Part shown: positions 1 through 64,000 of the stretch, in pieces | How positions within the stretch are numbered: the stretch's first letter is position 1 | How the letters are laid out: each line of letters opens with the position of its first letter | Source: a virus | IMG/VR virus record: IMGVR_UViG_3300024983_000001 | Location: 72,745-136,744 of that record | Strand: one strand, 5' to 3' | Length of the DNA stretch: 64,000 nucleotides | Made by a program: the position numbers and the translations under genes | The notes under the pieces: generated by a model | Told to the model about the DNA's origin: nothing | The model's database searches: none | What the model saw: the letters and a program-made list of their open reading frames with translations, nothing else

Positions 1-348
1 GGATGGAGAAAAGTTTCCGCCGCCATTACCAACAGAGGAATTTCCACTATCTTTAACGGACGAATTACCACCCGCGACGTTACCTACCGATCCACCTGCT
101 CCACCAATACCAACTCCCACCCCAACTCCAAAGCCGGTTGCGGTCGAACTTGAACTCGATGATGAACTTGAACTCGACGATGAACCATTGGAACCGCCAT
201 TACAACTATTGCCTTGACAATAGTGAGTGTTGGTATGAGTGTTGGTTTTGGTATCACCATGTTTGCCGTTACCGAGGGGTTGGGTTGCGAAAGCCGAGCC
301 GGAGACAAGCATAGCAGCTAATGCAACTGCAAGTAATGTTTTATTCAT
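1..348 (-). CDS. Secreted Gly/Ser-rich protein (continues beyond window start)
   Basis: Not in ORF track. ATG at 348 with AAGGAG SD; MNKTLLAVALAAMLVSGSAFA signal peptide, then poly-Ser and Gly-rich tracts. Confidence 0.85.
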   Translation of the reverse strand, partial: MNKTLLAVALAAMLVSGSAFATQPLGNGKHGDTKTNTHTNTHYCQGNSCNGGSNGSSSSSSSSSSSSSTATGFGVGVGVGIGGAGGSVGNVAGGNSSVKDSGNSSVGNGGGNFSPS

Positions 349-384
349 TTGTAAATCTCCTTTAATTGAAATTAATGGAAGACT

Positions 385-471
385 CACGGTAATTCCCGCT
401 GCCATTGAAGTTACTCTTTAGGCCGGTGAACTTTGTGCCCCAGTCTTTCGAACTGGTATACCCTTTACATG
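385..471 (-). ncRNA. c-di-GMP-I (GEMM) riboswitch aptamer
   Basis: CAUGUAAAGGGUAUACCAGUUCGAAAGACUGGGGCACAAAGUUCACCGGCCUAAAGAGUAACUUCAAUGGCAGCGGGAAUUACCGUG: P1 CAUG/CGUG, GAAA tetraloop, CCUAA..AUGG receptor, residues equivalent to Vc2 G20, A47, C92. Confidence 0.88.
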
Positions 472-524
472 TATTCTTCTTGTTTTACTTACCCTTTCGC
501 GGAATGCAAAAGGACAATATTAAT

Positions 525-553
525 ATTGTATTTCCAATATCTTAAAAAGTCAA
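525..553 (-). promoter_or_regulatory. sigma70-type promoter for the riboswitch-led gene
   Basis: TTGACT-17 bp-TACAAT. Confidence 0.8.
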
Positions 554-1110
554 CAGTCTATAATTGACCACATCTCACTGCTAATATAACTCAACAATTG
601 CTGGAATCTGTTTTCTTTTTGTAGATTAAAAACAGGAATTTTGTAGTCGTCAGCAATTCGTATTGCTTGTCCAGTCCCACCCGTACCAACAGTTGTTTGT
701 GATCCTTGTTCCACACCATCTTGTGTCCAACACACAACTAGTTTAACAGGGTCATTGAGATTGGGACCCAGTACTTGATACCCATTGCGTGCCATAAGTT
801 TTCGTGCAAATGGTGGCAATATTTTCCAAGTGGGGTGATATTTTTCAGCTAAATCAAACGCTTCATCTGTAAGGTTATATAAAGAAGAGGTACTATTGTT
901 AAATCCTCTTGATGGCAGATATATTTCTTTATTCCCACCAAATTGGTCATATGCAATCTCAAACGCCAGGTCGGCGCCGTCGGCGCCACCTGATCGCAAC
1001 ACCCAATTTCTTTTTGCTAACAAAGAAGAAATAGCAATAATCTGTTTAGTTGCGTGTGGAGGTGTAGAACGACTACCTATTCCAGCAAAACTTATAACAC
1101 CGTTACTCAT
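550..1110 (-). CDS. SLOG-superfamily (DprA/Smf-like) nucleotide-binding protein
   Basis: FAGIGSRSTP, LRSGGADGAD, GGTGQAIRIA motifs. Confidence 0.75.
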   Translation of the reverse strand: MSNGVISFAGIGSRSTPPHATKQIIAISSLLAKRNWVLRSGGADGADLAFEIAYDQFGGNKEIYLPSRGFNNSTSSLYNLTDEAFDLAEKYHPTWKILPPFARKLMARNGYQVLGPNLNDPVKLVVCWTQDGVEQGSQTTVGTGGTGQAIRIADDYKIPVFNLQKENRFQQLLSYISSEMWSIIDC

Positions 1111-1307
1111 TTTACTACCCTTACGCCAATATCAAAATCACATTCTGTGCAATAAACGTGACCTTTCGTTCTCACGAGAGAATCATATCCATGAATAGGA
1201 CAACAAAACAGGTCATGCCGCAGGTTTTCGTCCAATGGATATTGTGCTTCAGAGTATGGATACCCACAATCAGGACACTCCATGCGCATGCTTATTCTGT
1301 TACACAT
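1107..1307 (-). CDS. Small Zn-ribbon protein
   Basis: CPDC, CCPIHG, CTEC; start follows stop of upstream gene. Confidence 0.6.
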   Translation of the reverse strand: MCNRISMRMECPDCGYPYSEAQYPLDENLRHDLFCCPIHGYDSLVRTKGHVYCTECDFDIGVRVVK

Positions 1308-1309
1308 AA

Positions 1310-2281
1310 TTAATCTTCGATATAAACGTGATCGATGTGGTGTAGAACAAACAACAACATAATACTCGATACCAACATCAACAGAGGATTGAACAGCCAA
1401 CACACAAACGGAATAGAAAGATAATAGCTCCTCATACCAAGACTATAATAAGCGCCACCCCTATTAAGAACTCGTGACACATAATCACTGTCGATATACG
1501 GCGATTTACAGTTGACCAAATAACCTACGTGGTTGAACATTCGTACGGACAAAGTGAACATAAAGAAGGCGGTAAATAACGTGAACAACAACGGCCCAAC
1601 CTTGAAAGCATGTAACGCTGAATGTTGAGACGAAACTGCAATTGCATCTGATACTGTGCCAAAGTGTGAAATGTTCAACACTCCAATTATCAACAAGATT
1701 GCTGTAGATGCTAAAAATGTCGCAGCCATTGTTGAATTTCGTAGTGTTTGCACTGCCAACACCTCAAAGTTATCGTGTGACATAATGGACCGAACCCACG
1801 CGGAACGGGCTTGAGTGGTAATAGTTTGGAAAGTTGAATATGATGGGTCTTTACGAGTTCGGACATAAACCACTATATGATATCCAGCTAACAAAACAAT
1901 ACTAATGGAAAATAAAATTAGGTTACGATAGTGTCCCCACACTACATCAATAACTGTTTTCTGATGCCGCTCAAACGTAATGACGGGTGGGGGCTGATTT
2001 TTACTTTTCATTAGAGTTTGAGCATATTCGCTGCCATTTTTAGCAGCAAGGCCAATCCATTTATCCGCCATCACAGCGTCGGGTTTGAGACCATATTCAC
2101 CACTTTGATATGCCAAACCAAGCATTAACTGTCCTTTTCGATCGCCACTATCCGCAAGATTTTGCAAAACTGCCAGGTCAGATTTGTTAATATCAGCTTG
2201 ATTTCTAGGTTCGAAAATATAAGCGGCTGTAATTACAGCAATCATTACAGCAATGAATGATAGAGTTTTAAGATGTTTCAT
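1310..2281 (-). CDS. Sel1-repeat / DUF599 membrane protein fusion
   Basis: GQLMLGLAYQSGEYG..AAKNG Sel1-like repeat; LAVQTLRNSTMAATFLASTA and GMRSYYLSIP DUF599-type motifs; several TM helices. Confidence 0.7.
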   Translation of the reverse strand: MKHLKTLSFIAVMIAVITAAYIFEPRNQADINKSDLAVLQNLADSGDRKGQLMLGLAYQSGEYGLKPDAVMADKWIGLAAKNGSEYAQTLMKSKNQPPPVITFERHQKTVIDVVWGHYRNLILFSISIVLLAGYHIVVYVRTRKDPSYSTFQTITTQARSAWVRSIMSHDNFEVLAVQTLRNSTMAATFLASTAILLIIGVLNISHFGTVSDAIAVSSQHSALHAFKVGPLLFTLFTAFFMFTLSVRMFNHVGYLVNCKSPYIDSDYVSRVLNRGGAYYSLGMRSYYLSIPFVCWLFNPLLMLVSSIMLLFVLHHIDHVYIED

Positions 2282-2308
2282 TTTTTATCCTTTGTGTGTT
2301 TATTTTGG

Positions 2309-2614
2309 TTATTTTAAATCGTTCCAATTAACACGCACAAGCACGATGTGTAAATCCGGGCGAAATTGTGATGCCATTTTCATTAATGGTTCGTCGTTAA
2401 TGAAATACAATGTTACTGGTGAGTGTGATGGGAATTTTGTAAGAACACACACAAAATCTACGGTATCCGCAATCACCACTCTCTTAGCGTCGTGTAACTC
2501 CAACATGGATGTATTTTCCATAGTGTCGAACACAACTTTTGGTCCATCTGTCCACTGTTTAAATGTGGATGGAGTGTAATCAATTGTTTTAATAATCGTA
2601 AGCAGTTCATCCAT
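2309..2614 (-). CDS. Hypothetical protein
   Basis: ORF in minus-strand operon. Confidence 0.65.
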   Translation of the reverse strand: MDELLTIIKTIDYTPSTFKQWTDGPKVVFDTMENTSMLELHDAKRVVIADTVDFVCVLTKFPSHSPVTLYFINDEPLMKMASQFRPDLHIVLVRVNWNDLK

Positions 2615-3018
2615 TATTTTTCACCTTTAGTCCAATATGAGTATGGAATGTAATCGATATTTTGGTAATTGTAGTGGCCTCTGATATATTGTCGGTTGTA
2701 CTCATTTACAGTTTCTTGGTCTAACCGCGGATCATTAATGTGAGTGTTCAGTAGCTCCGCAATATGTATTCGTATTTGACGCAATTCGCGCATTTTGCGG
2801 GTATACTTGGGATTACCGTGTTCTTGTGTACCTCTATTCCGAGCATCCGCCAACTTTTTACGATAAATTTTATGCTCACGCAATTGTTCCTCTGTCATTC
2901 CCGATTTTTGCATCAAACGCCGCAATTCCTTAGCCTCTTCCTTATTCGGAATATGTTTACCTGTTACAGTTGCAGCATAAAACTTTTTTGCGGTAAGAAA
3001 ACTGTCTTGTTCATCCAT
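2614..3018 (-). CDS. Hypothetical basic protein
   Basis: AAGGAG SD before MDEQ start. Confidence 0.65.
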   Translation of the reverse strand: MDEQDSFLTAKKFYAATVTGKHIPNKEEAKELRRLMQKSGMTEEQLREHKIYRKKLADARNRGTQEHGNPKYTRKMRELRQIRIHIAELLNTHINDPRLDQETVNEYNRQYIRGHYNYQNIDYIPYSYWTKGEK

Positions 3019-3063
3019 TTTAGTACTCCTTAACATGCAACAGCATATGCTGTCTGTGTTCTC

Positions 3064-3291
3064 TCACAAAATTCCCCAATATGTGTCAATTTTTTCAATA
3101 ATATCACGAGCCTTATCAACATTAGAGTTGTGCATCAAATCGATTGTGACTCGTCGAGGATTGGTTCCTCCACCCACTCTATAACCATTCTCCGACAAAG
3201 CTTTGGTGGCCCGCATCGCCTGGAACTCATCTTTCACAAGGAAATCGTGCTCACCCCAGCCACTTTCGTGTACTTCTTCAAATATTATCAT
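3064..3291 (-). CDS. Hypothetical protein
   Basis: GAGG SD before MIIFEE. Confidence 0.6.
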   Translation of the reverse strand: MIIFEEVHESGWGEHDFLVKDEFQAMRATKALSENGYRVGGGTNPRRVTIDLMHNSNVDKARDIIEKIDTYWGIL

Positions 3292-3301
3292 TAAGTTATC
3301 C

Positions 3302-3535
3302 TCACCACGCAACAGCATATGCCGTCCACGACCCATCAGCATTTTGTTCAGTTTCCCAACCCACTCGACGATTGCCACAATCACAACGCCTATCATCACC
3401 ATCCCATCCTTGACAGTCATTGCCACCGTCCCAAACATCAGCACAGTTCCAACCAGAAAATTCAATGTATACTTCTTCTGCACATGCTTGCATACCAGCA
3501 GCAATTGCCTCTTCTTCAGTTAAACCATGATACAT
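3302..3535 (-). CDS. Hypothetical acidic Cys/Trp-rich protein
   Basis: AAGGA SD; CQGWDGDDRRCDCGNRRV. Confidence 0.7.
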   Translation of the reverse strand: MYHGLTEEEAIAAGMQACAEEVYIEFSGWNCADVWDGGNDCQGWDGDDRRCDCGNRRVGWETEQNADGSWTAYAVAW

Positions 3536-3546
3536 GTTAACATCCT

Positions 3547-3729
3547 TTATAAATAAACATCAGACACAGATTCACTTATAACTTCATCATCTAACAGCAC
3601 CTTTACGGTTGTTTCGATACGCTGTGTATCAAAATAAAGGTCTGCAGACCCGCGCATCACGCTGTTAATCTCAATTTTCAGGTTGTTGCGAAGATATTCT
3701 ATTACCTCGATAGCTTCAGAACTCAACAT
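3547..3729 (-). CDS. Hypothetical protein
   Basis: GAGGA SD. Confidence 0.6.
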   Translation of the reverse strand: MLSSEAIEVIEYLRNNLKIEINSVMRGSADLYFDTQRIETTVKVLLDDEVISESVSDVYL

Positions 3730-3790
3730 AACTAATTCCTCACATTTGATTTATGAAATCAATTATACCCACATTCACACTCATAGGCAA

Positions 3791-3818
3791 CAAAAAACCA
3801 CCCGAAGGTGGTTTTTTG
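3791..3818. terminator. Intrinsic terminator after nampt
   Basis: AAAAAACCACC-CGAA-GGTGGTTTTTT. Confidence 0.85.
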
Positions 3819-3831
3819 ATGGTTTAGTTAA

Positions 3832-5205
3832 TTACATAGTGCTGTTTGCTCGCACTTCATCGAACGTATATTCCCTAACAATTTTTCCATTAACGAATAC
3901 AGTTTCAAGTGCATCAACCACTCCAGGTGTTTCAATGTCAGAAAAATACCCACCATCTTCACTCTTATACAGAGTAACACGCCCCTTCTTCGACCGCTTG
4001 CCAACATCGGTAACAGGATCCTTATACACATCAACCCAGTTTCCATCAATGCACGCTGCAGACGTTTTCATCGCAAATTTCAAAGTGTCGCGGTTTACCT
4101 GTTGAAGCAGTGCTCCACCCATACCAAAAGCAACGTTGTCAGCACTATATCCAGCAAACTTCAATGTACGAAGAATCGATTTAATGCTACCCTCATTGAT
4201 TCCATCGCCCTGAATAACACGTACTACCGGATTAAGAACTTTATATCCCTTCTCATTCACTGTTGATCCAAATGCAGCATCAAGTGCTCGGACAACCTCA
4301 CACACGACCGAAGCAGGATCACCACTATCGGGGCGAATAACAACAGTAGCACCACTATCAAGCACTTCTTGTTTCAGTTCTTTACCCCACAGATTTGTGA
4401 CGGCATTGAGAATGTCGTACGAATCACTAACAGCCGCAAACATCTTGCCTTTGCCACCAAACTGTTTAATCATGTTGCGGTAAGCATCAACCTCGTTTTT
4501 ACGACCCCACGACGTGTAGGAGCTGTGTTCACCAGCCGGAATCGAGTAACCAGGCATACCAATTGCATTGTAATATTTCTGTGCAAAACGAATACCCGAT
4601 ACAGTGTCCGACCCCATAAAGTTGACCAAGTGGGCAGCGCCGCCAATACCAGCACTTTCAAAGGAACTAACGCCACGGGCGCCAAAATCATGCAGTTTGA
4701 ACGACAGACCTGCAGGATCACCAGTCTCTTCTAATGCTGCACGAATCACTTGCTTGATGCTCCAACTATTGGTAGCAACAGTCGTACCATACCATACAGC
4801 ACGAAGAATTGCAGGCTCGATATACGACGTCAGCCAGAAACATTTGTCGTCAGTGTTTTCAACGGTAACAAGTACGTTTTTTGTACCGAGGACCATACCT
4901 TCAGGAACGGCACGGACAACAAGAGGTAGATAACCAGCGTATTTGTCCACAATATACTGCCATCCGGCTCGGTTAAACGGTTCACCGTGAGCAGCGAAGA
5001 ATTCATCAGCTTCTTCAATCATCTCTTGAGTGACGGGCTTTGTCAGATATTCCTTTAAGAAAATTTGAAGACCGAACATAACGGTTTTGTCATATTCGCC
5101 GCCTCGAGACTCAATGTAAGAGAACACTTTGGTGGTATTGGGTGGATATTGAAGAAAGTGTGATGCTTTGTATGAATCAGTATTAAGAATAATGTTTGTT
5201 TCCAT
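3832..5205 (-). CDS. nadV: Nicotinamide phosphoribosyltransferase (Nampt)
   Basis: TDSYKASH, LHDFGARG, PAGEHS, IRPDSGDP, IQGDG, AFGMGG, RDTLKFAMK motifs. Confidence 0.95.
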   Translation of the reverse strand: METNIILNTDSYKASHFLQYPPNTTKVFSYIESRGGEYDKTVMFGLQIFLKEYLTKPVTQEMIEEADEFFAAHGEPFNRAGWQYIVDKYAGYLPLVVRAVPEGMVLGTKNVLVTVENTDDKCFWLTSYIEPAILRAVWYGTTVATNSWSIKQVIRAALEETGDPAGLSFKLHDFGARGVSSFESAGIGGAAHLVNFMGSDTVSGIRFAQKYYNAIGMPGYSIPAGEHSSYTSWGRKNEVDAYRNMIKQFGGKGKMFAAVSDSYDILNAVTNLWGKELKQEVLDSGATVVIRPDSGDPASVVCEVVRALDAAFGSTVNEKGYKVLNPVVRVIQGDGINEGSIKSILRTLKFAGYSADNVAFGMGGALLQQVNRDTLKFAMKTSAACIDGNWVDVYKDPVTDVGKRSKKGRVTLYKSEDGGYFSDIETPGVVDALETVFVNGKIVREYTFDEVRANSTM

Positions 5206-5252
5206 GATAAAACTCCTTTATCAAAAATTATACAAACCGTCTATCAGTTTGT
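5205..5252 (-). promoter_or_regulatory. Twin-hairpin leader motif copy 1 (nadV)
   Basis: ACAAACU-GAUAGAC-GGUUUGU then UGAUAAA-GGAGU-UUUAUCA(UG). Confidence 0.8.
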
Positions 5253-5267
5253 TTGGTACTACAAAAA

Positions 5268-5513
5268 TTAACGAGAACGGTCCACCGGACTCGCTTGTTT
5301 AATTGTTGCTGTGATTCCACTGAACGTCGGATCGCCAGGGCCACGATCATACATATCGTACGAACGCATTGTTGCGTTAAATTTGATGTCAATATCAGAC
5401 AGGCTTACGTCGATATTATATTTGTCGCGAAGTAAATTGAAGACAGCTTCTTGGACGAGCTTGTGTGCATCAGCCTCCGAGAAATCAAACGTCATCTTGG
5501 TATTAATATTCAT
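5268..5513 (-). CDS. Hypothetical protein (twin-hairpin leader)
   Basis: AAGGAG SD, ORF track. Confidence 0.75.
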   Translation of the reverse strand: MNINTKMTFDFSEADAHKLVQEAVFNLLRDKYNIDVSLSDIDIKFNATMRSYDMYDRGPGDPTFSGITATIKQASPVDRSR

Positions 5514-5560
5514 GTTAAGCTCCTTAACAAGTTATGAAGGTGAAGGGTCTGTCCCTTCAC
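5513..5560 (-). promoter_or_regulatory. Twin-hairpin leader motif copy 2
   Basis: GUGAAGG-GACAGAC-CCUUCAC then UGUUAA-GGAGC-UUAACA(UG). Confidence 0.8.
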
Positions 5561-5608
5561 ATGTTATTTAATATTATAACTAATAAAATATATAAGTCAA
5601 CACTTATT

Positions 5609-5767
5609 TTAAGCGTAAGTATCAATTCGACCTTTTGGTACTGGTTTCTTTTTCACATCAGGATCATTTTCCGTCTTAACAATTCGTTTAACTGGCTGAA
5701 CCTTTGTTGTTGACGATTTGTCTAACAACTTTGTGATGGGTGAAACAAATATTTCTCTTAACAACAT
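5609..5767 (-). CDS. Small late protein
   Basis: MLLREIF start with AAGGA SD and upstream TAAATA. Confidence 0.6.
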   Translation of the reverse strand: MLLREIFVSPITKLLDKSSTTKVQPVKRIVKTENDPDVKKKPVPKGRIDTYA

Positions 5768-5811
5768 ATAATTCCTTTGTGATTGTGTATCTTTATATTT
5801 ACACAAATAGA

Positions 5812-6165
5812 TCAAAGTTCACTTAACTGACGGTCAATATCAGCGATTTGTTCGAGCAAATCTCGTTTTTGCTTTTCAAGTTTGGTACGTTCCCAAACTT
5901 CATCAGGCTTCGAAATTTTAATCAGTTCAAAATCTCCGCCTGCCCCCCATTGCCAAAAACGTTCCATTTCTACGGCCATATCGATAATGTCGCCTAGACG
6001 ACCTTCAAAATAGCCAAGTGATGGTTGATAGTGCGGTCCGTGAAGATCACAATTGGGATCTTCCCCCTTAACATGCCACAATCCATAGTCATCAAGATCA
6101 TATTTTTGCAGCAACTGCCGATAATTCCACGAAACAATATATTTGTCTTTTGCTTTTGAGTCCAT
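5812..6165 (-). CDS. Hypothetical protein (twin-hairpin leader)
   Basis: GGAGG SD; GEDPNCDLHGPH motif; C-terminal coiled coil. Confidence 0.75.
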   Translation of the reverse strand: MDSKAKDKYIVSWNYRQLLQKYDLDDYGLWHVKGEDPNCDLHGPHYQPSLGYFEGRLGDIIDMAVEMERFWQWGAGGDFELIKISKPDEVWERTKLEKQKRDLLEQIADIDRQLSEL

Positions 6166-6214
6166 AAGGAAATCCTCCTAATGATTTGAATGATTAACGT
6201 CTATCGTTAATCAT
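6165..6214 (-). promoter_or_regulatory. Twin-hairpin leader motif copy 3
   Basis: AUGAUUAAC-GAUAGAC-GUUAAUCAU then UUAGGA-GGAUU-UCCUUA(UG). Confidence 0.78.
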
Positions 6215-6239
6215 AATAATACACTAATACTTATTTATG

Positions 6240-6764
6240 TCAACTATTTTTGAAACTTCCTATTAACATTTGTGTTTTAACAACACCTGGGGACACTTCC
6301 CTCGTGTAGTGGAATCCGTCTGGATCCAATTCCAATATTTTTTGGCCGAGGATTCGTTCTGCTTGAGTGTTAGGTATTGGTTTGCCACCTAAATTCAACA
6401 TTACCTTTTCCAAATTGCCGCTAAACTCACCCCACGATTTGTTTCCTGTGATATCATCCGAAAGAATGGCCTTCAACGCATTTTTTCCATCTCTCGTATC
6501 GTTATGAAAAACTAATCGAACTTTATGCCCACTACTATTACGATAGATTACTCCAGCAACGATTTTACCATCAATAAACGACGCCTTCCATACTCCAGGT
6601 GTATTGATTAAATTGTCTAAATTTGCACCACTTAATCCCATTCCCGAACCATATTTGTCGTATGTATTTTGCAATAACTGCCATACATAACTGGCATAAC
6701 GCTTTCGTTGGGTAGGTGTTACAAGATTTACAAAGTTCTCACACAGAATTTCGTATATTTTCAT
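6240..6764 (-). CDS. Late hypothetical protein, putative head-packaged
   Basis: MKIYEILCE N-terminus; ATAAATA upstream. Confidence 0.7.
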   Translation of the reverse strand: MKIYEILCENFVNLVTPTQRKRYASYVWQLLQNTYDKYGSGMGLSGANLDNLINTPGVWKASFIDGKIVAGVIYRNSSGHKVRLVFHNDTRDGKNALKAILSDDITGNKSWGEFSGNLEKVMLNLGGKPIPNTQAERILGQKILELDPDGFHYTREVSPGVVKTQMLIGSFKNS

Positions 6765-6799
6765 GTGGCATTTACCTAATATTGATTTAATATCAATAT

Positions 6800-7006
6800 T
6801 TATGACATCATGTCTGTCAAATCTCGTCCGTTTAAATAAGTAATCAAAAAATCGTGAAGATTGTATGTGACACCATCATACCCAAGGATAATATCAGGTG
6901 GTATGACTGATTCAACGACCACCATACCAGTGTTTAACATCCAAAATGCAGGGTCTCTAGGTGCAAGTTTGATTATATCTCCCGCATTAATAATAACTTC
7001 ATACAT
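6800..7006 (-). CDS. Hypothetical protein
   Basis: Start overlaps upstream stop. Confidence 0.55.
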   Translation of the reverse strand: MYEVIINAGDIIKLAPRDPAFWMLNTGMVVVESVIPPDIILGYDGVTYNLHDFLITYLNGRDLTDMMS

Positions 7007-7559
7007 TTTTATAAACTAAATCATTCATGATGTGATGTACAGTGTCCACATTTTTTCCGTATACATTATCAACTTCGAAGAAAGGTACGCCTGTATCAAT
7101 CAATAATGCTCTCAAATCCTTATCAATTTGAATAGCCTCATTCTCATCTTGATTTCTACCAACCGTTTCATACGGAACCCCCCGTCGAATAAGAACGTTG
7201 ATGTTGTTGTATGAATTGTATGTGTCCATTACATAATCAAAAAATGATGGGGGGAAATCCTCTGGCATATACATAAACCCCAACAACAACGAAGTGTCAG
7301 CAACAATATAATCTACTTGACCCACCAAACGTCTAAACCTGTTATTTTGTTTACTGAAAATATAATCTTGTTCCGTCAACATATGATGACGACCTTCAAA
7401 GGTATAATCTTTTGCAACTTCGGGTACATACTCAACCTTCCCTTTTTGGGCTAGCGACATATAGTAAGCGAGACCAAGTGCAGTAGTGGATTTACCAACG
7501 CCGGGTCCACCCAACATATTGATTATAGTAACGTCTTTGTTATTCGAATATGGTAACAT
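6999..7559 (-). CDS. NadR/Ttd14-like P-loop kinase (AAA_28 type)
   Basis: GGPGVGKST Walker A, VPEVAKD, IVADTSLL, GRNQ. Confidence 0.75.
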   Translation of the reverse strand: MLPYSNNKDVTIINMLGGPGVGKSTTALGLAYYMSLAQKGKVEYVPEVAKDYTFEGRHHMLTEQDYIFSKQNNRFRRLVGQVDYIVADTSLLLGFMYMPEDFPPSFFDYVMDTYNSYNNINVLIRRGVPYETVGRNQDENEAIQIDKDLRALLIDTGVPFFEVDNVYGKNVDTVHHIMNDLVYKNV

Positions 7560-7570
7560 TTCATCTTCCT

Positions 7571-7780
7571 TTATAAGTTGTGCATTTGCTTGTCGTAATA
7601 ATATCGCGCAAAATCACAAATCTCCGCTGCTTGTTGTTTTGTACATATGATAACACGTGTACACGGATCGGTAATTAGTTGTTGATCCATCAACCATTTA
7701 ATCATTCCGGAATTAGGATCCGCACATATACCAATATGCACAGAGTCCAAATCGTTTAGTTCGGTGGGGATGTTGTTCAT
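7571..7780 (-). CDS. Hypothetical protein
   Basis: ATGA overlap with upstream gene. Confidence 0.6.
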   Translation of the reverse strand: MNNIPTELNDLDSVHIGICADPNSGMIKWLMDQQLITDPCTRVIICTKQQAAEICDFARYYYDKQMHNL

Positions 7781-8192
7781 GGCATCATTGGCGAAGGTAC
7801 TTCACCTCTCGTAACGCACGGCAAGTTGGAAACATCGGGATTTACACTTGTAAACACTTCTTCCCCGTCTTTGGCTGCAAACAATGCGGTATTGTTATCA
7901 AGACTGTATATGGTCCAGCCACCTGAAACCATTTGCCAACCAGTCAGTTTATCTTCGGGTCCAACATCAGGAAATTTAACCAACAAAACATATTTGTCTC
8001 CAGATGATGGATTGTGAATACCCCAGCATGCTTTTTCAGAGCGTGCGTAATAATCTAGTGCTGCTTTTGCATACACCAATCCCGTACTAAAAGAATCATC
8101 CTTTGATGCGCCCTGTGACGACGTATCTTCCTTTTTGCGCAACCCAACAACATTAACGTCATTAGTGCAGAAACTATCATATGTTTTTTCAC
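7777..8192 (-). pseudogene. Lipoprotein, frameshifted at A5 run (8132-8136)
   Basis: GAGGAG SD + GTG 8192 gives MKKHMIVSALMTLMLLGC lipobox; one extra A joins it to ORF 7777..8142. Confidence 0.7.
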
Positions 8193-8206
8193 AACAAACT
8201 CCTCAA

Positions 8207-8617
8207 TTAGTGATTAATAACATAACAGCGCGACAACAAAGCCATGATAACTTTGTTGTTATAATCTCCACAACGACCATTAACTAATTCGGTTGGGGTA
8301 ACCCATTGAACGTTAATATCTCGTTCCATTTGAGAGGCTGCTTCCGATTCGACGGTATGAACGTATCTAAATGTTGTTACGTGATAGCCTCCATCATCAA
8401 CACCTTCATACAACTGAATCAATTGTCCACGTTGTGTAACCAATCCAGTTTCTTCCTGTAATTCTCGTATTGCTGCATCAATAGGTTTTTCGTTGTCTTC
8501 AAGTTTTCCACCGGGAAGACCAAAAACATTGTATTCACCCCTAACAGATGCGGCAAGAATCTTACCTTCTCTGTTAAAGACTACTACACATGCAGCATTA
8601 CGAGTTTCACCATTCAT
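8207..8617 (-). CDS. Nudix hydrolase
   Basis: PGGKLEDNEKPIDAAIRELQEETGL Nudix box. Confidence 0.9.
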   Translation of the reverse strand: MNGETRNAACVVVFNREGKILAASVRGEYNVFGLPGGKLEDNEKPIDAAIRELQEETGLVTQRGQLIQLYEGVDDGGYHVTTFRYVHTVESEAASQMERDINVQWVTPTELVNGRCGDYNNKVIMALLSRCYVINH

Positions 8618-9645
8618 TAAATTTGCCCAAGAAAATATTGAATTATGTGATAATGATCCTCAAAACATTTCGATTCGTCAAGCTCATTTAATGGAATCCA
8701 CTTTGCTTTTTCAGCATCATCATTACCTTTAACTTTTGGAAGGTCACCGGCCGGTAGCTCAATGAGGTACGCATGTGTGATTGTGCGCCCACGAAGAGAC
8801 CTGTTGGGTGTATCAAACACATGAGATGTTTTGACACTACCACGGAGAACTGCCTCCGGTACTTTAATTTTAGTTTCCTCGCGAAGTTCACGAATTGCCG
8901 CGTCAAGCAGCCGTTCGTTTTGATTAACAAATCCACCCGGCAATGCACCAAGTCCACGACCTGGGGCGGCTCGACGTTTAATCATCAGTACATGTCCGGA
9001 CTGAACAACAACAGCATCAACAGTAACAAAAGTTGGAGCATACGGTGCCCTATCCCATGAGTTTTTGTAGGCTTGAATATAAAAATATTCTTCCACGAGT
9101 ACATAAAATCCTGGCGTTTTCATCCAATCAACGATATAGCTCTCGACAGCTTTTGAAACGGTTGGGTACACATGTTGTTTAACAGCAAACATTTCTTCGC
9201 GAATTTGTGTGGCATTTATACCTTGAAAATTAGGTACTTCAACAACACTCCATTGTGGAAACAGCTTTAGATAAAAGCTACTTTCGTCTTTACTGTGACC
9301 AATAATACCTATTTTGTGAGGGTTGGGTACGGCTATATAATCATCTTCTGCAATAACACTATCAATAGTGTTTTGAATATCACGAACCCACTTTTGGTCA
9401 TTGTATGGTTTATCTTTAGCCGCGACAACAACATAATTGGTATGTGAGGACCCCATCGCAGCAAGAATCATTTGCTTGCGCTCGACAAAATTCCATGGGT
9501 TTTTAATGGTTCGTGGTTGGTTAGTAGAACCAACCACGACAATGACTTTTTCGGCCATTTCACACGCCTGTTTGAGCACTGCTTCGTGACCATTGTGAAA
9601 CGGTGAAAAACGACCGATATAAATTAGATAATTAAACTTTTTCAT
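8617..9645 (-). CDS. nadM: Bifunctional NMN adenylyltransferase / ADP-ribose pyrophosphatase (NadM-Nudix)
   Basis: GRFSPFHNGH, KNPW, NATQIRE, then PGGFVNQNERLLDAAIRELREET and RSLRGRTIT. Confidence 0.93.
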   Translation of the reverse strand: MKKFNYLIYIGRFSPFHNGHEAVLKQACEMAEKVIVVVGSTNQPRTIKNPWNFVERKQMILAAMGSSHTNYVVVAAKDKPYNDQKWVRDIQNTIDSVIAEDDYIAVPNPHKIGIIGHSKDESSFYLKLFPQWSVVEVPNFQGINATQIREEMFAVKQHVYPTVSKAVESYIVDWMKTPGFYVLVEEYFYIQAYKNSWDRAPYAPTFVTVDAVVVQSGHVLMIKRRAAPGRGLGALPGGFVNQNERLLDAAIRELREETKIKVPEAVLRGSVKTSHVFDTPNRSLRGRTITHAYLIELPAGDLPKVKGNDDAEKAKWIPLNELDESKCFEDHYHIIQYFLGQI

Positions 9646-9693
9646 AATAGAGCTCCTCTATCAAAATTGTAATACGAAGTCTATCTTCGTATT
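9645..9693 (-). promoter_or_regulatory. Twin-hairpin leader motif copy 4 (nadM-nudix)
   Basis: AAUACGAA-GAUAGAC-UUCGUAUU then UGAUAGA-GGAGC-UCUAUUA(UG). Confidence 0.8.
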
Positions 9694-9718
9694 TTATTAC
9701 TACAAATATTACATCATA

Positions 9719-9747
9719 ATTATATTACACTAAACCATTAATGTCAA
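9719..9747 (-). promoter_or_regulatory. sigma70 promoter of nadM operon
   Basis: TTGACA-17 bp-TATAAT perfect consensus. Confidence 0.85.
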
Positions 9748-9749
9748 CT

Positions 9750-10136
9750 TCAGTGTTCAAGCCACTGCCAGTCTGTTGTGTTATGAAAATTACCATCAAA
9801 ACAATGTTTAACTTCGTGACCAAGCGTCATCATACTTTCGGGTGTGTCGTCAGAATATACATAACACACATTATCTTTCCACCCATAACACCCCAAGGCT
9901 CCTGGAATGGGAAAGATAAAACCAATAACTCTTGAACACACAACTGGAATATCATCCTCTTTAACACGAATCCACCGTATTATGACGGGTGCATTTTTAT
10001 CCATTTGTTCTGGTGTTTGTTTACTACCTCTTATAATAAGGTACTTGGAATCAAAAGAGTCGCAGTCACCTTTACCTGCAAAGATGACTGCGACTATGAT
10101 GAATACTGTTAGTAATGTTACTTTTACATAATCCAT
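9750..10136 (-). CDS. Exported protein with HExxH metallopeptidase motif
   Basis: N-terminal hydrophobic segment; TLGHEVKHCF. Confidence 0.6.
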   Translation of the reverse strand: MDYVKVTLLTVFIIVAVIFAGKGDCDSFDSKYLIIRGSKQTPEQMDKNAPVIIRWIRVKEDDIPVVCSRVIGFIFPIPGALGCYGWKDNVCYVYSDDTPESMMTLGHEVKHCFDGNFHNTTDWQWLEH

Positions 10137-10189
10137 GTTGTTCTCCCCACCCCAAATACGTATTTAGGGTAAGGGAGAATGATTATGGA

Positions 10190-10750
10190 TTATCGTAGTT
10201 TTACAGGACTCGACTCTTTACCAGTTTTGAATGCGTTGTCGGCATAATCGTTGGTAATAGCCTTGTACTTTTCGAGGTCGATACGGGGATATCCAGCAAA
10301 ACGCATCCACATACCCTTCCACACATAACCAAGATTGGTGCTATATGCACGTTTGGCATCAATCAAGCGAGTTTGAGACATTTTAAATTCATCACGACCA
10401 GCTTCAACAATTTGTTGAATTTTGCGATAAAGTTGCGCATCAACAGTAGGGTTCTGTTCTTTCAGCCACTGAAACGTTGCCTTGCTGCCATCAGCACCAT
10501 AACGACCACTCAATGCTGCTGTGACCACTTCCTTCAAGTCATCTTTCATCATAGTGGGGACTTGGGCTGCTTCTTGCACCTTTTGGGTGTATTGAGCAAG
10601 GATGTTCTGGTTGTTTTCCCAAATTGCCTTGATCTCATTTTCTGCGGTGTTACCGTAATTGGCACTGCTAATATATGACGCAACTGCTATAAATATAATT
10701 GAGACGATTACACCAACAATCGACATAGTTGTTACGGTTTTTGAATTCAT
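10190..10750 (-). CDS. Membrane-anchored helical protein (LemA-like)
   Basis: Single N-terminal TM, helical body, IEAGR-type motif. Confidence 0.6.
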   Translation of the reverse strand: MNSKTVTTMSIVGVIVSIIFIAVASYISSANYGNTAENEIKAIWENNQNILAQYTQKVQEAAQVPTMMKDDLKEVVTAALSGRYGADGSKATFQWLKEQNPTVDAQLYRKIQQIVEAGRDEFKMSQTRLIDAKRAYSTNLGYVWKGMWMRFAGYPRIDLEKYKAITNDYADNAFKTGKESSPVKLR

Positions 10751-10821
10751 TATAAATCTCCAAGAGGTTGAAATTAACTACACAATAACTATACAATAAC
10801 AAAAACAAAGAGTCAACAATC

Positions 10822-11586
10822 GTGCCAAGAAAAAATACAATAAACGATATTCAAAGTAAGTTAGACACTAAATGGGGTAAGAACAATTATGTGTGTCGCA
10901 CATACACAAATCTCGATGTTGAGGCATTGTTTTATTGTACGTTACACAATGAAGAATTTTTATGTATCCCAAAAAATGCTTTTTGGGGTAAAAACATTTC
11001 TCCTGGTTGTAACAAATGTAATCTAAAGAACAAACGACAATCACACGCATTTACAACACAGGAGTTTATCTTTCAGGCCAATAAGGTACATTCAAACAAG
11101 TACAATTATTCCGACGTTGTTTATATAAATGCGCACACAAAAGTAAAGATTGGTTGTGAGAAACATGGTCCCTTTTTCCAATTACCAAATAACCACACGT
11201 CACACAAGCAAGGATGTCCGGTTTGTAAGTGTTCTAAAGGAGAGACAATCATTGAAAGTTGGTTGTCGTTGAATAATATTCCATATATCCGTCAAAAAAC
11301 TTTTAATGGATGTGTCAATAAACGACAATTAAAATTTGATTTCTATATACCATCTCACAATCTCTGTATTGAGTTTGATGGTGAGCAACATAGTTTAGTT
11401 GGCAAATTCACCAAACACAAAGACAAAGCCCAACAACTATTTGATTATATACAAAGTAATGATCGCACCAAAAATGATTACTGTAATCAAAATAATATTG
11501 GAATGTTACGAATTCCATATACAGAAATTCGTAACATATTCAAAATTCTTGACGATCACTTCAATATCTTCCGTAACGACCTCTGA
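10822..11586 (+). mobile_element. Free-standing homing endonuclease (Zn-finger repeats + PD-(D/E)xK/Vsr-like domain)
   Basis: CEKHGPF, GCPVC, SKGE, FDFYIPSHNLCIEFDGEQH; inverted relative to neighbours. Confidence 0.8.
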
Positions 11587-12667
11587 AACGACTACGTTGT
11601 GAAATGATGCTGTTACTCGTTAAATCAACATCATAAAACTTAAAGAATACCGATAAACCAATACTACCAAAAATAGCAATTGCAATAGCAATGTAGAGTA
11701 CCCAATCAGGTGGCATAATCTCTTCATCAAGATACTTGAAATCCCGCATATGTTTCCGCGCAAAAGATTTGGCTACATTACTACCAATAACACTCAATAC
11801 TTGTTGTTCATTAACTGTTTTCAAGTCCAATAACGCATCACGAAGTTGTACTTTAAACAGCTGATTGTCTGTCCAACTAACAACACGAGCCCACTCGATG
11901 TTGGGATAATTCGGGGTACCAAGAATTACAACAACATCATTCTTTTTAGCACCTTGCCATTTACCTTGTAAAGCATACTCGTAGGTTGGGTCATTAACGT
12001 TAGTGATTACCACAATAACATTCACTTGTTTTGCCGGACCAAGTTCACGTAACATCAACGCAAGATCATAATTCCAACGCTTGAGGTCAGGAACATTTAC
12101 ACCAACAGGTAATACACGGTCGAGGTATTGGTAATCATACACTCCAGTTGGATAAGGAGGAACAGATGATCCCCACTTACTCAACGCCTGTTGGTTGTGA
12201 TTAAACAGACTTTCAGGAACAGCCTTCACATAGTTAGTAAAGGAGTGTTCGAGAGCTACTGGCTGGCCAGGCTTAACCGCAGTCCAACGAGGAGGTTCAT
12301 CAGAACCACGGCGGTCAATACGATTAATGGTAAAATCACCAGCTGTGCTATGTACGTCCCAATCCCAATCATTGGTGTGTTCGTAACAAATATCACAACT
12401 CGTTCCGTTTTTTGTTGAGCGACAGTGACAGGAATAGGAATGTGAGCAAGGAACGCTGTTTTGTTCTTTACTTGTAACTTGACCATTCCATATTTCCGTA
12501 TCAGCTGTTTGCGAATTCTTTCCAAGAAACCAAATTGCTGACACAATAATAACAATAAGAAACACGTTGAGGAACATTTCCTGCCACGTGACATCAGAGT
12601 TCCACAAACGTTTAGCAATCCACGGCCAGATAAGAGGGAAAGCAAGAAGAATTAAAAAGTTTTCCAT
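11561..12667 (-). CDS. Multi-pass membrane protein with large periplasmic domain
   Basis: MENFL start; two N-terminal TMs, CSHSYSCHC, WQGAKKNDVV, C-terminal TM. Confidence 0.75.
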   Translation of the reverse strand: MENFLILLAFPLIWPWIAKRLWNSDVTWQEMFLNVFLIVIIVSAIWFLGKNSQTADTEIWNGQVTSKEQNSVPCSHSYSCHCRSTKNGTSCDICYEHTNDWDWDVHSTAGDFTINRIDRRGSDEPPRWTAVKPGQPVALEHSFTNYVKAVPESLFNHNQQALSKWGSSVPPYPTGVYDYQYLDRVLPVGVNVPDLKRWNYDLALMLRELGPAKQVNVIVVITNVNDPTYEYALQGKWQGAKKNDVVVILGTPNYPNIEWARVVSWTDNQLFKVQLRDALLDLKTVNEQQVLSVIGSNVAKSFARKHMRDFKYLDEEIMPPDWVLYIAIAIAIFGSIGLSVFFKFYDVDLTSNSIISQRSRFRGRYGRY

Positions 12668-12840
12668 AAGGGGACCTTTAAGTTTAATGAATTCACATTC
12701 TACATTATTCTTAATAAAGGTCAACAAATTTGTGTGTTGACATATTTGCAGTTTTGGTGTAATTATATCAAATATTGTCAATCTCGAAACATTTAAAATG
12801 TTCCCATAAATACATACAAAAATTGAGAGGAACATGTAAA

Positions 12841-13557
12841 ATGACGAAACCAATTATTGTGGGTGAACGAAGAAACAATCTTGAATTTGTTCACAAATTC
12901 AAAGATGGTTCTTACACAAAATATAAATGTTTGTGTTTGGATTGTGGTAGAGATACAATAATACATGCTAATAATTTTGGTAAAAACAAAAATTGTGGTT
13001 GTACGAAAAAAAACCGTAGCAGAAAGGTGGGTGATGTTAAGAACGGACTTACTATTATAGAAAAGTTGTATAAAGGGAACGTTGTTACCAAACTAAAGTG
13101 TTATTGTTCACATTGTGGTAACAACGCGGCAATTATTCCATATACTATGTTTGGAAGACAACAGAGTTGTGGTTGTTTTGATGTAAGAACACATAAAAAT
13201 CATCCAAACTTTAAAGGATATGAAGGTATCTATAGTGAAATGTGGAAACAGTTACATTCCAATGCAACGAAACGAAATTTGGAATTTACCATAACGATCG
13301 AATATGCGTGGCAGTTGTTTATAATGCAAAACAAAAAATGTGCATTGAGTGGGATAGAAATACAAATGTGGCCTGGTTCACATTATTTAGAACGTAGTAA
13401 GGGTACCGCCAGCCTGGATAGAATAGATAATAAATTAGGATATGTTGTTGGCAATGTTCAGTGGGTACACAAAGATGTAAATAGGATGAAATCGGACTTC
13501 TTGCAAAGTGAGTTCATAACATGGTGTATAAGGATAGCAAAAAATGAGAATAATTGA
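12841..13557 (+). mobile_element. HNH homing endonuclease
   Basis: CxCxxC repeats; ASLDRIDNKLGYVVGNVQWVHKDVNRMK; late promoter ATAAATA upstream. Confidence 0.85.
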
Positions 13558-14794
13558 AGATGTAAAATTAGATTTTTCAGATGTGTTGTTGTTACCAAAA
13601 AGATCCTCTTTAACTTCTCGTAATGAAGTTAATCTGGAACGTGTTTTTAAATTTAAACATTCCAATAATATTTTATCCGCGATCGGGATTATCGCCGCCA
13701 ATATGGACGGCACCGGTACGTTTAGTATGGCAAAAAAATTGGCCGAACAAAAAATGCTAACATCATTACATAAACACCACGATGTTGATGAATTGGTGCA
13801 GTTTTTTACAGCAAATGAAGCCATACTTCCTTATATATTTTATTCAATTGGTGCAAATGAGAGAGATGTGAATAAAATGAAACTCACGTATTCAAAATTG
13901 GGGTCTACTCCCACGAACATTACCATTGATGTGGCAAACGGATATGCTGAATCCTTTATACGTTTCGTGAGCGAAATACGTGATTTGTATCCTGATGCAG
14001 TAATTATGGCGGGCAATTGTGTTACGCCGGAGCTGGCCGAACAATTAATACTGTCGGGGGCTGATATAGTAAAGACCGGTATAGGGAGTGGGGGGCAGTG
14101 CACAACACGAATTGTTGCAGGTGTAGGTTATCCACAATTATCTGCTGTTATCGAAACTTCTGATGCGGTTCATGGGCTTGGTGGACATTTGTGTAGTGAC
14201 GGTGGATGCGTTGTTCCTGGTGATGTGGCAAAGGCATTTGGTGCTGGCGCGGATTTTGTAATGTTGGGGAGTATGTTAAGTGGTCATGATGAGTCCGAGG
14301 GTGATATTGAAGGTGTAACAATACGCTATGTTGGTACCTCTGTAAACAAGGCGGTTAATTCCCAGCAAGCAAACTATACTTATTTGGTAAAAAACAGCAC
14401 ATCTGGAATACTAGTGCCGGTTTCTGAGGCAGATATAGATAATCTCTCACGCTGTACCAAAACATCAGATTCACTATATCAGAAGTATAAACAGTTGTTC
14501 GAAATAACCATTCCTGCTGACCCAAAGATGGTTTTTTATGGAATGAGCTCCAAAACAGCACAAGATAAACATAATGGGGGTGTTGCTGATTACCGCGCAA
14601 GTGAGGGGCGAACAACATTAGTGCCTTATAAAGGCCCTGTACAAAACACAATGCAGCAGATTTTGGGTGGTATTAGAAGTGCTTGTACATATTGTGGGGC
14701 TAGAACGCTAAAGGAACTACCCAAACGAGCAACCTTTGTGAAAATTAACAGAACCCACAACACAGCATTTGAAAATAATACCATATCGTATTAG
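13544..14794 (+). CDS. guaC: GMP reductase with ~60-aa insertion
   Basis: MRIIEDVKLDFSDVLLLPKRS, AANMD, DVANGY, GIGSGGQCTTR, FYGMSS, YRASEG, GGIRSACTY. Confidence 0.92.
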   Translation: MRIIEDVKLDFSDVLLLPKRSSLTSRNEVNLERVFKFKHSNNILSAIGIIAANMDGTGTFSMAKKLAEQKMLTSLHKHHDVDELVQFFTANEAILPYIFYSIGANERDVNKMKLTYSKLGSTPTNITIDVANGYAESFIRFVSEIRDLYPDAVIMAGNCVTPELAEQLILSGADIVKTGIGSGGQCTTRIVAGVGYPQLSAVIETSDAVHGLGGHLCSDGGCVVPGDVAKAFGAGADFVMLGSMLSGHDESEGDIEGVTIRYVGTSVNKAVNSQQANYTYLVKNSTSGILVPVSEADIDNLSRCTKTSDSLYQKYKQLFEITIPADPKMVFYGMSSKTAQDKHNGGVADYRASEGRTTLVPYKGPVQNTMQQILGGIRSACTYCGARTLKELPKRATFVKINRTHNTAFENNTISY

Positions 14795-14805
14795 GGTGAT
14801 AGCAA

Positions 14806-15006
14806 ATGAGTTTGACTCTTAAAGAAATAGTACAAAAACTGCAAGGTGCGTGTCGCACAGAGGACGAAATGATAGCATATGAGATTGGTTTTGCTCATGG
14901 TTATGATATGAGTCCAAAAGAAACAGAACTAACACCTCATCATATACAAGAAGCGTATAATGAAGGATATGAACGAGGATACAGCAAAGGTGGTCCTCAT
15001 ATTTAA
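14806..15006 (+). CDS. Hypothetical protein
   Basis: ORF track, SD. Confidence 0.6.
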   Translation: MSLTLKEIVQKLQGACRTEDEMIAYEIGFAHGYDMSPKETELTPHHIQEAYNEGYERGYSKGGPHI

Positions 15007-15017
15007 AGGAGTGAAAT

Positions 15018-15344
15018 GTGGCGACAATAGAAAGAGTGTTGATAATTGATTTCTTGGATTTGCCAAGAGAACAACAGGAAGAAATTCAAGGCTTTGAAGC
15101 ATTTGGTAATGATAGGGTTTTGAATTATACATCAGAGATGGCACCTACAGGAAATGAATTATGGTCCGATATTCTATCCCATCAGGCGATTGAGTCGTAT
15201 TGGGAAGATCAATCAGCAACTAATAACTATAAAGGCACTCTACCCGAGTTCATTGTAGATTACGGGTTAACATTTGATGTTTGGTTGTTGGCTCAAGATT
15301 TTGATCTTGCTGTAACAAAAATACTTGTACAAATTTGTTGGTAA
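15018..15344 (+). CDS. Hypothetical acidic protein
   Basis: AAGGAG SD. Confidence 0.65.
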   Translation: MATIERVLIIDFLDLPREQQEEIQGFEAFGNDRVLNYTSEMAPTGNELWSDILSHQAIESYWEDQSATNNYKGTLPEFIVDYGLTFDVWLLAQDFDLAVTKILVQICW

Positions 15345-15345
15345 T

Positions 15346-15370
15346 AAAAAGGGGCCATTGGCCCCTTTTT
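15346..15370. terminator. Bidirectional terminator
   Basis: AAAAAGGGGCC-ATT-GGCCCCTTTTT between convergent genes. Confidence 0.85.
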
Positions 15371-15836
15371 AACTTCTATACTTGATTCCTTCTTTCTTCT
15401 TAATCAATCCATATGCAGCTTTAACAACACCCTTATGTAAGGGACGGCCGGTTGCAACATATTCATCAATGGTCATCCATTTAGTAGCACCAGTTTCAAA
15501 ATGTGGATCTCCAAAATCATCAGGGTTTGCGATTTTACACACATAGAAGAAATTCTTTTTAAGAAACTCTCCCAAATACCACAACTTCATGATGTTGCTC
15601 TCACGAAGCCCCAATTCTTCACTACCTTCACGCAATGCTGCTTCCTTTGCATTTTCACCTGGATCAATTCTTCCTTTACAGCACTGGAAATCGGCGCCGC
15701 CGAAGCGTGGGTCCGACGGCAGCATAAAGTACATTTGGACTTCACCATCCTTGATGTAGTACGGAATTATGCCTGCTCTTGATATGCCATCTGATAAGAA
15801 TCTAGATTGTTCATTTATGATATCATCTACTTTCAT
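15369..15836 (-). CDS. Nudix hydrolase, late, putative head-packaged
   Basis: KGRIDPGENAKEAALREGSEELGL; MKVDDIINE N-terminus; TATAAATA upstream. Confidence 0.85.
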   Translation of the reverse strand: MKVDDIINEQSRFLSDGISRAGIIPYYIKDGEVQMYFMLPSDPRFGGADFQCCKGRIDPGENAKEAALREGSEELGLRESNIMKLWYLGEFLKKNFFYVCKIANPDDFGDPHFETGATKWMTIDEYVATGRPLHKGVVKAAYGLIKKKEGIKYRS

Positions 15837-15934
15837 GTTATTCTCTTATAATCGTTTAAGATATTTATACAAGTGTATCTTACACTTTAACCGAAGTTAT
15901 ATCAACATGATTGTTTAGCATCGTAAAGGATACG

Positions 15935-16180
15935 TTATAAAGCCAATTCAGCCTTTCTTAAAGGGCGTCTAATTGTGTAGGTTACGCCTCTGTTGTATTT
16001 TTCATTCCATTCACCAAATGCTTTGACGGCTGGTTTTTTCAAATCACTCGTAGCAAAGATTTTTTGTTTATCACCTGTTGTTGTATGAGTTACAGCACCC
16101 ATGGCTTTAACAGCACGAGACCATTCACTAAAGTCATCGTATTCTTTTGCAACACCCTCAAATAGTTCGTCAAGTTTCAT
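15935..16180 (-). CDS. Small late protein
   Basis: MKLDELFE N-terminus. Confidence 0.65.
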   Translation of the reverse strand: MKLDELFEGVAKEYDDFSEWSRAVKAMGAVTHTTTGDKQKIFATSDLKKPAVKAFGEWNEKYNRGVTYTIRRPLRKAELAL

Positions 16181-16182
16181 AC

Positions 16183-16755
16183 TTATGCTCCATCCAATTC
16201 GTTAGCAATGTCTAATTCATATGCACGATTCTTCCAACCACGCGCAAACACTGCAAGTTTAGGATTGTTTGCAATCAATCTTTGATAAAAACCATATTGT
16301 TCATCACAAATGTTGTTTAACAACAACTGCTCTGTATCATCAGTACAAGCATTAAGTGTGTGAATGGAAGCAGGACCCAACACTCCATCAACCGTTAAAC
16401 GTAGGCTAAAAGCCTTATTTAGTGCAGTTTGTGTGATAATATGTGCACGCTTAGCACCCATGTTAACGGACATATCAAATATTTTAGTGGCCACAGTTTG
16501 GTCGTCAATGTTTCCATAATGAAATTTATCCCACCAAAAGGTTTGGTACACCTTTTTGGCATCATCAATGGTCATGTTTTTGATATCTTCAGCATCAACA
16601 TCCCCATCCCCATCAAAATCACCAACTTCGGGATGATCTACAAGAAATCTCAAACTCACCCCGTAGTTGGTAGCACCTCCTGGATCATTAGGATTATTAA
16701 CCCAACCACCCTCTTGTTTTAAAATAAATGGTATTGCTTTATCAAACGTAGCCAT
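16183..16755 (-). CDS. GH108 lysozyme / endolysin with peptidoglycan-binding domain
   Basis: EGGWVNNPNDPGGATNYG, FDMSVNMG, VDGVLGP, FARGWKNR; DFDGDGDVD EF-hand-like insert. Confidence 0.9.
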   Translation of the reverse strand: MATFDKAIPFILKQEGGWVNNPNDPGGATNYGVSLRFLVDHPEVGDFDGDGDVDAEDIKNMTIDDAKKVYQTFWWDKFHYGNIDDQTVATKIFDMSVNMGAKRAHIITQTALNKAFSLRLTVDGVLGPASIHTLNACTDDTEQLLLNNICDEQYGFYQRLIANNPKLAVFARGWKNRAYELDIANELDGA

Positions 16756-16801
16756 AATAATATCTCCTATAATATGAACTATTTATATGACACCAATGAT
16801 T

Positions 16802-16829
16802 AAAAAAGCCATCTCGAAAGATGGCTTTT
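16802..16829. terminator. Intrinsic terminator
   Basis: AAAAAAGCCATCT-CGAA-AGATGGCTTTT. Confidence 0.8.
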
Positions 16830-16845
16830 CTTTTCTGGGCTAATA

Positions 16846-17520
16846 TTACTTAGCTTTAACTTGAGAGAACTTTTTGCCCACTACCTTTGCAGATTTAACA
16901 GCACCTCTCATTTTTGCAACATAAGCTTTTGCAGAAATTGCATCTTTAAACACCTCGATGTTCTTAACAGGTACCTTTTCTGTGAAACATTCGGTAATAA
17001 CCAAATACACATCAGCATCCTGTTCACCTTCAACAACGATTTCGTGGGAAGGAACACCAGCGATTTGACGATACTGCTCAAGAGACTCTTCAACTTCCTT
17101 GGAAGCTTTCTTAACAGCCTTCTTCTCTTCTTTTTTGTCTTCTTTGTCAATTTTTGCCTCTTCGCTCTTGCTTAATTTAGTTCCCATTTTAGCAAGTTCT
17201 TTTTCGGCAGGTGAAAGATCATCTTCATCTTCATAAGCCTCAACAATAGTGTCGATTTCTTCATCCGAATATTCAACACCTTCGTGTGCCATCTTTTTCC
17301 ACATAACGGAAGCAGCTACCTTTTCACCAGCTTCTTTAGAACCATATCGTTTTGTTGCTTTGGCAGCAATTTTTGCAAAATTTTTACCTTTACCACCAAT
17401 GTCTTCACCTTTTTTTGCAGCTTTGACGACAGTGGATTTTTCACCTTTGGACATCCCAGCTGATGGTGCAGCTTCTTCAACCGTAATGCCTGCAATTCTT
17501 CTAATTTCGTTCAAGTCCAT
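16846..17520 (-). CDS. Charged late protein, putative internal head/core protein
   Basis: MDLNEIRRIAG and YRQIAG repeats, Lys/Glu-rich, ATAAATA upstream. Confidence 0.65.
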   Translation of the reverse strand: MDLNEIRRIAGITVEEAAPSAGMSKGEKSTVVKAAKKGEDIGGKGKNFAKIAAKATKRYGSKEAGEKVAASVMWKKMAHEGVEYSDEEIDTIVEAYEDEDDLSPAEKELAKMGTKLSKSEEAKIDKEDKKEEKKAVKKASKEVEESLEQYRQIAGVPSHEIVVEGEQDADVYLVITECFTEKVPVKNIEVFKDAISAKAYVAKMRGAVKSAKVVGKKFSQVKAK

Positions 17521-17591
17521 GTTATATCTCCTTTGATAATGATGACCAATAAATGTATTTATCGTGTAGGCGACAACGAGTTGCGATTTCG

Positions 17592-17599
17592 TATAAATA
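17592..17599 (+). promoter_or_regulatory. T4-type late promoter (representative; similar TAAATA boxes precede most late genes)
   Basis: TATAAATA ~32 nt before ATG 17632. Confidence 0.75.
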
Positions 17600-17631
17600 A
17601 TTTATGAATCATTCACCAAAGGACTATAAAC

Positions 17632-19956
17632 ATGCCACCACTTATTGTATTGCAACCATATATCCAAGCACAACAAACGTACCTATCACAACACAGCTTG
17701 CGCTTTAACAGTAATGATCTTTCTTATATGTCAAGAGCATTTGCTCCAAGCGGAACAACTGCTACGTTTTCTTTTTGGATTAAACGCTCTGCACTTGGTA
17801 CCACACAATCACCATTTGGTTGGTCAAATGGCTCAACTGTGTCTTTTAATATCCTGTTTAACACAAGTGACCAATTAGACCTTGCTAGTTATTCATCTGC
17901 GTACAACGCAAGAAAATTAACCAATCGAGTTTTTCGTGACGTTTCCAGTTGGTATCACATCGTTTGTGTAGTTGATACAACTAATGCAACGGCAGCAGAC
18001 CGAATGAGGGTATATGTAAATGGTGTAAGAGAAACCTCCTTTTCTGCCTCCGTTGACCCATCACAAAATCTATCAACAGCTTTATCGTCAAACGTAACTT
18101 GGGGTATTGGTGGAACAACTGGTGTAAACATCAATTATATAAATGGATACTTGTCAGAGTTTAACTTCATCGACGGTCAAGCTTTGACGCCATCAAATTT
18201 TGGCGTAACCGATTTTGCAACTGGACAGTGGAAGCCCATAACATACACAGGTACTTACGGCACCAGTGGTTTCTATCTACCATTTAATGATGGTACGTCA
18301 ACAACCACACTTGGTTACGACAGAAGTGGTAATGCTAATAATTGGACATTGACAAACTTCAGTATTGTCCCTGGCGTCAATAACGACTGGTATCAAGACA
18401 CACCAACAAATAATTTTTGTACACTGAATCCTCTGCAACAGGGAACATACGCCCCAACTATCAGCAATGGTGGTCTAAACGCTTCGGGTACATACGGCCA
18501 AGCTAATGCGACAATGGCTGTTAGTACAGGCAAGTGGTATTTTGAATATGTAGCGACAAGTATTGGAGCTCAACTCGCGGGTGTTGGTATTGAGGCAGGA
18601 CCTGTAACTAGCCCAAATATTCAAAGCTCTGTTGCTTATAGCTACACGAATAACGGTAATAAGTTTGTTCGTGCTTCAAACACCACATATGGTGCAACTT
18701 GGACAACCAACGACATCATTGGAGTTGCTTTTGATTTGGATAACCATACAATTGAGTTCTTTAAGAATGGTGTATCACAAGGCGTTGCTGCTTCCGACAT
18801 TACCACCGGATTGTATTATTCACCAACAACTGGTGCTGGGGGCACCGCTGGCACTAATGTGTTCTATATAAACTTCGGTCAACGTGCATTTGTGTATACC
18901 CCACCAACAGGATTTAAACCGTTGTGTACAAGTAACCTTTCTACACCAACAATTGTACAAGGTAATATTCACTTTGATGTTAAGACGTACGTTGGTAACG
19001 GAACATCAAATTCAGTAACTGGGTTAAACTTTCAACCGGATCTTGTATGGGGTAAGTCAAGAAGCTTTGTTCAATCTAACGGTTTGTATGATTCAGTAAG
19101 AGGTGTACAAAAAGCCTTATATTCAGATTTGAATTACGCCGAAACGACAGATGTTAATGCTTTAACAAGTTTCAATACCGATGGCTTTTCACTGGGTAGT
19201 TCAGCTAGCCTTAACCAAAACAGCTCAACATATGTTACGTGGAATTGGAAAGCTGGCGGAGCGGCAGTAACTAATACAGATGGTGCTATAACATCTCAGG
19301 TTAGCGCAAACACAACTGCGGGGTTTTCTATTGTTACATTTACAGGTAATGGTGCCACCAGTACCTCAGTCGGCCATGGCCTGGGCGCCGCACCAAAACT
19401 ATATATGATCGCACCAAGAAGTACAACGGGTGGTTTTGCTATGGTACACACACTTGTGGATGGAACTGTGGATTATATGTTTTTAAACTCGCCAAATGCC
19501 AACGGAAACGCTACACAAACTGTTCCAACATCAACAACATTCAATGTTCGTGCGGATGCTGCTGAGAATGCAACAGGTAGACTTAACGTGGTTTACTGTT
19601 TCGCAGAAGTTGCTGGTTTTTCTAAGTTTGGTAAATACACCGGTAATGGTAATGCTAATGGACCATTTATTTACTGTGGATTTAAACCAAAATACTTACT
19701 GGTGAAAAGAGCGGACGCGTCTGCGCACTGGTACGTAACTGATGGCGGTCGCGATACCATCAACGAAGTTCAGACATTCTTATATCCAAGTTTGTCCAAC
19801 GCTGAATCTATTGGTACGGCTGGCTCATACAGGGAAGACTTCCTATCCAATGGATTTAAAGTAAGAGGTACTGGTGCTGATATTAACGCATCGGGGGGTA
19901 CATACATCTTCATGGCCTTTGCAGAAAGCCCGTTTGTGTATAGTAATGCAAGATAA
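17632..19956 (+). CDS. Fibre/adhesin with LamG (concanavalin-like) and SPRY domains
   Basis: TFSFWIKRS, WYHIVCVVD..RVYVNG; GKWYFE..DIIGVAFDLD..FFKNG; FQPDLVWGK, GFSKFGKYTGNG. Confidence 0.8.
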   Translation: MPPLIVLQPYIQAQQTYLSQHSLRFNSNDLSYMSRAFAPSGTTATFSFWIKRSALGTTQSPFGWSNGSTVSFNILFNTSDQLDLASYSSAYNARKLTNRVFRDVSSWYHIVCVVDTTNATAADRMRVYVNGVRETSFSASVDPSQNLSTALSSNVTWGIGGTTGVNINYINGYLSEFNFIDGQALTPSNFGVTDFATGQWKPITYTGTYGTSGFYLPFNDGTSTTTLGYDRSGNANNWTLTNFSIVPGVNNDWYQDTPTNNFCTLNPLQQGTYAPTISNGGLNASGTYGQANATMAVSTGKWYFEYVATSIGAQLAGVGIEAGPVTSPNIQSSVAYSYTNNGNKFVRASNTTYGATWTTNDIIGVAFDLDNHTIEFFKNGVSQGVAASDITTGLYYSPTTGAGGTAGTNVFYINFGQRAFVYTPPTGFKPLCTSNLSTPTIVQGNIHFDVKTYVGNGTSNSVTGLNFQPDLVWGKSRSFVQSNGLYDSVRGVQKALYSDLNYAETTDVNALTSFNTDGFSLGSSASLNQNSSTYVTWNWKAGGAAVTNTDGAITSQVSANTTAGFSIVTFTGNGATSTSVGHGLGAAPKLYMIAPRSTTGGFAMVHTLVDGTVDYMFLNSPNANGNATQTVPTSTTFNVRADAAENATGRLNVVYCFAEVAGFSKFGKYTGNGNANGPFIYCGFKPKYLLVKRADASAHWYVTDGGRDTINEVQTFLYPSLSNAESIGTAGSYREDFLSNGFKVRGTGADINASGGTYIFMAFAESPFVYSNAR

Positions 19957-20027
19957 ATCGTTTTAAAGAAACGCGCCGCCCCTTTGTGATATATACGATA
20001 TAACATATATTACAAAGGAGTGAGTAC

Positions 20028-20666
20028 ATGAACGAAATAACAGAATTAACAATCGAAGACTCAGACAATATTCTTAAAGAATTGGAGGATGCTTTCTTTG
20101 ATATTCCATTCGATAATTCAGCGTTTCAGACAGAAAATTTTATTATTGCTGCTCAAATTACTCCTGAACGGGCATACCGTGCTATTGGTCTTCGTATGAG
20201 TGAAAAACTACGTGCATTAAATGAAGCCAAATACAGCCGCATGAAGGAAGATATTGATATCGAGGAGTTGCGTGAAAAACTAACTCTACCTGATGTGAGT
20301 AAATGGGACAAACGAAGAGCTGAAGTTGATATTCAATACAAACTGGAAAACAGGCAGTTTTCAAATAAATTAATAAACGATGCACTCGCTGAGCTATCAA
20401 TATTATACAAACATTTTAAGGCATTGCCAAAATTCACAAGAGAACAGTTTGAACAGGGTGAAAAACTTCATTTTGAACAAAAATTACAACGACAATTAAT
20501 CGGTGTTAGTGGTGCAAGAGAATCTCTCGCAAACATGACAGATGATATTAGGGCGATTGTATCATACGAACATAATGTTGCTGCACTCTCATCAGCTCCC
20601 ACAACCGATGAATTACGTGACTGTCTCACGGATATCAATCTCATCGTTGCCCAAGAGCAAAAATAA
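20028..20666 (+). CDS. Hypothetical coiled-coil protein
   Basis: AAGGAG SD. Confidence 0.75.
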   Translation: MNEITELTIEDSDNILKELEDAFFDIPFDNSAFQTENFIIAAQITPERAYRAIGLRMSEKLRALNEAKYSRMKEDIDIEELREKLTLPDVSKWDKRRAEVDIQYKLENRQFSNKLINDALAELSILYKHFKALPKFTREQFEQGEKLHFEQKLQRQLIGVSGARESLANMTDDIRAIVSYEHNVAALSSAPTTDELRDCLTDINLIVAQEQK

Positions 20667-20678
20667 TGTTGTGATGTA

Positions 20679-21596
20679 ATGGAGCAAAAACCAAAAAGAA
20701 CAGGTGGTCGACCACGTGGTGAGTTTGTTTCGTTTGAAGAAGCTCGTGAATGGGTCAGTCGCCTCAAATTAAAAAATTATAAGGAATGGTTAAAATATGC
20801 AAAGCGTAGGGTTCCTCGTGGCAAACGAAAAGGACTAAAATATAAACCCAAGATTATTCCTGCAAATCCCCAATGCTATTACAAGGATGAATGGATAAGT
20901 GATGCCCACTTCTTGGGTCACGTACCGTATATGTCTTACGAAGATGCTAAAAGATTTGCCACAAATATGCAATTCAGAAATGTTGTTGAGTGGCATGATT
21001 GGCATGTATCCGCCAAACCCGAAAACATACCACGAGACCCTGCCGTATTTTATAAAGAGTGGGAGTCGTGGGGTGTATTTTTAGGAACAGGAAATGTTAG
21101 CAGTAGTGTGCAACATAAAAATTATAGACCTTATCTTGAAGCGTTGAAATATGTGCACACACTGAATCTATCAAGTGAAATGGAATATAGGGAGTGGCAC
21201 AAAACGCACAATATCACAGACTTGCCTGTGCTACCCCAAGCAACTTACAAAGATTGGGAAGGTTGGCCAAAGTTTCTTGGAAAGGATATTACATCAAAGG
21301 TTGAAGGACATACTGTGGATGTGAGTGTGCTTGTTATTACTCAACACCAAGGATTTCCAAGCAATGTATATGAAATACGTATTGATAGGGGTGGGAAGAG
21401 TTCGGTATTAAGTAAACAGAAAGAAAACCAGTTTAGAATCATTAAAATTTACAAGAATGAAGCGGATAAACAAGTCCAAATACAAAGACTCATATCATCG
21501 TGTGGGTCGCCTTGGTGGGAAGGTAATAATATGTTTTTAATTCAAAACATTCACCAATTGTTGTTTGATTTGGATAATCTGTTGCTTTGGGCTTAA
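20679..21596 (+). CDS. Protein with phage 'integrase repeat'-type units
   Basis: Three (Y/F)xEA..W..P..P..YKxW..W..FLG repeats. Confidence 0.65.
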   Translation: MEQKPKRTGGRPRGEFVSFEEAREWVSRLKLKNYKEWLKYAKRRVPRGKRKGLKYKPKIIPANPQCYYKDEWISDAHFLGHVPYMSYEDAKRFATNMQFRNVVEWHDWHVSAKPENIPRDPAVFYKEWESWGVFLGTGNVSSSVQHKNYRPYLEALKYVHTLNLSSEMEYREWHKTHNITDLPVLPQATYKDWEGWPKFLGKDITSKVEGHTVDVSVLVITQHQGFPSNVYEIRIDRGGKSSVLSKQKENQFRIIKIYKNEADKQVQIQRLISSCGSPWWEGNNMFLIQNIHQLLFDLDNLLLWA

Positions 21597-22387
21597 ATAG
21601 CTTTGTTTTCAGCAATCTGTCGAGCCTTGATGGCATCAGTGATGCGTGTTTTGCTGTTTTTTGAATCCAATAAAATGATGGTTAATGTGTGTGTTGCAGT
21701 TTTAACTTTCATAACAAGGCACTTACCAGCTTCCTTTATATACCCAGTCTTCGACACAACAATATCCCACTTACCGTCCTTAACTAACTTGTTTGTATTG
21801 TTGAACATTGAAGGTTTGTCACCAACCACCACTTCATAATGTTTGGTTGTAGTAAAATCCCGTATTACGTCGTATTTAGATGCAGCATTTACCATTTTTG
21901 CCAAATCAACAGCTGTTGATTTATTGTGGTGAGTTAATCCTGTCGGGTCACTAAAAGTGGTGTTTTTCATTCCTAGTAATTTGCTTTTACTATTCATTCT
22001 ATCAACAAATTCAACAACACCCCCAGGATAGGTACGAGCTAACGCGTGAGCGGCACGATTGTCTGAGGACATCAAAGCAAGACGCAGAATTTCATTTCTG
22101 GGAAGAGTTGTGCCCACAACTAGTCGTGAGGATGAATGTCGAAGCATATCCACATCGTCTTCAGTAATTGAAATTTCTTCATCCATTGGTAAATCTGCAT
22201 CAAGAACAACCATTGCTGTCATCAGCTTTGTAATCGATGCGATTGGACGAACAACATTAGCATTTTTTGCGATTAGTTGTTTGTTGTTCTCAGTTGTTAC
22301 CAACACGGTTGCCGTTTGCATAGCATAGCTTGTGGTGGATACTGCTCCACACCACAAACAAAGGCATAACAGAAAGATTTTATTCAC
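21593..22387 (-). CDS. pbpG: D-alanyl-D-alanine endopeptidase (PBP7, peptidase S11)
   Basis: Signal peptide; IASITKLMTA (SxxK), SSDNRAA (SxN), SKTGYIKEAG (KTG). Confidence 0.88.
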   Translation of the reverse strand: MNKIFLLCLCLWCGAVSTTSYAMQTATVLVTTENNKQLIAKNANVVRPIASITKLMTAMVVLDADLPMDEEISITEDDVDMLRHSSSRLVVGTTLPRNEILRLALMSSDNRAAHALARTYPGGVVEFVDRMNSKSKLLGMKNTTFSDPTGLTHHNKSTAVDLAKMVNAASKYDVIRDFTTTKHYEVVVGDKPSMFNNTNKLVKDGKWDIVVSKTGYIKEAGKCLVMKVKTATHTLTIILLDSKNSKTRITDAIKARQIAENKAI

Positions 22388-22586
22388 CGGCTATAACTCG
22401 TGTCTTTTTAACACGCACGAAATGGACAAAACCAATGCTGATAATGATGAAAAATAAAGTTTCGCACACGAACCCAGCGTACATCAACATTAAATTTGGG
22501 TGGGCAATATAACTAGCCAGCAATATATTGTCAAGTGTTAAACAAGCAATCGCAATTGCTAGAATCGTCTCCAGCTTCGTTAACAT
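22380..22586 (-). CDS. Small membrane protein
   Basis: Two hydrophobic segments, AGGAG SD. Confidence 0.6.
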   Translation of the reverse strand: MLTKLETILAIAIACLTLDNILLASYIAHPNLMLMYAGFVCETLFFIIISIGFVHFVRVKKTRVIAGE

Positions 22587-22647
22587 GTATGTCTCCTATA
22601 AGTGAATACTATATGAATTATAGTACAAAACTCTTAATGGGTCAACG

Positions 22648-23466
22648 TTACAATTTTAGTGTTAAACATTTGGCTGCACCACCAGATTTCATAAACTCTG
22701 ATAAATCAACCTCAATCACCTTGAATCCAATATTATTCAATCGATTTTTTAGATTATCAGACGCTTTATTGAGTATAATTGTGTTGCCAATGTTGACAGC
22801 ATTGCATGCAAACATAGTAGCATCCTCTTCTGTTACGGGGATGGAGTGACCATTGTAATAACTCACAATCTTGTTCTGACTCTGTTCACTAAATGCTTTC
22901 GGAAAATACAAAACAAAACCATTATTAATTGGACAGAAACATGTATCCAAATGGTAAAAACGAGCGTCTGTTAACTCCAATAAGTTGGTTGACATTTGAT
23001 GTTGGTGTAGTGTACTTGTAACGAAGGTCCCAGCACCTTGTGTGCTTCTAAATCCGTGACCCACCCACGCCATATCATCTTCACCTGTTAAACAATCACC
23101 CGCACCCTCAAAAGTAAGAGGAGAAGGTGGAATAATGGTAGTGAACCCATTGTTCGCAAACCATTTTTCAAAGTGTGCTTCTTCACCCTTACGCTGAACG
23201 TTTCTAAAGGTGGATGTGATAGCATATTTTACATTTTTATCATCAAACACATATGCAGCATTTGCTGTAAATACCATATCAGGTAGTTCGTCTACAGGTT
23301 CAACAAGTTTGATATTAGCACGCTTCGCTATTTCTTCTGCTAAACAATTCCACTGTCTTGTTGCCAATGACTTGTCAACAGACCCTATATTACCCGACAT
23401 CCACGGGTTGATTTCGTATGATACTGCGAAATATTTGGGTTCACACATTAGTATAGTATCTGTCAT
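22648..23466 (-). CDS. Amidinotransferase-family (dimethylargininase-like) hydrolase
   Basis: INPWM, PDMVFTAN, FEGAGD, FYHLDTCF, GGAAKCLTL. Confidence 0.88.
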   Translation of the reverse strand: MTDTILMCEPKYFAVSYEINPWMSGNIGSVDKSLATRQWNCLAEEIAKRANIKLVEPVDELPDMVFTANAAYVFDDKNVKYAITSTFRNVQRKGEEAHFEKWFANNGFTTIIPPSPLTFEGAGDCLTGEDDMAWVGHGFRSTQGAGTFVTSTLHQHQMSTNLLELTDARFYHLDTCFCPINNGFVLYFPKAFSEQSQNKIVSYYNGHSIPVTEEDATMFACNAVNIGNTIILNKASDNLKNRLNNIGFKVIEVDLSEFMKSGGAAKCLTLKL

Positions 23467-23521
23467 AATAGCTTTCCTTTATAATGTTATTATATATCAT
23501 AAAATAATAACGAGTGTTTCA

Positions 23522-23553
23522 AAATAAAACCGCAACGAATTGCGGTTTTATTT
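23522..23553. terminator. Intrinsic terminator
   Basis: AAATAAAACCGCAA-CGAA-TTGCGGTTTTATTT. Confidence 0.8.
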
Positions 23554-23574
23554 TGTGTAATGTAATAAACAAAA

Positions 23575-24087
23575 TTACTGTCTGACGCTATGACTTTGGT
23601 GAAGTGTCCAATTATTAAAGTACATATTGTAACCTTCTGTGGAGGGACAAATCAGAGCATTCTCACCATTCCTATGTTCTGCGCTGTAAGTAAAATTGAA
23701 AGAACCCGTTTCGAATATATCACCATCAACTAAAACAACTTTGTTGTGTGCAATCGCATGTTTCGAATCCACCCAAACCGGAATACCTGCGGCCATTACA
23801 GTCTGCATTTGTCCTCCACGTGCTGTGGGTTGGGAACGGTCTAATACAATATTAACATCAACACCACGTTGTTTCGCTGCAATTAGAGCATTTGCAATAG
23901 GTTTAGATGTAAAGGAATATGCTAAAACATGGATTTTTGTGTGTGCACCATCGATTAATTTAACAATAGCCTTTTCTGCGCCGCCATCAGGAGAAAAATG
24001 TACTTCACACGGTCCATTAACTTGAAAATTTGCTGCATTTACAACTGAAGAAACTAAGAATGTTACTAAAAACAATACTTTATTCAT
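23575..24087 (-). CDS. Secreted PLD-family nuclease (Nuc-like)
   Basis: Signal peptide; FSPDGG, AYSFTS, HNKVVLVD..TGSFNFT..N.EN. Confidence 0.88.
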   Translation of the reverse strand: MNKVLFLVTFLVSSVVNAANFQVNGPCEVHFSPDGGAEKAIVKLIDGAHTKIHVLAYSFTSKPIANALIAAKQRGVDVNIVLDRSQPTARGGQMQTVMAAGIPVWVDSKHAIAHNKVVLVDGDIFETGSFNFTYSAEHRNGENALICPSTEGYNMYFNNWTLHQSHSVRQ

Positions 24088-24293
24088 TGCTTATTACCTT
24101 TTGTTAAAATATCAACAGCCAACTTGTCTAAATCGGACCGCGAATTAATTTGTTCAATTTTAAAATTATACTGCTGTGTGTCTTCTTGAGACAACGATAG
24201 GACGAATTCTTTTAGAATTCTCTTTTTGGCACGAATAGACGTTTGTTGAAACACCAAATTTAACGATTTGTTGTTATGCAAGTGAACATTCAT
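24084..24293 (-). CDS. Hypothetical protein
   Basis: AAGGA SD; ATGA overlap. Confidence 0.6.
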   Translation of the reverse strand: MNVHLHNNKSLNLVFQQTSIRAKKRILKEFVLSLSQEDTQQYNFKIEQINSRSDLDKLAVDILTKGNKQ

Positions 24294-24362
24294 TTTTGTA
24301 TCCTTTTATGTTATATAACAGTTCTATTTATGTTAACATAAATAGTTTCAAAGGAAAAAATT

Positions 24363-24578
24363 ATGAAAGTGTGCGAACTTCACCTTATTGAGAGCGATAA
24401 TAATTTTGATGCCCAGAATTCGCTGGACCATCAAGCAGCTCCTATAAAAATTTCATCCATGTATGATAAACACGATTTTGGTAAAAATGTCAAGACATCT
24501 ACTGTTAAAGTTCTTGTAAAAAATACAAAGACGGGAAAAGTTTACGGAGCTAGAACTATTGTTCAACGAGATATTTAA
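24363..24578 (+). CDS. Small late protein
   Basis: ATAAATA upstream; MKVCELHLIE. Confidence 0.65.
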   Translation: MKVCELHLIESDNNFDAQNSLDHQAAPIKISSMYDKHDFGKNVKTSTVKVLVKNTKTGKVYGARTIVQRDI

Positions 24579-24844
24579 TTCTGTAGTTTGCGTAGGATTA
24601 AACTAATGTCGTGCCACCAATCTGCTTCAATCTGAAACTCTATTGAGACACCATTTTCATAAGCAGTACCACCCGGATCGCCCCAGTTCTCGTCAAGTTC
24701 GTTGCAAAAATTTTGATAACTTTCTTCAATCACCATACAAAAGTTGATTAGCCCATTGATTAATTCGCGATCAGGTTCTTTTCGATTTGCTTCATCAATA
24801 GCGGCTTGTGCCAATTTCTGTATTTGTTTTAACTCGTTAATCAT
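24575..24844 (-). CDS. Hypothetical protein
   Basis: ORF track. Confidence 0.6.
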   Translation of the reverse strand: MINELKQIQKLAQAAIDEANRKEPDRELINGLINFCMVIEESYQNFCNELDENWGDPGGTAYENGVSIEFQIEADWWHDISLILRKLQN

Positions 24845-24985
24845 TTTATTATATCCTATAATACGTTTGCATCCTAATACAACGTAACGCGTTCAAATAT
24901 TTGAGATATTTTGCGTCATTTCTGTGCACAATTCTATAACGCTTCCACAAAATAACCCCGCCAATGGCTGTTAGTTGTTTTTCGG

Positions 24986-25177
24986 TCACTGCACCACCAA
25001 CCATTCCTTTATTTGGTTAACAACATGAACCAATTCATCTTTAGCTTCTGCTTCATTCCTACCAAGACCTTCGATATAAATGTTAGCATATCCCATATTT
25101 GTAGACACCCCAAACGTAGCGGTTGCTCGCACACTTTGATATTTGTCCTTTTTATCATCTTCGTATGTAATGTTCAT
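24986..25177 (-). CDS. Hypothetical protein
   Basis: Coupled to upstream ORF. Confidence 0.6.
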   Translation of the reverse strand: MNITYEDDKKDKYQSVRATATFGVSTNMGYANIYIEGLGRNEAEAKDELVHVVNQIKEWLVVQ

Positions 25178-25359
25178 TATTCAATCCGATATGGGTCAGA
25201 TGCAACCATATACCAATCAGGAGCGGCAGCTTCTGTGTTACTAGCATTGAACTCCTCTTGGAATTTATAAGCTTCATCCGCACTATTAAAAATCTTAGTT
25301 TCGTCGCGCCGACTTCCCCAACCACGCTCATATTCCATGATATCTACAGCAAATCTCAT
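25177..25359 (-). CDS. Hypothetical protein
   Basis: AAGGAG SD; EYERGWG..PDWY. Confidence 0.7.
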   Translation of the reverse strand: MRFAVDIMEYERGWGSRRDETKIFNSADEAYKFQEEFNASNTEAAAPDWYMVASDPYRIE

Positions 25360-25380
25360 TTTGTGCTCCTTTTTGGGTAA

Positions 25381-25602
25381 TTACAAATTGTGTTCGTTTG
25401 TGTCAATTTCAACATTATACTCACGCAACAACTTCAATTTACATCCAACAACAACTTCAATTTCTTCTATACTGAAAAAGATATTATTTTCATCCATCGG
25501 AAGCTTTGCAATATGTAACCAACCAGTATCCTCCTCCCAAATATATAAACCACGTTTAGGATCATCAATCCGACAGTAAACATATGCTTTAACAAAATTC
25601 AC
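25381..25602 (-). CDS. Hypothetical protein
   Basis: GTGA overlap start. Confidence 0.5.
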   Translation of the reverse strand: MNFVKAYVYCRIDDPKRGLYIWEEDTGWLHIAKLPMDENNIFFSIEEIEVVVGCKLKLLREYNVEIDTNEHNL

Positions 25603-25823
25603 GATAACAACCACCGCAAAATATACAAAACACCCCATGTTACCAACAAATAACCCGAAATGTTATACAATCGCGTCATCAAAGGCGAAAAAATGCGGGG
25701 ATCGTTTTCAAAACGAGCATGAATTATAGCTACCATACCTACGAGGCAAGGTACCGCTAAAACCGTTACCACTAGGTGTGTTACCGATTCCAGTAGATTT
25801 ATAATTAAAGTTACGAAGTGCAT
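25599..25823 (-). CDS. Small membrane protein
   Basis: Two hydrophobic segments. Confidence 0.55.
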   Translation of the reverse strand: MHFVTLIINLLESVTHLVVTVLAVPCLVGMVAIIHARFENDPRIFSPLMTRLYNISGYLLVTWGVLYILRWLLS

Positions 25824-25832
25824 TTTTAACTT

Positions 25833-26633
25833 TCAGAGTGGATATGCGGCGTAATTATACAACGTCACAATAATTTTTTCAACATCATGATCATAAAATC
25901 CACTCGAGTTAATTGTATTAAATTCAATTACCTTCACTTCACCATTAACAAGAGCTAAATCCATCACACAACATGGAGACGGAAGCCATTTGTTAGCAAA
26001 TTCTTGAGCTTGTTTGATAACACTTGGGTTGGTCTCGTGTTCCTTTTTCAACTGGCCCATCATCCGATACATGCTACCATCAACGATTTTACCTCCCACA
26101 ATAAACCAGCGCCATTCAGCTGAAATATTTTGTGGTTCCGCAACTACTATTTGAGTATCGGGTGCAAGTTGATATGTACCCGATGATGCGCATTCCATAG
26201 CATCTGTAAGCCAATCAGCAGCCTCACCAGCCTCAATAACTTGACCAGAAAACGTTTTCAGATCTTCAGTGGGGCGTATAAACCACAAAGATTTCGGACT
26301 AACATTCCTGAAATTGTCAACAGCATCCTTTACTGAAAGTATCATACCTCTACCATTAAGCATATCATCACGATTGTCGTTCCACACATCAGCTCTGAAT
26401 GTGTTGGGGTCAAAGTATTGACCTAACCAACCACGTTCATACGTTTCCATCGTGAACGTGGTTGAACCATACGGCAAATAATCAACACCCGTTAGGGGGT
26501 GATCGGAAACAATTTCTCATGTAAATGGAATAATGCTCACATATTCATGTGGAATTCCATTTTTCAACACCGCTTGATTTATAGCTTCCAACGAGTTTTC
26601 ATTTAAAAGATTCTGTTGAACAATAAGTTTCAT
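25833..26633 (-). pseudogene. ATP-grasp domain protein with in-frame TGA at 26517-26519
   Basis: ATG 26633 reads MKLIVQQN..IIPFT*EIVSD..LPYGST in frame with ORF 25833..26477; FIRP..K.F.G, EWRWFIV, VMDLA, KVIEFNTINSSGFY. Confidence 0.8.
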
Positions 26634-26634
26634 A

Positions 26635-28002
26635 TCAAGTTCCTATCTTTGTTAGGTACTCCAAAAATGTCCGGACCGCAAATCCAGTACCACCAGGACC
26701 ATTAACTCCAAATCCTTTCTCAACAAACGCAGGACCAGCAATATCCAAATGTAGATACTTTTGTTTATTTTTCTTTTTGAGAGCATTAGTCAAGAACAAA
26801 CCTGCTTTTTGACATCCCATATTAGAAGTTCCTGTGTTCGATAGGTCAGCGATAGAATCATCAACACCATCCATCATGTATTTGTGAAAGGCGGCATCCA
26901 TGAATACTTCACCCGCCTTATCACCAAACTTTTTAATTACCTTTTTCATATTATCATTGAAACCCACCATACCACACGCTTCGTCACCAAATTGATATAC
27001 GGCTGCGCCAGTTAATGTAGCTAAAGTGTAATATTCATCGGCGTGCGCATCAAGTTCTTGAGCAAGACAGATGTTATCAAACAAAACGATACGACCTTCA
27101 GCATCGGTGTTCTTTACATGAACGGTCTTTCCATTTTTCATGGTGATGATGTCATCGGGTTTATAAGCAGAACCATCAATCATGTTTTCTGCAATACACA
27201 TATAAGCCGTGACTTTTACATCAAGTCCCAGTTCTTCAACAGCTTTAACAATTCCCCAAACGGTCATAGCACCAGCTTTGTCAGCTTTCATTGTGGTCAT
27301 GCTTGTACCGGGTTTAATTGAAAGTCCACCGCTGTCATAAGTCAGCCCCTTCCCAATCAAAACAATGTGTTTATTAGCCGTTGGCGGGTTGTATGTTAAA
27401 CGAATTGTTTTTGCTTCATGACGAGATGCCCGGTTAACAGCAAGGTGACCATTCATTTCCATATTTGCGAGTTCGTTCTGACCGAAAACTTCCACTTCAA
27501 CATCTGTGAATTCAAAACTTTCACGGACAGCTTCTTCAATGGTTTCAGAATGTGCATCTTCAGGTGAAGTATTAACCCAATCACGCACCATTTTTTGTGC
27601 TTCGGTATAAACTTTTGCTGTAACAAGACATTCTGCCACTTCAGCTGACCCACTAATAACAATCTTTTTGAGGGTAATAGGTTTAACTTCAGACTTATAT
27701 TTGTCAAATACATAATCACCCAGCAACATCCCCTCAAGGAATTGTCTACATTTATCAGGTAAAGTCATGACAACACTACCAGCTTTCTGTTCACGTAAAT
27801 AACGAATTAACACAAATCCAAGCGTTCTCCACCCATCCGTGTCTTTGACACCTTTTGTCCCAACATAAACAGTTTTGTTATTCATATAAATTTGACTATC
27901 CTTCCCCTCAAATTTTGAATAAGGCGCATCTTTAAGGGGACTACCTGTAAACACAACAGTAAGTTTGGTTTTGCTTGGGTAATTTTCGTATAAAATTCTC
28001 AT
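26635..28002 (-). CDS. pepA: Leucyl aminopeptidase (M17)
   Basis: GKGLTYDSGGLSIK, MKADKAG, NTDAEGR, ATLTGA, HLDIAG. Confidence 0.93.
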   Translation of the reverse strand: MRILYENYPSKTKLTVVFTGSPLKDAPYSKFEGKDSQIYMNNKTVYVGTKGVKDTDGWRTLGFVLIRYLREQKAGSVVMTLPDKCRQFLEGMLLGDYVFDKYKSEVKPITLKKIVISGSAEVAECLVTAKVYTEAQKMVRDWVNTSPEDAHSETIEEAVRESFEFTDVEVEVFGQNELANMEMNGHLAVNRASRHEAKTIRLTYNPPTANKHIVLIGKGLTYDSGGLSIKPGTSMTTMKADKAGAMTVWGIVKAVEELGLDVKVTAYMCIAENMIDGSAYKPDDIITMKNGKTVHVKNTDAEGRIVLFDNICLAQELDAHADEYYTLATLTGAAVYQFGDEACGMVGFNDNMKKVIKKFGDKAGEVFMDAAFHKYMMDGVDDSIADLSNTGTSNMGCQKAGLFLTNALKKKNKQKYLHLDIAGPAFVEKGFGVNGPGGTGFAVRTFLEYLTKIGT

Positions 28003-28016
28003 GGTTATCCTTTATT

Positions 28017-28232
28017 TTAAATAGTATGTAAGGTGCGTAGTTTTGCTTTGTTGCAGTGAACGCAGCGTTTTTCTTGATAAAGATAATATCCAACAACTAT
28101 ACTATCTTGAAGTAATGAACCGTGACGTATATCTTTCCACCCACTCCAAGAGTGAATTCCTAACCAACAGAAACTGAATGTAATACCACTATTTTCGCTC
28201 TCATTTGTATTGAGTTGAGAATCTTCAGACAT
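28017..28232 (-). CDS. Hypothetical protein
   Basis: CWLGIHSW..CVHC. Confidence 0.6.
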   Translation of the reverse strand: MSEDSQLNTNESENSGITFSFCWLGIHSWSGWKDIRHGSLLQDSIVVGYYLYQEKRCVHCNKAKLRTLHTI

Positions 28233-28570
28233 TATCGTGCTCCAACTACTGCTTCAAACTCTTTAACCAAACTGTCGTGATTTTCTATTGTAGTAACAAC
28301 CCACCATTCTCTTGATGGAGATGTGTGGTCATCATTATCAAAACGATATCCAACAACAGTGCATTCATCACGTCGTTCGATGCTAAAAACATTCATTGCT
28401 CGCATATCCATTTTAACTAATGCTGCTTCAGTTTGTTTTTTGAACCGTTCTGTAAGTTTATCACACTCTTCACGTGCCACTTTCAACAACATCTCCAGCT
28501 CATCCACTCGGAACGACAATTGACGATTCGTTTGCACCGTTTCCTCGTATTGTTTTTTATTAATCCACAT
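28232..28570 (-). CDS. Hypothetical protein
   Basis: AAGGAG SD. Confidence 0.65.
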   Translation of the reverse strand: MWINKKQYEETVQTNRQLSFRVDELEMLLKVAREECDKLTERFKKQTEAALVKMDMRAMNVFSIERRDECTVVGYRFDNDDHTSPSREWWVVTTIENHDSLVKEFEAVVGAR

Positions 28571-28580
28571 ACACTTCTCC

Positions 28581-28775
28581 TTATACTAATTTGTAAGCAC
28601 CATCAACCTTATAATGAACTTCATATATCAAATCTTCTTCTGTCCGCTTCTTGTTTAAATCATCACACATCGATACAAGAGTCAATCTATCCTCAGATAT
28701 TGCAATTGGTGAGCGATGTTCAGCATCAAAATCACCATAATGTACTTTCACTAAAATGTAAGCCTTGCGTGCCAT
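28581..28775 (-). CDS. Hypothetical protein
   Basis: GGAG SD. Confidence 0.6.
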   Translation of the reverse strand: MARKAYILVKVHYGDFDAEHRSPIAISEDRLTLVSMCDDLNKKRTEEDLIYEVHYKVDGAYKLV

Positions 28776-28799
28776 GTTAATTCTCCCACGTTAAAATAT

Positions 28800-29135
28800 T
28801 CACTCGTGCCAATATTTCCACAAATACTGCCAACGATACATCTTTTTAGTTTTCGGATAACGGTTTGAGTAGATATGATATCGACGACGTTCAGTATCCC
28901 ACCCATAACCCCCCAACCACTTTCGTGGTTCAAAAATTAATGTTGCACCTTGATCATCTGCATCTTTACCGAATCCATACACAACACCCCACGAGGGATC
29001 CACAAAACGATACATATATCGAGGTCCACGGAGGTGTTTTTTAGCCCAGGTTGCATCACGAGGTCCATGCGGGCGTTTTAATAAATGTCTTTTTGCTTTT
29101 TGTTTAAGCGTACTACCACCATGATGTATTTTCAT
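28800..29135 (-). CDS. Hypothetical basic Trp-rich protein
   Basis: ATGA overlap. Confidence 0.6.
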   Translation of the reverse strand: MKIHHGGSTLKQKAKRHLLKRPHGPRDATWAKKHLRGPRYMYRFVDPSWGVVYGFGKDADDQGATLIFEPRKWLGGYGWDTERRRYHIYSNRYPKTKKMYRWQYLWKYWHE

Positions 29136-29320
29136 AATGAACTCAACTTCATATCTATTCTATGTGCTCTATTTCTATTAATAACAAGTTTCATATATCC
29201 CTTTGGATACGTAGCGATATTCAACTCAAGTTTTTTACTAAACTCGTCACGTTTGAGAATGACAACAAACCAAAACCAATCCACAAAACCAACCGCTCTT
29301 ATTTCTCTCCACCATTTCAT
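29132..29320 (-). CDS. Hypothetical protein
   Basis: MKWWREIR start after upstream stop. Confidence 0.5.
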   Translation of the reverse strand: MKWWREIRAVGFVDWFWFVVILKRDEFSKKLELNIATYPKGYMKLVINRNRAHRIDMKLSSL

Positions 29321-29321
29321 C

Positions 29322-29543
29322 TTATGATGTCCTTTTGCAAGGGCAGTCGTTTCGGTAACACTCATGGCCAAGAGGATATATGTGGCACGTGCCGCACGCA
29401 AATTGATTAGTTTCGTTTTCTGTAGTCCTCTTGTTGATAAGAGAATAATCTTCCGGACCTCGACAAGCAATGCATGTCTTGTTGGTTGGTGAATTAGGGC
29501 ACTTGCAAATTGGACATATCCACCCATAATATTCTTGTGTCAT
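29322..29543 (-). CDS. Cys-rich Zn-finger protein
   Basis: GWICPICKCPNSP..CIAC, CGTC. Confidence 0.6.
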   Translation of the reverse strand: MTQEYYGWICPICKCPNSPTNKTCIACRGPEDYSLINKRTTENETNQFACGTCHIYPLGHECYRNDCPCKRTS

Positions 29544-29558
29544 AACTTAATCTCTCAA

Positions 29559-29822
29559 TTAAATGTAATAATAACCATCAATGATGTCATCAGCATTGGC
29601 TTTTCTGCGGTACTCAACCTTATCCTCATTTGAGGGATGAACAACTCCACTAAAGTCGTACCATTCATCACCCAATTTGGCTTCCTCACGAACACTTTGG
29701 ATATATCGAACTTCCCACAACCTAACAGCAAGGTCAATTCCGAAATCACTAACATCAGCGGCATATTGTAAACTTTGTTCTTCGGTCATAATAAACTGAC
29801 TCCTCCAACATTTATATGTCAT
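29559..29822 (-). CDS. Hypothetical protein
   Basis: ORF track; start may be ~30 nt downstream. Confidence 0.55.
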   Translation of the reverse strand: MTYKCWRSQFIMTEEQSLQYAADVSDFGIDLAVRLWEVRYIQSVREEAKLGDEWYDFSGVVHPSNEDKVEYRRKANADDIIDGYYYI

Positions 29823-29855
29823 TTAAGTATACGGTATTATACAATGAAGGTAAAC

Positions 29856-29890
29856 AAAAAGAGAGGGACATTGAATGTCCCTCTCTTTTT
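29856..29890. terminator. Intrinsic terminator of late fibre cluster
   Basis: AAAAAGAGAGGGACA-TTGAA-TGTCCCTCTCTTTTT. Confidence 0.85.
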
Positions 29891-29905
29891 CACAATTCCT
29901 GAATA

Positions 29906-30109
29906 TTATCGAGTTGTTGAATATGCAGGTGTAGTATCAGTTATATTTCCTGTAATAACATAAACAGTTTGTGAATAAGGAGGTGTAGCATCTGCCTTAT
30001 TCATTGTTAGTGTATATACAGTTTGTGAATAAGCAGGTGTATTATCACTTATTGTGCCAGTTACCGCATCATGTAACGATGGATTGTAAGGTTGTGTGCA
30101 TATTAACAT
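29906..30109 (-). CDS. Small virion-associated repeat protein
   Basis: MLICTQPY start; three DxTP(A/P)YS repeats. Confidence 0.65.
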   Translation of the reverse strand: MLICTQPYNPSLHDAVTGTISDNTPAYSQTVYTLTMNKADATPPYSQTVYVITGNITDTTPAYSTTR

Positions 30110-30111
30110 GA

Positions 30112-30600
30112 TTAGAATGTAGAGAAGTAATCCATCGAGATCAAGAAGTTTGATATCTTGAATGGCGATCCAGAAACCACATCAACTACCCCAAGTTCAA
30201 TATCACCACCCAACCCTGTTCCTGTTATTGTGCCAATAAGTTGAGACTGCACTGCAAAACTCAACGAACTAGAATCTTTTGCTCCACTATATAACCAAAA
30301 CCAACTTGCTGTTCCTGATTGTGTGGCGCTTGAATATGCACCAGCGGTATCAATTTTAATATTGTTGTTTTGATATACCACAGATGCTGCTGAAGATAAT
30401 GGAATGGTTACTAAAACATCAGTGCTTCTGCTAGTTGATGCTGTTAGTGTAGAAAAATCAGTAGGAATGGTTCCCTTCATGATTTTTAAAGTACCCGAAC
30501 CGTAATTACCAGCAAGGTTCCCGTATGTAGATGATAGCCCATCAATGAGTGAGTTTGCTAGTCTATAAGTTGTAATCGAAGATAAAATAATTGATGGCAT
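30112..30600 (-). CDS. Putative virion structural (tail/fibre) protein
   Basis: Ser/Thr-rich beta protein; GTIP..ATQSGTASWF; paralog of next gene. Confidence 0.7.
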   Translation of the reverse strand: MPSIILSSITTYRLANSLIDGLSSTYGNLAGNYGSGTLKIMKGTIPTDFSTLTASTSRSTDVLVTIPLSSAASVVYQNNNIKIDTAGAYSSATQSGTASWFWLYSGAKDSSSLSFAVQSQLIGTITGTGLGGDIELGVVDVVSGSPFKISNFLISMDYFSTF

Positions 30601-30611
30601 AACTGTTTCCT

Positions 30612-31052
30612 TTAGAATGTAATATTAAAGTTAACAGGAATAACCGACAAACCTGTTGTGATGTTAAGTGTGTTCAACTGGAGCAAACCATTACTATTAG
30701 TCAATGAGGGCACACCAATTATATACTCCGATGTTGTTCCTGTCGTAAACGATGTTGGACCATAACACATTACTACCCATGTTGCTGTTCCGGTTCCGGT
30801 AGCATTGGTTGCAGATGGAAGAGTATTACCAAAAGACACAGTATTATTTGAGCGAGACAAATTAAAACTTGTCCACCCAACTAACAACTGGCTTGCGTAT
30901 GCAGATAAATCAAAGGCTGTGTTCCACACAGTAGAACTAGGCATTGTTCCCGAATACACCATTAACCTCACGCTCGTTGATGCAGATACATAGTTAGTAA
31001 TTAAACCAACCGCTTTTAAATCTTTCCAGATTATATTTGTTTGAATAGCCAT
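30612..31052 (-). CDS. Putative virion structural (tail/fibre) protein
   Basis: YSGTMP..ATGTGTATW; TATAAATA upstream. Confidence 0.7.
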   Translation of the reverse strand: MAIQTNIIWKDLKAVGLITNYVSASTSVRLMVYSGTMPSSTVWNTAFDLSAYASQLLVGWTSFNLSRSNNTVSFGNTLPSATNATGTGTATWVVMCYGPTSFTTGTTSEYIIGVPSLTNSNGLLQLNTLNITTGLSVIPVNFNITF

Positions 31053-31105
31053 TATAAATTCCCTCAAATGTTATATAGATATTTATAAAAATAAACGGTT
31101 TGTTT

Positions 31106-32032
31106 TTATAATGACCCTATTTGGGCACTTGGTGATCCACCTCTTGCTGTGCTCAATGATGTTGATAACGTCGAGGATGTTTCATTGCTAAACAACAATG
31201 CATCAACCGATGCGACGTATGATGATGTTGCATAACCACCAGCAATATATCCCGACAATGTGCTATTAACTGCACTACCGTAGGTCCGAATGGTAGATAA
31301 TGTTGCGGAGATTGCTGCAAGCGTTTCTGTGTTGAACGTTAATGCGTTAATTTGAGTATATTTTGTTCCACCCGAATAACCACCCGCACTATAACCTTTT
31401 GTGGAGCTATTAAAACCTGCTTGCTGAGATTGGATCGATGGTAATGTTGCTGCCAACGTTGCAGTGGTTTCTCCTGCAAACGTTAAAGCAGTAATTGCTG
31501 AAAATTGGAATCCTGCTGCATTCTCACCACCAAGCACGTACCCTTTTAATGAACTCTGGGCCGCCGCTGAGCACAGGCGAGCTGTTGCAACAGATGCTGC
31601 AATCCCGCGATCTGTGTCATTCGAAAAATTGATTCCGTCGATGCTACTCAAGTTACTTGTTGAATAACCACTAGCAAAATATCCATACAATGAGCTATTC
31701 AATCCAGCACCATCTCTTCTGAATGTTGACAAAACAGCTGAAAGAACCGAATCTGTTTGTGTGTTAAAAACAAATTTATCAATTTGTTGGAGTGAGGCAG
31801 AGGATGTTCCAACCCGACCACCAGCAAAATATCCCGCCGATGCACTATTAACTCCCATTGCACCCAATGTTGCGGTAACTGATGCAGCAGTAATAGAAAC
31901 AGTATCATTGGAGAAGTCTAACTGGTCTATTGTTCCTGTTGATGTGATTCCTGTCCAACCCGATGCAAAAAAACCTGCACTTGCTGGAAATGTAAATGTT
32001 ACCTTATATGGTTGTGTTACGATTAATGGCAT
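31106..32032 (-). CDS. Kelch-like beta-propeller fibre/adhesin protein
   Basis: About six repeats of NSxxxGYxAGG..ID..FSNDT..LS..R. Confidence 0.75.
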   Translation of the reverse strand: MPLIVTQPYKVTFTFPASAGFFASGWTGITSTGTIDQLDFSNDTVSITAASVTATLGAMGVNSASAGYFAGGRVGTSSASLQQIDKFVFNTQTDSVLSAVLSTFRRDGAGLNSSLYGYFASGYSTSNLSSIDGINFSNDTDRGIAASVATARLCSAAAQSSLKGYVLGGENAAGFQFSAITALTFAGETTATLAATLPSIQSQQAGFNSSTKGYSAGGYSGGTKYTQINALTFNTETLAAISATLSTIRTYGSAVNSTLSGYIAGGYATSSYVASVDALLFSNETSSTLSTSLSTARGGSPSAQIGSL

Positions 32033-32056
32033 GATGTTTTCCTTAAATAAATTATA

Positions 32057-32528
32057 TTAAACTGCAAGCGTTAGAGTTTCATTTGTAAATCCATTTGGTG
32101 GCGTTAATCCTGACCACGATTTCACAGACGTCCACAACGCCCCATTATCTGAATATTGAAGGGTAAAAGCTGTTGGTGAGGCCGTTCCAAACAACACAGT
32201 CGAATACCAAATAATTTCTGCAACCGTCACAGGAAGCAAGAAATGATACCCAATCCATTGCCCGACCGTAGAACCATTACTAATCCATCCATCATTTGAT
32301 GTATTGTTGTTAACTGCTCTATCAGGAGTAAATGTACTGTAATAAGATGACGCTATTGCTGTTTGTTCCCCCAGTCGTCTGATCTGGACCCCCAACTGTT
32401 CCATTAAACGCCAAATCTCCAAACAAGATTCCTGACCCAGAACCACTAAATGCATCAATATAAAGCCTCCAGTACGAATGAAGTAATGATGTGCTCTGTG
32501 AATAAGTTGGTAAGATGACAAATGGCAT
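32057..32528 (-). pseudogene. Discoidin/F5-8C-like adhesin disrupted by 4-bp duplication
   Basis: MPFVILPTY..YWRLYI N-half and ASSYY..WIGYHF..FTLQYSDNG..W C-half are joined if one AACA of AACAAACA (32360-32367) is removed. Confidence 0.8.
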
Positions 32529-32628
32529 AATTTTCTCCATAGACTATATTATATTTATGCTCGTTGACCCCTTCCCCATTTAATACGATAATACTAACTC
32601 CCATTAACCCTTATAAGGAACAACCCAA

Positions 32629-32853
32629 ATGGCTAAGTTTTATTCTATTGTTGTAGTGATGAAATCAGGAAGAACGCTCGTTGGTCAATTAAAGCCATAT
32701 AACGAAGGAATGGTAGAGCATTACCGTAGGACATTCAAACTCATCGAAACCCACATATCGTATAATATTACAACTGTAGATGGAGAGGAGACATATTTTC
32801 TTATTGATAATATGGAAAGTATAGCTATTAAGATAACGGAAAAAGATGAGTAA
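32629..32853 (+). CDS. Hypothetical protein
   Basis: AAGGA SD, upstream TTGACC..GATAAT promoter. Confidence 0.65.
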   Translation: MAKFYSIVVVMKSGRTLVGQLKPYNEGMVEHYRRTFKLIETHISYNITTVDGEETYFLIDNMESIAIKITEKDE

Positions 32854-33184
32854 CGATTAGTAACGGTGTTCGGTGATAGCCGTTAATATCGTCCTGTATA
32901 ACTATGTGATAATACGGGGATATTTTGGGGGGATTTAGGCCCGTGGAAACCCGCGAGAATAGTGGGTGTAAAATTGGAATAAAGGTAAAAAATTTATAAC
33001 GTGCATATAGGGTCAACATTATGCCCCGAGGATACGGGGCATAATGTTGGCAATCCAAAATTATTCCCCCAAAATCATCCAAAATTATACCCTATTTCCA
33101 CAATAGTGTCAACTGTTACCCTAAAACAGTGCCCCACTATTTCTGCGGAATTCATCATTTTCTCCCTTAGGCGCTTAACAATTT

Positions 33185-33406
33185 TTATCCAAAATACAGC
33201 ATTGTCAGTCCCAATATCATGATTGGTGGTATTGATTGTGTTTCTGTTACCCAAATTGACAGTACATCCTTGACTGTCATCTCCTTATACTCTAGTGAAC
33301 TCTTGGTCCAACGGTACAGAATAGTTGTACCCAATATTTGTATGTATAGTAGGCAGAACACTACCAATAGTGCTCCACCCGCTTGGATGAATGTTAGGTT
33401 ACCCAT
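33185..33406 (-). CDS. Small membrane protein
   Basis: Two hydrophobic segments. Confidence 0.6.
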   Translation of the reverse strand: MGNLTFIQAGGALLVVFCLLYIQILGTTILYRWTKSSLEYKEMTVKDVLSIWVTETQSIPPIMILGLTMLYFG

Positions 33407-33816
33407 TATTGACCTTTTCCAATATATCCCACATCGAGCTTCTGTAGTTTAATATAGAATAGTTTATAAGCCATATCAGCAAATTCGTTTAATACATTCT
33501 CACCAACATTGAGGCATAGTTGATAGACCCCAAACGAACTTGCTATGTGAGATAGATAATCACTGATGATATTATGTTTACGCACAGTGTGTTCGCGTGC
33601 AAGTAACATCGACTCCATGCATTGTTCACGAATGATATAGATTTGTTCATCAGTTAGTCCATATTTGGAAAGGCGGGAAGTGACGACGGTTGCATTGAAC
33701 TTTGGTAGTCGGAGGGTATCATGACCCCAGAACCAATTGTTGAATTTGTCCATGAGAGTTAGTTTAGAATTCCCCCAAACAATATCGACAATATCCTGTG
33801 CATTAGATGAAAGCAT
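33406..33816 (-). CDS. Hypothetical protein
   Basis: TTGACA..TATAAT promoter upstream. Confidence 0.6.
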   Translation of the reverse strand: MLSSNAQDIVDIVWGNSKLTLMDKFNNWFWGHDTLRLPKFNATVVTSRLSKYGLTDEQIYIIREQCMESMLLAREHTVRKHNIISDYLSHIASSFGVYQLCLNVGENVLNEFADMAYKLFYIKLQKLDVGYIGKGQ

Positions 33817-33883
33817 TTTGGGTTACCAATTGAATTGTAATGATGAGTATTATACAGGATAGTTGAGAAATGTCAACTGGATA

Positions 33884-34005
33884 TTACTAGTAAAGTTAAA
33901 GGCGGGGACGGTGCGGTGGGGTTTTGAAAGTTGGGGACGGGATGACCCAAAATGGTATTAGGGTCAAATTACTAGTAATACGATATAGGGTCATATTACT
34001 AGTAA
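33884..34005. repeat. Three TTACTAGTAA palindromes
   Basis: 33884, 33969, 33996; the last two lie in a TAGGGTCAnATTACTAGTAATA direct repeat. Confidence 0.75.
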
Positions 34006-34010
34006 TAGGG

Positions 34011-34493
34011 TTACTCTCGGTTGTGGTTGACCACATAGAACTCCGATAAGTCATCCTCTAGGAAGATGTGTTCACGCTTATCGGGAGCGTTGCCTGCTGA
34101 ATAGAAGTCAATCAGTTCAGCCTTACGCTTATGTTTTTCCATTCCTCGAACAATCTTTTCGTAATAGTCGGGGAGAATTGTTTCAACAAACTGTGCCCCA
34201 ATTGTGAGCGTTTCTTGGGCGATGTTGTCAGTCTCCTGTGATGGAGTCATAACAGCATTGGTTCTGTTTGTGTTGAGTTCTAAGGTACCCTGGGGAGTGG
34301 TAGGTTGGGCAGTTGTTAAATCAACTCCTGTACAATCGTACTCATGAACCCACAACATCTCAATAAAGAGTTGGAGAGATTGGTCCAAAGTTACCTCGGG
34401 GAATTCTTCCACGTGGAATGCGTGTATAAACAACAATCCAGCCCACTGTTCATGCGTAAAATAATCTAAATAATTTTTGTAAAATTCGCTCAA
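34011..34493 (-). CDS. Hypothetical acidic protein
   Basis: GGAGG SD before TTG. Confidence 0.65.
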   Translation of the reverse strand: MSEFYKNYLDYFTHEQWAGLLFIHAFHVEEFPEVTLDQSLQLFIEMLWVHEYDCTGVDLTTAQPTTPQGTLELNTNRTNAVMTPSQETDNIAQETLTIGAQFVETILPDYYEKIVRGMEKHKRKAELIDFYSAGNAPDKREHIFLEDDLSEFYVVNHNRE

Positions 34494-35494
34494 AATCGAC
34501 CTCCACTGTTTCTGCGGGTTTTCACGGCATCTAAACCCTTGTTTTTACAGGGATTTTCCAAAATTCTGGAAATTTTAACCCCACTGTTTGTGCGGGTTTC
34601 CACTGCATTGTAACTCCTTGATACCAAAAGGAAATTATTGACCCTAACACCGCATGAATAGTGGTGTGTACCACTATCCGCACCGCATGTTTATTGGGTT
34701 TTAACCCTATTTTTTCAGGGTCAAACCGCGCGTTTGGGTAACAAAACACCCACTATTCATGCGGGTTTTACGGGATTTTGGACAGCAAAAATCCCTGTAA
34801 CTTCAAGTATTTATACACGAAGCTATCCCCCGCACCAATAGTGCGATTCAACGGTGAATTAAACCTTACAAATCAATAGGTTACATCGGTCTAAACCCTA
34901 TAAAAACACGGAGTCTCATACTATAATTTTCTCATTATTTGGGGTCAAAGTCAACGATTTTCCAAAATTGTTTTTTCCATACAGCATATTATACCAATAG
35001 TCAACAGGAAAATTTTCTTACTACAATTTTGGATAGAAGACAACAGTCCAAACCCAAAATTATTTTATCGTGAATTGAGCCGCACTATATGTGGGATTTG
35101 GTCAATGTTGGGAACCGTCTAGAATCGTCTAGGAACGGTTGAAGGAAGGTTTGGGTAGTGATGAGTGGGGGACGATTTTGGTCGGCTTATAAACGGTTAC
35201 GAGAACGTTATCCGCTGCCGCCGTCCACCCCCCTCTGTTCGACAATTTCATTATACAGAATTGGGGTCAAAGGTCAACAGTTAGGGTCAAAAAGTTTGGA
35301 TTATTTTAAGGTGTGTACCTACTTCGAATCCCCATAGTTCCCCCACCCCTCCACTCTTCCACAAAATTTGTGCGGCCGCACATCTCTCGTAGTTTTGGTT
35401 CTTGGGGCCGAAGGCTCACACTCTTACGGTGGATCGCCTCAGATTGTTGCTGTTTGAAACTGTGAGGCTATTGTCTCACAGTTGGGGTAAGATG

Positions 35495-35722
35495 TCAACG
35501 ATCGGCGGGCCAGACAAGATGTCCAGCTTTTGTGAACACCATCCCCGTACACCTCACTATTGCGTTATCGGGTTTGGCAGCATTCCACTTATCGAGATGT
35601 TCTGCCATCGTATCAGAATGGCTGGTGAACTGGTATGGGAGATAATAATCCCCCACCCAGTATTCAGTTTTCCAGAAAGGAATATTGGGTCCGTCTTCGA
35701 ACGGATCAATCCACGTATTCAT
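35495..35722 (-). CDS. Early hypothetical protein
   Basis: ATGA overlap. Confidence 0.55.
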   Translation of the reverse strand: MNTWIDPFEDGPNIPFWKTEYWVGDYYLPYQFTSHSDTMAEHLDKWNAAKPDNAIVRCTGMVFTKAGHLVWPADR

Positions 35723-35967
35723 TTGTAGTTCTTGCGAATATGATCCCACAGGTCCTGGCAGGAGTCGGCATGTTCGAGGATGTAATCAGCAACATCATCC
35801 ACCCAACCATCCTCATCGTACAGTTCCTCGATCCCAATTTTGTTTGCGAGTTCGAGAAGATTGTAGGTTAACAGAATCGACATTCCGTCGAGGAAAGAAA
35901 GTGTTTGCTCGTCAGTGACATTTGCGTCCGCCCAATCGTACTTGTCGTCTTTGTCGGTTTCATCCAT
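35719..35967 (-). CDS. Early acidic protein
   Basis: ORF track. Confidence 0.6.
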   Translation of the reverse strand: MDETDKDDKYDWADANVTDEQTLSFLDGMSILLTYNLLELANKIGIEELYDEDGWVDDVADYILEHADSCQDLWDHIRKNYK

Positions 35968-36048
35968 TGGTAGGGTGTAACGAGCCTGATTGATAACATG
36001 GTCTTTTGTACCTTGCCTACAACGGCAGCGATGAGCTGCGTAACTTGA

Positions 36049-36246
36049 TCAGATGACATTCTTGTTTCCTTTAATCATATTCGGGGTGAGGAACTGCAGG
36101 ACCTTTGTAAAATGGATTGGGATACCACGCATCACGATCGGAGAGAATCCAAGCGTGATCTGGATTATCGCGTCCAACATAATGAGCCCATTCTCTATCA
36201 GCTTCTGCTTCGGATGCCAGATAAGTCTCTTCGTAATAATCGTCAA
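36049..36246 (-). CDS. Early hypothetical protein
   Basis: GGAG SD, promoter upstream. Confidence 0.55.
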   Translation of the reverse strand: MTIITKRLIWHPKQKLIENGLIMLDAIIQITLGFSPIVMRGIPIHFTKVLQFLTPNMIKGNKNVI

Positions 36247-36309
36247 ACATTTTTCACTCCATTGCTGCAGAATGGTCAGTTTACAACAATTGGGTTAAAG
36301 GTCAACCAA

Positions 36310-36507
36310 TCAATCTTGTTTTGCAACCTGATGGTCCAGGCAGGCGATGAGATCGTCTCTGATGCGTTCCAGCTCTTCCACACTGGCTTGGAGGAATTTG
36401 GCCGAGATGCGATTTGGCATCAATTCTGAGTTTGCCCACGCAGCTGCAACAGCACGTTTTTGCTCGATCGTTCTTTCGAGGTTATCGATGATGGTTTCAA
36501 TATTCAT
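36310..36507 (-). CDS. Early coiled-coil protein
   Basis: GGAG SD, promoter upstream. Confidence 0.6.
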   Translation of the reverse strand: MNIETIIDNLERTIEQKRAVAAAWANSELMPNRISAKFLQASVEELERIRDDLIACLDHQVAKQD

Positions 36508-36601
36508 TAATATGTCTCCGTTTAATTAGGGTAAACTATCTCACGGTTTGTTGAAAAGGTCAACACACCTAACATAAATACATGAAACAATTGGAGGCTG
36601 T

Positions 36602-36886
36602 ATGAAACTAAAAGACATTTTGAAAGAAGGACGCGACGATTATGTTGGCGTCGAATTTGAATGGGAAGACCCATCAAACGAATACGAACCACATATGATT
36701 GATATCACACTTCGTGTGAGAGAGACAACGGATTGTTACGGAACTGGGGACAGCCCAGCGTGTTATGACGTAGACGTTGATTCAGCTGTGTTCAAAGAGA
36801 ACGGTCAACCGTTCAACATGAAGTTGTTGACTCCCAAAGAACGTAAGTGGATCGAACAACAGGCGATTGAAAAGTTCAACCGCTAA
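36602..36886 (+). CDS. Late protein embedded in early region
   Basis: ATAAATA, GGAGG SD, MKLKDILKE. Confidence 0.7.
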   Translation: MKLKDILKEGRDDYVGVEFEWEDPSNEYEPHMIDITLRVRETTDCYGTGDSPACYDVDVDSAVFKENGQPFNMKLLTPKERKWIEQQAIEKFNR

Positions 36887-37066
36887 CACGCCCTACTGGT
36901 TGGTTAGGCTGTTGAGCTTCCAAAGCTTTTGCTGTCAACCGATCCAACGTGTGTAGTGTTTGGAAGTAGATGATGAGTTCCATTGGAAGGCCGAAATATC
37001 GGCCTTCCGTTATTACACGCCCGTAGCCCGCAGCGTCTGGCTCAGTTACGAACTTCAGATCCATGT

Positions 37067-37267
37067 TTAGTGCACCCAAACAATGTAGTGGATGAAAATG
37101 AAATCGATCAGGAGTGCTTCAATAATCACAAAAATGAATGCACTTCCACCCCCAGCTTTCGTGTCGTTTACGGGTGCAAAACATATGGCACCTGCAACAA
37201 GGGACAAAAATAACCAAATGATTGCCTTTAATATGAAGGTGCCCACTGCACTAACACTGATAATCAT
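37067..37267 (-). CDS. Small membrane protein
   Basis: Two TM segments. Confidence 0.6.
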   Translation of the reverse strand: MIISVSAVGTFILKAIIWLFLSLVAGAICFAPVNDTKAGGGSAFIFVIIEALLIDFIFIHYIVWVH

Positions 37268-37458
37268 TTGAGGTTGTCCTGTTGTTTGTGGAGATCAACG
37301 ATCTGACGGATCAGTTCGTTGTAACTTGCTGAACCAATCCCCCTACGCTCTGTATGAATAAGGCACACATCATCCGGCTCGTCACGAAACATGTAGCAGT
37401 GTCCACCTTCCGGGCGGGCTTTGTGACCACACATTTCGCAGTTGTTGGGATTGCTCAT
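37264..37458 (-). CDS. Small Cys/His protein
   Basis: GGAGG SD; CEMC..HCYMF..C..H. Confidence 0.65.
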   Translation of the reverse strand: MSNPNNCEMCGHKARPEGGHCYMFRDEPDDVCLIHTERRGIGSASYNELIRQIVDLHKQQDNLK

Positions 37459-37536
37459 ATCACCTCCGTTATAAAATTGGCGTTACACTCGTTCACCGAG
37501 TAATGCTCCACTAGATGTGGAGCACCGCCGAAACTG

Positions 37537-37764
37537 TTAGGACAACAACACCACACGCCGAACATCAGCGTCTTCGTCAGAGTCGTTGTCATCGGCAACT
37601 TTATCCATGTTGTGATAATCGGAGTAGGTCACTTCTTTCATGCGTACCTTCTCCACATCTTCAGCAACGGTTGTCTTCCAATAATCACCGTAGTTGTAAG
37701 CAAACTTGACTTCCATTTCAGGGTTGAAGTGCTGCAGTTGTTCAATCAGTTGTGCAACTTTCAT
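37537..37764 (-). CDS. Early hypothetical protein
   Basis: AAGGAG SD; MKVAQLIEQL. Confidence 0.7.
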   Translation of the reverse strand: MKVAQLIEQLQHFNPEMEVKFAYNYGDYWKTTVAEDVEKVRMKEVTYSDYHNMDKVADDNDSDEDADVRRVVLLS

Positions 37765-37817
37765 TTGTTCGCTCCTTGTTTAACTGAAGGCCACTATATC
37801 GTAGTTGGGGTCAAAAG

Positions 37818-38012
37818 TCAACGACTGTCTTTATGGCAAGGGCACTCGGGATCTTTGATCTCTTGCATCTCTTCCCACCAACCAGCATCACTCATGCCAC
37901 CGAAGGTGAAATACTCTTGTTGCTGACCACACTTGAGGCAGAAGCGCCGAAAAGGATTCCGTTCATCCCTCCGGTACTTGGATTTGAACAAATTCAAAAG
38001 CCAGTCAATCAT
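37818..38012 (-). CDS. Small Zn-binding protein
   Basis: CLKC, CPCH. Confidence 0.6.
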   Translation of the reverse strand: MIDWLLNLFKSKYRRDERNPFRRFCLKCGQQQEYFTFGGMSDAGWWEEMQEIKDPECPCHKDSR

Positions 38013-38428
38013 TTTGACTTCCGTACATCTTTGGTTTGAGCAGCAAGAAGCACTGCAAGCAGATTAGATCGTGCTTCACACGCTTCGAGAAGCTCTTTGG
38101 CTTCATCATCATCGACAAATTCATCTGCAGCGGCGAATCGGTCAGCGTTGTTGACTTCAATCAACTCGTTAATGATTTCGTCGAGCTGTGTGCTCGTGAG
38201 ATTCACCGTAATGAGATCATCTTCAGGCTCATTGAGCAGCCCAAAGTATTCGGCCGCAGCATATGCTGCATCTTCGGGCAGCTCATACATAAGACCATCC
38301 CCACCATGGTTGATAGCGTCTTCGTCAGCATCAGTATCCACAAAAAACCAACCTTCGTTGAGATCCTTGCTGGTTACGATGATATGGTTGCGGTCGAGCG
38401 CTTCAAAAATATCAACTGCTTTGGTCAT
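38009..38428 (-). CDS. Early acidic protein
   Basis: ORF track. Confidence 0.65.
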   Translation of the reverse strand: MTKAVDIFEALDRNHIIVTSKDLNEGWFFVDTDADEDAINHGGDGLMYELPEDAAYAAAEYFGLLNEPEDDLITVNLTSTQLDEIINELIEVNNADRFAAADEFVDDDEAKELLEACEARSNLLAVLLAAQTKDVRKSK

Positions 38429-38679
38429 TTGGTTTCCTTTGGAAGGCGGTTATAATCAAAACAAAATCGTTTGAATGCCAGGTAACCCTCGATGAAGTTA
38501 CGGCGATATTCCTTTTGGTGCACATACATCTTGCGCCCATTAGGTTGTACAAAGAAGCATTTGCGGTAGATTCTCATCGTTTGTTCCGCGAACGTCAACG
38601 CTCCTTCAAGCCCATCACGATTGAACACAAATTCCAATCGAGCTTGTTCGACACCATAACGGTTGGGCAGAGTAGTCAT
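38425..38679 (-). CDS. Early hypothetical protein
   Basis: AGGAG SD; RDG..A..FA..T..YR. Confidence 0.7.
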   Translation of the reverse strand: MTTLPNRYGVEQARLEFVFNRDGLEGALTFAEQTMRIYRKCFFVQPNGRKMYVHQKEYRRNFIEGYLAFKRFCFDYNRLPKETK

Positions 38680-38735
38680 CTATTTCTCCTAATTCAGAAA
38701 TCACATCATACATTAAATTGGGGAAAAGTCAACAA

Positions 38736-38987
38736 CTACAGGATCCTGTCCAACATTTTAATGCGAGGAGGTGCATCATGCTGCGATTGGCACGAGACAC
38801 AATACTCACACTTCATCTGTTTGTTGATGGCGAATTGCCGCCTGGCTTCCGGAATTTCATCTCCGCACGCTCGGCAATGTGTCAGCACCTGGCCGATCAA
38901 CATTGCTTGTGAAGCACGAACACCATTTTCCGCAAAGATGAGCGCGTGCTCACTCTCTGCATCCGGATTACCAATATATCCACTCAT
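38736..38987 (-). CDS. DksA/TraR C4 zinc-finger protein
   Basis: THCRACGDEIPEARR..CEYCVSCQ. Confidence 0.85.
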   Translation of the reverse strand: MSGYIGNPDAESEHALIFAENGVRASQAMLIGQVLTHCRACGDEIPEARRQFAINKQMKCEYCVSCQSQHDAPPRIKMLDRIL

Positions 38988-39043
38988 GTTTCAGTCACAC
39001 CAAAATTACAGGAACCTCATTCTAACAGATGACTGTTACAAAG

Positions 39044-39376
39044 TCAACTGTAGCCACCCCCATTACCAGGCAAGCCCCAGTTGGATCGCTTCATCGTCGC
39101 ATTGATACGCGTCTGCGCCTGCTCAATAATTGGCGATTTGTTTTCAGCAGGTTTCGGCTCAGCTTCGACCATATAGAACGCGTCGCGAGCAACGGACAGA
39201 GTGTCAAGAGCCGATTGAAGCGAATTCATCCAATCACGCTCGCCATCGCAGCAATCATCGCCGTGTTGTTTGCTTTGAGAAGCGATATGTCGCTTCAGAT
39301 GGTTGATTTGACGATACAGCTCACCAGTTGTATCTTCGAGTTGCGTCAGGGATAGGAACACAGGCACTTTATACAT
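39044..39376 (-). CDS. Early hypothetical protein
   Basis: MYKVPV start. Confidence 0.55.
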   Translation of the reverse strand: MYKVPVFLSLTQLEDTTGELYRQINHLKRHIASQSKQHGDDCCDGERDWMNSLQSALDTLSVARDAFYMVEAEPKPAENKSPIIEQAQTRINATMKRSNWGLPGNGGGYS

Positions 39377-39550
39377 TTTAGTGCACCGACATCGTATCGT
39401 TATCGATGTAGAACGCTTTATCACTCGGTTCCGCTAAAGTTACCACATCACTGTTTGATTGTCCTGTGTGGACATATACCACACTCGGGATTTGATAGAT
39501 ATCATCCATTCCCATCATTTGAAACAGGTCGTCTGTCGAATCGTCACGCA

Positions 39551-39841
39551 TTATAACACCTCCACTTTGGATTGATGAACCACAAATGTGTAGAGCATCC
39601 GTTGTTTTGGATTGCCCGATTTGAAACCAATGAAACCATTTTCGAGAAAGTCTTTTTCGATTACGTTCAACTGGCATGCTTGGTTGTGACATTTTACAGC
39701 ATCGAAAGCAATGTCTTCTACCATAAACAATTGATCCATCGAAGCCTCGAAGGGGGTGGATTTGCAGAACATTCCGTTCGCTGTCTCCACCAAGGTGAGA
39801 AGGAACCCTTTGGTTCCTGCTTTAACACTGAATGCACGCAT
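39551..39841 (-). CDS. Early hypothetical protein
   Basis: MRAFSVK start after promoter. Confidence 0.6.
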   Translation of the reverse strand: MRAFSVKAGTKGFLLTLVETANGMFCKSTPFEASMDQLFMVEDIAFDAVKCHNQACQLNVIEKDFLENGFIGFKSGNPKQRMLYTFVVHQSKVEVL

Positions 39842-39902
39842 CTTGTTTCCGGTATTCGTTGTTGACAATGCTTATTATACCCAAAAGAGAACGAAGGTCA
39901 AC

Positions 39903-39930
39903 AAAAAAGCCGACATGATGTCGGCTTTTT
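39903..39930. terminator. Intrinsic terminator
   Basis: AAAAAAGCCGACA-TGA-TGTCGGCTTTTT. Confidence 0.8.
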
Positions 39931-39948
39931 AACCAGGCGAGGAACGAA

Positions 39949-40227
39949 TTACATCCGTTTACCTTTGGGCTCTGCAACCACATAGTCGGGTAGTGCATCG
40001 AGCATGTTCTTCGAACGAGTCGTCAGCGCACCAGATTTGGCCATTTCGCGAATTTCACGGTTCAGGCGCAGAATTGCCACACGGGCACCCTTGCGGGATT
40101 TGTACAGCTTGGCATCTTCGGTGAAGCTGGTCACTTCCGACGGGCTGGTACCAGCCATCAGGTTGCCGTGAACGGTCTTACCGTTGATTTTGAACTGCTT
40201 CGAATTTGCATTCTTGATAACAAACAT
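39949..40227 (-). CDS. Early basic protein
   Basis: AAGGAG SD. Confidence 0.7.
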   Translation of the reverse strand: MFVIKNANSKQFKINGKTVHGNLMAGTSPSEVTSFTEDAKLYKSRKGARVAILRLNREIREMAKSGALTTRSKNMLDALPDYVVAEPKGKRM

Positions 40228-40295
40228 GTTGATTCTCCTTACAAAGTTTAACTACGGAAAAAAACATCTCACTACAAAAAACATTATACCCAATT

Positions 40296-40652
40296 TTAAG
40301 TCAATGTCAACCCTGTTGCAGCAAAAAACATCTTCTTGTTACGCACAGCTTGTTCATATACAGCATCTTCAAGTGCTGTTGACAACTGTAACTCGTCCGT
40401 TGCTTCAATCGGTAAAGACCAAATCAACATAGAGAAGTCCTCGTCTGTAATCACTTCGGACTCACGAATCGGATTGTTGACGTAGTTGAGGTAAACACCC
40501 CCACTCGGTTCCGCTCCAAAGACAAGCAGTTTGATACCAACTTGCCCAGGAAGCGTTCCCCACAATTCGATGTCAACATGAACCGAATCTGTTCGAAGAG
40601 TGTTCCGCTTGATACGGATCTTACTCTTCTTCGTGTTGACAACAGTTTTCAT
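40296..40652 (-). CDS. Early hypothetical protein
   Basis: Start follows upstream stop. Confidence 0.6.
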   Translation of the reverse strand: MKTVVNTKKSKIRIKRNTLRTDSVHVDIELWGTLPGQVGIKLLVFGAEPSGGVYLNYVNNPIRESEVITDEDFSMLIWSLPIEATDELQLSTALEDAVYEQAVRNKKMFFAATGLTLT

Positions 40653-40653
40653 G

Positions 40654-41064
40654 TTACCGCGTAAAAGCGTACACAACCAAACCAGTCAGGACAACGCATC
40701 CGACCATGAAAAACTTTGCGAGTTCTTTGTACTTCTTTTTGCTGGCGGTTTGCAAGCGAAGATCCCACATCGTTTTGAAAATCATGCCTTCGTACATCAT
40801 CATCACAGTACCAGGATCTTGCGTGGCACGTTCCAGTTGTGCAAACTGGGTACAAAGTTCCGTTGCCATGTTGTATTTTTCAGGCAAGTTGTGGTCATCT
40901 TTGAGATCGAGCTCTTTGAGAGTACCAACATTGCCATCATAATGATCCATCGAAGCAGCGATCTGCAACAAGCGGTTGACATTTGGATAGACATAGTCTC
41001 CATCCAGACGATCACCGTTGTCATCTTCGTAGTCTTCGTCGTAATTTTCGTCAGCGTAGCTCAT
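40654..41064 (-). CDS. Acidic protein with C-terminal TM anchor
   Basis: AAGGA SD. Confidence 0.7.
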   Translation of the reverse strand: MSYADENYDEDYEDDNGDRLDGDYVYPNVNRLLQIAASMDHYDGNVGTLKELDLKDDHNLPEKYNMATELCTQFAQLERATQDPGTVMMMYEGMIFKTMWDLRLQTASKKKYKELAKFFMVGCVVLTGLVVYAFTR

Positions 41065-41117
41065 GTATATTTCCTTTTAACCGTTTGAAATGGGTGGGAT
41101 TTCTCCCACCCAACTAA

Positions 41118-42212
41118 TCAGCTCAACTTGCCGAAAAACGCAACTTCAGGGTCACTGAAAGACGACACAATCGGCGCATTTACATCGGTGCGATTCAGAC
41201 GCGCATTACGCTTGTCACCATCAAACACCAGCGAATTGGCCATCTTTTGAAGCGCAGTATTGCTGGACGTTGCGACTTCTTTGGTGTGAGAGAACATCTC
41301 AGTCACCAGATTCCACGCGTCAAACAAGCTCAGGTGACCTGCGAGTTGAGCACCCAGATTTTTGTCTTCAAACGCACTCGCTTTGTAGTGGTTGTGAAGA
41401 TGAATCTCCGGATTCGCGATATTGTTGATATTGCGCAGCGTTTTGCGAGTTTCCTCGAGTTTATCGAGAGAACCGAAGTCAACAACATCCAGCTCAAGCA
41501 GACGGTTTTCTGCGTGGTTTGCAACCAGTTGCAGTTCCGCAACACTTGCGTGTTCACGACCCATCTGGCGAAGACGCGCAGAAACAGTAGCGTTCACTTT
41601 GTTCTGGATTTGACGCGAAGCGATTTCCAAGTGCTCTTCCCAACGGTTAACGACGGGGATACGCGCGTTGAAGATATCGTTCGAACCAACCATACCATTC
41701 GTGCAAATCAAGCGAACCAGCTCAAAAACACCACGTACGTACTGATGGTAGGGATTCCAGTCATAGTGCAGGTTAGACGTGAATGCGCCACCTTCTTGGT
41801 AACCTTCAACCTGAATGTCCTGCTGATTCCAGCGATTCGACAGGATGATTCCGCCAGGAGTAGTGGTCGAACCGAAACGACGTTTGGTCGATTCGTGAAC
41901 ACCGATGTTTTCCATCAGCGCATCAATGTTGGCATCAGAGTGAACGAAGCCGTTGTATTGAGCGTCACGGAAGTCGATCAGCTGTTCGTTGATGAAGAAG
42001 AAACTACCGCCGTTCAGACGAGCCTGCAGATCTGCGGGAGACATCGTCTCAAGTGCCTTGGACACACGCGAGTTCTTGTCGAAGGTGTGTTGATGATCAC
42101 CAACAAACACGCGAGCTTGATGATGAACACGACGCTTGGAATCGGTCGTTTCGACCACTTCCAGTTTGACTTTGGCGTCACGAATCATGTCATACTTAAA
42201 TTCTTTTTCCAT
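41118..42212 (-). CDS. DUF932-like protein
   Basis: LVRLICTNGMV and SLFDAWNLVTE motifs. Confidence 0.65.
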   Translation of the reverse strand: MEKEFKYDMIRDAKVKLEVVETTDSKRRVHHQARVFVGDHQHTFDKNSRVSKALETMSPADLQARLNGGSFFFINEQLIDFRDAQYNGFVHSDANIDALMENIGVHESTKRRFGSTTTPGGIILSNRWNQQDIQVEGYQEGGAFTSNLHYDWNPYHQYVRGVFELVRLICTNGMVGSNDIFNARIPVVNRWEEHLEIASRQIQNKVNATVSARLRQMGREHASVAELQLVANHAENRLLELDVVDFGSLDKLEETRKTLRNINNIANPEIHLHNHYKASAFEDKNLGAQLAGHLSLFDAWNLVTEMFSHTKEVATSSNTALQKMANSLVFDGDKRNARLNRTDVNAPIVSSFSDPEVAFFGKLS

Positions 42213-42362
42213 TTTGCTTTCCTTTAATTGAGTAGATGAAGTATTGTCTGACTTTTAGGTAATAAGGTCAACAACTTTTTGCAAATGTTTGGTTGTTTAC
42301 TTGTGTACCGTTTTGCCCGACAACAGAGATCATTATACGCAGTTAGGGTAAAAGGTCAACAG

Positions 42363-42590
42363 TTAAATTTGAAATGTGGCGCGAATTTCTTCTTCGCCCA
42401 TTTCACCCAAACGGTCACCGAGCCATTCGTACGGATCGCCAGTTCGGGCCTTTGCCGTGCCATAAGGCATTTCGTCACAAAAGTGCTCGAACACTTTGCT
42501 ATACAAGTCAGCAGAAAGGTCTGCATTATCTTCAGCAAAGGCGATAAGTTGATCAACTTCAATCGGTTGCAGCTGGTTGTTATACTTCAT
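42363..42590 (-). CDS. Early acidic protein
   Basis: EMPYGTAKARTGDP. Confidence 0.7.
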   Translation of the reverse strand: MKYNNQLQPIEVDQLIAFAEDNADLSADLYSKVFEHFCDEMPYGTAKARTGDPYEWLGDRLGEMGEEEIRATFQI

Positions 42591-42645
42591 GTTTAATCCT
42601 TTATTTATACGAGAAAATGCATGATCTACCAATTGGGTCAAAGAG

Positions 42646-42873
42646 TCAACAGTAGGTTTCTTTTAATGCAGGATCACTCTCTACTACATATCTTGTGATC
42701 ATTGCAACCAGCTGTTCGGCACGGTCGTCACAAGCACCTTTCAAACCAACCGATGCCATTCCTTGACGGATATCAAAGAATGCGTCGTTGATTACGTCGC
42801 CGATGTGTTTATCAGTCTCACGTAAAGTCTCATAAACATCGTGCCATTTTTTGTCAGCTGGTGTAAGGCTCAT
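42646..42873 (-). CDS. Early hypothetical protein
   Basis: GAGGG SD. Confidence 0.65.
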   Translation of the reverse strand: MSLTPADKKWHDVYETLRETDKHIGDVINDAFFDIRQGMASVGLKGACDDRAEQLVAMITRYVVESDPALKETYC

Positions 42874-42908
42874 TTTGTGTACCCTCTTTTGTTGTTGGTG
42901 TCAACAAA

Positions 42909-44093
42909 TTAAATCATGTCGTGAATCATTGCATCATCAACAAAACTGTTGTCAGTATCGTTAAAACGTGCACGCAATTTCTTCATCCACCGTTGTTCAA
43001 TCAGCGTCAAGACTTCGCTGGAAGCCGCATGTTTCTTGGCTTCTTCAACAGTCATCATCGACACGTTGACAGATTCGGTGTCTTTGTAAATCTTTTCTTG
43101 CTTCAACGAATCCTTACGGAAAATTCCCTTCGAAGTCAAGTATTTCAACAGACGACGAACAGATTCTTCTTGTTGCATCGTTTTTGCTTGCTTAGTCAAG
43201 CCCAAAAGCCACGCGAGTGTTTGGGTAAACGTCATGCCGATGTCAAAAGTAGCCTTGATTTCTTTGGGCAATTTCGGCAAGTTGACAGTTTTGAGCTGAA
43301 TCATCAGTTTCGGTAGTTGAAGTGGCTGAATCACCTCATAACCAAACGCATCCGCCAGTTCATTTCCCGCAGCGAGTGCGAAGTTCAGCGTCACACCCAT
43401 AATGCGATCAACTTCGGCAAAGTTCGACGACAGACCAGTGTTTTCATCTGCCGCATCTTTCTTGGTCGAACCACCCATTTTTGAGCCGAGATTCTTCCAG
43501 ATCGGCGCGGTGATTGCAAACTCACCGTTTGATGCAGTATATGCAATACAAATTCGGCTTTCGGTCAACGGCGCAGTAAATGCGACATAATTCAGGTGAA
43601 TTGCATCAACGGTAACAGCACGAAACTTGCCGGTCGGATCAAGCTTTTCGCCCGCAGTAATTGCGGTTTGAGCGTCCGTTTGCTTGAAACCGTAAATGTA
43701 TGAACCATCAAAATACCACTGTTTGTTGGTATTTTCCACTTGACTTTTGAGAATGGTTTGCATGTTGCGTTCCATCGTGACAAGCCATTCACGATTGCCA
43801 AACACACCATCAGTAACACGAGTGTTAATGAGCGATTTTTCGATGGCGATCACTTTGCCATCATACTTCATCAACGCACCTTCATGCGGCTTCATAAACC
43901 GCGACATTTTGTATTTCACTTGAAACATGCGAGCGATTGCCATCGGAATGTCAACACGCTTGAACACTTCTTTGCCTTTGATTTGACTGGCTTCTTCATC
44001 AAGAAGAGTAAGGCTGCCACCAAGAGCAGTCGAAACTGCTTTGATTTTGACACGCTCAAACGTGATGAGAGAAGAATCGAATTTGTTCAACAT
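42909..44093 (-). CDS. Large early hypothetical protein
   Basis: 394-aa ORF with its own promoter. Confidence 0.8.
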   Translation of the reverse strand: MLNKFDSSLITFERVKIKAVSTALGGSLTLLDEEASQIKGKEVFKRVDIPMAIARMFQVKYKMSRFMKPHEGALMKYDGKVIAIEKSLINTRVTDGVFGNREWLVTMERNMQTILKSQVENTNKQWYFDGSYIYGFKQTDAQTAITAGEKLDPTGKFRAVTVDAIHLNYVAFTAPLTESRICIAYTASNGEFAITAPIWKNLGSKMGGSTKKDAADENTGLSSNFAEVDRIMGVTLNFALAAGNELADAFGYEVIQPLQLPKLMIQLKTVNLPKLPKEIKATFDIGMTFTQTLAWLLGLTKQAKTMQQEESVRRLLKYLTSKGIFRKDSLKQEKIYKDTESVNVSMMTVEEAKKHAASSEVLTLIEQRWMKKLRARFNDTDNSFVDDAMIHDMI

Positions 44094-44157
44094 TTATTTG
44101 TTCCCGTTCGTTAACTGATGAAGATCATTATACAGATATTAGGGTCAAAGTCAACAG

Positions 44158-44490
44158 TTATTTGGGTTCAATTTCCACGAAAGTGAACACATCGTCGATG
44201 TAATCTTCGTCGCTGATTACTGCAAAAAACGTTTCATTATCAGCATCACAATAAAAGCGAGACATTTCGTTGTCGTCGATGATTTGTGCCAAATTGTCCA
44301 CGTCGTCACGAACAGTAACTTGATCAGCACCAACAAAGGCACTGTCGTCAACATAATTGACAACGAATCGTGTGAGCGAATCTTTCACACTGTCATCTTC
44401 GTCAACAATAACAATGCCGATGTAACCAATGCAGAGGCTATCCCAAGGACCAATGTTGGAAAATGCAGCGAATGCGCGTTGTTTAAACAT
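44158..44490 (-). CDS. Early acidic protein
   Basis: Own promoter. Confidence 0.65.
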   Translation of the reverse strand: MFKQRAFAAFSNIGPWDSLCIGYIGIVIVDEDDSVKDSLTRFVVNYVDDSAFVGADQVTVRDDVDNLAQIIDDNEMSRFYCDADNETFFAVISDEDYIDDVFTFVEIEPK

Positions 44491-44565
44491 GGTAGTTCCT
44501 TAAAGTTGTTTGCATGTAGTAATCATACTACAATTAGGGTAAAAGTCAACGGTTTGGTAAAACCA

Positions 44566-44853
44566 TTAGGACCTGTCCCGGTAGTCGTAATAGACCGCGA
44601 ATGTGGTGGCGTCCTTTTTCAAACAGGTGGATTGCCCAACCCACCCTTTACGGCGAGGTCCACGGTACACCACACGGACACGCATCCCTGAGTTTAAGCA
44701 TTGGTTGGCCCGATGGATGATATTCAGATTTTCTTCAGTAACCGGAATACCTTTTGCAATGGCATTCTCAGTAGGTGGGGCTTTGTGTTTGGCAAGCAGA
44801 ATTAGCGTTTCGGGCGCTTCTTCCCACAAATCATGCAGATCGTTGACGTACAT
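44566..44853 (-). CDS. Early hypothetical protein
   Basis: YRGPR..CLKKDATTFAVY. Confidence 0.65.
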   Translation of the reverse strand: MYVNDLHDLWEEAPETLILLAKHKAPPTENAIAKGIPVTEENLNIIHRANQCLNSGMRVRVVYRGPRRKGWVGQSTCLKKDATTFAVYYDYRDRS

Positions 44854-44854
44854 G

Positions 44855-45100
44855 TTATTCGTCTTTCATGAAATATTCGCCAATGAGGAATTTGGCTCTA
44901 TTGATGGTCATACGAGCTTCGTCTTCCAAACCTCTCGATAGTTCCTCTTGTGCATCCGAGAGCACACTCAGAATTACCATGGCTGGTCCTGCAGACATGA
45001 AAGTGAACGAATCTTCAACGGACATTTTGAATTCGTTGGGGTTGCACCCATAGCACAACATGTTGAAATCAACAACCTCGTCATCCATTTCTTTCTCCAC
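44855..45100 (-). CDS. Early hypothetical protein
   Basis: LSDAQE..INRAK. Confidence 0.65.
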   Translation of the reverse strand: MEKEMDDEVVDFNMLCYGCNPNEFKMSVEDSFTFMSAGPAMVILSVLSDAQEELSRGLEDEARMTINRAKFLIGEYFMKDE

Positions 45101-45150
45101 GAATTAACTATGGTGCAGCATCACCCCAATTGACGTGAAAGTCAACTGAT

Positions 45151-45417
45151 TTAGTGTAGTACTGGCATATTTCCTTCGGGAGTGATGTGAACAACCCACC
45201 ACTCTCCAAGCATGGGGTTGTTGGTAATCCAAAAACCATCGAACGGTGTTAGCCATTCACGGAACGATTCTTCCGTAGCAGTCAACACCGTTACTTCGCC
45301 TCGAGCCACAAGACTGCCGTTGTCGTCGTAGATAGATTCGGTTCCGAATGAAGTAGCAACCTCCACCGATTCAGGAATCGGGTGCATATCGGGTGTAACC
45401 AACATAATTACATGCAT
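45151..45417 (-). CDS. Early hypothetical protein
   Basis: AAGGA SD. Confidence 0.6.
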   Translation of the reverse strand: MHVIMLVTPDMHPIPESVEVATSFGTESIYDDNGSLVARGEVTVLTATEESFREWLTPFDGFWITNNPMLGEWWVVHITPEGNMPVLH

Positions 45418-45426
45418 GATTTTTCC

Positions 45427-45924
45427 TTACTTGTTAACAAGACCGTTTTTTTCATCTACCATGTGTTGGAAGATGGTATCGAGGAGACTGTGAGATGTTG
45501 GTTCGAGTGCAATACCAGCATACGAATTGATGCGGTCGATATATGCCAGCATTGAGTCGTGACGTTTATCATCACCTTGCGCCCAATCATCATTTTCAGC
45601 AGCTCCGCGGAAAATGGCTTTGTCATCATCGGACATCGTGCCACCATAACACATAATCATTTCGCCGAGCACTTGGATGGCGATCTCTCGGTCAAAATCA
45701 CCAAATACACCATCACCTGCCATCATGTCGGCAAGAATCTTTTTGTACTCACCTTTTTTGAGTTTGTCGGCAACGATGACGTTAAGACGCGCCTCTTCCT
45801 CGTCTGCACTCGAATCATCGTCACATTCGTTGACCTCCACCCCTTCGAGAAGAGCTTCACGAATAACGTATTCGAGATCCATGGGCTCATCGCCCTCCAT
45901 TACACCAGTTCCCCACCAACCCAT
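45427..45924 (-). CDS. Acidic protein with DUF4259-like N-terminus
   Basis: MGWWGTGVMEGDEPMD; AAGGAG SD. Confidence 0.65.
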   Translation of the reverse strand: MGWWGTGVMEGDEPMDLEYVIREALLEGVEVNECDDDSSADEEEARLNVIVADKLKKGEYKKILADMMAGDGVFGDFDREIAIQVLGEMIMCYGGTMSDDDKAIFRGAAENDDWAQGDDKRHDSMLAYIDRINSYAGIALEPTSHSLLDTIFQHMVDEKNGLVNK

Positions 45925-45987
45925 GTCAATCTCCTTTGTTAATCGATGCGGCCACATTACCCCAAAGTGGGGTAAGGGTCAACAGAA

Positions 45988-47142
45988 TTATGCACGCATA
46001 CTGATGATTTCATTTGCAGAACCCATCGTTGCCACCCCAAAACTTGCGGTTTCTTCGGTGGTATAATCGAACTGCTCTTCCAACCACACACCATTTTTGC
46101 GATACACCAGTTTATGCAGTTCGGGCGTACCAACAATCACTGTAGTATCAAGGTTGTAGCCCGACAACGGATTAATCAGTTCCCAAACGCGACAATCTGA
46201 ATCAGGTCGAGCAGCACGTCCGATAACTTGGTTCAATTGAGGATAAGAACCGAATTGACGACCAAGTACCACACTTTCACAATTCGCTACGTCAACACCC
46301 TCGTTGATTTTGTTGCAGTTGACAACGAATTGGTATTTGCCTTGCGAAAAATCGTTGAGAATTCGATCCAATTCACGTTCGGTCTGCCCGAGAATTGCGA
46401 TTGCTGAATAGCCTTTATCACGCAGATATTCAGCGATGATACCAACTTCACGTTTTGTGCGCACAAACACCATCGTTTGACCCATTTGATCTGCGTACGA
46501 ATCAAACATGTCACGCAAAATGCGCGTCTTGTCTTTTTCGGGTGCATCAACAAAGCTGTAAAGCTGCGTAGGTGCGAGATAACCTTCTGCAACCGCTTGT
46601 TCACGCGAAATCGGTGCCACGATTTCTTCGAATTTGATCAGACAGCCATCTGCACGATCGGGGGTTGCGGTGAGACCGATAATCGGCATGTCACCAATCT
46701 GTTCAAGTTGGTATTGAATCGACATCATCGCTTCGTGGTGAGCCTCGTCAATACAGGTAATGTCCCAACCTTCATCCAGCAGTTCTTGCGGGATATCGCT
46801 GAATGCAGATTGAATGATGATATCGACGCCATCAGCGGCAGCATACGTGGCTTCTGCTTGCGACAGAAGGCGGTGTTTGTGCGCAATAAACATCAGACGC
46901 AGATTGCGACCTTTTACACCAAGAGCTTCACGGACTCGCGGCGAATTGAAGATCATACCAGAAGTCAACGTCTTACCAGCACCAGTCGGAAGCACCACGA
47001 GAATGCGCTTCTTGCCATCTTCAAGTGCTTGTTCAACTTGATTTCGTGCGGCAACTTGATACCAACGTACTTGTTTTTCACCATACAGCTCGATTTCATC
47101 AACAGCAACTTCTTGTACGTCGTTTTGAATTTCTTCGTTCAT
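45988..47142 (-). CDS. Superfamily 2 (DEAH) helicase
   Basis: PTGAGKT, DEAHH, LTATP, EGVD, QVIGRAAR. Confidence 0.92.
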   Translation of the reverse strand: MNEEIQNDVQEVAVDEIELYGEKQVRWYQVAARNQVEQALEDGKKRILVVLPTGAGKTLTSGMIFNSPRVREALGVKGRNLRLMFIAHKHRLLSQAEATYAAADGVDIIIQSAFSDIPQELLDEGWDITCIDEAHHEAMMSIQYQLEQIGDMPIIGLTATPDRADGCLIKFEEIVAPISREQAVAEGYLAPTQLYSFVDAPEKDKTRILRDMFDSYADQMGQTMVFVRTKREVGIIAEYLRDKGYSAIAILGQTERELDRILNDFSQGKYQFVVNCNKINEGVDVANCESVVLGRQFGSYPQLNQVIGRAARPDSDCRVWELINPLSGYNLDTTVIVGTPELHKLVYRKNGVWLEEQFDYTTEETASFGVATMGSANEIISMRA

Positions 47143-47176
47143 TTCAATGCTCTCGTGTTGTTAACCAATGAAGATC

Positions 47177-47205
47177 ATTATACAGATATTAGGGTCAAAG
47201 TCAAC
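47177..47205 (-). promoter_or_regulatory. Early promoter (representative, leftward arm)
   Basis: GTTGACT-TTGACCCTAATATCTG-TATAAT; identical copy at ~44127-44155. Confidence 0.8.
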
Positions 47206-47223
47206 AATTTTTCAATTTATTTC

Positions 47224-47433
47224 CTACAACAGCTCTACACGAAACCCATTGCGTTCTGCGAGGTCGTGCCTGTACCGATCAAAATCGACCCAGTTGCCAC
47301 AATTGTCCCGCAGAACCCATCGCCAGGCAACAGGATTGCCGTTGGGTGTCAACCCATCTTCACGAGCCATAACAAACCCATCATCGGTTCGATATTCGTT
47401 ATCTTCAACTATGCATTTGAGTAAGGGATTCAT
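47224..47433 (-). CDS. Early hypothetical protein
   Basis: AAGGA SD. Confidence 0.65.
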   Translation of the reverse strand: MNPLLKCIVEDNEYRTDDGFVMAREDGLTPNGNPVAWRWVLRDNCGNWVDFDRYRHDLAERNGFRVELL

Positions 47434-47442
47434 ACTGTCCTT

Positions 47443-47709
47443 TCAGAAACCAGAATCAAACATATCGTTGACAATCCAGACACGAAGCGTTTCCCATTCA
47501 TTCAGTTCATTTTTGATGGAACGCTTGATGTCATCAGATGCTTTTGATGCTGAACTGGCGCGAATCATGAGATCGTTGATGTGTTCTTCAACAAGGTCCT
47601 TAATTGCGCGAGCGTGTTGTGAAGTGCAATTCAGTTGCACTGTTCTGTTTTCTTTGAGGCTTGAACCTGGCATCAAAATCATTTCTTGCTCCTTTGTAAG
47701 AAATGTCAT
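47443..47709 (-). CDS. Early hypothetical protein
   Basis: Follows promoter. Confidence 0.55.
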   Translation of the reverse strand: MTFLTKEQEMILMPGSSLKENRTVQLNCTSQHARAIKDLVEEHINDLMIRASSASKASDDIKRSIKNELNEWETLRVWIVNDMFDSGF

Positions 47710-47865
47710 TATCCACAATTGGGTCAAAATGTCAACAACTATTATTGCACCCCAATAGTTGTCCCATAGCTCGCCGTGGGGCTTCCCAGCTTTCGCTCTC
47801 TGCAACGTGGTTGGTTACCGTCAAAGTAGGGTCACTATATCACGAGTGACCCTAAATGTCAACGA

Positions 47866-48264
47866 TTACGTGAGACCCCAATCGTGTTTACCAGCCATCC
47901 GTTCTTTGAGTGCTTGTGACATGTTGTCAACTTCAATACCCAAAGAATCTTCTTCATCGATATTTGCCCTGATATCAACCGCGATATTTTGTGCATATTG
48001 GGGGTCATATTCTGTCAACATGTCGAGAAGTTCTTGTGAACGAATCTTACAATCGTTCACATGGCACATGGTATTCTTTCCCACTCTGTAGGTTATTCCC
48101 ATCTCAAAATCCACTTGATGGCTTTCTTGCGGGAACCTTTCGTCGTATTCATTGATAATGATCGTGTCATTAAAACCAAACAGGTCGACCCGAACCAACA
48201 TACCGTATTCGAGCAGCAGAACATTGAGTCCAGTTTTGAGGCATTTCCCGTCGTTATGAATCAC
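47866..48264 (-). CDS. Early hypothetical protein
   Basis: AAGGA SD. Confidence 0.6.
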   Translation of the reverse strand: MIHNDGKCLKTGLNVLLLEYGMLVRVDLFGFNDTIIINEYDERFPQESHQVDFEMGITYRVGKNTMCHVNDCKIRSQELLDMLTEYDPQYAQNIAVDIRANIDEEDSLGIEVDNMSQALKERMAGKHDWGLT

Positions 48265-48281
48265 AATTTTGTCCTTTTGTT

Positions 48282-48494
48282 TTATCGAGTGGGAGTCGGA
48301 ATGGAAGTAAAAAATCCAACGTCGGCCGATTCGAAATTCGCTACCTCGCTCGGAAGGTCCACGTACTCGTCGAAGTTGTCAGTGAAAGAGCGGAGCGTTG
48401 CTTGGGCTTCATTTTCAATCACTTCCTGATCTTCAAGAGAAGGATCGTAGTCCACGACAAGTGCCACAGTAAAAATCATCGTCATCCGTTTCAT
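48282..48494 (-). CDS. Early acidic protein
   Basis: AAGGA SD. Confidence 0.6.
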   Translation of the reverse strand: MKRMTMIFTVALVVDYDPSLEDQEVIENEAQATLRSFTDNFDEYVDLPSEVANFESADVGFFTSIPTPTR

Positions 48495-48521
48495 GTCATT
48501 TTCCTTTTCAAAAATCCACTT

Positions 48522-48722
48522 TTATTCATCCAGGTATTGATCGATTGCGGCCATAATCTTACCAGCTTGGTCGCGTGTCAGACCACAAATCACCTGCCGT
48601 TGCCAACCGTTCGTGGTCAATTCGATTGTAACACGACGTGGATTAACATCGTCCGGTCGCACCCTGACGTCGAATTTTTCGATGCTGCGTTGCTTGTAAT
48701 AAGCATCATTATCCGAGCTCAT
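48522..48722 (-). CDS. Early hypothetical protein
   Basis: GGAGG SD, ATGA overlap. Confidence 0.6.
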   Translation of the reverse strand: MSSDNDAYYKQRSIEKFDVRVRPDDVNPRRVTIELTTNGWQRQVICGLTRDQAGKIMAAIDQYLDE

Positions 48723-48979
48723 TCCGCACCTCCGTGTAATTTTGCAGCGATCGATTCTTTCCATTCGGAAATGTTCAGGTCACTGATCCAGTTGAAGATC
48801 GCTTCGAGTGCCCCAGGATTATCCTGGAGAAAATCATCCATGTCAGAATAACCGATAGCGTTGATAACTTTGGTGATATTCCTTACGCCGCGAGCTCCTT
48901 CCAGGGAATAGAGCTTTTCCTGGTCGATGTATTCGTTAAGCAATTCGCCGAGGTCTTTGTCTTCGATGTCGATCGCCAT
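48719..48979 (-). CDS. Early acidic protein
   Basis: FLQDNPGALEAI. Confidence 0.7.
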   Translation of the reverse strand: MAIDIEDKDLGELLNEYIDQEKLYSLEGARGVRNITKVINAIGYSDMDDFLQDNPGALEAIFNWISDLNISEWKESIAAKLHGGAE

Positions 48980-49038
48980 TTCTGTTCCTTTGTTTGACGG
49001 TGAAGACATTATCCACCATTTAGGGTAATAGTCAACGA

Positions 49039-49239
49039 CTATTTGATTTCCGCCTGCTTATAATTAGCACACTTTTTGGCCATCCAAATAGGATCAAAGT
49101 TGAATGGGTAAAAGAACCACCCGTTTCGAATTCCATGTGGATTGCCAGTCATTTCAGGGTCAGGATTGTCACATTGGATATGTGCGTCACCCGGAATGCT
49201 GCGTTTGAATTCACAACTATAACAGTTTTTGGAGTTCAT
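49039..49239 (-). CDS. Small Cys-rich protein
   Basis: CYSC..IPGDAH..GWFFYPFNFDPIW. Confidence 0.7.
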   Translation of the reverse strand: MNSKNCYSCEFKRSIPGDAHIQCDNPDPEMTGNPHGIRNGWFFYPFNFDPIWMAKKCANYKQAEIK

Positions 49240-49265
49240 GGTATGCTCACAGAGAGTTGAAACAA

Positions 49266-49424
49266 TTACTCGTCAAAATCTTTTGAAATTCTGATAGCTT
49301 CGTCGTAACCTTCCCAGTTGTCAACGCCAGCTGCTTCGAGTGCTGACAGAAAATCAGAATCTTTCATCAAAGATTCGTATTCATCTTTGGTCAGCGTGAC
49401 CGAACCATCTTCGTGTTCTACCAT
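49266..49424 (-). CDS. Small acidic protein with FLSALEAAGVDNWEGY motif
   Basis: Not in ORF track; GAGGAG SD. Confidence 0.7.
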   Translation of the reverse strand: MVEHEDGSVTLTKDEYESLMKDSDFLSALEAAGVDNWEGYDEAIRISKDFDE

Positions 49425-49446
49425 TTACTTCTCCTCAATCAAGTGG

Positions 49447-49523
<77 letters not shown>

Positions 49524-49528
49524 AGAAT

Positions 49529-49696
49529 TTAATCAAGTGTCATGAAATCGTCGTTGATATCAACAAACGCATTGAACGACTCGTTGCATTCGGGACAAGT
49601 AATAATTATGTCCAGTTTGTTTTCATCATGAGCTGCTTCCGTGACAGTCATATCAAGAGATACAACTATTTCGCCACCACACTGAGGACATTTCAT
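49529..49696 (-). CDS. Small Zn-ribbon protein
   Basis: MKCPQCGG..CPEC. Confidence 0.65.
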   Translation of the reverse strand: MKCPQCGGEIVVSLDMTVTEAAHDENKLDIIITCPECNESFNAFVDINDDFMTLD

Positions 49697-50040
49697 TTGT
49701 CAGTTCCTTCAAATTTTTTACGAAGAGCTTCATAGGTTTTGCGTTCCTGTTCCAGGAGGCGTGCGGCGACTGCTTGGCGCTGCCGCTCTCGTTCAGCTTC
49801 TTTGCGTACTGCAATACCTTCAATATACTCTGAAACGGTAGTTGTGTCAACTTCTGTTTCAACGACTTCGAAAGTAACAACCACACTGTCTTTGTATGCG
49901 CTTGTATTACCCAATTGATTTAGATGGCTGGTAACGTGGCCACGATTGCGCCAGATTTTTCCCTTCTTGGTAAACTGAGGATACATGCCACCCGTCGAGA
50001 ACAACCCATCACCGCGGCGAATTTTATAAATGGTTTCCAT
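49693..50040 (-). CDS. Early hypothetical protein
   Basis: METIYKI..FSTGG..KKGKIW. Confidence 0.7.
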   Translation of the reverse strand: METIYKIRRGDGLFSTGGMYPQFTKKGKIWRNRGHVTSHLNQLGNTSAYKDSVVVTFEVVETEVDTTTVSEYIEGIAVRKEAERERQRQAVAARLLEQERKTYEALRKKFEGTDK

Positions 50041-50050
50041 TCCTAGTAAT

Positions 50051-50305
50051 TTACTCCGCAATACCTTCAGTGTAGACGATTTGTTTTGCCGACTCAAGTT
50101 GCTGTACTCGCAAGATGACATCGCTTCCATTGACCGGCAACACAATGGTGTTATCGGGGTATTGCATTGACAGCTTGAGCCCCTCTTCCAGCCGCTCGGT
50201 ATCGGCTCGCGTAAACAGCTCATCGGGCGACAGGGGATCGGACATGTAGTCAACGCCTGTTGCTGTTCGAATCGCCCACTTGACTTGATAGATAGCCTTA
50301 TTCAT
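50051..50305 (-). CDS. Early hypothetical protein
   Basis: AAGGAG SD. Confidence 0.65.
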   Translation of the reverse strand: MNKAIYQVKWAIRTATGVDYMSDPLSPDELFTRADTERLEEGLKLSMQYPDNTIVLPVNGSDVILRVQQLESAKQIVYTEGIAE

Positions 50306-50338
50306 TTCTTGTCTCCTTACTAGTAAATTACAACCGCC

Positions 50339-50953
50339 TTACTTGGCGGCCGCAACACCCTTCTTCATGTTATACAGGTAGGTAGTGGCACCCGACTTCG
50401 ACATATCGAGCTGGTTCATGAACAGAGCGATGATCTCTTGGTTCGACTTACCAACATTGGCATCATAGATCGCTCGAGCAGCGTGTTGTTTAGCACCCTT
50501 CTTCGGTTTGATGATCTTGGTACCAATGAAAGTACGGCCGATCTTGATGTCTTCGACAGGCACAGTATCATCATAGCCTTTGGGGCCGATGTAGTTACCA
50601 TCTTCATCGAAATCAGATTTTGCCAGTTGTGAATAGTGGTCGGGATGAAGCCAAGGGAAATTCACAAAGAATTTCGAGGTCAATCCACGAGCCGTTTTCA
50701 GCACATCTTCAGCACCGAATGCGGTTCCTGCTGCATTCAGTTTGATCGCTTCGACAATCATGTAGCGGAACAGAATCTCCGCTTCCTTGTCAAATTCGGT
50801 TTTGGTTTCGATACCGAACATGTCTTTGATGAGGTTTTCAAAACGATTCTTCGACCACTTCTTTTCAGAAAAGGAGTTCGCAAAATGACCAGCTGCAGTC
50901 ACCGAACGGACATCGAAGTTTTGTTGTGCCAGGTTTTCAATGATTTGGTTCAT
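50339..50953 (-). CDS. Early protein with C-terminal HTH-like module
   Basis: FMNQLDMSKSGATTYLYN. Confidence 0.75.
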   Translation of the reverse strand: MNQIIENLAQQNFDVRSVTAAGHFANSFSEKKWSKNRFENLIKDMFGIETKTEFDKEAEILFRYMIVEAIKLNAAGTAFGAEDVLKTARGLTSKFFVNFPWLHPDHYSQLAKSDFDEDGNYIGPKGYDDTVPVEDIKIGRTFIGTKIIKPKKGAKQHAARAIYDANVGKSNQEIIALFMNQLDMSKSGATTYLYNMKKGVAAAK

Positions 50954-51024
50954 TTTGATCTGTCCTTATGTGTTGTCAGTCAATGAAGGCTATTATACCG
51001 ATTTGGACTAAAAGGTCAACGGTT

Positions 51025-51210
51025 TTAAACAGGCTCGTTGATATATTTGTACACTCCGTAAGCTACGTTCGGATCCGTTTGAGCCTTTTGAAGGGCATCA
51101 CGAGCTTCCCTGGCTCGATCTTTGTGATACCACACACCCTGGCCTTGCCATTGAGACACCCATCGCTCGCCAGTGTTACGATCTACACCACAAATGATGT
51201 ACATGTTCAT
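51025..51210 (-). CDS. Early hypothetical protein
   Basis: GGAG SD. Confidence 0.55.
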   Translation of the reverse strand: MNMYIICGVDRNTGERWVSQWQGQGVWYHKDRAREARDALQKAQTDPNVAYGVYKYINEPV

Positions 51211-51536
51211 TTAATGCTCCCGTATTTCTCCGTAAGACGAGCAAGTTCTGCGCGTTCACGTTCTTCGATTTTTTGCTGATTGATAACCCAACTACCCACA
51301 CGTGCTTCATATTCGCTATCAGTTTCCGGACGATGAACATTCACGTTAAACGAATAAGTATCTTCCCACGCCGTGTGTTGTCCATAATCAAAACGCACCG
51401 TATCACCATGGCGTTCAATGAGATTTTGACACAGCTCGAGTAAGTTGGTTACTTTACCATCAAGGTCGTAACAACTATAATTATCAACCTTCTCAGTAAT
51501 CGTCAGCCGAGGCGGAGTTTTAACTTTTTTGCTCAT
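51207..51536 (-). CDS. Early hypothetical protein
   Basis: RPETDSEYEAR. Confidence 0.7.
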   Translation of the reverse strand: MSKKVKTPPRLTITEKVDNYSCYDLDGKVTNLLELCQNLIERHGDTVRFDYGQHTAWEDTYSFNVNVHRPETDSEYEARVGSWVINQQKIEERERAELARLTEKYGSIK

Positions 51537-51595
51537 ATTGTGTCCTTTGTTTTTAATAAAGGTATGGTAATCCCGTTTGACCCAAACGTCAACAA

Positions 51596-52381
51596 CTATT
51601 TGGTCAAATTGTAGTAGTACGTACGAGCCCCAGCCTGTGTCATATCAAGCTGGCTCATGAACGCTTCAACAACAGTTTTCTGGGATGCATTGTGCATTGA
51701 TGCAAGGATGCCACGAGCACGCTCAATTTTAGTGCCGTTGGTGGATGCAACGGCTTTCTTTTTCACGACAGGTGTAGGTGCCGGTTTTACGACCATGCTG
51801 TTGATACTATTAGCCGAAACCAAAACTTGCTTACACACCCTACACGTATAACGCGCATTGAACAGAGAAATCTTGTTATGCACCTTTGCACCAACCTTGT
51901 GGTGACCAACCCCACAACCACATGAGTAGTTGAATTTCTTAAAGGTTTTTTCAACCTTGGAGTTAGTGACGTCATAACTGTGGCATCGCGTAATATCTTT
52001 CACGCCCAAAACGCGCATAATTTCCTGCCAATACCGACCATGTACATCACGTTTGGTGCGCTTCCATCTACCAGTTCGAGACATAACGATGTCGGTTTCA
52101 TGTGCCTGGGGATAAATTTTGTCGCAGGCCAAGTGTGCAAGTTCGTGCGGAACGGTGCGTGCCAAAAAAACATCAACGTTTTCATTCAACAACACAGCAT
52201 TGTAATTGACAGTCCATTTGCGGTAATCTGCCCTGCCGCCTGTAGTACCACGTAGTGTGTACAGAACTTTCGGCATTTCAAGTTCAACGCCATAGTGTTT
52301 TTCGAGTTTCGCAATACCTTCCAGCAGAATCTTGTTGATTCGGGTATACAGGTCGTATGACACCACTTGCTTGTTGTTCAT
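51596..52381 (-). CDS. sprT: SprT-like zinc metalloprotease
   Basis: TVPHELAH, HGRYWQEIM, RCHSY, YSCGC..H, CRVC. Confidence 0.88.
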   Translation of the reverse strand: MNNKQVVSYDLYTRINKILLEGIAKLEKHYGVELEMPKVLYTLRGTTGGRADYRKWTVNYNAVLLNENVDVFLARTVPHELAHLACDKIYPQAHETDIVMSRTGRWKRTKRDVHGRYWQEIMRVLGVKDITRCHSYDVTNSKVEKTFKKFNYSCGCGVGHHKVGAKVHNKISLFNARYTCRVCKQVLVSANSINSMVVKPAPTPVVKKKAVASTNGTKIERARGILASMHNASQKTVVEAFMSQLDMTQAGARTYYYNLTK

Positions 52382-52406
52382 GCTTGATCTCCGTTGTTGA
52401 TAGAGA

Positions 52407-52467
52407 TCATTATCCACATTTGGGTTAAAAGGTCAACTGTTGACATTACCCAAATTGTTTGTATAAT
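52407..52467. promoter_or_regulatory. Back-to-back divergent early promoters (strand switch point)
   Basis: Minus TTGACC..GATAAT and plus TTGACA-16 bp-TATAAT around GTCAACTGTTGAC. Confidence 0.8.
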
Positions 52468-52493
52468 GGCTTTAAATAATTGAAAGGATTAAA

Positions 52494-52649
52494 ATGAAAT
52501 ATCTCGTTACTTTTGTGGGAGTAGTTTCGTGGTTAGCGGGTGTGGTATTGGCAAAAGCTGGCTGGCTATCTGCCGCAGCATTCGTGATGCCGGTATATGC
52601 CTGGTACCTTGTCGTTGCAAAGGTTATGGCACATTTAGGTTGGGCGTAA
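52494..52649 (+). CDS. Small membrane protein
   Basis: Not in ORF track; AAGGA SD; hydrophobic. Confidence 0.65.
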   Translation: MKYLVTFVGVVSWLAGVVLAKAGWLSAAAFVMPVYAWYLVVAKVMAHLGWA

Positions 52650-52650
52650 A

Positions 52651-53127
52651 ATGAAACCAGTGAAAGTATTTTGGGACTTGGAAGAAACGTGCATCACATC
52701 ATGGGATGAGGGTTTACTTTGCAACGTCTCGAAGCTGCGTAAATGGGTGGCTGACAATCATGTGACCGAGGTTACTGTATTCTCTGCAGCGGTGTATGAT
52801 GAGCGCGATAAGGAAGTTTTTAACAGAGACTTCAAACAAATGCTCGAGAGTGCATTTGGTGTAACGGTTGTTGATTGCTTGACTTACGATGACGTTCGCC
52901 GGGTGGTGTGTAAAGAGCACCGCATGCAACTCGATCTACACGAATTTATCTCATTGTGGGGTAAGCAACGTGGCTTCCACGATTACTGTATGGCGACAAT
53001 GACTGATTGCATAGCTGTGCTTGTTGATGATTGTGTTGGCGACATGACTACCGTGTTCCATGACAAGAATTTGACGGTTGAGCTTGTGCGGATGGCATTC
53101 GGCAAACTACCCAGAAATGTGTGTTGA
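52651..53127 (+). CDS. HAD-like hydrolase
   Basis: VFWDLEET, VFSAA, K, VLVDD. Confidence 0.65.
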   Translation: MKPVKVFWDLEETCITSWDEGLLCNVSKLRKWVADNHVTEVTVFSAAVYDERDKEVFNRDFKQMLESAFGVTVVDCLTYDDVRRVVCKEHRMQLDLHEFISLWGKQRGFHDYCMATMTDCIAVLVDDCVGDMTTVFHDKNLTVELVRMAFGKLPRNVC

Positions 53128-53177
53128 CCTAAATTATTTTTGTTGTACAATAGGGTCAAGTTAAATAAGGATTCATC

Positions 53178-53390
53178 ATGGAACCAAATGCCGATGAAGC
53201 AACGAAAGTGTTTGCAGAACTAGATAGAGTTAATGAAATCATGCTCGACAAAGAGGTTCTTAGGATAGTTAGATCCAATGCCGGCAAAACAGGGAAAGCT
53301 GTCATGAAAATTCTGCAAAAGGAATTGCCCGATGTTTCGATACAGGAGTTGGTTGAATCGGTCAACAGGTTGTTGGAAGCTACAAAATGA
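53178..53390 (+). CDS. Early hypothetical protein
   Basis: AAGGA SD. Confidence 0.6.
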   Translation: MEPNADEATKVFAELDRVNEIMLDKEVLRIVRSNAGKTGKAVMKILQKELPDVSIQELVESVNRLLEATK

Positions 53391-53614
53391 AGACCTCCGA
53401 TTTTGAACAAGCTGTCGCCGACACGCCCAACTATGTGGCGGTGTTTGCTATCGTCAACGCAACGGCTATGCCTGATTGGTTGCAACCGTATGCAGCCCCA
53501 GGCGACGAGCTAATTTGGCGCCCGTGGGAGAATTCGTTTTACCACGTAGCTTCTCGAAAGCTTATTGATGTTGCGCCTTCGTACGTTAAATTCGTTGAGT
53601 ATCGCCAAATCTAG
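53387..53614 (+). CDS. Early hypothetical protein
   Basis: ATGA overlap. Confidence 0.6.
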   Translation: MKTSDFEQAVADTPNYVAVFAIVNATAMPDWLQPYAAPGDELIWRPWENSFYHVASRKLIDVAPSYVKFVEYRQI

Positions 53615-53617
53615 GCG

Positions 53618-53645
53618 TTGACTTTTGACCCTAATGTTGTATAAT
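53618..53645 (+). promoter_or_regulatory. Early promoter (representative, rightward arm)
   Basis: TTGACT-TTTGACCCTAATGTTG-TATAAT; similar copies at 54993, 56068, 57267, 63630. Confidence 0.8.
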
Positions 53646-53676
53646 GACTTCACCGTCAAACAACGAAGGAAGTAAC

Positions 53677-54282
53677 ATGAGATTGTATGAGATCGAAGAA
53701 GAATCCAAATGGCACATTCAGCTCAAAGAGATTGAAAACGCTGAAGATGCAGGTGATGAGTTCTTCACCGAAGATGAGTTGAAGGAAACTTTAGGTGTGA
53801 GTTATATTAGCACTTATTCGGCTACGATCAAAAGTAATGCAATCATCGAAGTCCTTCAGTCACTGAAGGCTGAAATGAAACAAAAGGTAAAGAAATCAAT
53901 CATCATTGAAGATGATGAGTTTGTTGACTTTCTTCAAGATCGTGGCATTGCTGTTTCGGATTATGTGAAAGGACTTCGTCGGGTTGGTAACCGCTTGTCT
54001 TTGCATGAAAAAACTGAACGCAAAGTTGCGAAAAAAAGTGATGCTCAATCGTTGATTTCATTGGGATTTGCTGCCTTGAACAAAGGTGTCAAATACAACA
54101 TTGACGTGAAATATGCATACGAAGATTATGCAAGTGTTATTCGAATCCTGCAGAAACTGGTAACTTGGGAACAAATGGTGGAACATGCAAATGGTGTTTC
54201 TTATGAATATGAAGGTTGGAGGAATGCTCTTGACTTCATGAAACAAGTGTGGGATGAGCCTGATATGTTTCAAAAAGATTGA
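53677..54282 (+). CDS. Early hypothetical protein
   Basis: AAGGA SD before MRLYEI. Confidence 0.7.
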   Translation: MRLYEIEEESKWHIQLKEIENAEDAGDEFFTEDELKETLGVSYISTYSATIKSNAIIEVLQSLKAEMKQKVKKSIIIEDDEFVDFLQDRGIAVSDYVKGLRRVGNRLSLHEKTERKVAKKSDAQSLISLGFAALNKGVKYNIDVKYAYEDYASVIRILQKLVTWEQMVEHANGVSYEYEGWRNALDFMKQVWDEPDMFQKD

Positions 54283-54368
54283 CCCTAATTGTTGACTTAC
54301 TGCAAAAAACCTGTAGAATAGTCTTTGTTGTGAGAGCAACACCACCTAACTAAACGGAGATTTACAAA

Positions 54369-54947
54369 ATGGCAAACGATCTGATGACTGCAATGACGAC
54401 TGATGTGAATGTGGGTATGGACGAAGTCGTTTCTGTGTTTGTTTCGAAATATGAAGATGGTCTTTTCCTGAAGAAAGATGAACTTTCGGCAAAAATCAAA
54501 ACTGCCAAACGTGATATTGATGATCTGCAGAAGGCTGTTGTGGCTTCGGTTGATCAGGATCAGTATGAAACCACCATTCCTGTGGTTGGTCTGTTCACCA
54601 AAGTGACTGGTGTGGATGTGAAGTGGGAAGGTACGTATCAAAACAAAAAGCCTGTCATTCAAGTGAATGTTGGTGTGTTTGATGAAAAAAGTGAACGTGA
54701 CTATGCCTCTTTCACCAAAACCTTTTTGTTCGACATTGCCAAAGAAGATGTTTCGTTGAACAATTCTTTGAAACAAGAATTGGAAGGTTTGAATGCTGAA
54801 TTGGTCGAAGTGATGGGACAGATCAAATCTGTTGGTCGCAAAGAACGTCAGATTCGTGGCAAAATCAGCGAAATGAAACTGGAACAGAGTGGTTATTCTG
54901 GTCTGTTGGAAAATCCTGAAATGTTGAAGTTGGTTCAACTGAACTAA
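54369..54947 (+). CDS. Coiled-coil protein
   Basis: GGAG SD, strong codon bias, terminator downstream. Confidence 0.8.
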   Translation: MANDLMTAMTTDVNVGMDEVVSVFVSKYEDGLFLKKDELSAKIKTAKRDIDDLQKAVVASVDQDQYETTIPVVGLFTKVTGVDVKWEGTYQNKKPVIQVNVGVFDEKSERDYASFTKTFLFDIAKEDVSLNNSLKQELEGLNAELVEVMGQIKSVGRKERQIRGKISEMKLEQSGYSGLLENPEMLKLVQLN

Positions 54948-55036
54948 AGGAAAAGGAAGGAGGAGAGAAATCTCCTCTTTTCTTTTAACCGGTTGACTTT
55001 TGACCCAATAGTTGTATAATAACTTCACGGTCACAA

Positions 55037-55390
55037 ATGGAGCAAGACATGTGGTACATCATGAAGGGCTATCACTACGACGCCAAGAAAGTGTCAATCG
55101 CTGACATTATCAAGGAAGAGCGTGGTAACTTCTCAATCATCATCTGTCAGCGTGAGTCTGGCTACGACAAAATGACTCCCACCTTTCTCATTTCACACGG
55201 CAACGAAATGGATGAGGAACTTGGTGCAACGCGTTATACCCAAGATACTGGCAATGGCTACAAACGTCGTGGATGGTTGTTACGAATTGAGAATATCATC
55301 TATGTCGACAAAGATGGTGTCATTACTCACACAGTGAACGATATCGGGTTGGACGTGGATGAAGAGCGTACCCCTTGGGTGTGCAAATAA
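55037..55390 (+). CDS. Early hypothetical protein
   Basis: ORF track; start may be 55049. Confidence 0.65.
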   Translation: MEQDMWYIMKGYHYDAKKVSIADIIKEERGNFSIIICQRESGYDKMTPTFLISHGNEMDEELGATRYTQDTGNGYKRRGWLLRIENIIYVDKDGVITHTVNDIGLDVDEERTPWVCK

Positions 55391-55399
55391 ATCGAGGGT

Positions 55400-55588
55400 G
55401 TGATCATGGGTCAGTATGAAACAATTCAGCAGTATTGGAAGTACGCTAATGAAACACGTAACATTGGACTTGAACCAATGACGTTTAAGCAGTACACTGA
55501 TTACATCGCACAATGCAAAGTGTATGCCGACCTGGAAGCGACGATGCTGAAAGAGTTGGTTTCTCAAATTACGAGGCAGACAAGCTGA
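55400..55588 (+). CDS. Early hypothetical protein
   Basis: GAGG SD. Confidence 0.6.
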   Translation: MIMGQYETIQQYWKYANETRNIGLEPMTFKQYTDYIAQCKVYADLEATMLKELVSQITRQTS

Positions 55589-55589
55589 A

Positions 55590-55802
55590 ATGACAACAGA
55601 TTTGAAACGGTGCACGCTCGGCGTTGTCGTAAAGTATAATCCTGCCTGGCGTGATGCAAACGATTCCAAGCCGTTGGATTGGGAGCTGGGGCATGTGATG
55701 GGGTTTGCTCGCAACAGCACAGATGAAATCATCCTCAAGATTCAAACAGATCGTGAGGAGATCGTATCGATTCATCCAGTTCATGTTCAGTTGGATTGGT
55801 AA
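55590..55802 (+). CDS. Early hypothetical protein
   Basis: Follows upstream stop. Confidence 0.6.
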   Translation: MTTDLKRCTLGVVVKYNPAWRDANDSKPLDWELGHVMGFARNSTDEIILKIQTDREEIVSIHPVHVQLDW

Positions 55803-55839
55803 CCGCCAACATTTTTAATATCAACTATCTAAAGGAAGA

Positions 55840-56055
55840 TTGATTATGCCTTCACAATTTTGTGTAAAATATGATGGGGAAGTTGAATGGCTTCCGTTTA
55901 CGCGCCGACATCTCGCTGAAATCACGGGTGAGCCTGTTCCGCCCAACAAGGATTATGAAGAGAGTGTTGAGTTGACCAGCGACCAAGCGTGGGATCTGAT
56001 CGATAAGTGGAACGAAATCGCCGCACCTCACGATGGCGCGAAGTACTCGCTCTGA
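55840..56055 (+). CDS. Early hypothetical protein
   Basis: AAGGA SD. Confidence 0.6.
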   Translation: MIMPSQFCVKYDGEVEWLPFTRRHLAEITGEPVPPNKDYEESVELTSDQAWDLIDKWNEIAAPHDGAKYSL

Positions 56056-56124
56056 AGGGAACTTTCGTTGACATTATACCCTAAATGGGTATAATGAAAT
56101 CATCGAAGAGCAAAAGGGAATAGA

Positions 56125-56493
56125 ATGTTTACGCGACTGAAAGGCGATCGTCGGGCTAGCGGTGGATTGATCATCGAATTGCCGTTCCTTACCTGCAAAC
56201 GGATGGCTGAAGTGTTTGGTCGTGGGGCAGGATTGTCAACGCAGAAAAAGGAAAAATATTCCAACAGTATTAGTGTCCATCACCAAGAAACTGGTGAAGA
56301 TCTGTGGTTATACATGTCGTTTGGTGAATGGCGCATTGGAGGTGACTCAAATTGTTCCGTTCTGGGTGAATTGATGGAACTGCTTTGTCCAGTCGAGTAC
56401 AAGGGATTTGGTGCTTTGTCTCCACGCACCATCCGTGAAGGTTGTACACACGGTGTTCCTGATGAAGCGTTGCAAAAGCTTTGTGGTCTGTAA
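56125..56493 (+). CDS. Early hypothetical protein
   Basis: Own promoter. Confidence 0.65.
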   Translation: MFTRLKGDRRASGGLIIELPFLTCKRMAEVFGRGAGLSTQKKEKYSNSISVHHQETGEDLWLYMSFGEWRIGGDSNCSVLGELMELLCPVEYKGFGALSPRTIREGCTHGVPDEALQKLCGL

Positions 56494-56517
56494 TTTTTGA
56501 AATAAGAGGTGAGTATC

Positions 56518-56655
56518 ATGGCAAGTAAGGACAAACGTCACAACAAAGATCTGAACGCGGATCGTCGCGAAAATCGTCTTGCGAAACTGGCTCGTAAGAG
56601 TCAGGATGCAAAATCACAGAAAAGGATGCGGAATCGTGAACAAGACTACATGTGA
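56518..56655 (+). CDS. Small basic protein
   Basis: Not in ORF track; GAGGTGA SD; MASKDKRHNK.. Confidence 0.6.
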   Translation: MASKDKRHNKDLNADRRENRLAKLARKSQDAKSQKRMRNREQDYM

Positions 56656-56656
56656 T

Positions 56657-56890
56657 GTGATCGATCTTACGGGGATTGATGAAGACACTTTCTCCCGCAT
56701 GCTTACGCTGTTTGTGGTTCAGCGACTGAGTGAATGTTCGCAAGACCAGTTCGACGATTATTACGCTCGGGGGCGCTCTGAAGGCATGTCAGATCGTGAA
56801 GCAACTGAGAATGGTTTGGTTATGGCCATCTTTAATGAGATGGTTATCCAGGTTGCTCAACAGCTCGTGAAGGATGCAGGAGATGTTTAA
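56657..56890 (+). CDS. Early hypothetical protein
   Basis: GTG after upstream stop. Confidence 0.55.
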   Translation: MIDLTGIDEDTFSRMLTLFVVQRLSECSQDQFDDYYARGRSEGMSDREATENGLVMAIFNEMVIQVAQQLVKDAGDV

Positions 56891-57110
56891 AAGACTCGAA
56901 CGACTTTTTAACTGGAAAAAATATCCAGGCTCCGTCTTTTACATTGCTCTGCCTCTTGCTACGGTGGCGTTTATGTTGTTATTTGCTAGGGCAATCCTGG
57001 AGTTAAAGATCCATGGTGACCCTTGGTTCCTGGTCATTGCCGCATGTGGAGTTGGGTTGCTTGTATTTGCACTTTGGCCCTTACGCAAAGAGATCATGAA
57101 GCATTTGTGA
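56874..57110 (+). CDS. Small membrane protein
   Basis: Two TM segments; AGGAG SD (start probably 56883). Confidence 0.65.
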   Translation: MQEMFKRLERLFNWKKYPGSVFYIALPLATVAFMLLFARAILELKIHGDPWFLVIAACGVGLLVFALWPLRKEIMKHL

Positions 57111-57329
57111 TAGACTAACATCTATCGTTGCCATGCCTTTTCATAGAAAAGTTTTATCATTTTTTGGTGGAACTTTTCTATTTTTTGTTTGTCTAAAAAA
57201 TGCACCCCAGTGCATCATGATAATTATACGGATTTTCTTCCTTATAACCCCCGAAAATAGTAGATGTTGACTTTTGTACCCTAATTAGATATAGTATCTT
57301 TAAGTCAAACAACTTCGAGAACTCCAAAA

Positions 57330-57572
57330 ATGTCCAGTGCCGTTACACTCGATACCGTTAAAGAAGGTGATGTGTTTCTTTCCGAGTGGCATATAATGGA
57401 ACCCAATCGTCGCTGGTTCTATATCTCCACCGTGATTAGCATGGAACCGATCTCAACTCGGTTTGGTGTTCCAGATCGAATCCTGGAAGTGGAAGTTGCT
57501 ACAAACGAAGGCCGTGTGATTGATAAAAGCAAAAAAATCTGGTTTAGCCAAGTTGTGAAGGGATTGGTATGA
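57330..57572 (+). CDS. Early hypothetical protein
   Basis: Own promoter. Confidence 0.6.
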   Translation: MSSAVTLDTVKEGDVFLSEWHIMEPNRRWFYISTVISMEPISTRFGVPDRILEVEVATNEGRVIDKSKKIWFSQVVKGLV

Positions 57573-58183
57573 CTAGTGCCGTAGTTTATTTTGATGGTGG
57601 GTCGTCTACTCCCCCAGGAAAGAAAAAGAAAAACGAACTTAAAGTTTCGTGGGGTGTTGTCAGCTGCATGGAAGATGAGCAGATTGAAGTCAACGGCATG
57701 GTGGTGAAAAAGCGTGGTCAGGTGACGAGTGGTTGCCACGAATGGGTTGCCTTGATTGAAGCTACGTTACTCATGCACAATCGCGGCTATAAGCCACACG
57801 AATGTTCTTTTTACACGGATGACCAATTTATTGCCTTTGCCCACACATACGTGCAGGATGAGAATTATCTTATATCTTCACGTGATAAAGTGATTGCAAT
57901 GATTGATTATATTGTGCATTGGTTCTATCCAAATGCAGAAGGCCTGCGGGAACTGGTGTTTGATTATATCAAACACTCCCACATGAATTGGGTCAAGGGT
58001 CATGGTTTGAGTGTCTATAATTGTAGAGCAGACTATCTTGTGCGTCAAGCGCGGTCACAGGCGCCACTGCTGTCGTACGACAGATGGCTAGCTGACTTTT
58101 GTGTCCTTGGTGGCGAACGAGCACGGGCAATTGGAGCATCTTTTTTGAATGCTGACCGTTGTCATTTTAGAAATATGCTGTAA
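57569..58183 (+). CDS. Ribonuclease HI-like protein
   Basis: VYFDGG, HEWVAL, YTDD, WVKGH, NCRADYL. Confidence 0.78.
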   Translation: MTSAVVYFDGGSSTPPGKKKKNELKVSWGVVSCMEDEQIEVNGMVVKKRGQVTSGCHEWVALIEATLLMHNRGYKPHECSFYTDDQFIAFAHTYVQDENYLISSRDKVIAMIDYIVHWFYPNAEGLRELVFDYIKHSHMNWVKGHGLSVYNCRADYLVRQARSQAPLLSYDRWLADFCVLGGERARAIGASFLNADRCHFRNML

Positions 58184-58199
58184 AATATCTTTTGTTAAA

Positions 58200-58361
58200 T
58201 TAGAACAGAAGAAGTTGACTGCAATCTTCGTCTTCTGGTGTCAAGATGTCAGGCTGTGCATACTCGGCCCGAGTACTCCGACAAAACCCTTGCAGGGTGA
58301 GTAGTTGGACGAAAACGGCTGGGATGGGCGAGTTCGAATCTCGCGTGACTTTATCTAACCA
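58200..58361 (+). ncRNA. tRNA-like structured RNA
   Basis: TTAGA/TCTAA closing pair, T-arm GCGAG-TTCGAAT-CTCGC, 3' CCA. Confidence 0.45.
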
Positions 58362-58430
58362 GTTTCTGGGCTGACCCCCGAAAGCAGCGCCTGTAGAAAA
58401 CATCGGTCAGGATGTTATTATGAGGGTGAA

Positions 58431-58501
58431 GATTGTTCGTCTAGCGGCTAGGGCACCGGCAATTGCTGCCGGAAACAGCGGGTTCGAATCCCCTACAATC
58501 G
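58431..58501 (+). pseudogene. Degenerate tRNA (Glu/Gln-like body)
   Basis: D-arm GTCTAGCGGCTAGGGC, stem CCGGC/GCCGG with abnormal loop AATTGCT, GGGTTCGAATCCC. Confidence 0.55.
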
Positions 58502-58502
58502 T

Positions 58503-58841
58503 TTGCACAACACATATTTTGAAAGATTTCTTGTGAAAGATGTTACTGGAAAAACACTAGCTTTTGGACAGATGGTTGTGACTAATCTTCAGGGTTACAC
58601 AGCGGATCTTGTTCAAGCAACCGTTGTTGGTTTCACGGAAAAGAAGATTCGGTTAGCAACTGATACACCATGGGAACATGAAAAGGTGACTACATTTCTT
58701 AAATTTCCAGAACAAGTTGCAATTGTATCCACGAACAACAATGCAGAGGTTAGGGAATGGCGAATTCGATTCCCCCAATACGAATATCGGCCGCAAGATG
58801 GTTGCATTGCGCTTAAAGCAAAGTATACATTCCAAGACTAA
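58503..58841 (+). CDS. Hypothetical protein
   Basis: ORF track; start uncertain. Confidence 0.6.
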   Translation: MHNTYFERFLVKDVTGKTLAFGQMVVTNLQGYTADLVQATVVGFTEKKIRLATDTPWEHEKVTTFLKFPEQVAIVSTNNNAEVREWRIRFPQYEYRPQDGCIALKAKYTFQD

Positions 58842-58853
58842 CGAGAGGTAATT

Positions 58854-59027
58854 GTGGCAATTAAACTTTTTTACACCGATGATTGGATTCTCCTGAAAGA
58901 TGGCGATACAACCGTGTTTGCAGGACATTCTGTTTCAGCGTATGAGTTGAAAAACATTCTGGAAGAGATTACGATGGAACCTGTCTCCTTCAAGGAAATT
59001 TCTGTTGAAGAAATGGAGATGTTGTAA
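58854..59027 (+). CDS. Small acidic protein
   Basis: Not in ORF track; GAGG SD + GTG. Confidence 0.55.
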   Translation: MAIKLFYTDDWILLKDGDTTVFAGHSVSAYELKNILEEITMEPVSFKEISVEEMEML

Positions 59028-59034
59028 AAAGTTG

Positions 59035-59062
59035 TTGACTTTATAAATAAACAACGTATAAT
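59035..59062 (+). promoter_or_regulatory. Dual sigma70 + late promoter
   Basis: TTGACT-16 bp-TATAAT with TATAAATA inside the spacer. Confidence 0.8.
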
Positions 59063-59170
59063 AGATTTTGTTGTGATGAACACAGTTAATAATTCCCCCG
59101 GCGGGTTGAGTTGTTAACGACAGCGTAGATGAAAAAGTGTTCCTACGCTGACCTAATTTAAAGTAACAAT

Positions 59171-59247
59171 TGCGGGATGGAGCAGTGGTCAGCTCGCCGG
59201 TCTCATAAGCCGGAGGTCGTTGGTTCGAATCCAACTCCACGCAACCA
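59171..59247 (+). tRNA. tRNA-Met(CAT), initiator-like
   Basis: TGCGGGATGGAGCAG.., CTCATAA loop, CCA; one acceptor bulge. Confidence 0.8.
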
Positions 59248-59499
59248 AGAATTAGTTGGGTAGACGTACCCAAGAAGTAAACGCCAACCATCTTGGGAAC
59301 TAGGTGGTGATCGCAGGGAATCCAGCGTGCGAAAGGTGGCGGGGTAAAAGTCCTCACGAATAGTTCCCCGATATTGAAAAACATTCAATGCGACGTAGGC
59401 TGACAAGCGTCCCCCTGGTCGGATAAGGGTGAGAGTGGTGAAGGTAAGTGGTTAATCTTGCCTTCATACGATTTTTTGTAACCAGTTTTGAAAAATTGG

Positions 59500-59528
59500 T
59501 TGACTTTTATAAATAAGTCATATATAAT
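59500..59528 (+). promoter_or_regulatory. Dual sigma70 + late promoter of tRNA array
   Basis: TTGACT-17 bp-TATAAT with TATAAATA at 59508-59515. Confidence 0.85.
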
Positions 59529-59578
59529 TAATGTAACAATTGAGCAATGTGCTCGAAACCATTTAAGGAATGAATGAA

Positions 59579-59635
59579 ATGTTCACACTGAAGTCAAAAA
59601 GTTATTGTTCCAAACTCTTAGGGGGCTTATCCTAA
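59579..59635 (+). CDS. Attenuator leader peptide MFTLKSKSYCSKLLGGLS
   Basis: AAGGA SD 59565-59569; stop codon overlaps antiterminator strand. Confidence 0.8.
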   Translation: MFTLKSKSYCSKLLGGLS

Positions 59636-59703
59636 CGAGGCGACTTCGTTTGTTCATCCGAAACAGATTACTTCGCCCCGTTAGAAATAGCGGGGCTTTT
59701 TTT
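59618..59703 (+). terminator. Attenuator: 1:2, 2:3 (antiterminator), 3:4 (terminator)
   Basis: TTAGGG/TCCTAA; CTAACGAGGCGA/TCGCCCCGTTAG; GCCCCGTTA-GAAA-TAGCGGGGC-T7. Confidence 0.85.
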
Positions 59704-59715
59704 GTATGTAGTACT

Positions 59716-59731
59716 TGATCTTTTACAATTT
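59716..59731 (+). promoter_or_regulatory. rrn-type boxA-like antitermination site
   Basis: TGATCTTTTACAATTT versus TGCTCTTTAACAATTT. Confidence 0.6.
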
Positions 59732-59741
59732 GAAAATTTAT

Positions 59742-59815
59742 GCGGGTATGATGTAATGGTAGCCTGAAACCTTGCCGAGGTTTATGCCCCAGTTCGATTC
59801 TGGGTACCCGCTCCA
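59742..59815 (+). tRNA. tRNA-Gly(GCC)
   Basis: AAACC-TTGCCGA-GGTTT, TCCA end. Confidence 0.9.
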
Positions 59816-59832
59816 AAGAAGTTCTTTTTGGA

Positions 59833-59908
59833 GACCGTGTGACGAGAATGGTATTCGCCTGGATTGCAAACCCAGAATTCGTCAGTTCGATTCTGACCTC
59901 GGTCTCCA
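59833..59908 (+). tRNA. tRNA-Cys(GCA)
   Basis: TTGCAAA loop, U73, CCA. Confidence 0.85.
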
Positions 59909-59922
59909 AAGTGAATTTAAGG

Positions 59923-59995
59923 GCGTGCGTAGCTCAATTGGTAGAGCGTCTGGCTTCCAACCAGAATGTTGCAGGTTCGATTCCTGTCGCCCGCA
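59923..59995 (+). tRNA. tRNA-Gly(TCC)
   Basis: TCTGG-CTTCCAA-CCAGA; no encoded CCA. Confidence 0.85.
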
Positions 59996-60038
59996 CACAA
60001 TAGTAGAGTTGTCATAAATAGATATAGGAGGAACTATT

Positions 60039-60752
60039 ATGTTCTATTACATCTATCAAATCACCAACTTGGTGAATGGCAAAATCTACGTAGGAGTGCA
60101 CAAAACCGGCAATTTAGATGATGGTTATATGGGCTCTGGAAAAGTTATCAAACGAGCCATAAAGAAATATGGCATTGATAATTTTACAAAAGACGTGCTC
60201 GAATTTTTCGAGAGTGAAGAATTGATGTACGCAAAAGAGAAAGAAGTAGTAACTGAAAACTTTCTTGAGAGAGATGAAGTCTATAATTTACGCAGAGGTG
60301 GTTTGGGAGGATTTGACCATATTAATAAAAATTATGAAGAATTATGTATTCAAAATAGTAGAGCTAGAAAAAACACTGACAAAAAGTTGGAACAAAAATT
60401 AGGTAAGGATTGGAGGTCTGTAATAGGTAAGAAAGCTTCTGAAGCCGCACAACATCCATCCAGTAAAGCAAAACGACGCAAAACATTACTTGATAGAGGA
60501 ATACGGTCTGACGCTAGCTATATGCACACAGCAGAGGTTAATGAAAAAAGGAAACTTGCCTATAAACAAAACGGTCACTCGATCGGTGAAAAAAACTCAC
60601 AATTTGGTACTTGTGTGATAAGTTATCCATCGCTGGGTATAAAAAGAAAACGAATTAAAAAACATCTATTGTGTGAATATATCGATCAAGGTTGGATGTT
60701 AGGTGCCAAGAAGAAAGTATTTGAAATGTTTTATTTGGATGCTCCCCCGTAA
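60039..60752 (+). mobile_element. GIY-YIG homing endonuclease (Seg-like)
   Basis: YYIYQITNLVNGKIYVGVH..YMGSG..YNLRRGG; own ATAAATA promoter and AGGAGG SD. Confidence 0.9.
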
Positions 60753-60822
60753 TGGTATGGGCCCCGGCTGTAACCCGGTGAGCGGCTAGACCGAGTAGGT
60801 TCGATTCCTACAGCATCCACCA
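60737..60822 (+). tRNA. tRNA-Tyr(GTA)
   Basis: CCGG-CTGTAAC-CCGG, long variable arm, ACCA. Confidence 0.8.
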
Positions 60823-60839
60823 GTATTAAAATTTACATT

Positions 60840-60926
60840 GGGTCCATACGCTGCTAAGGACGCAGCCCGGTCTGTAAAACCGTAGCCTTTGTGCGTGGCA
60901 GGGATCGTTACCTGGACGGCGCACCA
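60840..60926 (+). tRNA. Atypical/pseudo tRNA-Tyr(GTA)
   Basis: CGGT-CTGTAAA-ACCG and ACCA, but weak acceptor stem and ATCGTTA T-loop. Confidence 0.5.
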
Positions 60927-60935
60927 GATTATTAT

Positions 60936-61064
60936 CACTGTGCTAGTTTAAAAGGCTAGAACACCTAACCAATAACACTTGTGACGTCCAGGTGTTGAGG
61001 TTCGGCGGGTCGCTCCCGTTTGTACAAAAGGAGGTGTGGGGTCGGTACCCACGCATGGTGTCCA
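60936..61064 (+). ncRNA. tRNA-like RNA with expanded anticodon domain
   Basis: 8-bp acceptor CACTGTGC/GCATGGTG, D- and T-arms, TCCA. Confidence 0.65.
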
Positions 61065-61074
61065 AATTAGTAAT

Positions 61075-61171
61075 GGAGATTGATCCCCCCGTCAGGCGCG
61101 TAACCTGATGTCTCTAAATAAGTCTGGGGGCGAATTAAGACGAGGTGGTTAAACTCCCCCAGTCTCCACCA
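61075..61171 (+). ncRNA. tRNA-like RNA (no canonical D-arm, CGT-loop hairpin)
   Basis: GGAGATTG/CAGTCTCC-ACCA; TCAGG-CGCGTAA-CCTGA. Confidence 0.55.
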
Positions 61172-61172
61172 T

Positions 61173-61247
61173 GTACCGCAAGCATTAATGGTGATGCAAT
61201 AGGCTCTTACCCTTTAGAACACGGATCGTTACCGTGGCGGTGCACCA
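61173..61247 (+). tRNA. tRNA-Lys(CTT)
   Basis: CTCTTAC loop, atypical ATCGTTA T-loop, ACCA. Confidence 0.75.
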
Positions 61248-61259
61248 ACGAATAATTTT

Positions 61260-61336
61260 GGGAGCGATGTCGACTGGGTAGACATCCGGCTTTTAACCGG
61301 AACACAGAGTGGGTTCGATTCCCTCCGCTCCCACCA
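61260..61336 (+). tRNA. tRNA-Lys(TTT)
   Basis: TCCGG-CTTTTAA-CCGGA, ACCA. Confidence 0.85.
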
Positions 61337-61420
61337 AAATTGAAATAGGTATGATCCGCGATACATGCGAAGGGACCCGGCTTGAAAGAGTACAGGTAAA
61401 ACTACAGCGGAAAAATATAT

Positions 61421-61505
61421 GCGTGAGTGGTGGAATGGTATACACGTTGGTCTAAGAAGCCAATGCCCTCGTGGATTGAGAGTTCGAGTCTCTCCTTACG
61501 CACCA
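61421..61505 (+). tRNA. tRNA-Leu(AAG)
   Basis: TTGGT-CTAAGAA-GCCAA, long variable arm, ACCA. Confidence 0.88.
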
Positions 61506-61508
61506 AAT

Positions 61509-61643
61509 ATCGAAGTGATGGGGAATTGGTATACCCTGGTGGTGGAATCATAGTGGGGAGCCCTGGGGAGCCAGGTAAGCGAAAGCGGTAACCCTTCCAA
61601 CAAACCGCAGCTTGTGTGGGTTCGAATCCCACCTTCGGTACCA
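61509..61643 (+). ncRNA. tRNA-like RNA with expanded anticodon domain
   Basis: ATCGAAG/CTTCGGT-ACCA, D-arm GGG-AATTGGTATA-CCC, GTGGGTTCGAATCCCAC. Confidence 0.7.
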
Positions 61644-61683
61644 GATAAGGAGGGCTCGAGTCCATGTCTCCTCCGCAAGTTAT

Positions 61684-61773
61684 GGAAGACGGGCAGGATG
61701 GTAATGCAGCGGATTGCTAATCCGTAGGCCCATTTACGTGGGTCACAGGGTTCGATTCCCTGGTCTTCCGCCA
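61684..61773 (+). tRNA. tRNA-Ser(GCT)
   Basis: GCGGA-TTGCTAA-TCCGT, long arm, GCCA. Confidence 0.9.
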
Positions 61774-61776
61774 TAT

Positions 61777-61874
61777 TTGACTGTGTTGTAATGGTAGCAA
61801 GGGGAAGTCCGAGGCGTGATGAGCGAAGTAGGCAACCAAATGCCCCCGAGGTGGTTCAATTCCACCCAGTCGAA
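61777..61874 (+). ncRNA. tRNA-like RNA with enlarged anticodon loop
   Basis: TTGACTG/CAGTCGA, D-arm, GGGG..CCCC, GGTGGTTCAATTCCACC. Confidence 0.6.
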
Positions 61875-61886
61875 TGAATAAGTTAT

Positions 61887-61965
61887 GCCCCTGTAGGCCA
61901 ATTAGGTAGAGTCGGTGGATTTAAAATCCATTTATGTGTCGGTTCGAATCCGACCAGGGGTACCA
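61887..61965 (+). tRNA. tRNA-Leu(TAA), short variable arm
   Basis: GTGGA-TTTAAAA-TCCAT, ACCA. Confidence 0.85.
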
Positions 61966-62096
61966 TATTAAAACACATCACCCTACCCAACGGGTGATAG
62001 ACAGTGGTTGGAAGGATCTATCCGTGTATTGGATTGCCGATGGAAGCTCCCGGGTTGCACCGGTGCCAAAGGACCCAATCGTGGTGTGTTTTAATA
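61966..62096 (+). ncRNA. Unknown structured RNA
   Basis: 16-bp closing stem TATTAAAACACATCAC/GTGGTGTGTTTTAATA. Confidence 0.6.
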
Positions 62097-62097
62097 T

Positions 62098-62193
62098 GGA
62101 GATGTTAGCCGAGTTGGCCTAGCGGCGGCTGTCTTGAAAACAGAGGGCCTGGTGTCCCCAGGTGTGTGAGTTCGAGTCTCACCTTCTCCGCCA
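62098..62193 (+). tRNA. tRNA-Ser(TGA)
   Basis: CTGT-CTTGAAA-ACAG, long arm, GCCA. Confidence 0.88.
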
Positions 62194-62305
62194 TATTTTT
62201 GTAGTCCATCCCAGGTGATGGGTAAATGGTGTTGCGAGCAGGTAATGCTGCTGATAAAGATCGAAGCGCAACTTAATAGGATTGTGTTCCACCTACTACA
62301 GCAAT

Positions 62306-62385
62306 GCCCGGGTACGCAATTTTGGTAAAGCGGCCTTCCTCAAAAGTAGGTGATTTTGTCAGTTCGACTCTGATCCCGGGTACCA
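62306..62385 (+). tRNA. tRNA-Leu(CAA), short variable arm
   Basis: CCTTC-CTCAAAA-GTAGG, ACCA. Confidence 0.75.
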
Positions 62386-62453
62386 AACAACATGCTGTGT
62401 ATCAGTCATAAGATGATGCGTAGTGCCACCGGGCAACCCCGTGGGTGGTGATT

Positions 62454-62530
62454 GCCCCCGTAGGCCAATTGGTAGAGTCACATGCCTTAGGAGCATGTCA
62501 GTGTCAGTTCGAATCTGACCGGGGGTACCA
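62454..62530 (+). tRNA. tRNA-Leu(TAG), short variable arm
   Basis: CATGC-CTTAGGA-GCATG, ACCA. Confidence 0.85.
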
Positions 62531-62542
62531 GATATTAGCAAC

Positions 62543-62619
62543 GCCCAGGTAGCGCAATCGGTAGAGGCAATAGATTCAAAACCTATTTAGTGTGGGTTCG
62601 AATCCCACCCTGGGCACCA
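62543..62619 (+). tRNA. tRNA-Leu(CAA), short variable arm
   Basis: ATAGA-TTCAAAA-CCTAT, ACCA. Confidence 0.8.
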
Positions 62620-62625
62620 AACAAC

Positions 62626-62741
62626 GCAAGCGTGGTGGAATGGTATACACTCTGGTCTTGTGCAGAGTATCTGCTAAAGCGGGTACTCGACAGAAGCCAG
62701 CGCCGTGAGGATTGAGAGTTCGAGTCTCTCCGCTTGCACCA
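62626..62741 (+). tRNA. tRNA-Leu (CAG or TAG) with 32-nt anticodon-loop insertion
   Basis: Body nearly identical to Leu(AAG) at 61421; hairpin insert 62659-62690. Confidence 0.8.
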
Positions 62742-62881
62742 TAACATAGGAAATCGAGATGAGTAAATTTGATGAAGAATCAGTGAAGCTGTTCAAGCAG
62801 CTCCGTAAACAAAATAAAAAGGGTTGACTTTTTTATAACGAGATAGTAGGATGTAATCCTCACGATCAATAGGAGAATTAC

Positions 62882-63385
62882 ATGTTGGAATTTTTTGCTG
62901 GATTGGCGACGGGCTATTTGCTCACGTGGCCAACTTTGATTACGCTTGCTGTCCTCGGCATTCTGTTTGAACACAATAACGTACGTGGTTTTGCAGTATT
63001 CACAGCAATCGTGAGTGCTGTCCTCGCTTTTTTCTTCTTCGACATCTCTCTCAAAAACTTGGCAATTGGTAGTGCCGTCTATCTTGTCATTGGGGTGTTG
63101 TGGAGTTTTTGGCGATATAAACGACACGCTGATAAAGCGGTTGAAGAGATCAAACAAATGACAGATGATGCATATCGTAAGTATGCTATCAAGGCTCTTC
63201 ACCCAAGTCAGATGATTGATACTTTCGTAGCGTGGATCATTGTGTGGCCGTTCAGTTTGGTGGAAAATTTGACTGCGGATATCATTAATGGCATCCAACG
63301 ACTTGTTACGACTGCATTCAAGTCAGTTTATAACAAGATTTATACGTCAGCTATCAAGAACATTTCCCTCGAAACCAAAGACTGA
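62882..63385 (+). CDS. Multi-pass membrane protein
   Basis: AGGAG SD; four hydrophobic segments; WIIVWPFS. Confidence 0.8.
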   Translation: MLEFFAGLATGYLLTWPTLITLAVLGILFEHNNVRGFAVFTAIVSAVLAFFFFDISLKNLAIGSAVYLVIGVLWSFWRYKRHADKAVEEIKQMTDDAYRKYAIKALHPSQMIDTFVAWIIVWPFSLVENLTADIINGIQRLVTTAFKSVYNKIYTSAIKNISLETKD

Positions 63386-63428
63386 ATAAAGGTGGGGGTG
63401 ACCCCGCCTTTACCACAAAGGAGCTTAA

Positions 63429-63629
63429 ATGGATACCGAGAAGAAATTAACCGAAGACGAACAGGTGTTCGGCGAAAACGTATTTGTTTACTGTAACCAA
63501 CATCTGCGCCCACATCTCACTGGGTGGTGCACCGTCCCTGCCCGTAATAAAATCAAGTTGAAAGCAACCAATCACGTTGAAGCTGGATTGGAGTGCAAAG
63601 AGATGGGTTATAAACTTTATGAAGGCTAG
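63429..63629 (+). CDS. Hypothetical protein
   Basis: AAGGAG SD; YCNQHLRPHLTGWC. Confidence 0.7.
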   Translation: MDTEKKLTEDEQVFGENVFVYCNQHLRPHLTGWCTVPARNKIKLKATNHVEAGLECKEMGYKLYEG

Positions 63630-63687
63630 TTGACTTTGACCCTTAATATTGGTAGAGTCACTTCATTCAATCAACCAAGGAATACAA

Positions 63688-63921
63688 ATGCCCAAGCGTT
63701 TTCAAGTTACTCTGCCTGGTAAAAGCGTGCCTGATCTGCGTGCTACACAAGGTGGGTGCAGTACTTCCGCTCCCCTCACTGAAGATGTTTATGCTGATGA
63801 GTGGGAACTCTACGACGGCGTATTGGTATTCCGTCAATATCAAGAATACGGTAAGCCATCCATCGTCGCCATGGCTTATGCTGTCGGTGCCTGGTTGACC
63901 TTCCAGGAAGTTGAGGACTAA
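63688..63921 (+). CDS. Hypothetical protein
   Basis: AAGGA SD before MPKRF. Confidence 0.65.
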   Translation: MPKRFQVTLPGKSVPDLRATQGGCSTSAPLTEDVYADEWELYDGVLVFRQYQEYGKPSIVAMAYAVGAWLTFQEVED

Positions 63922-63924
63922 ATT

Positions 63925-64000
63925 ATGCCGATGTTGAAACTTGATAATATTCCTGCTGATGAGCACGAAAACGTCATGACATCTTTTTGGACGATGATGC
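63925..64000 (+). CDS. Hypothetical protein (partial)
   Basis: GAGGA SD, open to window end. Confidence 0.5.
   Translation, partial: MPMLKLDNIPADEHENVMTSFWTMM

What the first reader, a model, noticed from the sequence alone, without database searches (positions are those of the whole stretch)
1..553. Phage-borne c-di-GMP-I riboswitch controlling a secreted Gly/Ser-rich protein
Seen: a sigma70 promoter, a ~170-nt leader containing a GEMM-I aptamer (385-471) with G at the position equivalent to Vc2 G20, then SD and a signal-peptide gene. Established: G20 favours c-di-GMP and A20 favours 3',3'-cGAMP. Riboswitches are rare in phages. Inference: the phage reads the host's biofilm/motility second messenger to time export of a low-complexity surface or matrix protein. 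No terminator lies between aptamer and SD, so control may be translational.
Basis: partly seen in the sequence, partly recalled or inferred. Interest (0 to 1): 0.8.

Follow-up and report, generated by a model that had tools for sequence, protein, structure and literature searches.

The report
c-di-GMP riboswitch in a jumbo phage
A large T4-type phage carries a genuine RNA switch for the bacterial signal c-di-GMP in front of genes for secreted cell-envelope proteins, and it also encodes its own enzyme for making that signal, so it may run a private signalling loop inside the infected cell.

Summary
Rfam's c-di-GMP-I model matches window 472-385 (minus strand) over its full length at 57.5 bits (cut-off 35). 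It is the only copy in the 257 kb virus record.

- **Layout:** a sigma70-like promoter lies 53 nt upstream. There is no terminator before the Shine-Dalgarno (SD) sequence, and a signal-peptide gene starts at 348.
- **Phage:** the record is a jumbo phage with a T4-type capsid.
- **Cargo:** the gene is not just low-complexity. It ends in a conserved four-cysteine domain and is followed by a second secreted protein. After an internal terminator come a minimal L,D-transpeptidase and a lipoprotein. The first two genes are neighbours in 40 of 41 viral and 66 of 80 bacterial loci, all uncharacterised.
- **Recurrence:** the riboswitch heads this cassette in three other jumbo-phage fragments.
- **Mechanism (inferred):** in all four loci a hairpin masks the SD and shares bases with aptamer helix P1. 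This predicts translational switching, probably ON with c-di-GMP.
- **Own cyclase:** the same phage encodes an intact PAS-GGDEF diguanylate cyclase 138 kb away, so the signal may be phage-made. This rests on one genome.

The papers found report c-di-GMP-I riboswitches only in Clostridioides difficile prophages. An unchecked note from this scan reports a similar riboswitch-plus-GGDEF pairing in another phage genome.

The parts
525..553 (-). Sigma70-like promoter, TTGACT-17-TACAAT. The -35 hexamer overlaps the stop codon of the upstream DprA-like gene.
   Evidence: 10 of 12 matches. L004 has TTGACA-17-TATACT (11 of 12) at the equivalent distance from its aptamer. Consensus match only; not statistically enriched in this region.
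493..513 (-). Hairpin near the 5' end of the predicted transcript (CCUUUUGC...GCGAAAGG). No U-tract follows it.
   Evidence: Minimum-free-energy (MFE) fold. Function not tested.
385..472 (-). c-di-GMP-I (GEMM-I) aptamer. GAAA tetraloop hairpin plus receptor hairpin. The G20 equivalent is G462 and the C92 equivalent is C389.
   Evidence: RF01051, 57.5 bits against cut-off 35, E = 1.3e-8, full model. Confirmed.
468..479 (-). 5' strand of P1 (core CAUG at 471-468), extended into a purine-rich stretch (GAAGAA) that can pair with the anti-SD.
   Evidence: The duplex with 388-378 is predicted at -6.3 to -6.9 kcal/mol. Equivalent helices with different sequences occur in L004, L005 and L023.
378..388 (-). 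3' strand of P1 (core CGUG at 388-385) running into the anti-SD sequence (GUCUUC). It is shared between P1 and the SD-masking hairpin.
351..387 (-). SD-masking hairpin (GUGAGUCU.CC.UUAAU / AUUAA.GG.AGAUUUAC). It pairs four of the five AGGAG bases.
   Evidence: -12.0 kcal/mol when folded alone. Forcing the SD unpaired costs 9.8 kcal/mol.
357..361 (-). Shine-Dalgarno sequence AGGAG, 8 nt before the ATG.
   Evidence: Sequence.
1..348 (-). 5' part of the P0001 gene (248 aa in full). It continues 399 nt beyond the window start, to G000:C1:72346. It has a signal peptide, a Ser/Gly-rich linker and a conserved C-terminal four-cysteine domain.
   Evidence: Downstream, outside the window, are P0002 (131 aa, secreted), an intrinsic terminator, P0003 (YkuD fold), a 146-aa lipoprotein and a second terminator.

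Best explanation
This is a functional c-di-GMP-I riboswitch in the leader of a jumbo-phage operon for periplasm-targeted proteins. It most likely acts on translation.

**Proposed mechanism**
- Without ligand, a hairpin directly 3' of the aptamer pairs the Shine-Dalgarno sequence with an anti-SD (GUCUUC).
- The anti-SD is contiguous with the 3' strand of aptamer helix P1.
- When c-di-GMP binds, P1 is stabilised. P1 can extend so that a purine-rich 5' leader segment captures the anti-SD.
- The masking hairpin then loses its base, and ribosomes can start on P0001. P0002 follows 28 nt downstream.
- An intrinsic terminator after P0002 limits expression of the L,D-transpeptidase and the lipoprotein to read-through.

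**Source of the signal:** c-di-GMP can come from the host. It can also come from the phage's own PAS-GGDEF cyclase, which sits behind a near-consensus sigma70 promoter.

**Shown:** the aptamer, the gene order, the competing helices, the YkuD fold and the intact cyclase motifs.

**Inferred:** the ON direction, the ligand, the operon's envelope function and any link between the cyclase and the switch.
For: **Aptamer**
- Full-length RF01051 hit well above the cut-off.
- G at the G20-equivalent position in all four phage aptamers. PMC6140456 describes G20 contacting one guanine of the ligand and C92 pairing with the other. It reports picomolar c-di-GMP affinity against 10 uM for cGAMP in wild-type Vc2.

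**Conservation**
- The same riboswitch heads the same cassette in three other jumbo-phage contigs: L004 at 64.2 bits, L005 at 58.2 and L023 at 34.9.
- Paired positions change on both sides. The second pair of the first hairpin is U-A in G000 and C-G in L004. The fourth stem pair is G-C in G000 and A-U in L004. L023 differs at several pairs of the second hairpin.

**Expression platform**
- No terminator in the leader.
- In all four loci the MFE fold masks the SD in a hairpin whose 5' arm overlaps the P1 3' strand, although the sequences differ.
- Enforcing P1 raises mean SD unpaired probability from 0.20 to 0.41 in G000, 0.016 to 0.585 in L004 and 0.02 to 0.50 in L005.
- Imposing P1 costs 6-11 kcal/mol. 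This is within the binding energy implied by picomolar to nanomolar affinity.

**Operon**
- Gaps of 28, 9 and 9 nt between open reading frames as listed, all on one strand.
- Terminators after P0002 and after the lipoprotein gene.

**Cyclase**
- PF00990 at 143 bits plus PAS domains.
- GGDEF and RxxD are invariant across seven homologs.
- A terminator and then TTGACT-17-TATAAT precede its operon.
Against: - No experiment supports any of this. The ON direction rests on nearest-neighbour energy models.
- By a stricter measure (at least 4 of 5 SD bases free in sampled structures), enforcing P1 raises accessibility only from about 0.001 to 0.01-0.045 in G000, L004 and L005. Weaker local pairings replace the hairpin.
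- The junction-proximal P1 core is short: 4 pairs in G000, 3 in L004 and L005, and 2 in L023.
- Only three independent lineages exist, because L004 and L005 are nearly identical. L023's aptamer scores just under the Rfam cut-off.
- The promoter match is not above chance in its region. Read-through from the upstream same-strand genes is possible.
- Riboswitch and cyclase are seen together in one genome only. The three other riboswitch contigs are 5-12% fragments without a GGDEF gene. Two other jumbo phages have GGDEF but no riboswitch.
Confidence: 0.6

Rival explanations
1. It is a working c-di-GMP riboswitch of the opposite polarity, or it acts by another route. Ligand binding might favour SD masking, Rho-dependent termination or mRNA decay, so that high c-di-GMP turns the operon OFF.
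For: With P1 enforced, sampled structures still keep most SD bases paired in G000, L004 and L005, so the thermodynamic argument for ON is weak in absolute terms. From my own knowledge, natural c-di-GMP-I riboswitches include both ON and OFF examples (Vc1 and Vc2 of Vibrio cholerae). PMC9262584 describes homologous cyclic-dinucleotide aptamers acting as ON or OFF switches.
Against: In every locus the strand that P1 needs is the strand the masking hairpin needs. Stabilising P1 can therefore only weaken the mask. No terminator is present. No helix was found that the ligand-free aptamer could use to hold the anti-SD away from the SD.
Confidence: 0.2
2. One reading: the phage simply monitors the host's own c-di-GMP level (biofilm versus motile state). 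It uses this to decide when to export a low-complexity surface or matrix protein. The phage cyclase is unrelated, for example a device that manipulates host motility or phage receptors.
For: The three other riboswitch-bearing contigs show no GGDEF gene, though they are small fragments. Two jumbo phages have GGDEF genes without a riboswitch, so the two parts can exist apart. The cyclase lies 138 kb from the switch.
Against: In G000 both parts are present and intact, and no EAL, HD-GYP or PilZ protein was found. The riboswitch is therefore the only recognisable phage-encoded c-di-GMP reader. The cargo is a conserved envelope cassette rather than a plain low-complexity protein.
Confidence: 0.3
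3. The aptamer is a passively carried or decaying piece of host DNA with no regulatory role in the phage.
For: Riboswitches are rare in phages (PMC5473149). L023's copy scores 34.9 bits, just under the cut-off. Bacterial homologs of the cassette in the genomes checked are not preceded by the riboswitch.
Against: The aptamer keeps its full length, its contact nucleotides, its tetraloop and its position before the same cassette in three diverged phage lineages. Changes at paired positions are compensatory, and the platform architecture is re-created with different sequences.
Confidence: 0.05
4. The aptamer senses a different cyclic dinucleotide, such as the 3',3'-cGAMP made by CBASS defence systems. 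The operon would then respond to host immunity.
For: GEMM-I aptamers can be retuned to cGAMP by one base (PMC6140456). Phages do meet cGAMP-producing defences (own knowledge).
Against: All four phage aptamers carry G, not A, at the discriminating position. Wild-type Vc2 with G20 binds cGAMP about a million-fold more weakly than c-di-GMP (PMC6140456).
Confidence: 0.04

Closest known systems
Vibrio cholerae Vc1/Vc2 and other bacterial c-di-GMP-I (GEMM-I, RF01051) riboswitches
   Same: Same aptamer family by covariance model. It has a GAAA tetraloop hairpin and a receptor hairpin, G at the G20 position, C at the C92 position, an enclosing P1 helix and a 5'-UTR position before genes for secreted or envelope proteins.
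   Different: It is encoded by a T4-type jumbo phage rather than a bacterium. The cargo is an uncharacterised phage-enriched cassette. The platform is a short SD-masking hairpin that shares bases with P1, with no terminator.
c-di-GMP-I riboswitches in Clostridioides difficile prophages (Sudarsan et al. 2008, as cited in PMC5473149; see also PMC7699646)
   Same: A c-di-GMP-I aptamer carried on phage DNA.
   Different: Those are temperate prophages of a Gram-positive host. This one is in a jumbo phage of about 330-346 kb with a T4-type capsid. Its cassette relatives sit in phages of Proteobacteria. It recurs in related phage contigs and coexists with a phage-encoded diguanylate cyclase.
Phage-encoded GGDEF proteins (annotated in various phages; earlier scan note e1-1969294)
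   Same: A phage gene for a probable diguanylate cyclase with an intact GGDEF motif.
   Different: Here the cyclase has a PAS sensor and an RxxD inhibitory site, and the same genome holds a c-di-GMP riboswitch that could read its product. I found no paper describing such a pairing.
YkuD-type L,D-transpeptidases (B. subtilis YkuD, M. tuberculosis LdtMt1/2, Bdellovibrio Bd1075)
   Same: The P0003 model (pLDDT 90) matches these folds at Foldseek probability 1.00. The His and Cys of the H...GC motif are invariant in 33 homologs.
   Different: It is a minimal domain of about 115 aa with an N-terminal hydrophobic segment and no LysM or other peptidoglycan-binding domain. Its Pfam score is below the cut-off. 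It sits behind an internal terminator in a phage operon.

Membership tests
c-di-GMP-I riboswitch (Rfam RF01051) | Covariance-model score at or above the curated gathering score, over the whole model | tested here: met
   57.5 bits against 35, model positions 1-87 of 87, E = 1.3e-8. Repeated.
c-di-GMP-I riboswitch (Rfam RF01051) | Two hairpins, with a GNRA tetraloop on the first and a tetraloop-receptor-like internal loop (CCUAA...AUGG) on the second | tested here: met
   The alignment shows UUCGAAAGA (a GAAA loop), then GGCCUAAAG...AAUGGC. No non-canonical pair is flagged. The MFE folds reproduce both hairpins. That this loop is the receptor is from my own knowledge.
c-di-GMP-I riboswitch (Rfam RF01051) | Ligand-contact nucleotides: G at Vc2 position 20 and C at position 92 | tested here: met
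   G462 (model position 11) and C389 (first C of ACC after the second hairpin). The roles of G20 and C92 are from PMC6140456. The mapping of Vc2 numbers onto model positions is from my own knowledge.
c-di-GMP-I riboswitch (Rfam RF01051) | P1 helix closing the three-way junction | tested here: met
   CAUG (471-468) pairs with CGUG (388-385), plus an extension. L004 and L005 use UUCUUG/CUGGAA and L023 uses a longer helix, so both strands differ between lineages.
c-di-GMP-I riboswitch (Rfam RF01051) | Binds c-di-GMP and changes expression of the downstream gene | not testable with these tools
   Needs in-line probing or ITC, and a reporter assay.
YkuD L,D-transpeptidase (Pfam PF03734), for P0003 | Sequence score above the Pfam cut-off | tested here: not met
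   16.5 bits against 23.4, E = 0.013. A profile search of PDB sequences gives YkuD as the top hit but only at E = 0.39.
YkuD L,D-transpeptidase (Pfam PF03734), for P0003 | YkuD fold with the catalytic His and Cys (H...GC motif) | tested here: met
   AlphaFold model with pLDDT 90 and pTM 0.83. The top Foldseek hits are YkuD, Ldt and Bd1075 structures, E = 2e-6 and below, probability 1.00. H68 and C97 are invariant in 33 sequences.
GGDEF diguanylate cyclase (Pfam PF00990), for the phage PAS-GGDEF protein | Domain score above the cut-off, an intact GG[DE]EF active-site motif and metal-binding Asp residues | tested here: met
   143.1 bits against 23.8, plus PAS_9 at 59.7 bits. RLGGDEF, IDLD and the RxxD inhibitory site are invariant in seven homologs. 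Enzyme activity was not tested.

The most novel reading that the evidence does not exclude
The phage runs a self-contained c-di-GMP circuit. An early-expressed, PAS-gated phage diguanylate cyclase raises c-di-GMP in the infected cell. The phage's own riboswitch reads that rise and switches on translation of a periplasmic cassette: two unknown secreted proteins, then by read-through a minimal L,D-transpeptidase and a lipoprotein. The cassette would remodel or reinforce the host envelope during the long jumbo-phage infection, or exclude superinfecting phages. This would be a virus-encoded pair of second-messenger writer and RNA reader.
Probability: 0.3. Interest if true: 0.85.

Novelty: new member of a known kind. 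Interest (0 to 1): 0.62.

Why it matters
Riboswitches are considered very rare in phages. The 2017 survey (PMC5473149) lists only two c-di-GMP-I examples, both in C. difficile prophages, plus two glutamine aptamers in cyanophages.

This finding adds several things:
- A clear case in a T4-type jumbo phage, where the riboswitch is conserved with its cargo across related phages.
- A simple and directly testable translational design.
- A regulatory handle on an abundant phage and prophage gene pair of unknown function: P0001-P0002, with 606 homologs and no Pfam family.
- A phage L,D-transpeptidase, which points to envelope remodelling during infection.

Together with the phage's own PAS-GGDEF cyclase, the finding makes it directly testable whether viruses use bacterial second messengers as internal regulatory signals, and not only as targets.

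Tried and rejected
**Tools and searches that gave nothing**
I could not inspect the contigs of the closest P0001 homologs (P0005, P0010) or of the cyclase homologs on contigs of 343-346 kb (P0124, P0127).
- Megablast and blastn of the region against 50,697 phage records found nothing.
- A single-sequence scan of viral contigs for P0001, and one for the cyclase, found nothing. The capsid scan found only one distant relative, which has no riboswitch.
- A profile scan for the cyclase returned only matches of 39% identity or less.
- The DNA pattern for the phage-type aptamer found only L004 and L005 again in viral contigs.
- In metagenomes the pattern found five bacterial-type c-di-GMP-I riboswitches with no cassette genes nearby.

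**Function of the cassette proteins**
- The P0001 C-terminal domain gave a poor model (pLDDT 57), so I did not run a fold search on it.
- PDB sequence searches, Pfam, NCBIfam, PHROGs and the ESM Atlas gave only 'unknown function' for P0001 and P0002.
- The neighbours of the cassette in a Comamonas provirus and in cultured phages were uninformative.

**Ideas tested and rejected**
- I tested whether bacterial copies of the cassette carry the riboswitch. In the 27 genomes searched, seven have RF01051: six Oxalobacteraceae and one uncultured betaproteobacterium. All hits lie at other loci. The Comamonadaceae genomes (Polaromonas, Variovorax, Comamonas and relatives) among them had none.
- I tested whether cultured relatives (RsoM2USA, RAS14, XacN1, phiRSL1, JWDelta) have the riboswitch or a GGDEF gene. 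None has either.

**Method limits**
- The MAFFT alignment of the four aptamers misplaces L023, so I made no formal pair count. Compensatory changes are read from the cmscan alignments instead.
- I considered a transcription-terminator mechanism and rejected it, because no terminator lies in the leader.

Full report

A covariance-model scan of the whole 64 kb window against all 4227 Rfam families gives one riboswitch hit. It is RF01051 (c-di-GMP-I) at 385-472 on the minus strand. It scores 57.5 bits against a gathering score of 35, with E = 1.3e-8, and covers model positions 1-87 of 87. The alignment flags no non-canonical pair. It shows the GAAA tetraloop hairpin and the second hairpin with a CCUAA...AUGG internal loop.

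The window is bases 72745-136744 of a 257,054 bp IMG/VR virus record, which CheckV estimates as 78% complete. The aptamer is the only copy in that record.

Reading the minus strand gives this layout:

| Feature | Window coordinates |
|---|---|
| Promoter TTGACT-17-TACAAT | 553-525 |
| Small 5' hairpin | 513-493 |
| Aptamer | 472-385 |
| SD GGAG | 360-357 |
| ATG | 348-346 |

No terminator-like site lies in between.

The promoter match alone is not above chance in that region (3 sites found, 3.7 expected). However, a relative has TTGACA-17-TATACT at the same distance from its aptamer.

**2. Is it a phage?**

The record encodes a T4-type Gp23 major capsid protein at 150 bits. Its nearest cultured relatives are jumbo myoviruses of 310-385 kb at only 35-39% identity. 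They are Stenotrophomonas phages CM1 and RAS14, Xanthomonas phages XacN1 and Xoo-sp13, Ralstonia phage RsoM2USA and the GAP32 group.

The riboswitch operon is flanked by phage-type genes. Upstream is a DprA-like gene (phrog_768). Downstream are convergent large structural-looking genes. I saw no sign of a chimeric assembly.

**3. What is regulated?**

The gene runs off the window. In the full record it encodes P0001, 248 aa. It has three parts:
- a Sec-type signal peptide;
- a Ser/Gly/Asn-rich linker;
- a conserved C-terminal domain of about 90 residues with four invariant cysteines (…SSNDTCMGS…DKNC…KNSRE[LM]WNMG…MC…CP).

It has 606 homologs and no Pfam domain. PHROGs lists the family as phrog_20531, unknown function.

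Three more genes follow on the same strand:

| Gene | Length | Description | Evidence |
|---|---|---|---|
| P0002 | 131 aa | Second secreted protein | |
| P0003 | 120 aa as listed; probably starts at its eighth codon, ATG | L,D-transpeptidase fold | |
| Lipoprotein | 146 aa | LLTGC lipobox | |

For P0003, the model has pLDDT 90, and its top Foldseek hits are YkuD, LdtMt and Bd1075 structures at probability 1.00. The H...GC catalytic residues are invariant in 33 homologs.

The gaps between the open reading frames as listed are 28, 9 and 9 nt.

Directly after the P0002 stop codon the minus strand reads AAAGGGGGGUUGCCCCCUUUUUAU. This is a textbook intrinsic terminator, 12 nt before the likely ATG of P0003. 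A second strong hairpin follows the lipoprotein gene, between convergent genes.

The tightly controlled unit is therefore P0001 plus P0002. The transpeptidase and the lipoprotein would be reached by read-through.

**4. Comparative evidence**

The P0001 domain occurs in 41 IMG/VR loci, many of them jumbo phages and some Comamonas-type proviruses. It also occurs in 80 loci in bacterial genomes, nearly all of them Burkholderiales. Cultured phages with the domain include pelagiphages, phiRSL1, RsoM2USA and N4-like Achromobacter phages.

A P0002 homolog follows P0001 immediately in 40 of 41 viral loci and 66 of 80 genome loci. The YkuD-like gene follows in 26 viral and 12 genome loci. This is a widespread, uncharacterised, phage-enriched envelope cassette.

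Only three of the 41 viral records carry RF01051:

| Locus | Score (bits) |
|---|---|
| L004 | 64.2 |
| L005 | 58.2 |
| L023 | 34.9 |

All three are fragments covering 5-12% of phages estimated at about 330-350 kb. In each, the aptamer heads the cassette. There, however, a 260-290 aa secreted low-complexity protein comes first and the P0001-family gene second. In L023 a terminator again follows the P0002 homolog.

Bacterial copies of the cassette are not riboswitch-controlled. In the 27 genomes searched, seven have RF01051: six Oxalobacteraceae and one uncultured betaproteobacterium. All hits lie at other loci. The Comamonadaceae genomes among them had none.

Five cultured phages that are nearest by capsid or that carry the cassette have no RF01051.

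**5. How the switch probably works**

All four aptamers have G at the position I equate with Vc2 G20 (G462 here) and C at the C92 position (C389). PMC6140456 describes these as the contacts to the two guanines of the ligand. It reports picomolar c-di-GMP affinity against 10 uM for cGAMP in wild-type Vc2. The ligand is therefore most likely c-di-GMP.

In every locus the unconstrained MFE fold places the SD in a hairpin directly 3' of the aptamer:
- In G000 the hairpin spans 387-351 and is worth -12.0 kcal/mol alone. Forcing the SD open costs 9.8 kcal/mol.
- Its 5' arm (GUGAGUCU…) is the same RNA as the P1 3' strand (CGUGAGU) plus the anti-SD.
- P1 (CAUG/CGUG) can extend so that a purine-rich 5' leader piece (GAAGAA) pairs with the anti-SD.

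L004 and L005 re-create this design with UUCUUG/CUGGAA, AGAA/UUCU and a different hairpin. L023 uses yet another set of sequences. Three lineages thus keep two mutually exclusive helices while changing their sequences.

Enforcing P1 has these effects:
- Mean SD unpaired probability rises from 0.20 to 0.41 in G000, 0.016 to 0.585 in L004 and 0.02 to 0.50 in L005.
- The cost is 6-11 kcal/mol, within what a picomolar-to-nanomolar ligand could pay.
- By a stricter sampled measure the rise is from about 0.001 to 0.01-0.045, and to about 0.3 in L023.

The direction (ON with c-di-GMP) is therefore consistent across loci, but the magnitude is not established. Translational control also makes sense here, because read-through from the upstream same-strand genes would bypass a promoter-level control.

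**6. The phage makes the ligand itself?**

Searching the record for c-di-GMP enzymes found one GGDEF protein at G000:C1:211395-212318, about 138 kb from the switch and outside the window.
- It is a 307-aa PAS-GGDEF protein, with PF00990 at 143 bits and PAS_9 at 60 bits.
- RLGGDEF, the IDLD metal site and an RxxD inhibitory site are all invariant in seven homologs.
- Homologs at 52-69% identity exist. One lies on a 343,399 bp contig, and the identical protein lies on a 346,032 bp contig. Beyond these, identity falls to 43% or less. It therefore looks like a lineage-specific phage gene.
- Its operon starts after a strong terminator with TTGACT-17-TATAAT. The operon's first gene encodes a secreted glycine-zipper protein.
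- No EAL, HD-GYP or PilZ protein was found in the 257 kb held.

The riboswitch is thus the only recognisable phage-encoded reader of the cyclase's product.

This co-occurrence rests on one genome. The other three riboswitch contigs are too short to judge. Two jumbo phages have GGDEF without the riboswitch. Five cultured relatives have neither.

**7. Comparison with what is known**

Membership in RF01051 is met on every computable criterion; ligand binding cannot be tested here.

In the literature held, phage-borne c-di-GMP-I riboswitches are known only from C. difficile prophages (PMC5473149, citing Sudarsan et al. 2008; PMC7699646). My searches for phage riboswitches and for phage diguanylate cyclases found no description of a jumbo-phage c-di-GMP riboswitch, or of a phage pairing one with its own cyclase.

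Earlier unchecked notes of this scan saw the cyclase in this genome. They also flagged a similar riboswitch-plus-GGDEF pairing in another phage genome.

**8. Verdict**

This is a real c-di-GMP-I riboswitch, and a new member of a known class in an unusual carrier. It is conserved with an uncharacterised envelope cassette and probably acts as a translational ON switch.

The most novel reading still open is a phage-internal c-di-GMP circuit of cyclase, riboswitch and envelope operon. I put it at about 30%.

That prevented the most direct comparative test.

Noticed in passing
G000:C1:211395-212318 (+), outside the window (about 74.6 kb beyond its end); L149:1096-2019: Intact phage-encoded PAS-GGDEF diguanylate cyclase, 307 aa, with GGDEF and RxxD conserved. 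Homologs at 52-69% identity lie on other contigs, one of 343 kb. The identical protein is also on a 346 kb contig.
   Followed up: yes
L187:3473-4058 (G000:C1:209472-210057): The cyclase operon starts with a strong terminator hairpin and a near-consensus TTGACT-17-TATAAT promoter. Its first gene encodes a 159-aa secreted protein with a glycine-zipper segment. A QueD-like ORF and a 271-aa unknown ORF lie between that gene and the cyclase.
   Followed up: partly
L148:5157-5179 and L148:4326-4353 (just before the window start): Two intrinsic terminators on the operon strand. One lies between the P0002 stop and the P0003 start. The other follows the lipoprotein gene, between convergent genes, and looks bidirectional.
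   Followed up: partly
L003-L123 (viral and bacterial loci): The P0001-P0002 pair, often with the minimal YkuD-like gene, is a widespread uncharacterised cassette of secreted proteins. It occurs in jumbo phages, N4-like phages, pelagiphages and Burkholderiales prophages or chromosomes, with several copies per Comamonas genome.
   Followed up: partly
window 550-1110 (-): 186-aa DprA-like / SLOG-type protein (phrog_768, E = 8e-52). Its stop codon overlaps the -35 hexamer of the riboswitch promoter.
   Followed up: no
window 49450-49523 (-) and 59172-62738 (+): Twelve tRNA genes by Rfam, eleven of them in one array at 59.2-62.7 kb.
   Followed up: no
window 3832-5205 (-): 457-aa ORF that looks like nicotinamide phosphoribosyltransferase. 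Earlier scan notes describe it as part of an NAD-salvage cluster. I did not check it here.
   Followed up: no
L004:1-1320: In the related phage contig the gene upstream of the riboswitch is adenylosuccinate-synthase-like and appears to carry an inserted segment (possibly an intein). An NAD-kinase-like gene follows the cassette there. In G000 an NAD-kinase-like ORF lies a few kb beyond the cassette on the same strand (L148:305-1204).
   Followed up: no
L134-L143 (Oxalobacteraceae genomes): Noviherbaspirillum, Actimicrobium and IMCC9480 genomes each carry 2-3 c-di-GMP-I riboswitches. The Comamonadaceae genomes searched (Polaromonas, Variovorax, Comamonas and relatives) had none. This is a weak hint towards the host group.
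   Followed up: partly

Follow-up and report, generated by a model that had tools for sequence, protein, structure and literature searches.

A conserved two-hairpin RNA leader of phage NAD-salvage genes and its possible reading by NadM-Nudix

NadV and NadM-Nudix constitute a phage NAD-rebuilding pathway that counters NAD-depleting bacterial immunity. In a 64,000-nucleotide stretch of phage DNA (the window; positions 72,745 to 136,744 of IMG/VR record IMGVR_UViG_3300024983_000001), the genes for both enzymes and two small genes between them are each preceded by a similar pair of predicted hairpins, which raises the questions of whether these pairs are a genuine regulatory RNA and, if so, what reads it. 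The four genes are listed below.

3832..5205, minus strand: nadV, nicotinamide phosphoribosyltransferase, 457 aa (Pfam NAPRTase, 1.4e-60; NAMPT_N, 4.9e-31)
5268..5513, minus strand: gene for an 81-aa protein, first in the nadV operon, preceded by leader copy 2
5812..6165, minus strand: gene for a 117-aa protein (phrog_33851), preceded by leader copy 3
8617..9645, minus strand: nadM-Nudix, bifunctional NMN adenylyltransferase/ADP-ribose pyrophosphatase, 342 aa (Pfam CTP_transf_like and NUDIX); full-length match to PDB 2QJO (E 1.8e-98)

The leaders, each comprising two hairpins and the AUG, were located as follows.

5203..5254, minus strand: leader copy 1, before nadV and inside the operon
5252-5232, minus strand: copy 1 hairpin 1, loop GAUAGAC at 5245-5239
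5223-5205, minus strand: copy 1 hairpin 2, loop GGAGU at 5216-5212, A of the AUG (5205-5203) paired
5511..5562, minus strand: leader copy 2, before the 81-aa gene
5560-5540, minus strand: copy 2 hairpin 1, loop GACAGAC at 5553-5547
5528-5514, minus strand: copy 2 hairpin 2, loop GGAGC at 5523-5519; AUG at 5513-5511
6163..6216, minus strand: leader copy 3, before the 117-aa gene
6214-6190, minus strand: copy 3 hairpin 1, loop GAUAGAC at 6205-6199
6179-6167, minus strand: copy 3 hairpin 2, loop GGAUU at 6175-6171, outer pairs between CAU (6183-6181) and the AUG (6165-6163)
9643..9695, minus strand: leader copy 4, before nadM-Nudix
9693-9671, minus strand: copy 4 hairpin 1, loop GAUAGAC at 9685-9679
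9662-9646, minus strand: copy 4 hairpin 2, loop GGAGC at 9656-9652; AUG at 9645-9643

Across the 257-kb genome, a GAYAGAC apex on a stem of 7 bp or more was found in just four hairpins. All are on the coding strand, some 45 nt 5' of a start codon, and after each comes a second hairpin with the Shine-Dalgarno sequence (SD) in a pentaloop. The word GANAGAC occurred 65 times on both strands, and flanking stems of at least 7 bp were found at 4 of these 65 sites versus a chance expectation of ∼0.07 (0.375^7 per site). The hairpin 1 stems of copies 1 to 4 (7, 7, 9, and 8 bp) had no sequence in common, and copy 1 began 13 nt past the stop codon (5270-5268) of the 81-aa gene. Folding predicted the two hairpins in all four copies, with minimum free energies of -11.7 to -17.3 kcal/mol and z scores of -2.6 to -5.6, the latter value belonging to copy 4. 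These results confirm a preliminary description that had placed four leaders at these sites, with 7-9 bp stems differing in each copy under a GA(U/C)AGAC loop, 22-23 nt from the end of loop 1 to the start of loop 2, and the SD in a GGAGU, GGAGC, or GGAUU pentaloop of hairpin 2. Its claim that the start codon is paired holds for copies 1 and 3 (the A or the whole AUG), but the AUG is unpaired in copies 2 and 4.

A covariance model (R1) was built from 34 copies and defines the family by a first hairpin with G-AUAGA-C at its apex, a linker of 6-12 nt, and a second hairpin that presents the SD in a pentaloop and ends at the AUG; the element stands in sense orientation 5' of nadV or nadM. The four window copies show this architecture, with copies 1 and 4 standing before nadV and nadM, and they scored 57.2, 48.2, 41.5, and 51.3 bits, respectively (E-values from 1e-8 to 3e-5); a search of the genome recovered the same four copies and nothing further below E = 0.6. 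The hairpin 1 stem was 6-11 bp of any sequence beneath an AUAGA pentaloop closed by G-C. In the alignment, 94% of cells were paired with changes on both sides at 12 of 13 pairs, and the covariation score was 0.997 compared to 0.215 in shuffles (0 of 500 as high) and 0.09-0.16 with slid partners. Hairpin 2 was 94.4% paired although it had not been used in sequence choice. The copy 2 orthologue of a close relative (L314) has a GAUAGAC loop and a compensated A-U to G-C change in its stem, and in a relative whose 81-aa protein is 78% identical both leaders persist, one with its stem wholly replaced and the other with a compensated change. The proposal of a functional, covarying RNA structure is thus borne out by the two-sided changes and the extent of pairing. 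The hairpin 1 loop was AUAGA or ACAGA in 4 of 4 window copies and 85 of 93 parsed leaders, the 3' arm of hairpin 2 ended -3 to +5 nt from the AUG in those 93 leaders and all four window copies, and linkers across leaders ranged from 3 to 24 nt. A U-rich tract follows hairpin 1 in the window and is not general across leaders.

G-U pairs were frequent, and all 69 matches in 1.2 Mb of scanned sequence were in sense orientation; both features indicate that the structure forms in RNA rather than DNA. This distinction matters for comparison with NrtR, a Nudix-related transcription factor that controls bacterial nadV and nadM by binding a DNA palindrome with conserved arms (PMC2330246). The leaders resemble NrtR operators in their target genes and in the proposed Nudix-type sensor, but their free arms, conserved center, G-U pairs, and strand specificity rule against an NrtR-like DNA palindrome.

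When applied to phage contigs, the covariance model yielded 141 non-redundant matches, all in sense orientation, of which 68 preceded nadV and 57 preceded nadM-Nudix. These 125 of 141 matches tie the element to NAD-salvage genes. Most of the others stood before a small number of small-protein genes, with four before the 117-aa family and four before a 106-aa family, and one stood before nadA. In a gene-blind pattern scan of IMG/VR, 58 of 83 matches were followed by nadV or nadM and almost all the remainder were stemless; full scans of five other large phage records gave one or two matches each, located at or beside NAD genes where checked. Carriers span cyanophage, roseophage, and other phage lineages, and include the cultured Ruegeria phage RpAliso (R. 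pomeroyi DSS-3) and Synechococcus phage B23. The 117-aa family has 25 homologues, with leaders preceding those in L024, L092, L168, L285, L286, and L290; an invariant GEDPNCD...G.H..P..G...FW.WG.GG is followed by a long C-terminal helix, and the predicted model (pLDDT 89.7) matched no PDB fold at E ≤ 0.001. The 117-aa gene of the window thus belongs to a third, recurrent family of targets. For its part, the 81-aa protein had no match in Pfam or PHROG and only two homologues (75-78% identical), both from near relatives, and its gene is lineage-specific. The suggested regulon is upheld in the case of nadV and nadM and of the 117-aa family.

A comparison of the full window with Rfam 15 (cmscan, gathering thresholds) returned only tRNAs and one c-di-GMP-I riboswitch located elsewhere, and a search of 5100-9800 at E ≤ 10 gave four chance-level matches, the best at 25 bits versus a gathering score of 60. 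The NAD+-I and NAD+-II riboswitch models had no match even at E ≤ 10, in agreement with the earlier expectation, and the searchable literature contained nothing like the two-hairpin leader. NAD+-I (nadA motif) and NAD+-II (pnuC motif) likewise precede NAD-biosynthesis genes and occlude the SD; however, their architecture differs, and the conserved non-SD nucleotides of the phage element are confined to one small, clade-variable loop. On comparative evidence, the leader is a conserved, uncatalogued cis-acting RNA of phage NAD-salvage genes.

We considered whether the element might need no effector, serving as a fixed structure that tunes translation or mRNA stability (for example with a 5' protective and a SD-presenting hairpin) or as a thermosensor. 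Three sigma-70-like promoters, assigned by consensus match only, bear on this idea.

5573..5600, minus strand: TTGACT-16-TATAAT before copy 2, 11/12 consensus matches
6216..6243, minus strand: TTGACA-16-TATTAT before copy 3, 11/12 consensus matches
9719..9747, minus strand: TTGACA-17-TATAAT before copy 4, 12/12 consensus matches, the best within 3500-10300

Three transcripts are thus predicted to begin at or close to hairpin 1, and that of copy 3 probably starts within the hairpin 1 5' arm because the -10 element ends at 6216. Such positions suit a protective role, and ∼6% of the other start codons of the genome also have a SD-in-loop hairpin beside them. In contrast, a fixed structure leaves unexplained the invariant loop over completely variable stems, the restriction to NAD genes, and the intra-operon copy 1, before which the search of 3500-10300 found no sigma-70 consensus match. 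We consider an effector-free element very improbable.

The hairpin 1 apex varied by clade: G-AUAGA-C, C-AG(A/U)GA-G, AGUGGA/AUUGGA, and A-GGGGU-U. Of the genomes with two classifiable leaders, 17 were I-I, five II-II, one IV-IV, and none mixed, although matching classes could instead reflect old intragenomic duplication. The hairpin 2 apex was also class-specific, and loop 1 resembled loop 2 (AGAGA/GGAGA, GGGGU/GGAGU, and AUAGA/GGAGA), a likeness to be expected if both were sites for a symmetric dimer. This variation weakens the suggestion of a small NAD-metabolite riboswitch, in which NAD+, NMN, ADP-ribose, nicotinamide, or PRPP would bind the naked two-hairpin RNA and gate the SD by stabilizing or opening hairpin 2. 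That suggestion draws on the strict tie to one pathway, the inclusion of the SD in the structure, the copy before nadA (a de novo pathway gene, consistent with end-product sensing), the lack of a dedicated RNA-binding protein encoded nearby, and the occurrence in phages of unrelated hosts, which implies a self-contained element. Yet only ∼5-7 nt are conserved outside the SD. They all sit in a single apical loop whose sequence depends on the clade (AUAGA, AGWGA, AGUGGA, GGGGU) under a constant architecture, and this argues against one pocket, though several classes are conceivable. The variable linker, the absence of visible complementarity of loop 1 to loop 2 or the linker that could build a pocket, and the lack of an Rfam riboswitch match also count against metabolite binding, which we regard as unlikely. 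The more specific version, one or more very small classes that sense ADP-ribose, nicotinamide, or NAD+ and would turn on NAD reconstitution when host NADase immunity depletes NAD, appears decidedly unlikely.

Genomic co-occurrence pointed to a protein instead. NadM was present in all 49 leader-bearing genomes tabulated, compared to 12 with and eight without NadM among those lacking the leader; five leader contigs without nadM near nadV encode a full nadM-Nudix elsewhere, ∼38 kb away where measured. Within one NadV clade (SH-aLRT 99), nadV had the leader in NadM-bearing genomes and lacked it in NadM-less ones, which would need NAD sensing equally were the RNA a riboswitch. Among four independent pairs, the leader tracked NadM in two to three and never showed the opposite, a result that is not significant by sign test. 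Of the readers proposed earlier, NadM-Nudix thus gains indirect support (49 versus 0), whereas SLOG and the small Nudix protein are not conserved partners. Seven distinct NadM proteins came from genomes in which no full leader was found, and KVP40 NatV has only a hairpin-2-like element. Comparison of the proteins revealed neither an RNA-binding domain nor a clear basic patch that sets leader-associated NadM apart. A single position, 313, offers a lead: 84% of the leader-associated proteins have K/R there, against 0 of 7 others.

Another protein might read the operator, such as NadV (a dimeric phosphoribosyltransferase, in analogy to PyrR), a different phage product, or a host factor like a CsrA-type dimer. 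NadV was encoded in every leader-bearing genome seen, its own mRNA bears the leader, and nadM and nadV travel together; NadV self-control alone, however, does not explain why nadV has no leader in genomes without NadM, which is true even of closely related NadV. CsrA/RsmA targets share the layout of two loops, one holding the SD with GGA, at a dimer-bridgeable spacing (here ∼22 nt), and class III loops (AGUGGA, AUUGGA) contain GGA. The class I loop AUAGA lacks this required motif, leaving GGA in hairpin 2 only rather than both loops, and the leader is pathway-specific and phage-borne. A host factor also fits poorly with the spread over cyanophage, roseophage, and other lineages and with class changes between phages, and the small proteins encoded behind some leaders occur too sporadically for a general reader. 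We give these other readers, taken together, a decidedly low probability.

The loop classes and the NadM co-occurrence favor an operator read by a phage protein over a metabolite riboswitch, and overlap with the SD and start codon makes a translational operator the natural reading. Our tentative leading interpretation is that the reader is most likely NadM-Nudix. A dimeric, phage-encoded protein would bind both apical loops and lock hairpin 2, which displays the SD in a GGAGU-type pentaloop and has its 3' arm ending at or inside the AUG, so that the SD would be unusable by the 30S subunit. With NadM-Nudix in this role, joint feedback could act on nadM, nadV, and a few accessory genes, and release might come from NAD+, NMN, ATP, or ADP-ribose competing at the nucleotide site of the enzyme. 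The earlier suggestion that the phage would thereby start rebuilding NAD only once host NADase defenses fire is speculative. There are precedents for such control: dimeric ThrRS reads two leader hairpins in the Escherichia coli thrS operator, and the DNA polymerase of phages T4 and RB69 reads the autogenous translational operator of gene 43. Like these, the phage leader has short 5' hairpins by or over the SD and AUG, loop-specific recognition with a free stem, and a proposed reader that is the product of a regulated gene; unlike these, it serves several genes of one pathway, and in contrast to thrS its loop is no anticodon mimic and has no U33-like position. The PyrR sites of the Bacillus pyr operon (RF00515) similarly repeat hairpins with a conserved apex to control nucleotide metabolism, and PyrR, a protein of pathway-enzyme fold that answers pathway metabolites, is akin to the reader proposed here; PyrR differs in acting by transcription attenuation and in its consensus.

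The hairpin 1 apex classes, the leader-NadM co-occurrence, and the missing nadV leader in NadM-less genomes are new here. A dedicated, widely conserved RNA element on both genes implies that the NAD-rebuilding pathway is regulated and not merely expressed early; the leader probably sets how much enzyme is made, and it offers a direct handle on the signal that these phages monitor. It also marks the 117-aa and 106-aa families as having probable NAD-linked functions. The existence of the cultured carriers RpAliso and B23 makes the question testable now. If the RNA binds a metabolite, it would be a new riboswitch class; if NadM-Nudix reads the leader, it would add a further metabolic enzyme to those that double as translational repressors, here of a small regulon.

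The genes of the NAD region lie on the minus strand, and the NadM-Nudix encoded there gave a full-length match (E 1.8e-98) to 2QJO, the structurally solved Synechocystis enzyme. Downstream of the NAD cluster is the gene for a 323-aa DUF599-domain protein (E 1.1e-51; 1310-2281, minus strand).

Pfam-assigned genes and hairpin-1 loops of the NAD region
3832-5205, minus strand: nadV/NAMPT
6999-7559, minus strand: AAA_28 (NadR-kinase-like) protein
8207-8617, minus strand: small Nudix protein
8617-9645, minus strand: bifunctional NadM-Nudix
5245-5239, minus strand: loop of leader copy 1, before nadV
5553-5547, minus strand: loop of copy 2, before an 81-aa gene
6205-6199, minus strand: loop of copy 3, before a 117-aa gene
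9685-9679, minus strand: loop of copy 4, before nadM-Nudix

When the minus strand was read, the same layout of hairpin 1, a linker of 8-11 nt, and hairpin 2 was found upstream of four start codons. The hairpin-1 stems are perfect (7-9 bp) and unrelated in sequence between copies, and the heptamer is GAUAGAC in copies 1, 3, and 4 and GACAGAC in copy 2. ViennaRNA predicted exactly two hairpins for each copy (MFE -11.7 to -17.3 kcal/mol, z -2.6 to -5.6), with the G and C of the heptamer paired to leave an AUAGA or ACAGA pentaloop. The hairpin-2 pentaloop is the SD (GGAGU, GGAGC, GGAUU, and GGAGC in copies 1 to 4), and its 3' arm abuts the AUG. The preliminary description of four twin-hairpin leaders with unrelated stems and a fixed loop was thus correct in all four copies. 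Pairing of loop 1 with the hairpin-2 3' arm was rejected as a general pseudoknot, being possible in copies 1 and 4 and not in copies 2 and 3.

The best three sigma-70-type matches between 3500 and 10300 immediately preceded copies 4, 3, and 2 (12/12, 11/12, and 11/12, respectively). The same scan gave no promoter match in front of copy 1, which begins 13 nt past the stop of the 81-aa gene and therefore acts inside an operon. Hairpin 1 plus a U-tract, flagged for copy 1 as a terminator, was dismissed because GC-richer phages lack a U-rich linker. A terminator-like hairpin with a 17-bp perfect stem (10058-10095, minus strand) precedes the nadM promoter and falls within ORF 9750-10136 or at its end. 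Some 10 nt before hairpin 1, copies 1 and 4 both have UUUGUAGUA (5261-5269 and 9700-9708, minus strand), with UUUGUAUUA at the matching position in a relative, L314 (a Logan SRR15070235 contig); despite their unrelated hairpin-1 stems, copies 1 and 4 also share AUUUUGAUA.AGGAG across linker and hairpin 2.

The source genome (an IMG/VR record of 257,054 bp, estimated to be 78% complete) contains 65 GANAGAC words, and a flanking stem of at least 7 bp occurs only at the four window copies, compared to ∼0.07 expected by chance. A covariance model run on the whole genome recovered the identical four copies, with no further match below E = 0.6. In an alignment of 34 sequences (A1), both helices were 94% paired, with changes on both sides in 12 of 13 pairs, and the covariation score was 0.997 versus 0.215 in shuffles (0/500) and 0.09-0.16 with slid partners. 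The A1 sequences were chosen for their hairpin-1 stem; hairpin 2, which played no part in the selection, was 94.4% paired. These results bear out the functional, covarying RNA structure proposed earlier, and the leader is almost certainly a real cis-regulatory RNA structure.

The leader is uncatalogued: Rfam 15 gave no match at gathering thresholds or even at E ≤ 10, a full-text literature search found no description of it, and a published survey of viral NAD systems mentions no RNA element. PeSL-type promoter/stem-loop cassettes and lambda boxB were rejected on gene specificity, SD position, and loop sequence. Elsewhere in the window, a c-di-GMP-I riboswitch aptamer (RF01051; 57.5 bits versus a gathering score of 35) occupies 385-472 on the minus strand, just upstream of an ORF running off the window start. 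Twelve tRNA genes are present at 49450-49523 and 59172-62738, eleven of them clustered at 59-63 kb on the plus strand; the one at 62626-62738 is 113 nt long and may carry an insert.

The leader is far more general than the four window copies and is shared by many phages that are not related to one another. Megablast of the NAD region against GenBank phages gave no match, and the best NadV match was 60% identical; since that set included no close relative, 79 loci were fetched from IMG/VR through NadV (41-67% identity). A simple scan of these loci counted 481 GANAGAC occurrences, of which 39 were hairpins with a stem; almost all of these 39 were ∼45 nt before nadV or a gene starting M.K.YD..V.IGRFQ (nadM). 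The covariance model built from A1 (R1) gave 69 matches across 1.23 Mb, every one on the sense strand of the gene that follows, and 101 further matches in loci from a gene-blind pattern scan; 58 of the 83 pattern matches in that scan were before nadV or nadM, and 23 were stemless chance matches. Five other large phage records scanned whole had 1-2 leaders each, located at or beside NAD genes where checked. Among cultured phages, Synechococcus phage B23 has leaders before NMNAT gp46 and NAMPT gp49, and Ruegeria phage RpAliso has two, one ending at the NAMPT start. KVP40, the studied NadV/NatV phage, has no class I leader (the G-AUAGA-C form) in its whole genome, and the only elements at its natV are a promoter and a short SD hairpin; R1 also found no match in Xanthomonas RTH11, Myxococcus Mx1, Mesorhizobium Cp1R7A-A1, Rhizobium B1VFA, or Acidovorax ACP17. 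An exact-pattern scan of 185,579 bacterial species genomes gave 110 matching stretches; among the 80 of these that were listed, 5 matches were real, in 4 MAG contigs and every one before nadV or nadM. Given so few real matches among those listed, the class I form is essentially phage-borne.

The enrichment before nadV and nadM for which a phage-wide covariance search had been proposed was pronounced, with 125 of the 141 non-redundant R1 matches preceding one of these two genes.

Genes downstream of the 141 non-redundant R1 matches
nadV: 68
nadM-Nudix: 57
homologues of the window 117-aa protein: 4
106-aa family (C.WNHTDGCGWYYE): 4
nadA: 1
others: a few singletons

Members of the 117-aa family (25 homologues) are part of NAD clusters and have the leader in front of them in six further lineages (L024, L092, L168, L285, L286, and L290), and the family is therefore a real third target. 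The window member (5812-6165, minus strand) has the family invariants GEDPNCD, H45, P48, and FW.WG.GG and a long C-terminal helix. Its structure model, although confident (pLDDT 89.7), matched no PDB fold at E ≤ 0.001, and the protein has no atlas lead ≥ 0.9 and no significant Pfam match; a few homologues have a weak precomputed PF19962 match. The 81-aa protein has only two homologues, both near-identical. In L314, which carries one of them, both leaders are kept, the nadV-leader stem is entirely different, and the leader of the 81-aa homologue shows a compensated A-U to G-C stem change with the loop GAUAGAC, which makes the C of copy 2 a recent variant. The ∼106-aa family (L002:5270-5584, L021:6361-6678, L035, and L140:3335-), with an N-terminal coiled coil followed by C.WNHTDGCGWYYE, is leader-preceded in several phages. 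A leader before a quinolinate synthase gene (NadA-like, 307 aa) in one phage contig (L009:1098-1151) widens the range of targets to include de novo NAD synthesis. An NAD kinase is encoded beside the nadV cluster in L314, together with a NADAR protein, and in another relative, L285 (GCA_902730385.1, 343 kb), together with a NadA gene; this gene content points to a phage NAD module larger than NadV plus NadM.

With the SD in the hairpin-2 loop and the 3' arm abutting the AUG, a translational operator, as suggested in the preliminary description, is the best-supported interpretation of the leader. Hairpin 2 alone is weak (4-7 pairs, mostly A-U), and only ∼6% of other starts in the genome have an SD-in-loop hairpin, making a trans factor plausible; a leader with no effector is quite improbable. 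The nadV and nadM leaders missed by R1 retained the two-hairpin layout with a different hairpin-1 apex.

Hairpin-1 apex classes
Class I: G-AUAGA-C, plus variants such as AAUAGA; most loci, including the window
Class II: C-AG(A/U)GA-G; L018, L023, L028, L068, L072
Class III: AGUGGA or AUUGGA; L057-L060, L065
Class IV: A-GGGGU-U; L047

The class was identical for both leaders of each classable genome (17 I-I, 5 II-II, 1 IV-IV, and 0 mixed), which a co-evolving protein fits more easily than one fixed small-molecule pocket. A riboswitch, for which such a pocket is hard to square with clade-variable apices, is rather unlikely, and less likely than an operator. The hairpin-2 apex is also class-specific (AAA-GGAGU-UUU in class I versus YAC-GGAGA-GUR in class II), and loop 1 resembles loop 2 (AGAGA/GGAGA, GGGGU/GGAGU, and AUAGA/GGAGA). 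These alike loops, joined by a short linker of varying length (3-24 nt, mostly 6-12), would suit two like sites on a symmetric dimer.

Our tentative candidate for the protein reading this operator is NadM-Nudix. Among 70 NadV rows, 49 had leader and NadM, 12 had NadM without leader, 8 had neither, and none had a leader without NadM; the five leader-bearing contigs lacking nadM near nadV all carry a full nadM-Nudix elsewhere, ∼38 kb away where measured. In one well-supported NadV clade, the class II leader of nadV is present in NadM-bearing genomes and absent in NadM-less relatives, including two records estimated to be 100% complete. With only four independent pairs, the sign test for the leader-NadM association was not significant. 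Neither an additional domain nor a clear basic patch distinguishes leader-associated NadM, and a residue signature was dropped because the only basic position standing out, 313, is too weak against 7 controls. Another protein is a rather unlikely reader; NadV is among the possibilities because it too is present in every leader-bearing genome, and published work on viral NAD systems indicates that every NadM phage also has NadV. Yet nadV was never leader-preceded where NadM was missing, an absence that self-control by NadV would not predict. For the operator, we propose that a dimeric reader would bind both apical loops, freezing hairpin 2 and hiding the SD and AUG, and that relief might come from a nucleotide competing at the enzyme active site, by analogy with other enzyme-operators. 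The leader-bound dimer would thereby keep nadM and nadV repressed together with the accessory genes.

Follow-up and report, generated by a model that had tools for sequence, protein, structure and literature searches.

Why phages carry tRNA genes has been debated for 50 years, with codon compensation, host decay and nuclease escape among the reasons. The tRNA array studied here, in a window of 64,000 nucleotides (the whole stretch of DNA analysed) from a 257-kb phage, raises a more particular question: does the short reading frame between its promoter and its first tRNA gene decide when the tRNAs are made? The original prediction had described a promoter, a Shine-Dalgarno sequence, an 18-codon leader (henceforth leader A), an antiterminator strand and an intrinsic terminator, and all were confirmed (Table 1). 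The pairing of the antiterminator strand with the terminator's 5' arm held as described and the entire 2:3 arm folds at -20.9, while the 1:2 hairpin, also predicted, is present but weak. The anatomy, which is shown, contains what an attenuator requires: a Shine-Dalgarno sequence and short ORF between the promoter and the first regulated gene, a terminator before the tRNA genes (the first begins at 59742), an antiterminator that excludes the terminator and lies within ribosome reach, and control codons that relate to the downstream products and are sited where a stall would free the antiterminator.

Table 1. Leader region, tRNA array and neighbouring features (positions in the window)
Feature	Position	Strand	Remarks
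Promoter and initiator-like tRNA-Met(CAT), separate upstream unit	59035..59243	+	promoter 59035-59062; tRNA 59170-59243
Sigma-70-type promoter (TTGACT, 17 nt, TATAAT)	59500..59528	+	11/12 consensus; transcript start ~59535
5' hairpin	59540..59556	+	-6.3 kcal/mol; common to all three leaders in the phage; possible role in pausing or 5' protection
Shine-Dalgarno AAGGA	59565..59569	+	9 nt upstream of ATG
Leader ORF, 18 codons + TAA (MFTLKSKSYCSKLLGGLS)	59579..59635	+	codons 4-18 all from the array's six families
Weak 1:2 hairpin	59618..59635	+	-4.3 kcal/mol; overlaps start of antiterminator strand
Antiterminator strand across stop codon	59632..59643	+	pairs 11/12 with 59673-59684
Apical hairpin within antiterminator arm	59646..59668	+	folding
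Intrinsic terminator	59675..59703	+	9-bp stem, T7 run; stem 59675-59696 at -15.7 kcal/mol, T-run to 59703
tRNA-Gly(GCC)	59742..59815	+	
tRNA-Cys(GCA)	59833..59908	+	
tRNA-Gly(TCC)	59923..59996	+	
SegB-like GIY-YIG homing endonuclease	60039..60752	+	within array; overlaps tRNA-Tyr
tRNA-Tyr(GTA)	60737..60822	+	
Degenerate Tyr(GTA)-like tRNA	60841..60925	+	no ARAGORN or Rfam call
tRNA-Lys(CTT)	61173..61247	+	
tRNA-Lys(TTT)	61260..61336	+	
tRNA-Leu(AAG)	61421..61505	+	
tRNA-Ser(GCT)	61684..61773	+	
tRNA-Leu(TAA)	61887..61965	+	short variable loop
tRNA-Ser(TGA)	62098..62193	+	
tRNA-Leu(CAA)	62306..62385	+	short variable loop
tRNA-Leu(TAG)	62454..62530	+	short variable loop
tRNA-Leu(CAA), second copy	62543..62619	+	short variable loop
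tRNA-Leu, 32-nt hairpin insert in anticodon loop	62626..62741	+	TAG or CAG by cut; final array gene

A contig from a separate 2020 bioreactor sequencing run spans 59519-61510 with zero differences. The leader RNA belongs to no Rfam family (matches to L10_leader and anti-hemB were far below the cut-off) and a BLASTN search of cultured phages with this region returned only segB and tRNA matches. The upstream tRNA-Met, which we take to be initiator-like from its tRNA-fMet features, has its own promoter and lies outside attenuator control. Stop-codon recoding in this phage was ruled out: long genes terminate at TAG and TGA, and table 11 translates the conserved genes.

The codon content of leader A matches the array. 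As predicted, the 15 codons after Met-Phe-Thr are all Leu, Lys, Ser, Tyr, Cys or Gly, the array's six families; given the amino-acid frequencies of this genome, 15 matching codons of 17 has P=4e-6 (post hoc), and none of 200,000 random draws gave a run of 15. The further claim that the codons sample the isoacceptors did not hold for leader A, where coverage is incomplete and not above chance (11 of 12 anticodons, null 9.9, P=0.29): the leader lacks TTG, the codon for the two Leu-CAA tRNAs, and has TCC twice with no Ser-GGA in the array. Isoacceptor sampling was significant in none of 15 leaders taken singly; pooled over 14 leaders, anticodon coverage showed a modest excess (155 vs 144.5+-3.3 or 147.6+-3.4 under synonymous recoding). 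Tyr and Cys have one codon each in leader A, and its final codons (from Gly16) lie at or beyond the modelled switch point and also serve as stem sequence.

The promoter and 5' leader recur twice more in this genome (near-identical promoter copies at genome positions 176693 and 200176), each time preceding another tRNA array and with a different leader (B and C). The promoter and 5' end of these paralogous units are 90–93% identical, and the spacing from Shine-Dalgarno to ATG in leader C is the same as in leader A. Together the three arrays partition all 20 amino acids 6/7/7. The leader of the H, P, W, A, F, E and T array carries a matched run of 22 codons and that of the V, I, R, Q, D, M and N array a run of 15, with 7 of 7 array families represented in both; each of the three leaders thus has a run of 15–22 codons from the families of its own array. 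When the 20 amino acids were repartitioned at random, the two paralogous leaders alone gave P=1.3e-5, and codons in reading frames other than the leader frame did not match the array. Because the start sites were set by homology, this within-genome test is unaffected by choosing leaders by eye. The genome has 115 consensus promoters; only 4 of them are followed by both a short ORF and a terminator, and three of the 4 belong to these units. About one quarter of the phage's tRNAs lie outside them.

The original prediction had proposed that leader codons should covary with array content in related phages, and this test was run and passed. We compared 18 leader/array pairs from 10 phages: this genome, eight relatives (seven metagenomic and the cultured Ralstonia phage RsoM2USA) and the unrelated Caulobacter phage phiCbK. 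The nine other phages partition their tRNAs differently and the leader codons track each partition, with 150 of 157 array families present in their own leader. The match score of the 18 pairs was 12.3 against 5.6+-0.7 when permuted (0 of 200,000 permutations reached it), and 10.0 against 4.9 without this genome. Covariation across phages is therefore shown, even though the match is somewhat inflated, since the cross-phage leaders were partly chosen by eye among several short ORFs per terminator. In one relative (G012) leader 1 does not pair with the whole of a 14-family array, inside which a third leader lies. The agreement is not universal. The largest array of another relative (G011) has no leader. 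By the filter used, XacN1, Xoo-sp13 and RAS14 have dispersed tRNAs, many promoters and no matched leader; being one clade, they count as one observation. The exact 19-nt 5' leader pattern had no match in viral contigs, a neighbour-gene search matched one contig, without tRNAs, and contigs of three other sequencing runs gave only tRNA look-alikes. The base of the RecA tree is not resolved, so no order of gains and losses is claimed.

Alternative pairing, shown in silico, is retained across unrelated sequences. It beat dinucleotide shuffles (P<0.05) in 14 of 17 leaders and in 0 of 9 ordinary gene-end terminators, admittedly a small control set; leader A by itself was borderline (P=0.05–0.09). 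Modelling of the first five leaders showed the terminator arm pairing less with upstream sequence once the ribosomal A site had moved beyond the matched run; in leaders B and C the unmatched tail codons are the antiterminator strand itself. At equilibrium, however, folding of the full leader A transcript lets the terminator win at nearly every ribosome position, so the switch would have to be kinetic; the 5' and 1:2 hairpins are possible pause sites, pausing being inferred from sequence alone. With a 15–18 nt 5' footprint, a ribosome at the stop codon re-exposes the antiterminator strand in leaders B and C and several relatives, and timing therefore matters.

We consider it likely that the unit is a trp/his-type attenuator, coupling transcription to the ribosome, by which the array's tRNAs exert negative feedback on their own synthesis. 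This reading, that of the original prediction, is supported by the two further arrays, the nine other phages and the conserved antiterminator pairing; translation, switching, its sign and the natural trigger are inferred, without RNA, ribosome or reporter data. Host RNA polymerase would initiate at the sigma-70 promoter and a ribosome would load on the leader. Prompt decoding of Leu, Lys, Ser, Tyr and Cys (Gly is marginal) would bring the ribosome to the last codons, where it covers the antiterminator strand, the terminator forms and only an RNA of ~170 nt is made. A ribosome waiting at codons 4–15 for want of a working charged tRNA would instead leave that strand to pair with the terminator 5' arm, and polymerase would proceed into at least 14 tRNA genes; fresh tRNA would then speed decoding and shut the array off. 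The predicted trigger is slow decoding, whatever its cause: host tRNAs may be cleaved, the host pool may decay as a long infection goes on, demand may outrun supply, or amino acids may run short. A precedent is the Salmonella his leader, in which a single slow codon de-attenuates and codon swaps change the amino acid sensed (PMC4046918). Since each block has a putatively translated leader spelled in its own families and a switchable terminator, its tRNA set is probably made only when those codons are read slowly; since the three units split the 20 amino acids, the phage could replenish one third of the pool at once.

Other explanations fare worse. The leader might be translated while a phage antitermination protein, or the stage of infection, has the main say over read-through, or while the sign is opposite; the codon match would then be secondary tuning. 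Antitermination is common in phages and the terminator does dominate equilibrium folds, but this leaves unexplained both the codon/array agreement in ten phages and the end of the matched run where the ribosome begins to cover the antiterminator strand; we regard it as unlikely. Even less probable is an untranslated T-box-like RNA whose triplets pair directly with tRNA anticodons. T-boxes do read tRNA through a codon and control a terminator (PMC2965389), but Rfam gave no T-box match (no stem I or antiterminator bulge), the triplets form an unbroken series in an open frame, which in most copies has Shine-Dalgarno, ATG and stop, and 15–40 adjacent codons cannot all be specifier loops. Chance would mean that a short ORF happens to accompany a leaky terminator or small RNA ahead of the array. 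This view can draw on the abundance of short ORFs, the lack of an Rfam family and a whole-RNA folding z of only -2.2; it is all but eliminated by the permutation tests, the match having recurred out of sample in both paralogous units and in the nine other phages.

The counter-defence purpose given in the original prediction is plausible but not shown. It is a narrower version of the attenuator reading and not a different mechanism: the same switch, selected specifically to detect host tRNA cleavage by immune nucleases and release replacements. We lean slightly against it. In its favour, tRNA-Lys is cleaved by PrrC and tRNA-Tyr depleted by retron PtuAB, and tRNAs of phage origin rescue infection (PMC11555353; PMC11464382); most families occur only 1–4 times per leader, a pattern that, we infer, suits prolonged stalling on a lost tRNA more than it suits mild starvation; pooled anticodon coverage modestly exceeds synonymous recoding; and ribosome-rescue genes accompany arrays in relatives. 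Both RsoM2USA and G012 have ArfA as the first gene past the terminator, and Pth2 stands at the end of the RsoM2USA block. Against it, the partition varies among phages without focus on known nuclease targets, and an attenuator would be blind to the difference between cleavage and decay, demand or starvation. The three leaders between them span the full set of 20 amino acids, not just known nuclease targets, and for that reason counter-defence cannot be distinguished from a general tRNA shortage. In this genome (78% complete) searches for ArfA and a clear RNA ligase were negative or below cut-off. A bolder reading, which as one joint claim we would not quite back, is that several unrelated phage lineages tile all 20 amino acids with two to three leader attenuators, each opening its own tRNA block (some with ribosome-rescue genes) when host tRNAs of its own set are destroyed or exhausted. 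This would make an inducible answer to tRNA-targeting immunity that does not depend on which defence is at work.

Should the attenuator reading be true, the circumstances under which the terminator opens would show what need the tRNAs meet, the switch reporting decoding of exactly the families carried, and the question becomes directly testable. The units are present in two cultured phages, RsoM2USA and phiCbK, the latter infecting harmless Caulobacter and having its leaders at JX100813 49540-49677 and 51341-51439, and are thus open to experiment. The leaders also predict unannotated tRNAs (His, Ala, Thr and Arg in phiCbK) and could act as in vivo reporters of tRNA-targeting defences. We found no description of leader-peptide attenuation of tRNA genes in the literature searched (subscription journals were mostly outside its scope); this would be the first such attenuator found on tRNA genes, one through which the tRNA pool would regulate itself in a closed loop.

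Several known systems share parts of the proposed design. The tRNA-Tyr and tRNA-Lys of T5 and SP15 likewise replace destroyed host tRNAs, rescuing from retron-Eco7, PrrC and PARIS, but the rescue is credited to a strong promoter (PMC11555353) and no conditional leader is described. The trn operon of Anabaena PCC 7120 (26 tRNAs) is likewise silent until translation is impaired and induced by translational stress (PMC8421152; PMC10272220); its TrcR repressor, however, acts at initiation and is not codon-specific ('attenuat' and 'leader' are absent from the text of PMC8421152). T-box riboswitches also let tRNA state set the choice between terminator and antiterminator, but bind uncharged tRNA directly, without translation. 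The pheM leader attenuates pheST; this system and the Bacillus hisS/hisZ leaders (PMC2965389) also control a translation supply component, but sense one amino acid, have a protein output and are cellular. Closest in architecture are the amino-acid operon attenuators (hisL, trpL, leuL, pheL and the multivalent thrL and ilvGMEDA), with their promoter, short leader rich in sensed codons and antiterminator overlapping an intrinsic terminator. In the his model a ribosome slowed by scarce charged tRNA permits read-through (PMC4046918), and the trpL, leuL, pheL, thrL and ilvGMEDA leaders work in the same way. The phage units do not belong to that family, having no Rfam leader match and tRNAs downstream in place of biosynthetic or synthetase genes. 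They are viral, several of them tile the genetic code, and their leaders would sense 3–15 families together through mostly single interleaved codons, in contrast to the runs of 1–3 amino acids in the operon leaders; as the regulated genes are themselves tRNAs, the output, unlike that of amino-acid operons, would directly supply the molecule sensed.

At the sequence level, the unit formed by leader A and the tRNA array behind it (array A) is a real feature. The promoter, Shine-Dalgarno sequence, ORF, terminator, antiterminator pairing and tRNA array listed in the original prediction were all found in place (see table), and the unit bears every sequence-level hallmark of a leader-peptide attenuator. 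It is likely a ribosome-coupled one, in which slow decoding of the amino acid families served by the array would open that same array; translation, pausing and switching are inferred. The attenuator claim of the original prediction is further supported by the codon match in two paralogous units (B and C) and in other phages. Array A runs Gly, Cys, Gly, Tyr, Lys, Lys, Leu, Ser, Leu, Ser and then four Leu, includes a SegB-like endonuclease along with several stretches that look like degenerate tRNAs, and contains no strong promoter detectable in the promoter scan. An independent contig is identical, letter for letter, to window positions 59519-61510. The initiator-like tRNA has its own promoter and lies outside the attenuator, presumably as expected, because an elongation stall cannot report such a tRNA.

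Coordinates of the leader units and of other elements mentioned in the text
Feature	Position	Details
Leader A promoter	window 59500-59528	
Leader A Shine-Dalgarno	window 59565-59569	AAGGA
Leader A ORF	window 59579-59635	18 codons
Leader A antiterminator pairing	window 59632-59643 with 59673-59684	11 of 12 positions pair
Leader A terminator	stem, window 59675-59696	9-bp stem, seven T
First tRNA of array A	starts at window 59742	
Leader B ORF	genome 176772-176879	35 codons
Leader C ORF	genome 200254-200349	31 codons
Leu-anticodon tRNAs, short variable loop	window 61887-61965, 62306-62385, 62454-62530, 62543-62619	
tRNA-Leu genes with 32-nt hairpin insert	window 62626-62741; genome 138872-138987 (L014:8873-8988)	
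Structured inter-tRNA spacers of array A	window 60841-61172, 61509-61642, 61779-61876, 61968-62097, 62198-62303	
CUA-anticodon tRNA	genome 59521-59596 (-)	amber suppressor
L-prefixed coordinates refer to local sequence segments.

The promoter of leader A, together with about 55 bases at the start of its transcript, is repeated with 90–93% identity at genome positions 176693 (B) and 200176 (C), each time followed by a short ORF, different in each, a terminator and a tRNA array. Array B serves His, Pro, Trp, Ala, Phe, Glu and Thr, and array C Val, Ile, Arg, Gln, Asp, Met and Asn, so that A, B and C cover all 20 amino acids without overlap, the only exception being a weakly called Lys in array B. 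Each leader contains every family of its own array, with unbroken runs of such codons 15 (A), 22 (B) and 15 (C) long. The hypothesis was formed without leaders B and C, whose start sites were set by homology; their match has P=1.3e-5 under random repartition of the amino acids and is absent from their other reading frames. Genome-wide, only 4 of 115 consensus promoters have a short ORF and a terminator behind them, three being A, B and C. The fourth (genome 52263, minus strand) precedes a 21-codon ORF and a terminator, with no tRNAs downstream.

The source is an uncultured phage contig from bioreactor and wastewater metagenomes (257,054 bp, 41% GC, 78% complete by CheckV) that uses genetic code table 11 and carries about 55–60 tRNA genes plus a tmRNA. 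Judged by RecA, PrkA and NAMPT, its closest cultured relatives are Ralstonia phage RsoM2USA and the XacN1 group, with no more than 40–60% protein identity. RsoM2USA (MG752970.1) has two minus-strand leaders (112124-112047 and 87361-87248) and splits its tRNAs unlike the window phage (P,C,E,Y,L,W,S,H,V / M,I,N,Q,K,R,F,A,V,D); its leader codons follow that split. One to three matched leaders were present in each of the 7 IMG/VR relatives with sizeable arrays (7/7), each phage splitting its tRNAs in its own way. The unrelated Caulobacter phage phiCbK has two, gp083 before Pro, Thr, Lys, Leu, His, Ala and Ser tRNAs and an unannotated ORF before Phe, Val, Ile, Gln and Arg tRNAs. Over 18 leader/array pairs the match score was 12.3, against 5.6±0.7 when permuted (0 of 200,000 permutations reached it), or 10.0 against 4.9 without the window genome, and 150 of 157 array families occurred in their own leader. 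Related phages are not independent and part of the leaders were picked by eye; nevertheless, since the partitions differ among phages, common descent of one leader does not account for the match. No leader was found in the XacN1 clade, where tRNAs are scattered with their own promoters, or before a 30-tRNA array of metagenomic relative G011 (346500-357500, L123), whose Leu/Tyr/Ser array has one. Several phiCbK tRNAs (Tyr, by eye, Thr, His, Ala, Ser and Arg; L130:11530-11620, 9955-10030, 10603-10760) are missing from the GenBank annotation, yet named by the leaders.

Between phages, neither leaders nor terminators are related in sequence, yet in 14 of 17 leaders the pairing of a strand near the ORF end with the terminator 5' arm exceeds that of shuffles, as against 0 of 9 ordinary gene-end terminators; one of the three failures is a unit (from G012) matched to the wrong array, and leader A taken singly gives P=0.05-0.09. 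When a ribosome footprint was masked codon by codon on a transcript lacking the terminator 3' arm, upstream pairing of the 5' arm in leader A was 0.87–0.89 at codons 2–15, 0.56 at codon 16 and 0.14 at the stop. It likewise drops within one or two codons of where the matched run ends in leaders B and C, where the antiterminator strand is the unmatched tail codons, and in both RsoM2USA leaders. At equilibrium the terminator dominates the full transcript, and several leaders expose their antiterminator strand again behind a ribosome at the stop codon; the decision must therefore be kinetic. Because most leaders have G-rich tail codons irrespective of the array they precede, the Gly codons of leader A probably serve the stem as much as sensing.

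Array A has other unusual features. Four tRNAs, assigned to Leu by their anticodons alone, differ from ordinary bacterial tRNA-Leu in having short variable loops. Two tRNA-Leu genes, one elsewhere in the genome, have their anticodon loop interrupted by a hairpin that is not long enough to be a group I intron. Several of the structured spacers resemble tRNAs in their acceptor or T arms and have an expanded middle; neither the spacers nor a GC-rich structured non-coding stretch of ~225 nt that separates the initiator-like tRNA from the leader promoter (window 59245-59470) has an Rfam match. Elsewhere, the CUA-anticodon tRNA is kept group-wide despite table 11 genes (RsoM2USA, XacN1, Xoo-sp13, RAS14 and metagenomic relatives G005 and G008). 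A structured-looking non-coding stretch of ~1 kb upstream of tRNA-Pro/Gly (L011:12290-13300, genome 182290-183300), with a similar one before tRNA-Pro in G005 (L114), might be a large ncRNA.

As to what is sensed, one slow codon suffices to de-attenuate the Salmonella his leader (PMC4046918), so a string of single codons could act as an OR gate; with Ser codons replacing His, that leader responds to serine (PMC4046918). The leader-array match is firm by amino acid and weaker by anticodon: no individual leader is significant (leader A 11/12, P=0.29) and pooling leaders yields a modest excess (155 against 144.5±3.3 or 147.6±3.4). The ribosome-rescue factor ArfA is the first gene past the leader terminator in RsoM2USA (L023:16845-16964, minus strand) and G012 (L128:8452-8565, minus strand), and Pth2 (L023:8728-9123) ends the RsoM2USA block, placements that are consistent with a response to stalled ribosomes. 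YqeY (L113:2643-3077) and ClpS (L119:3604-3948) also lie within or adjoining arrays.

The original prediction saw the purpose as defence against tRNA-cutting immunity. Both such defences and rescue of infection by phage tRNAs are established (PMC11555353). However, the fact that all 20 families are covered is just as compatible with the hypothesis that the host tRNA pool decays during long infection (summarised in PMC13015707); the latent period of RsoM2USA is 270 min (PMC8504454). Counter-defence thus remains plausible and undecided against pool decay, and we lean slightly away from a specifically anti-nuclease role.

We found no prior description of such an attenuator, most subscription papers lying outside the search; neither the RsoM2USA paper nor a jumbo-phage survey nor a 2026 phage-tRNA study speaks of attenuation. 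An Rfam search placed the leader RNA in no known leader family, and a T-box identity was rejected for lack of a match there. The putative ribosome-coupled attenuator would share its working principle with hisL and trpL, its translation, pausing and switching being inferred. The nearest functional parallel is the Anabaena trn operon, a stress-induced tRNA array, which is controlled by a repressor, whereas the array of the window would be governed by attenuation.
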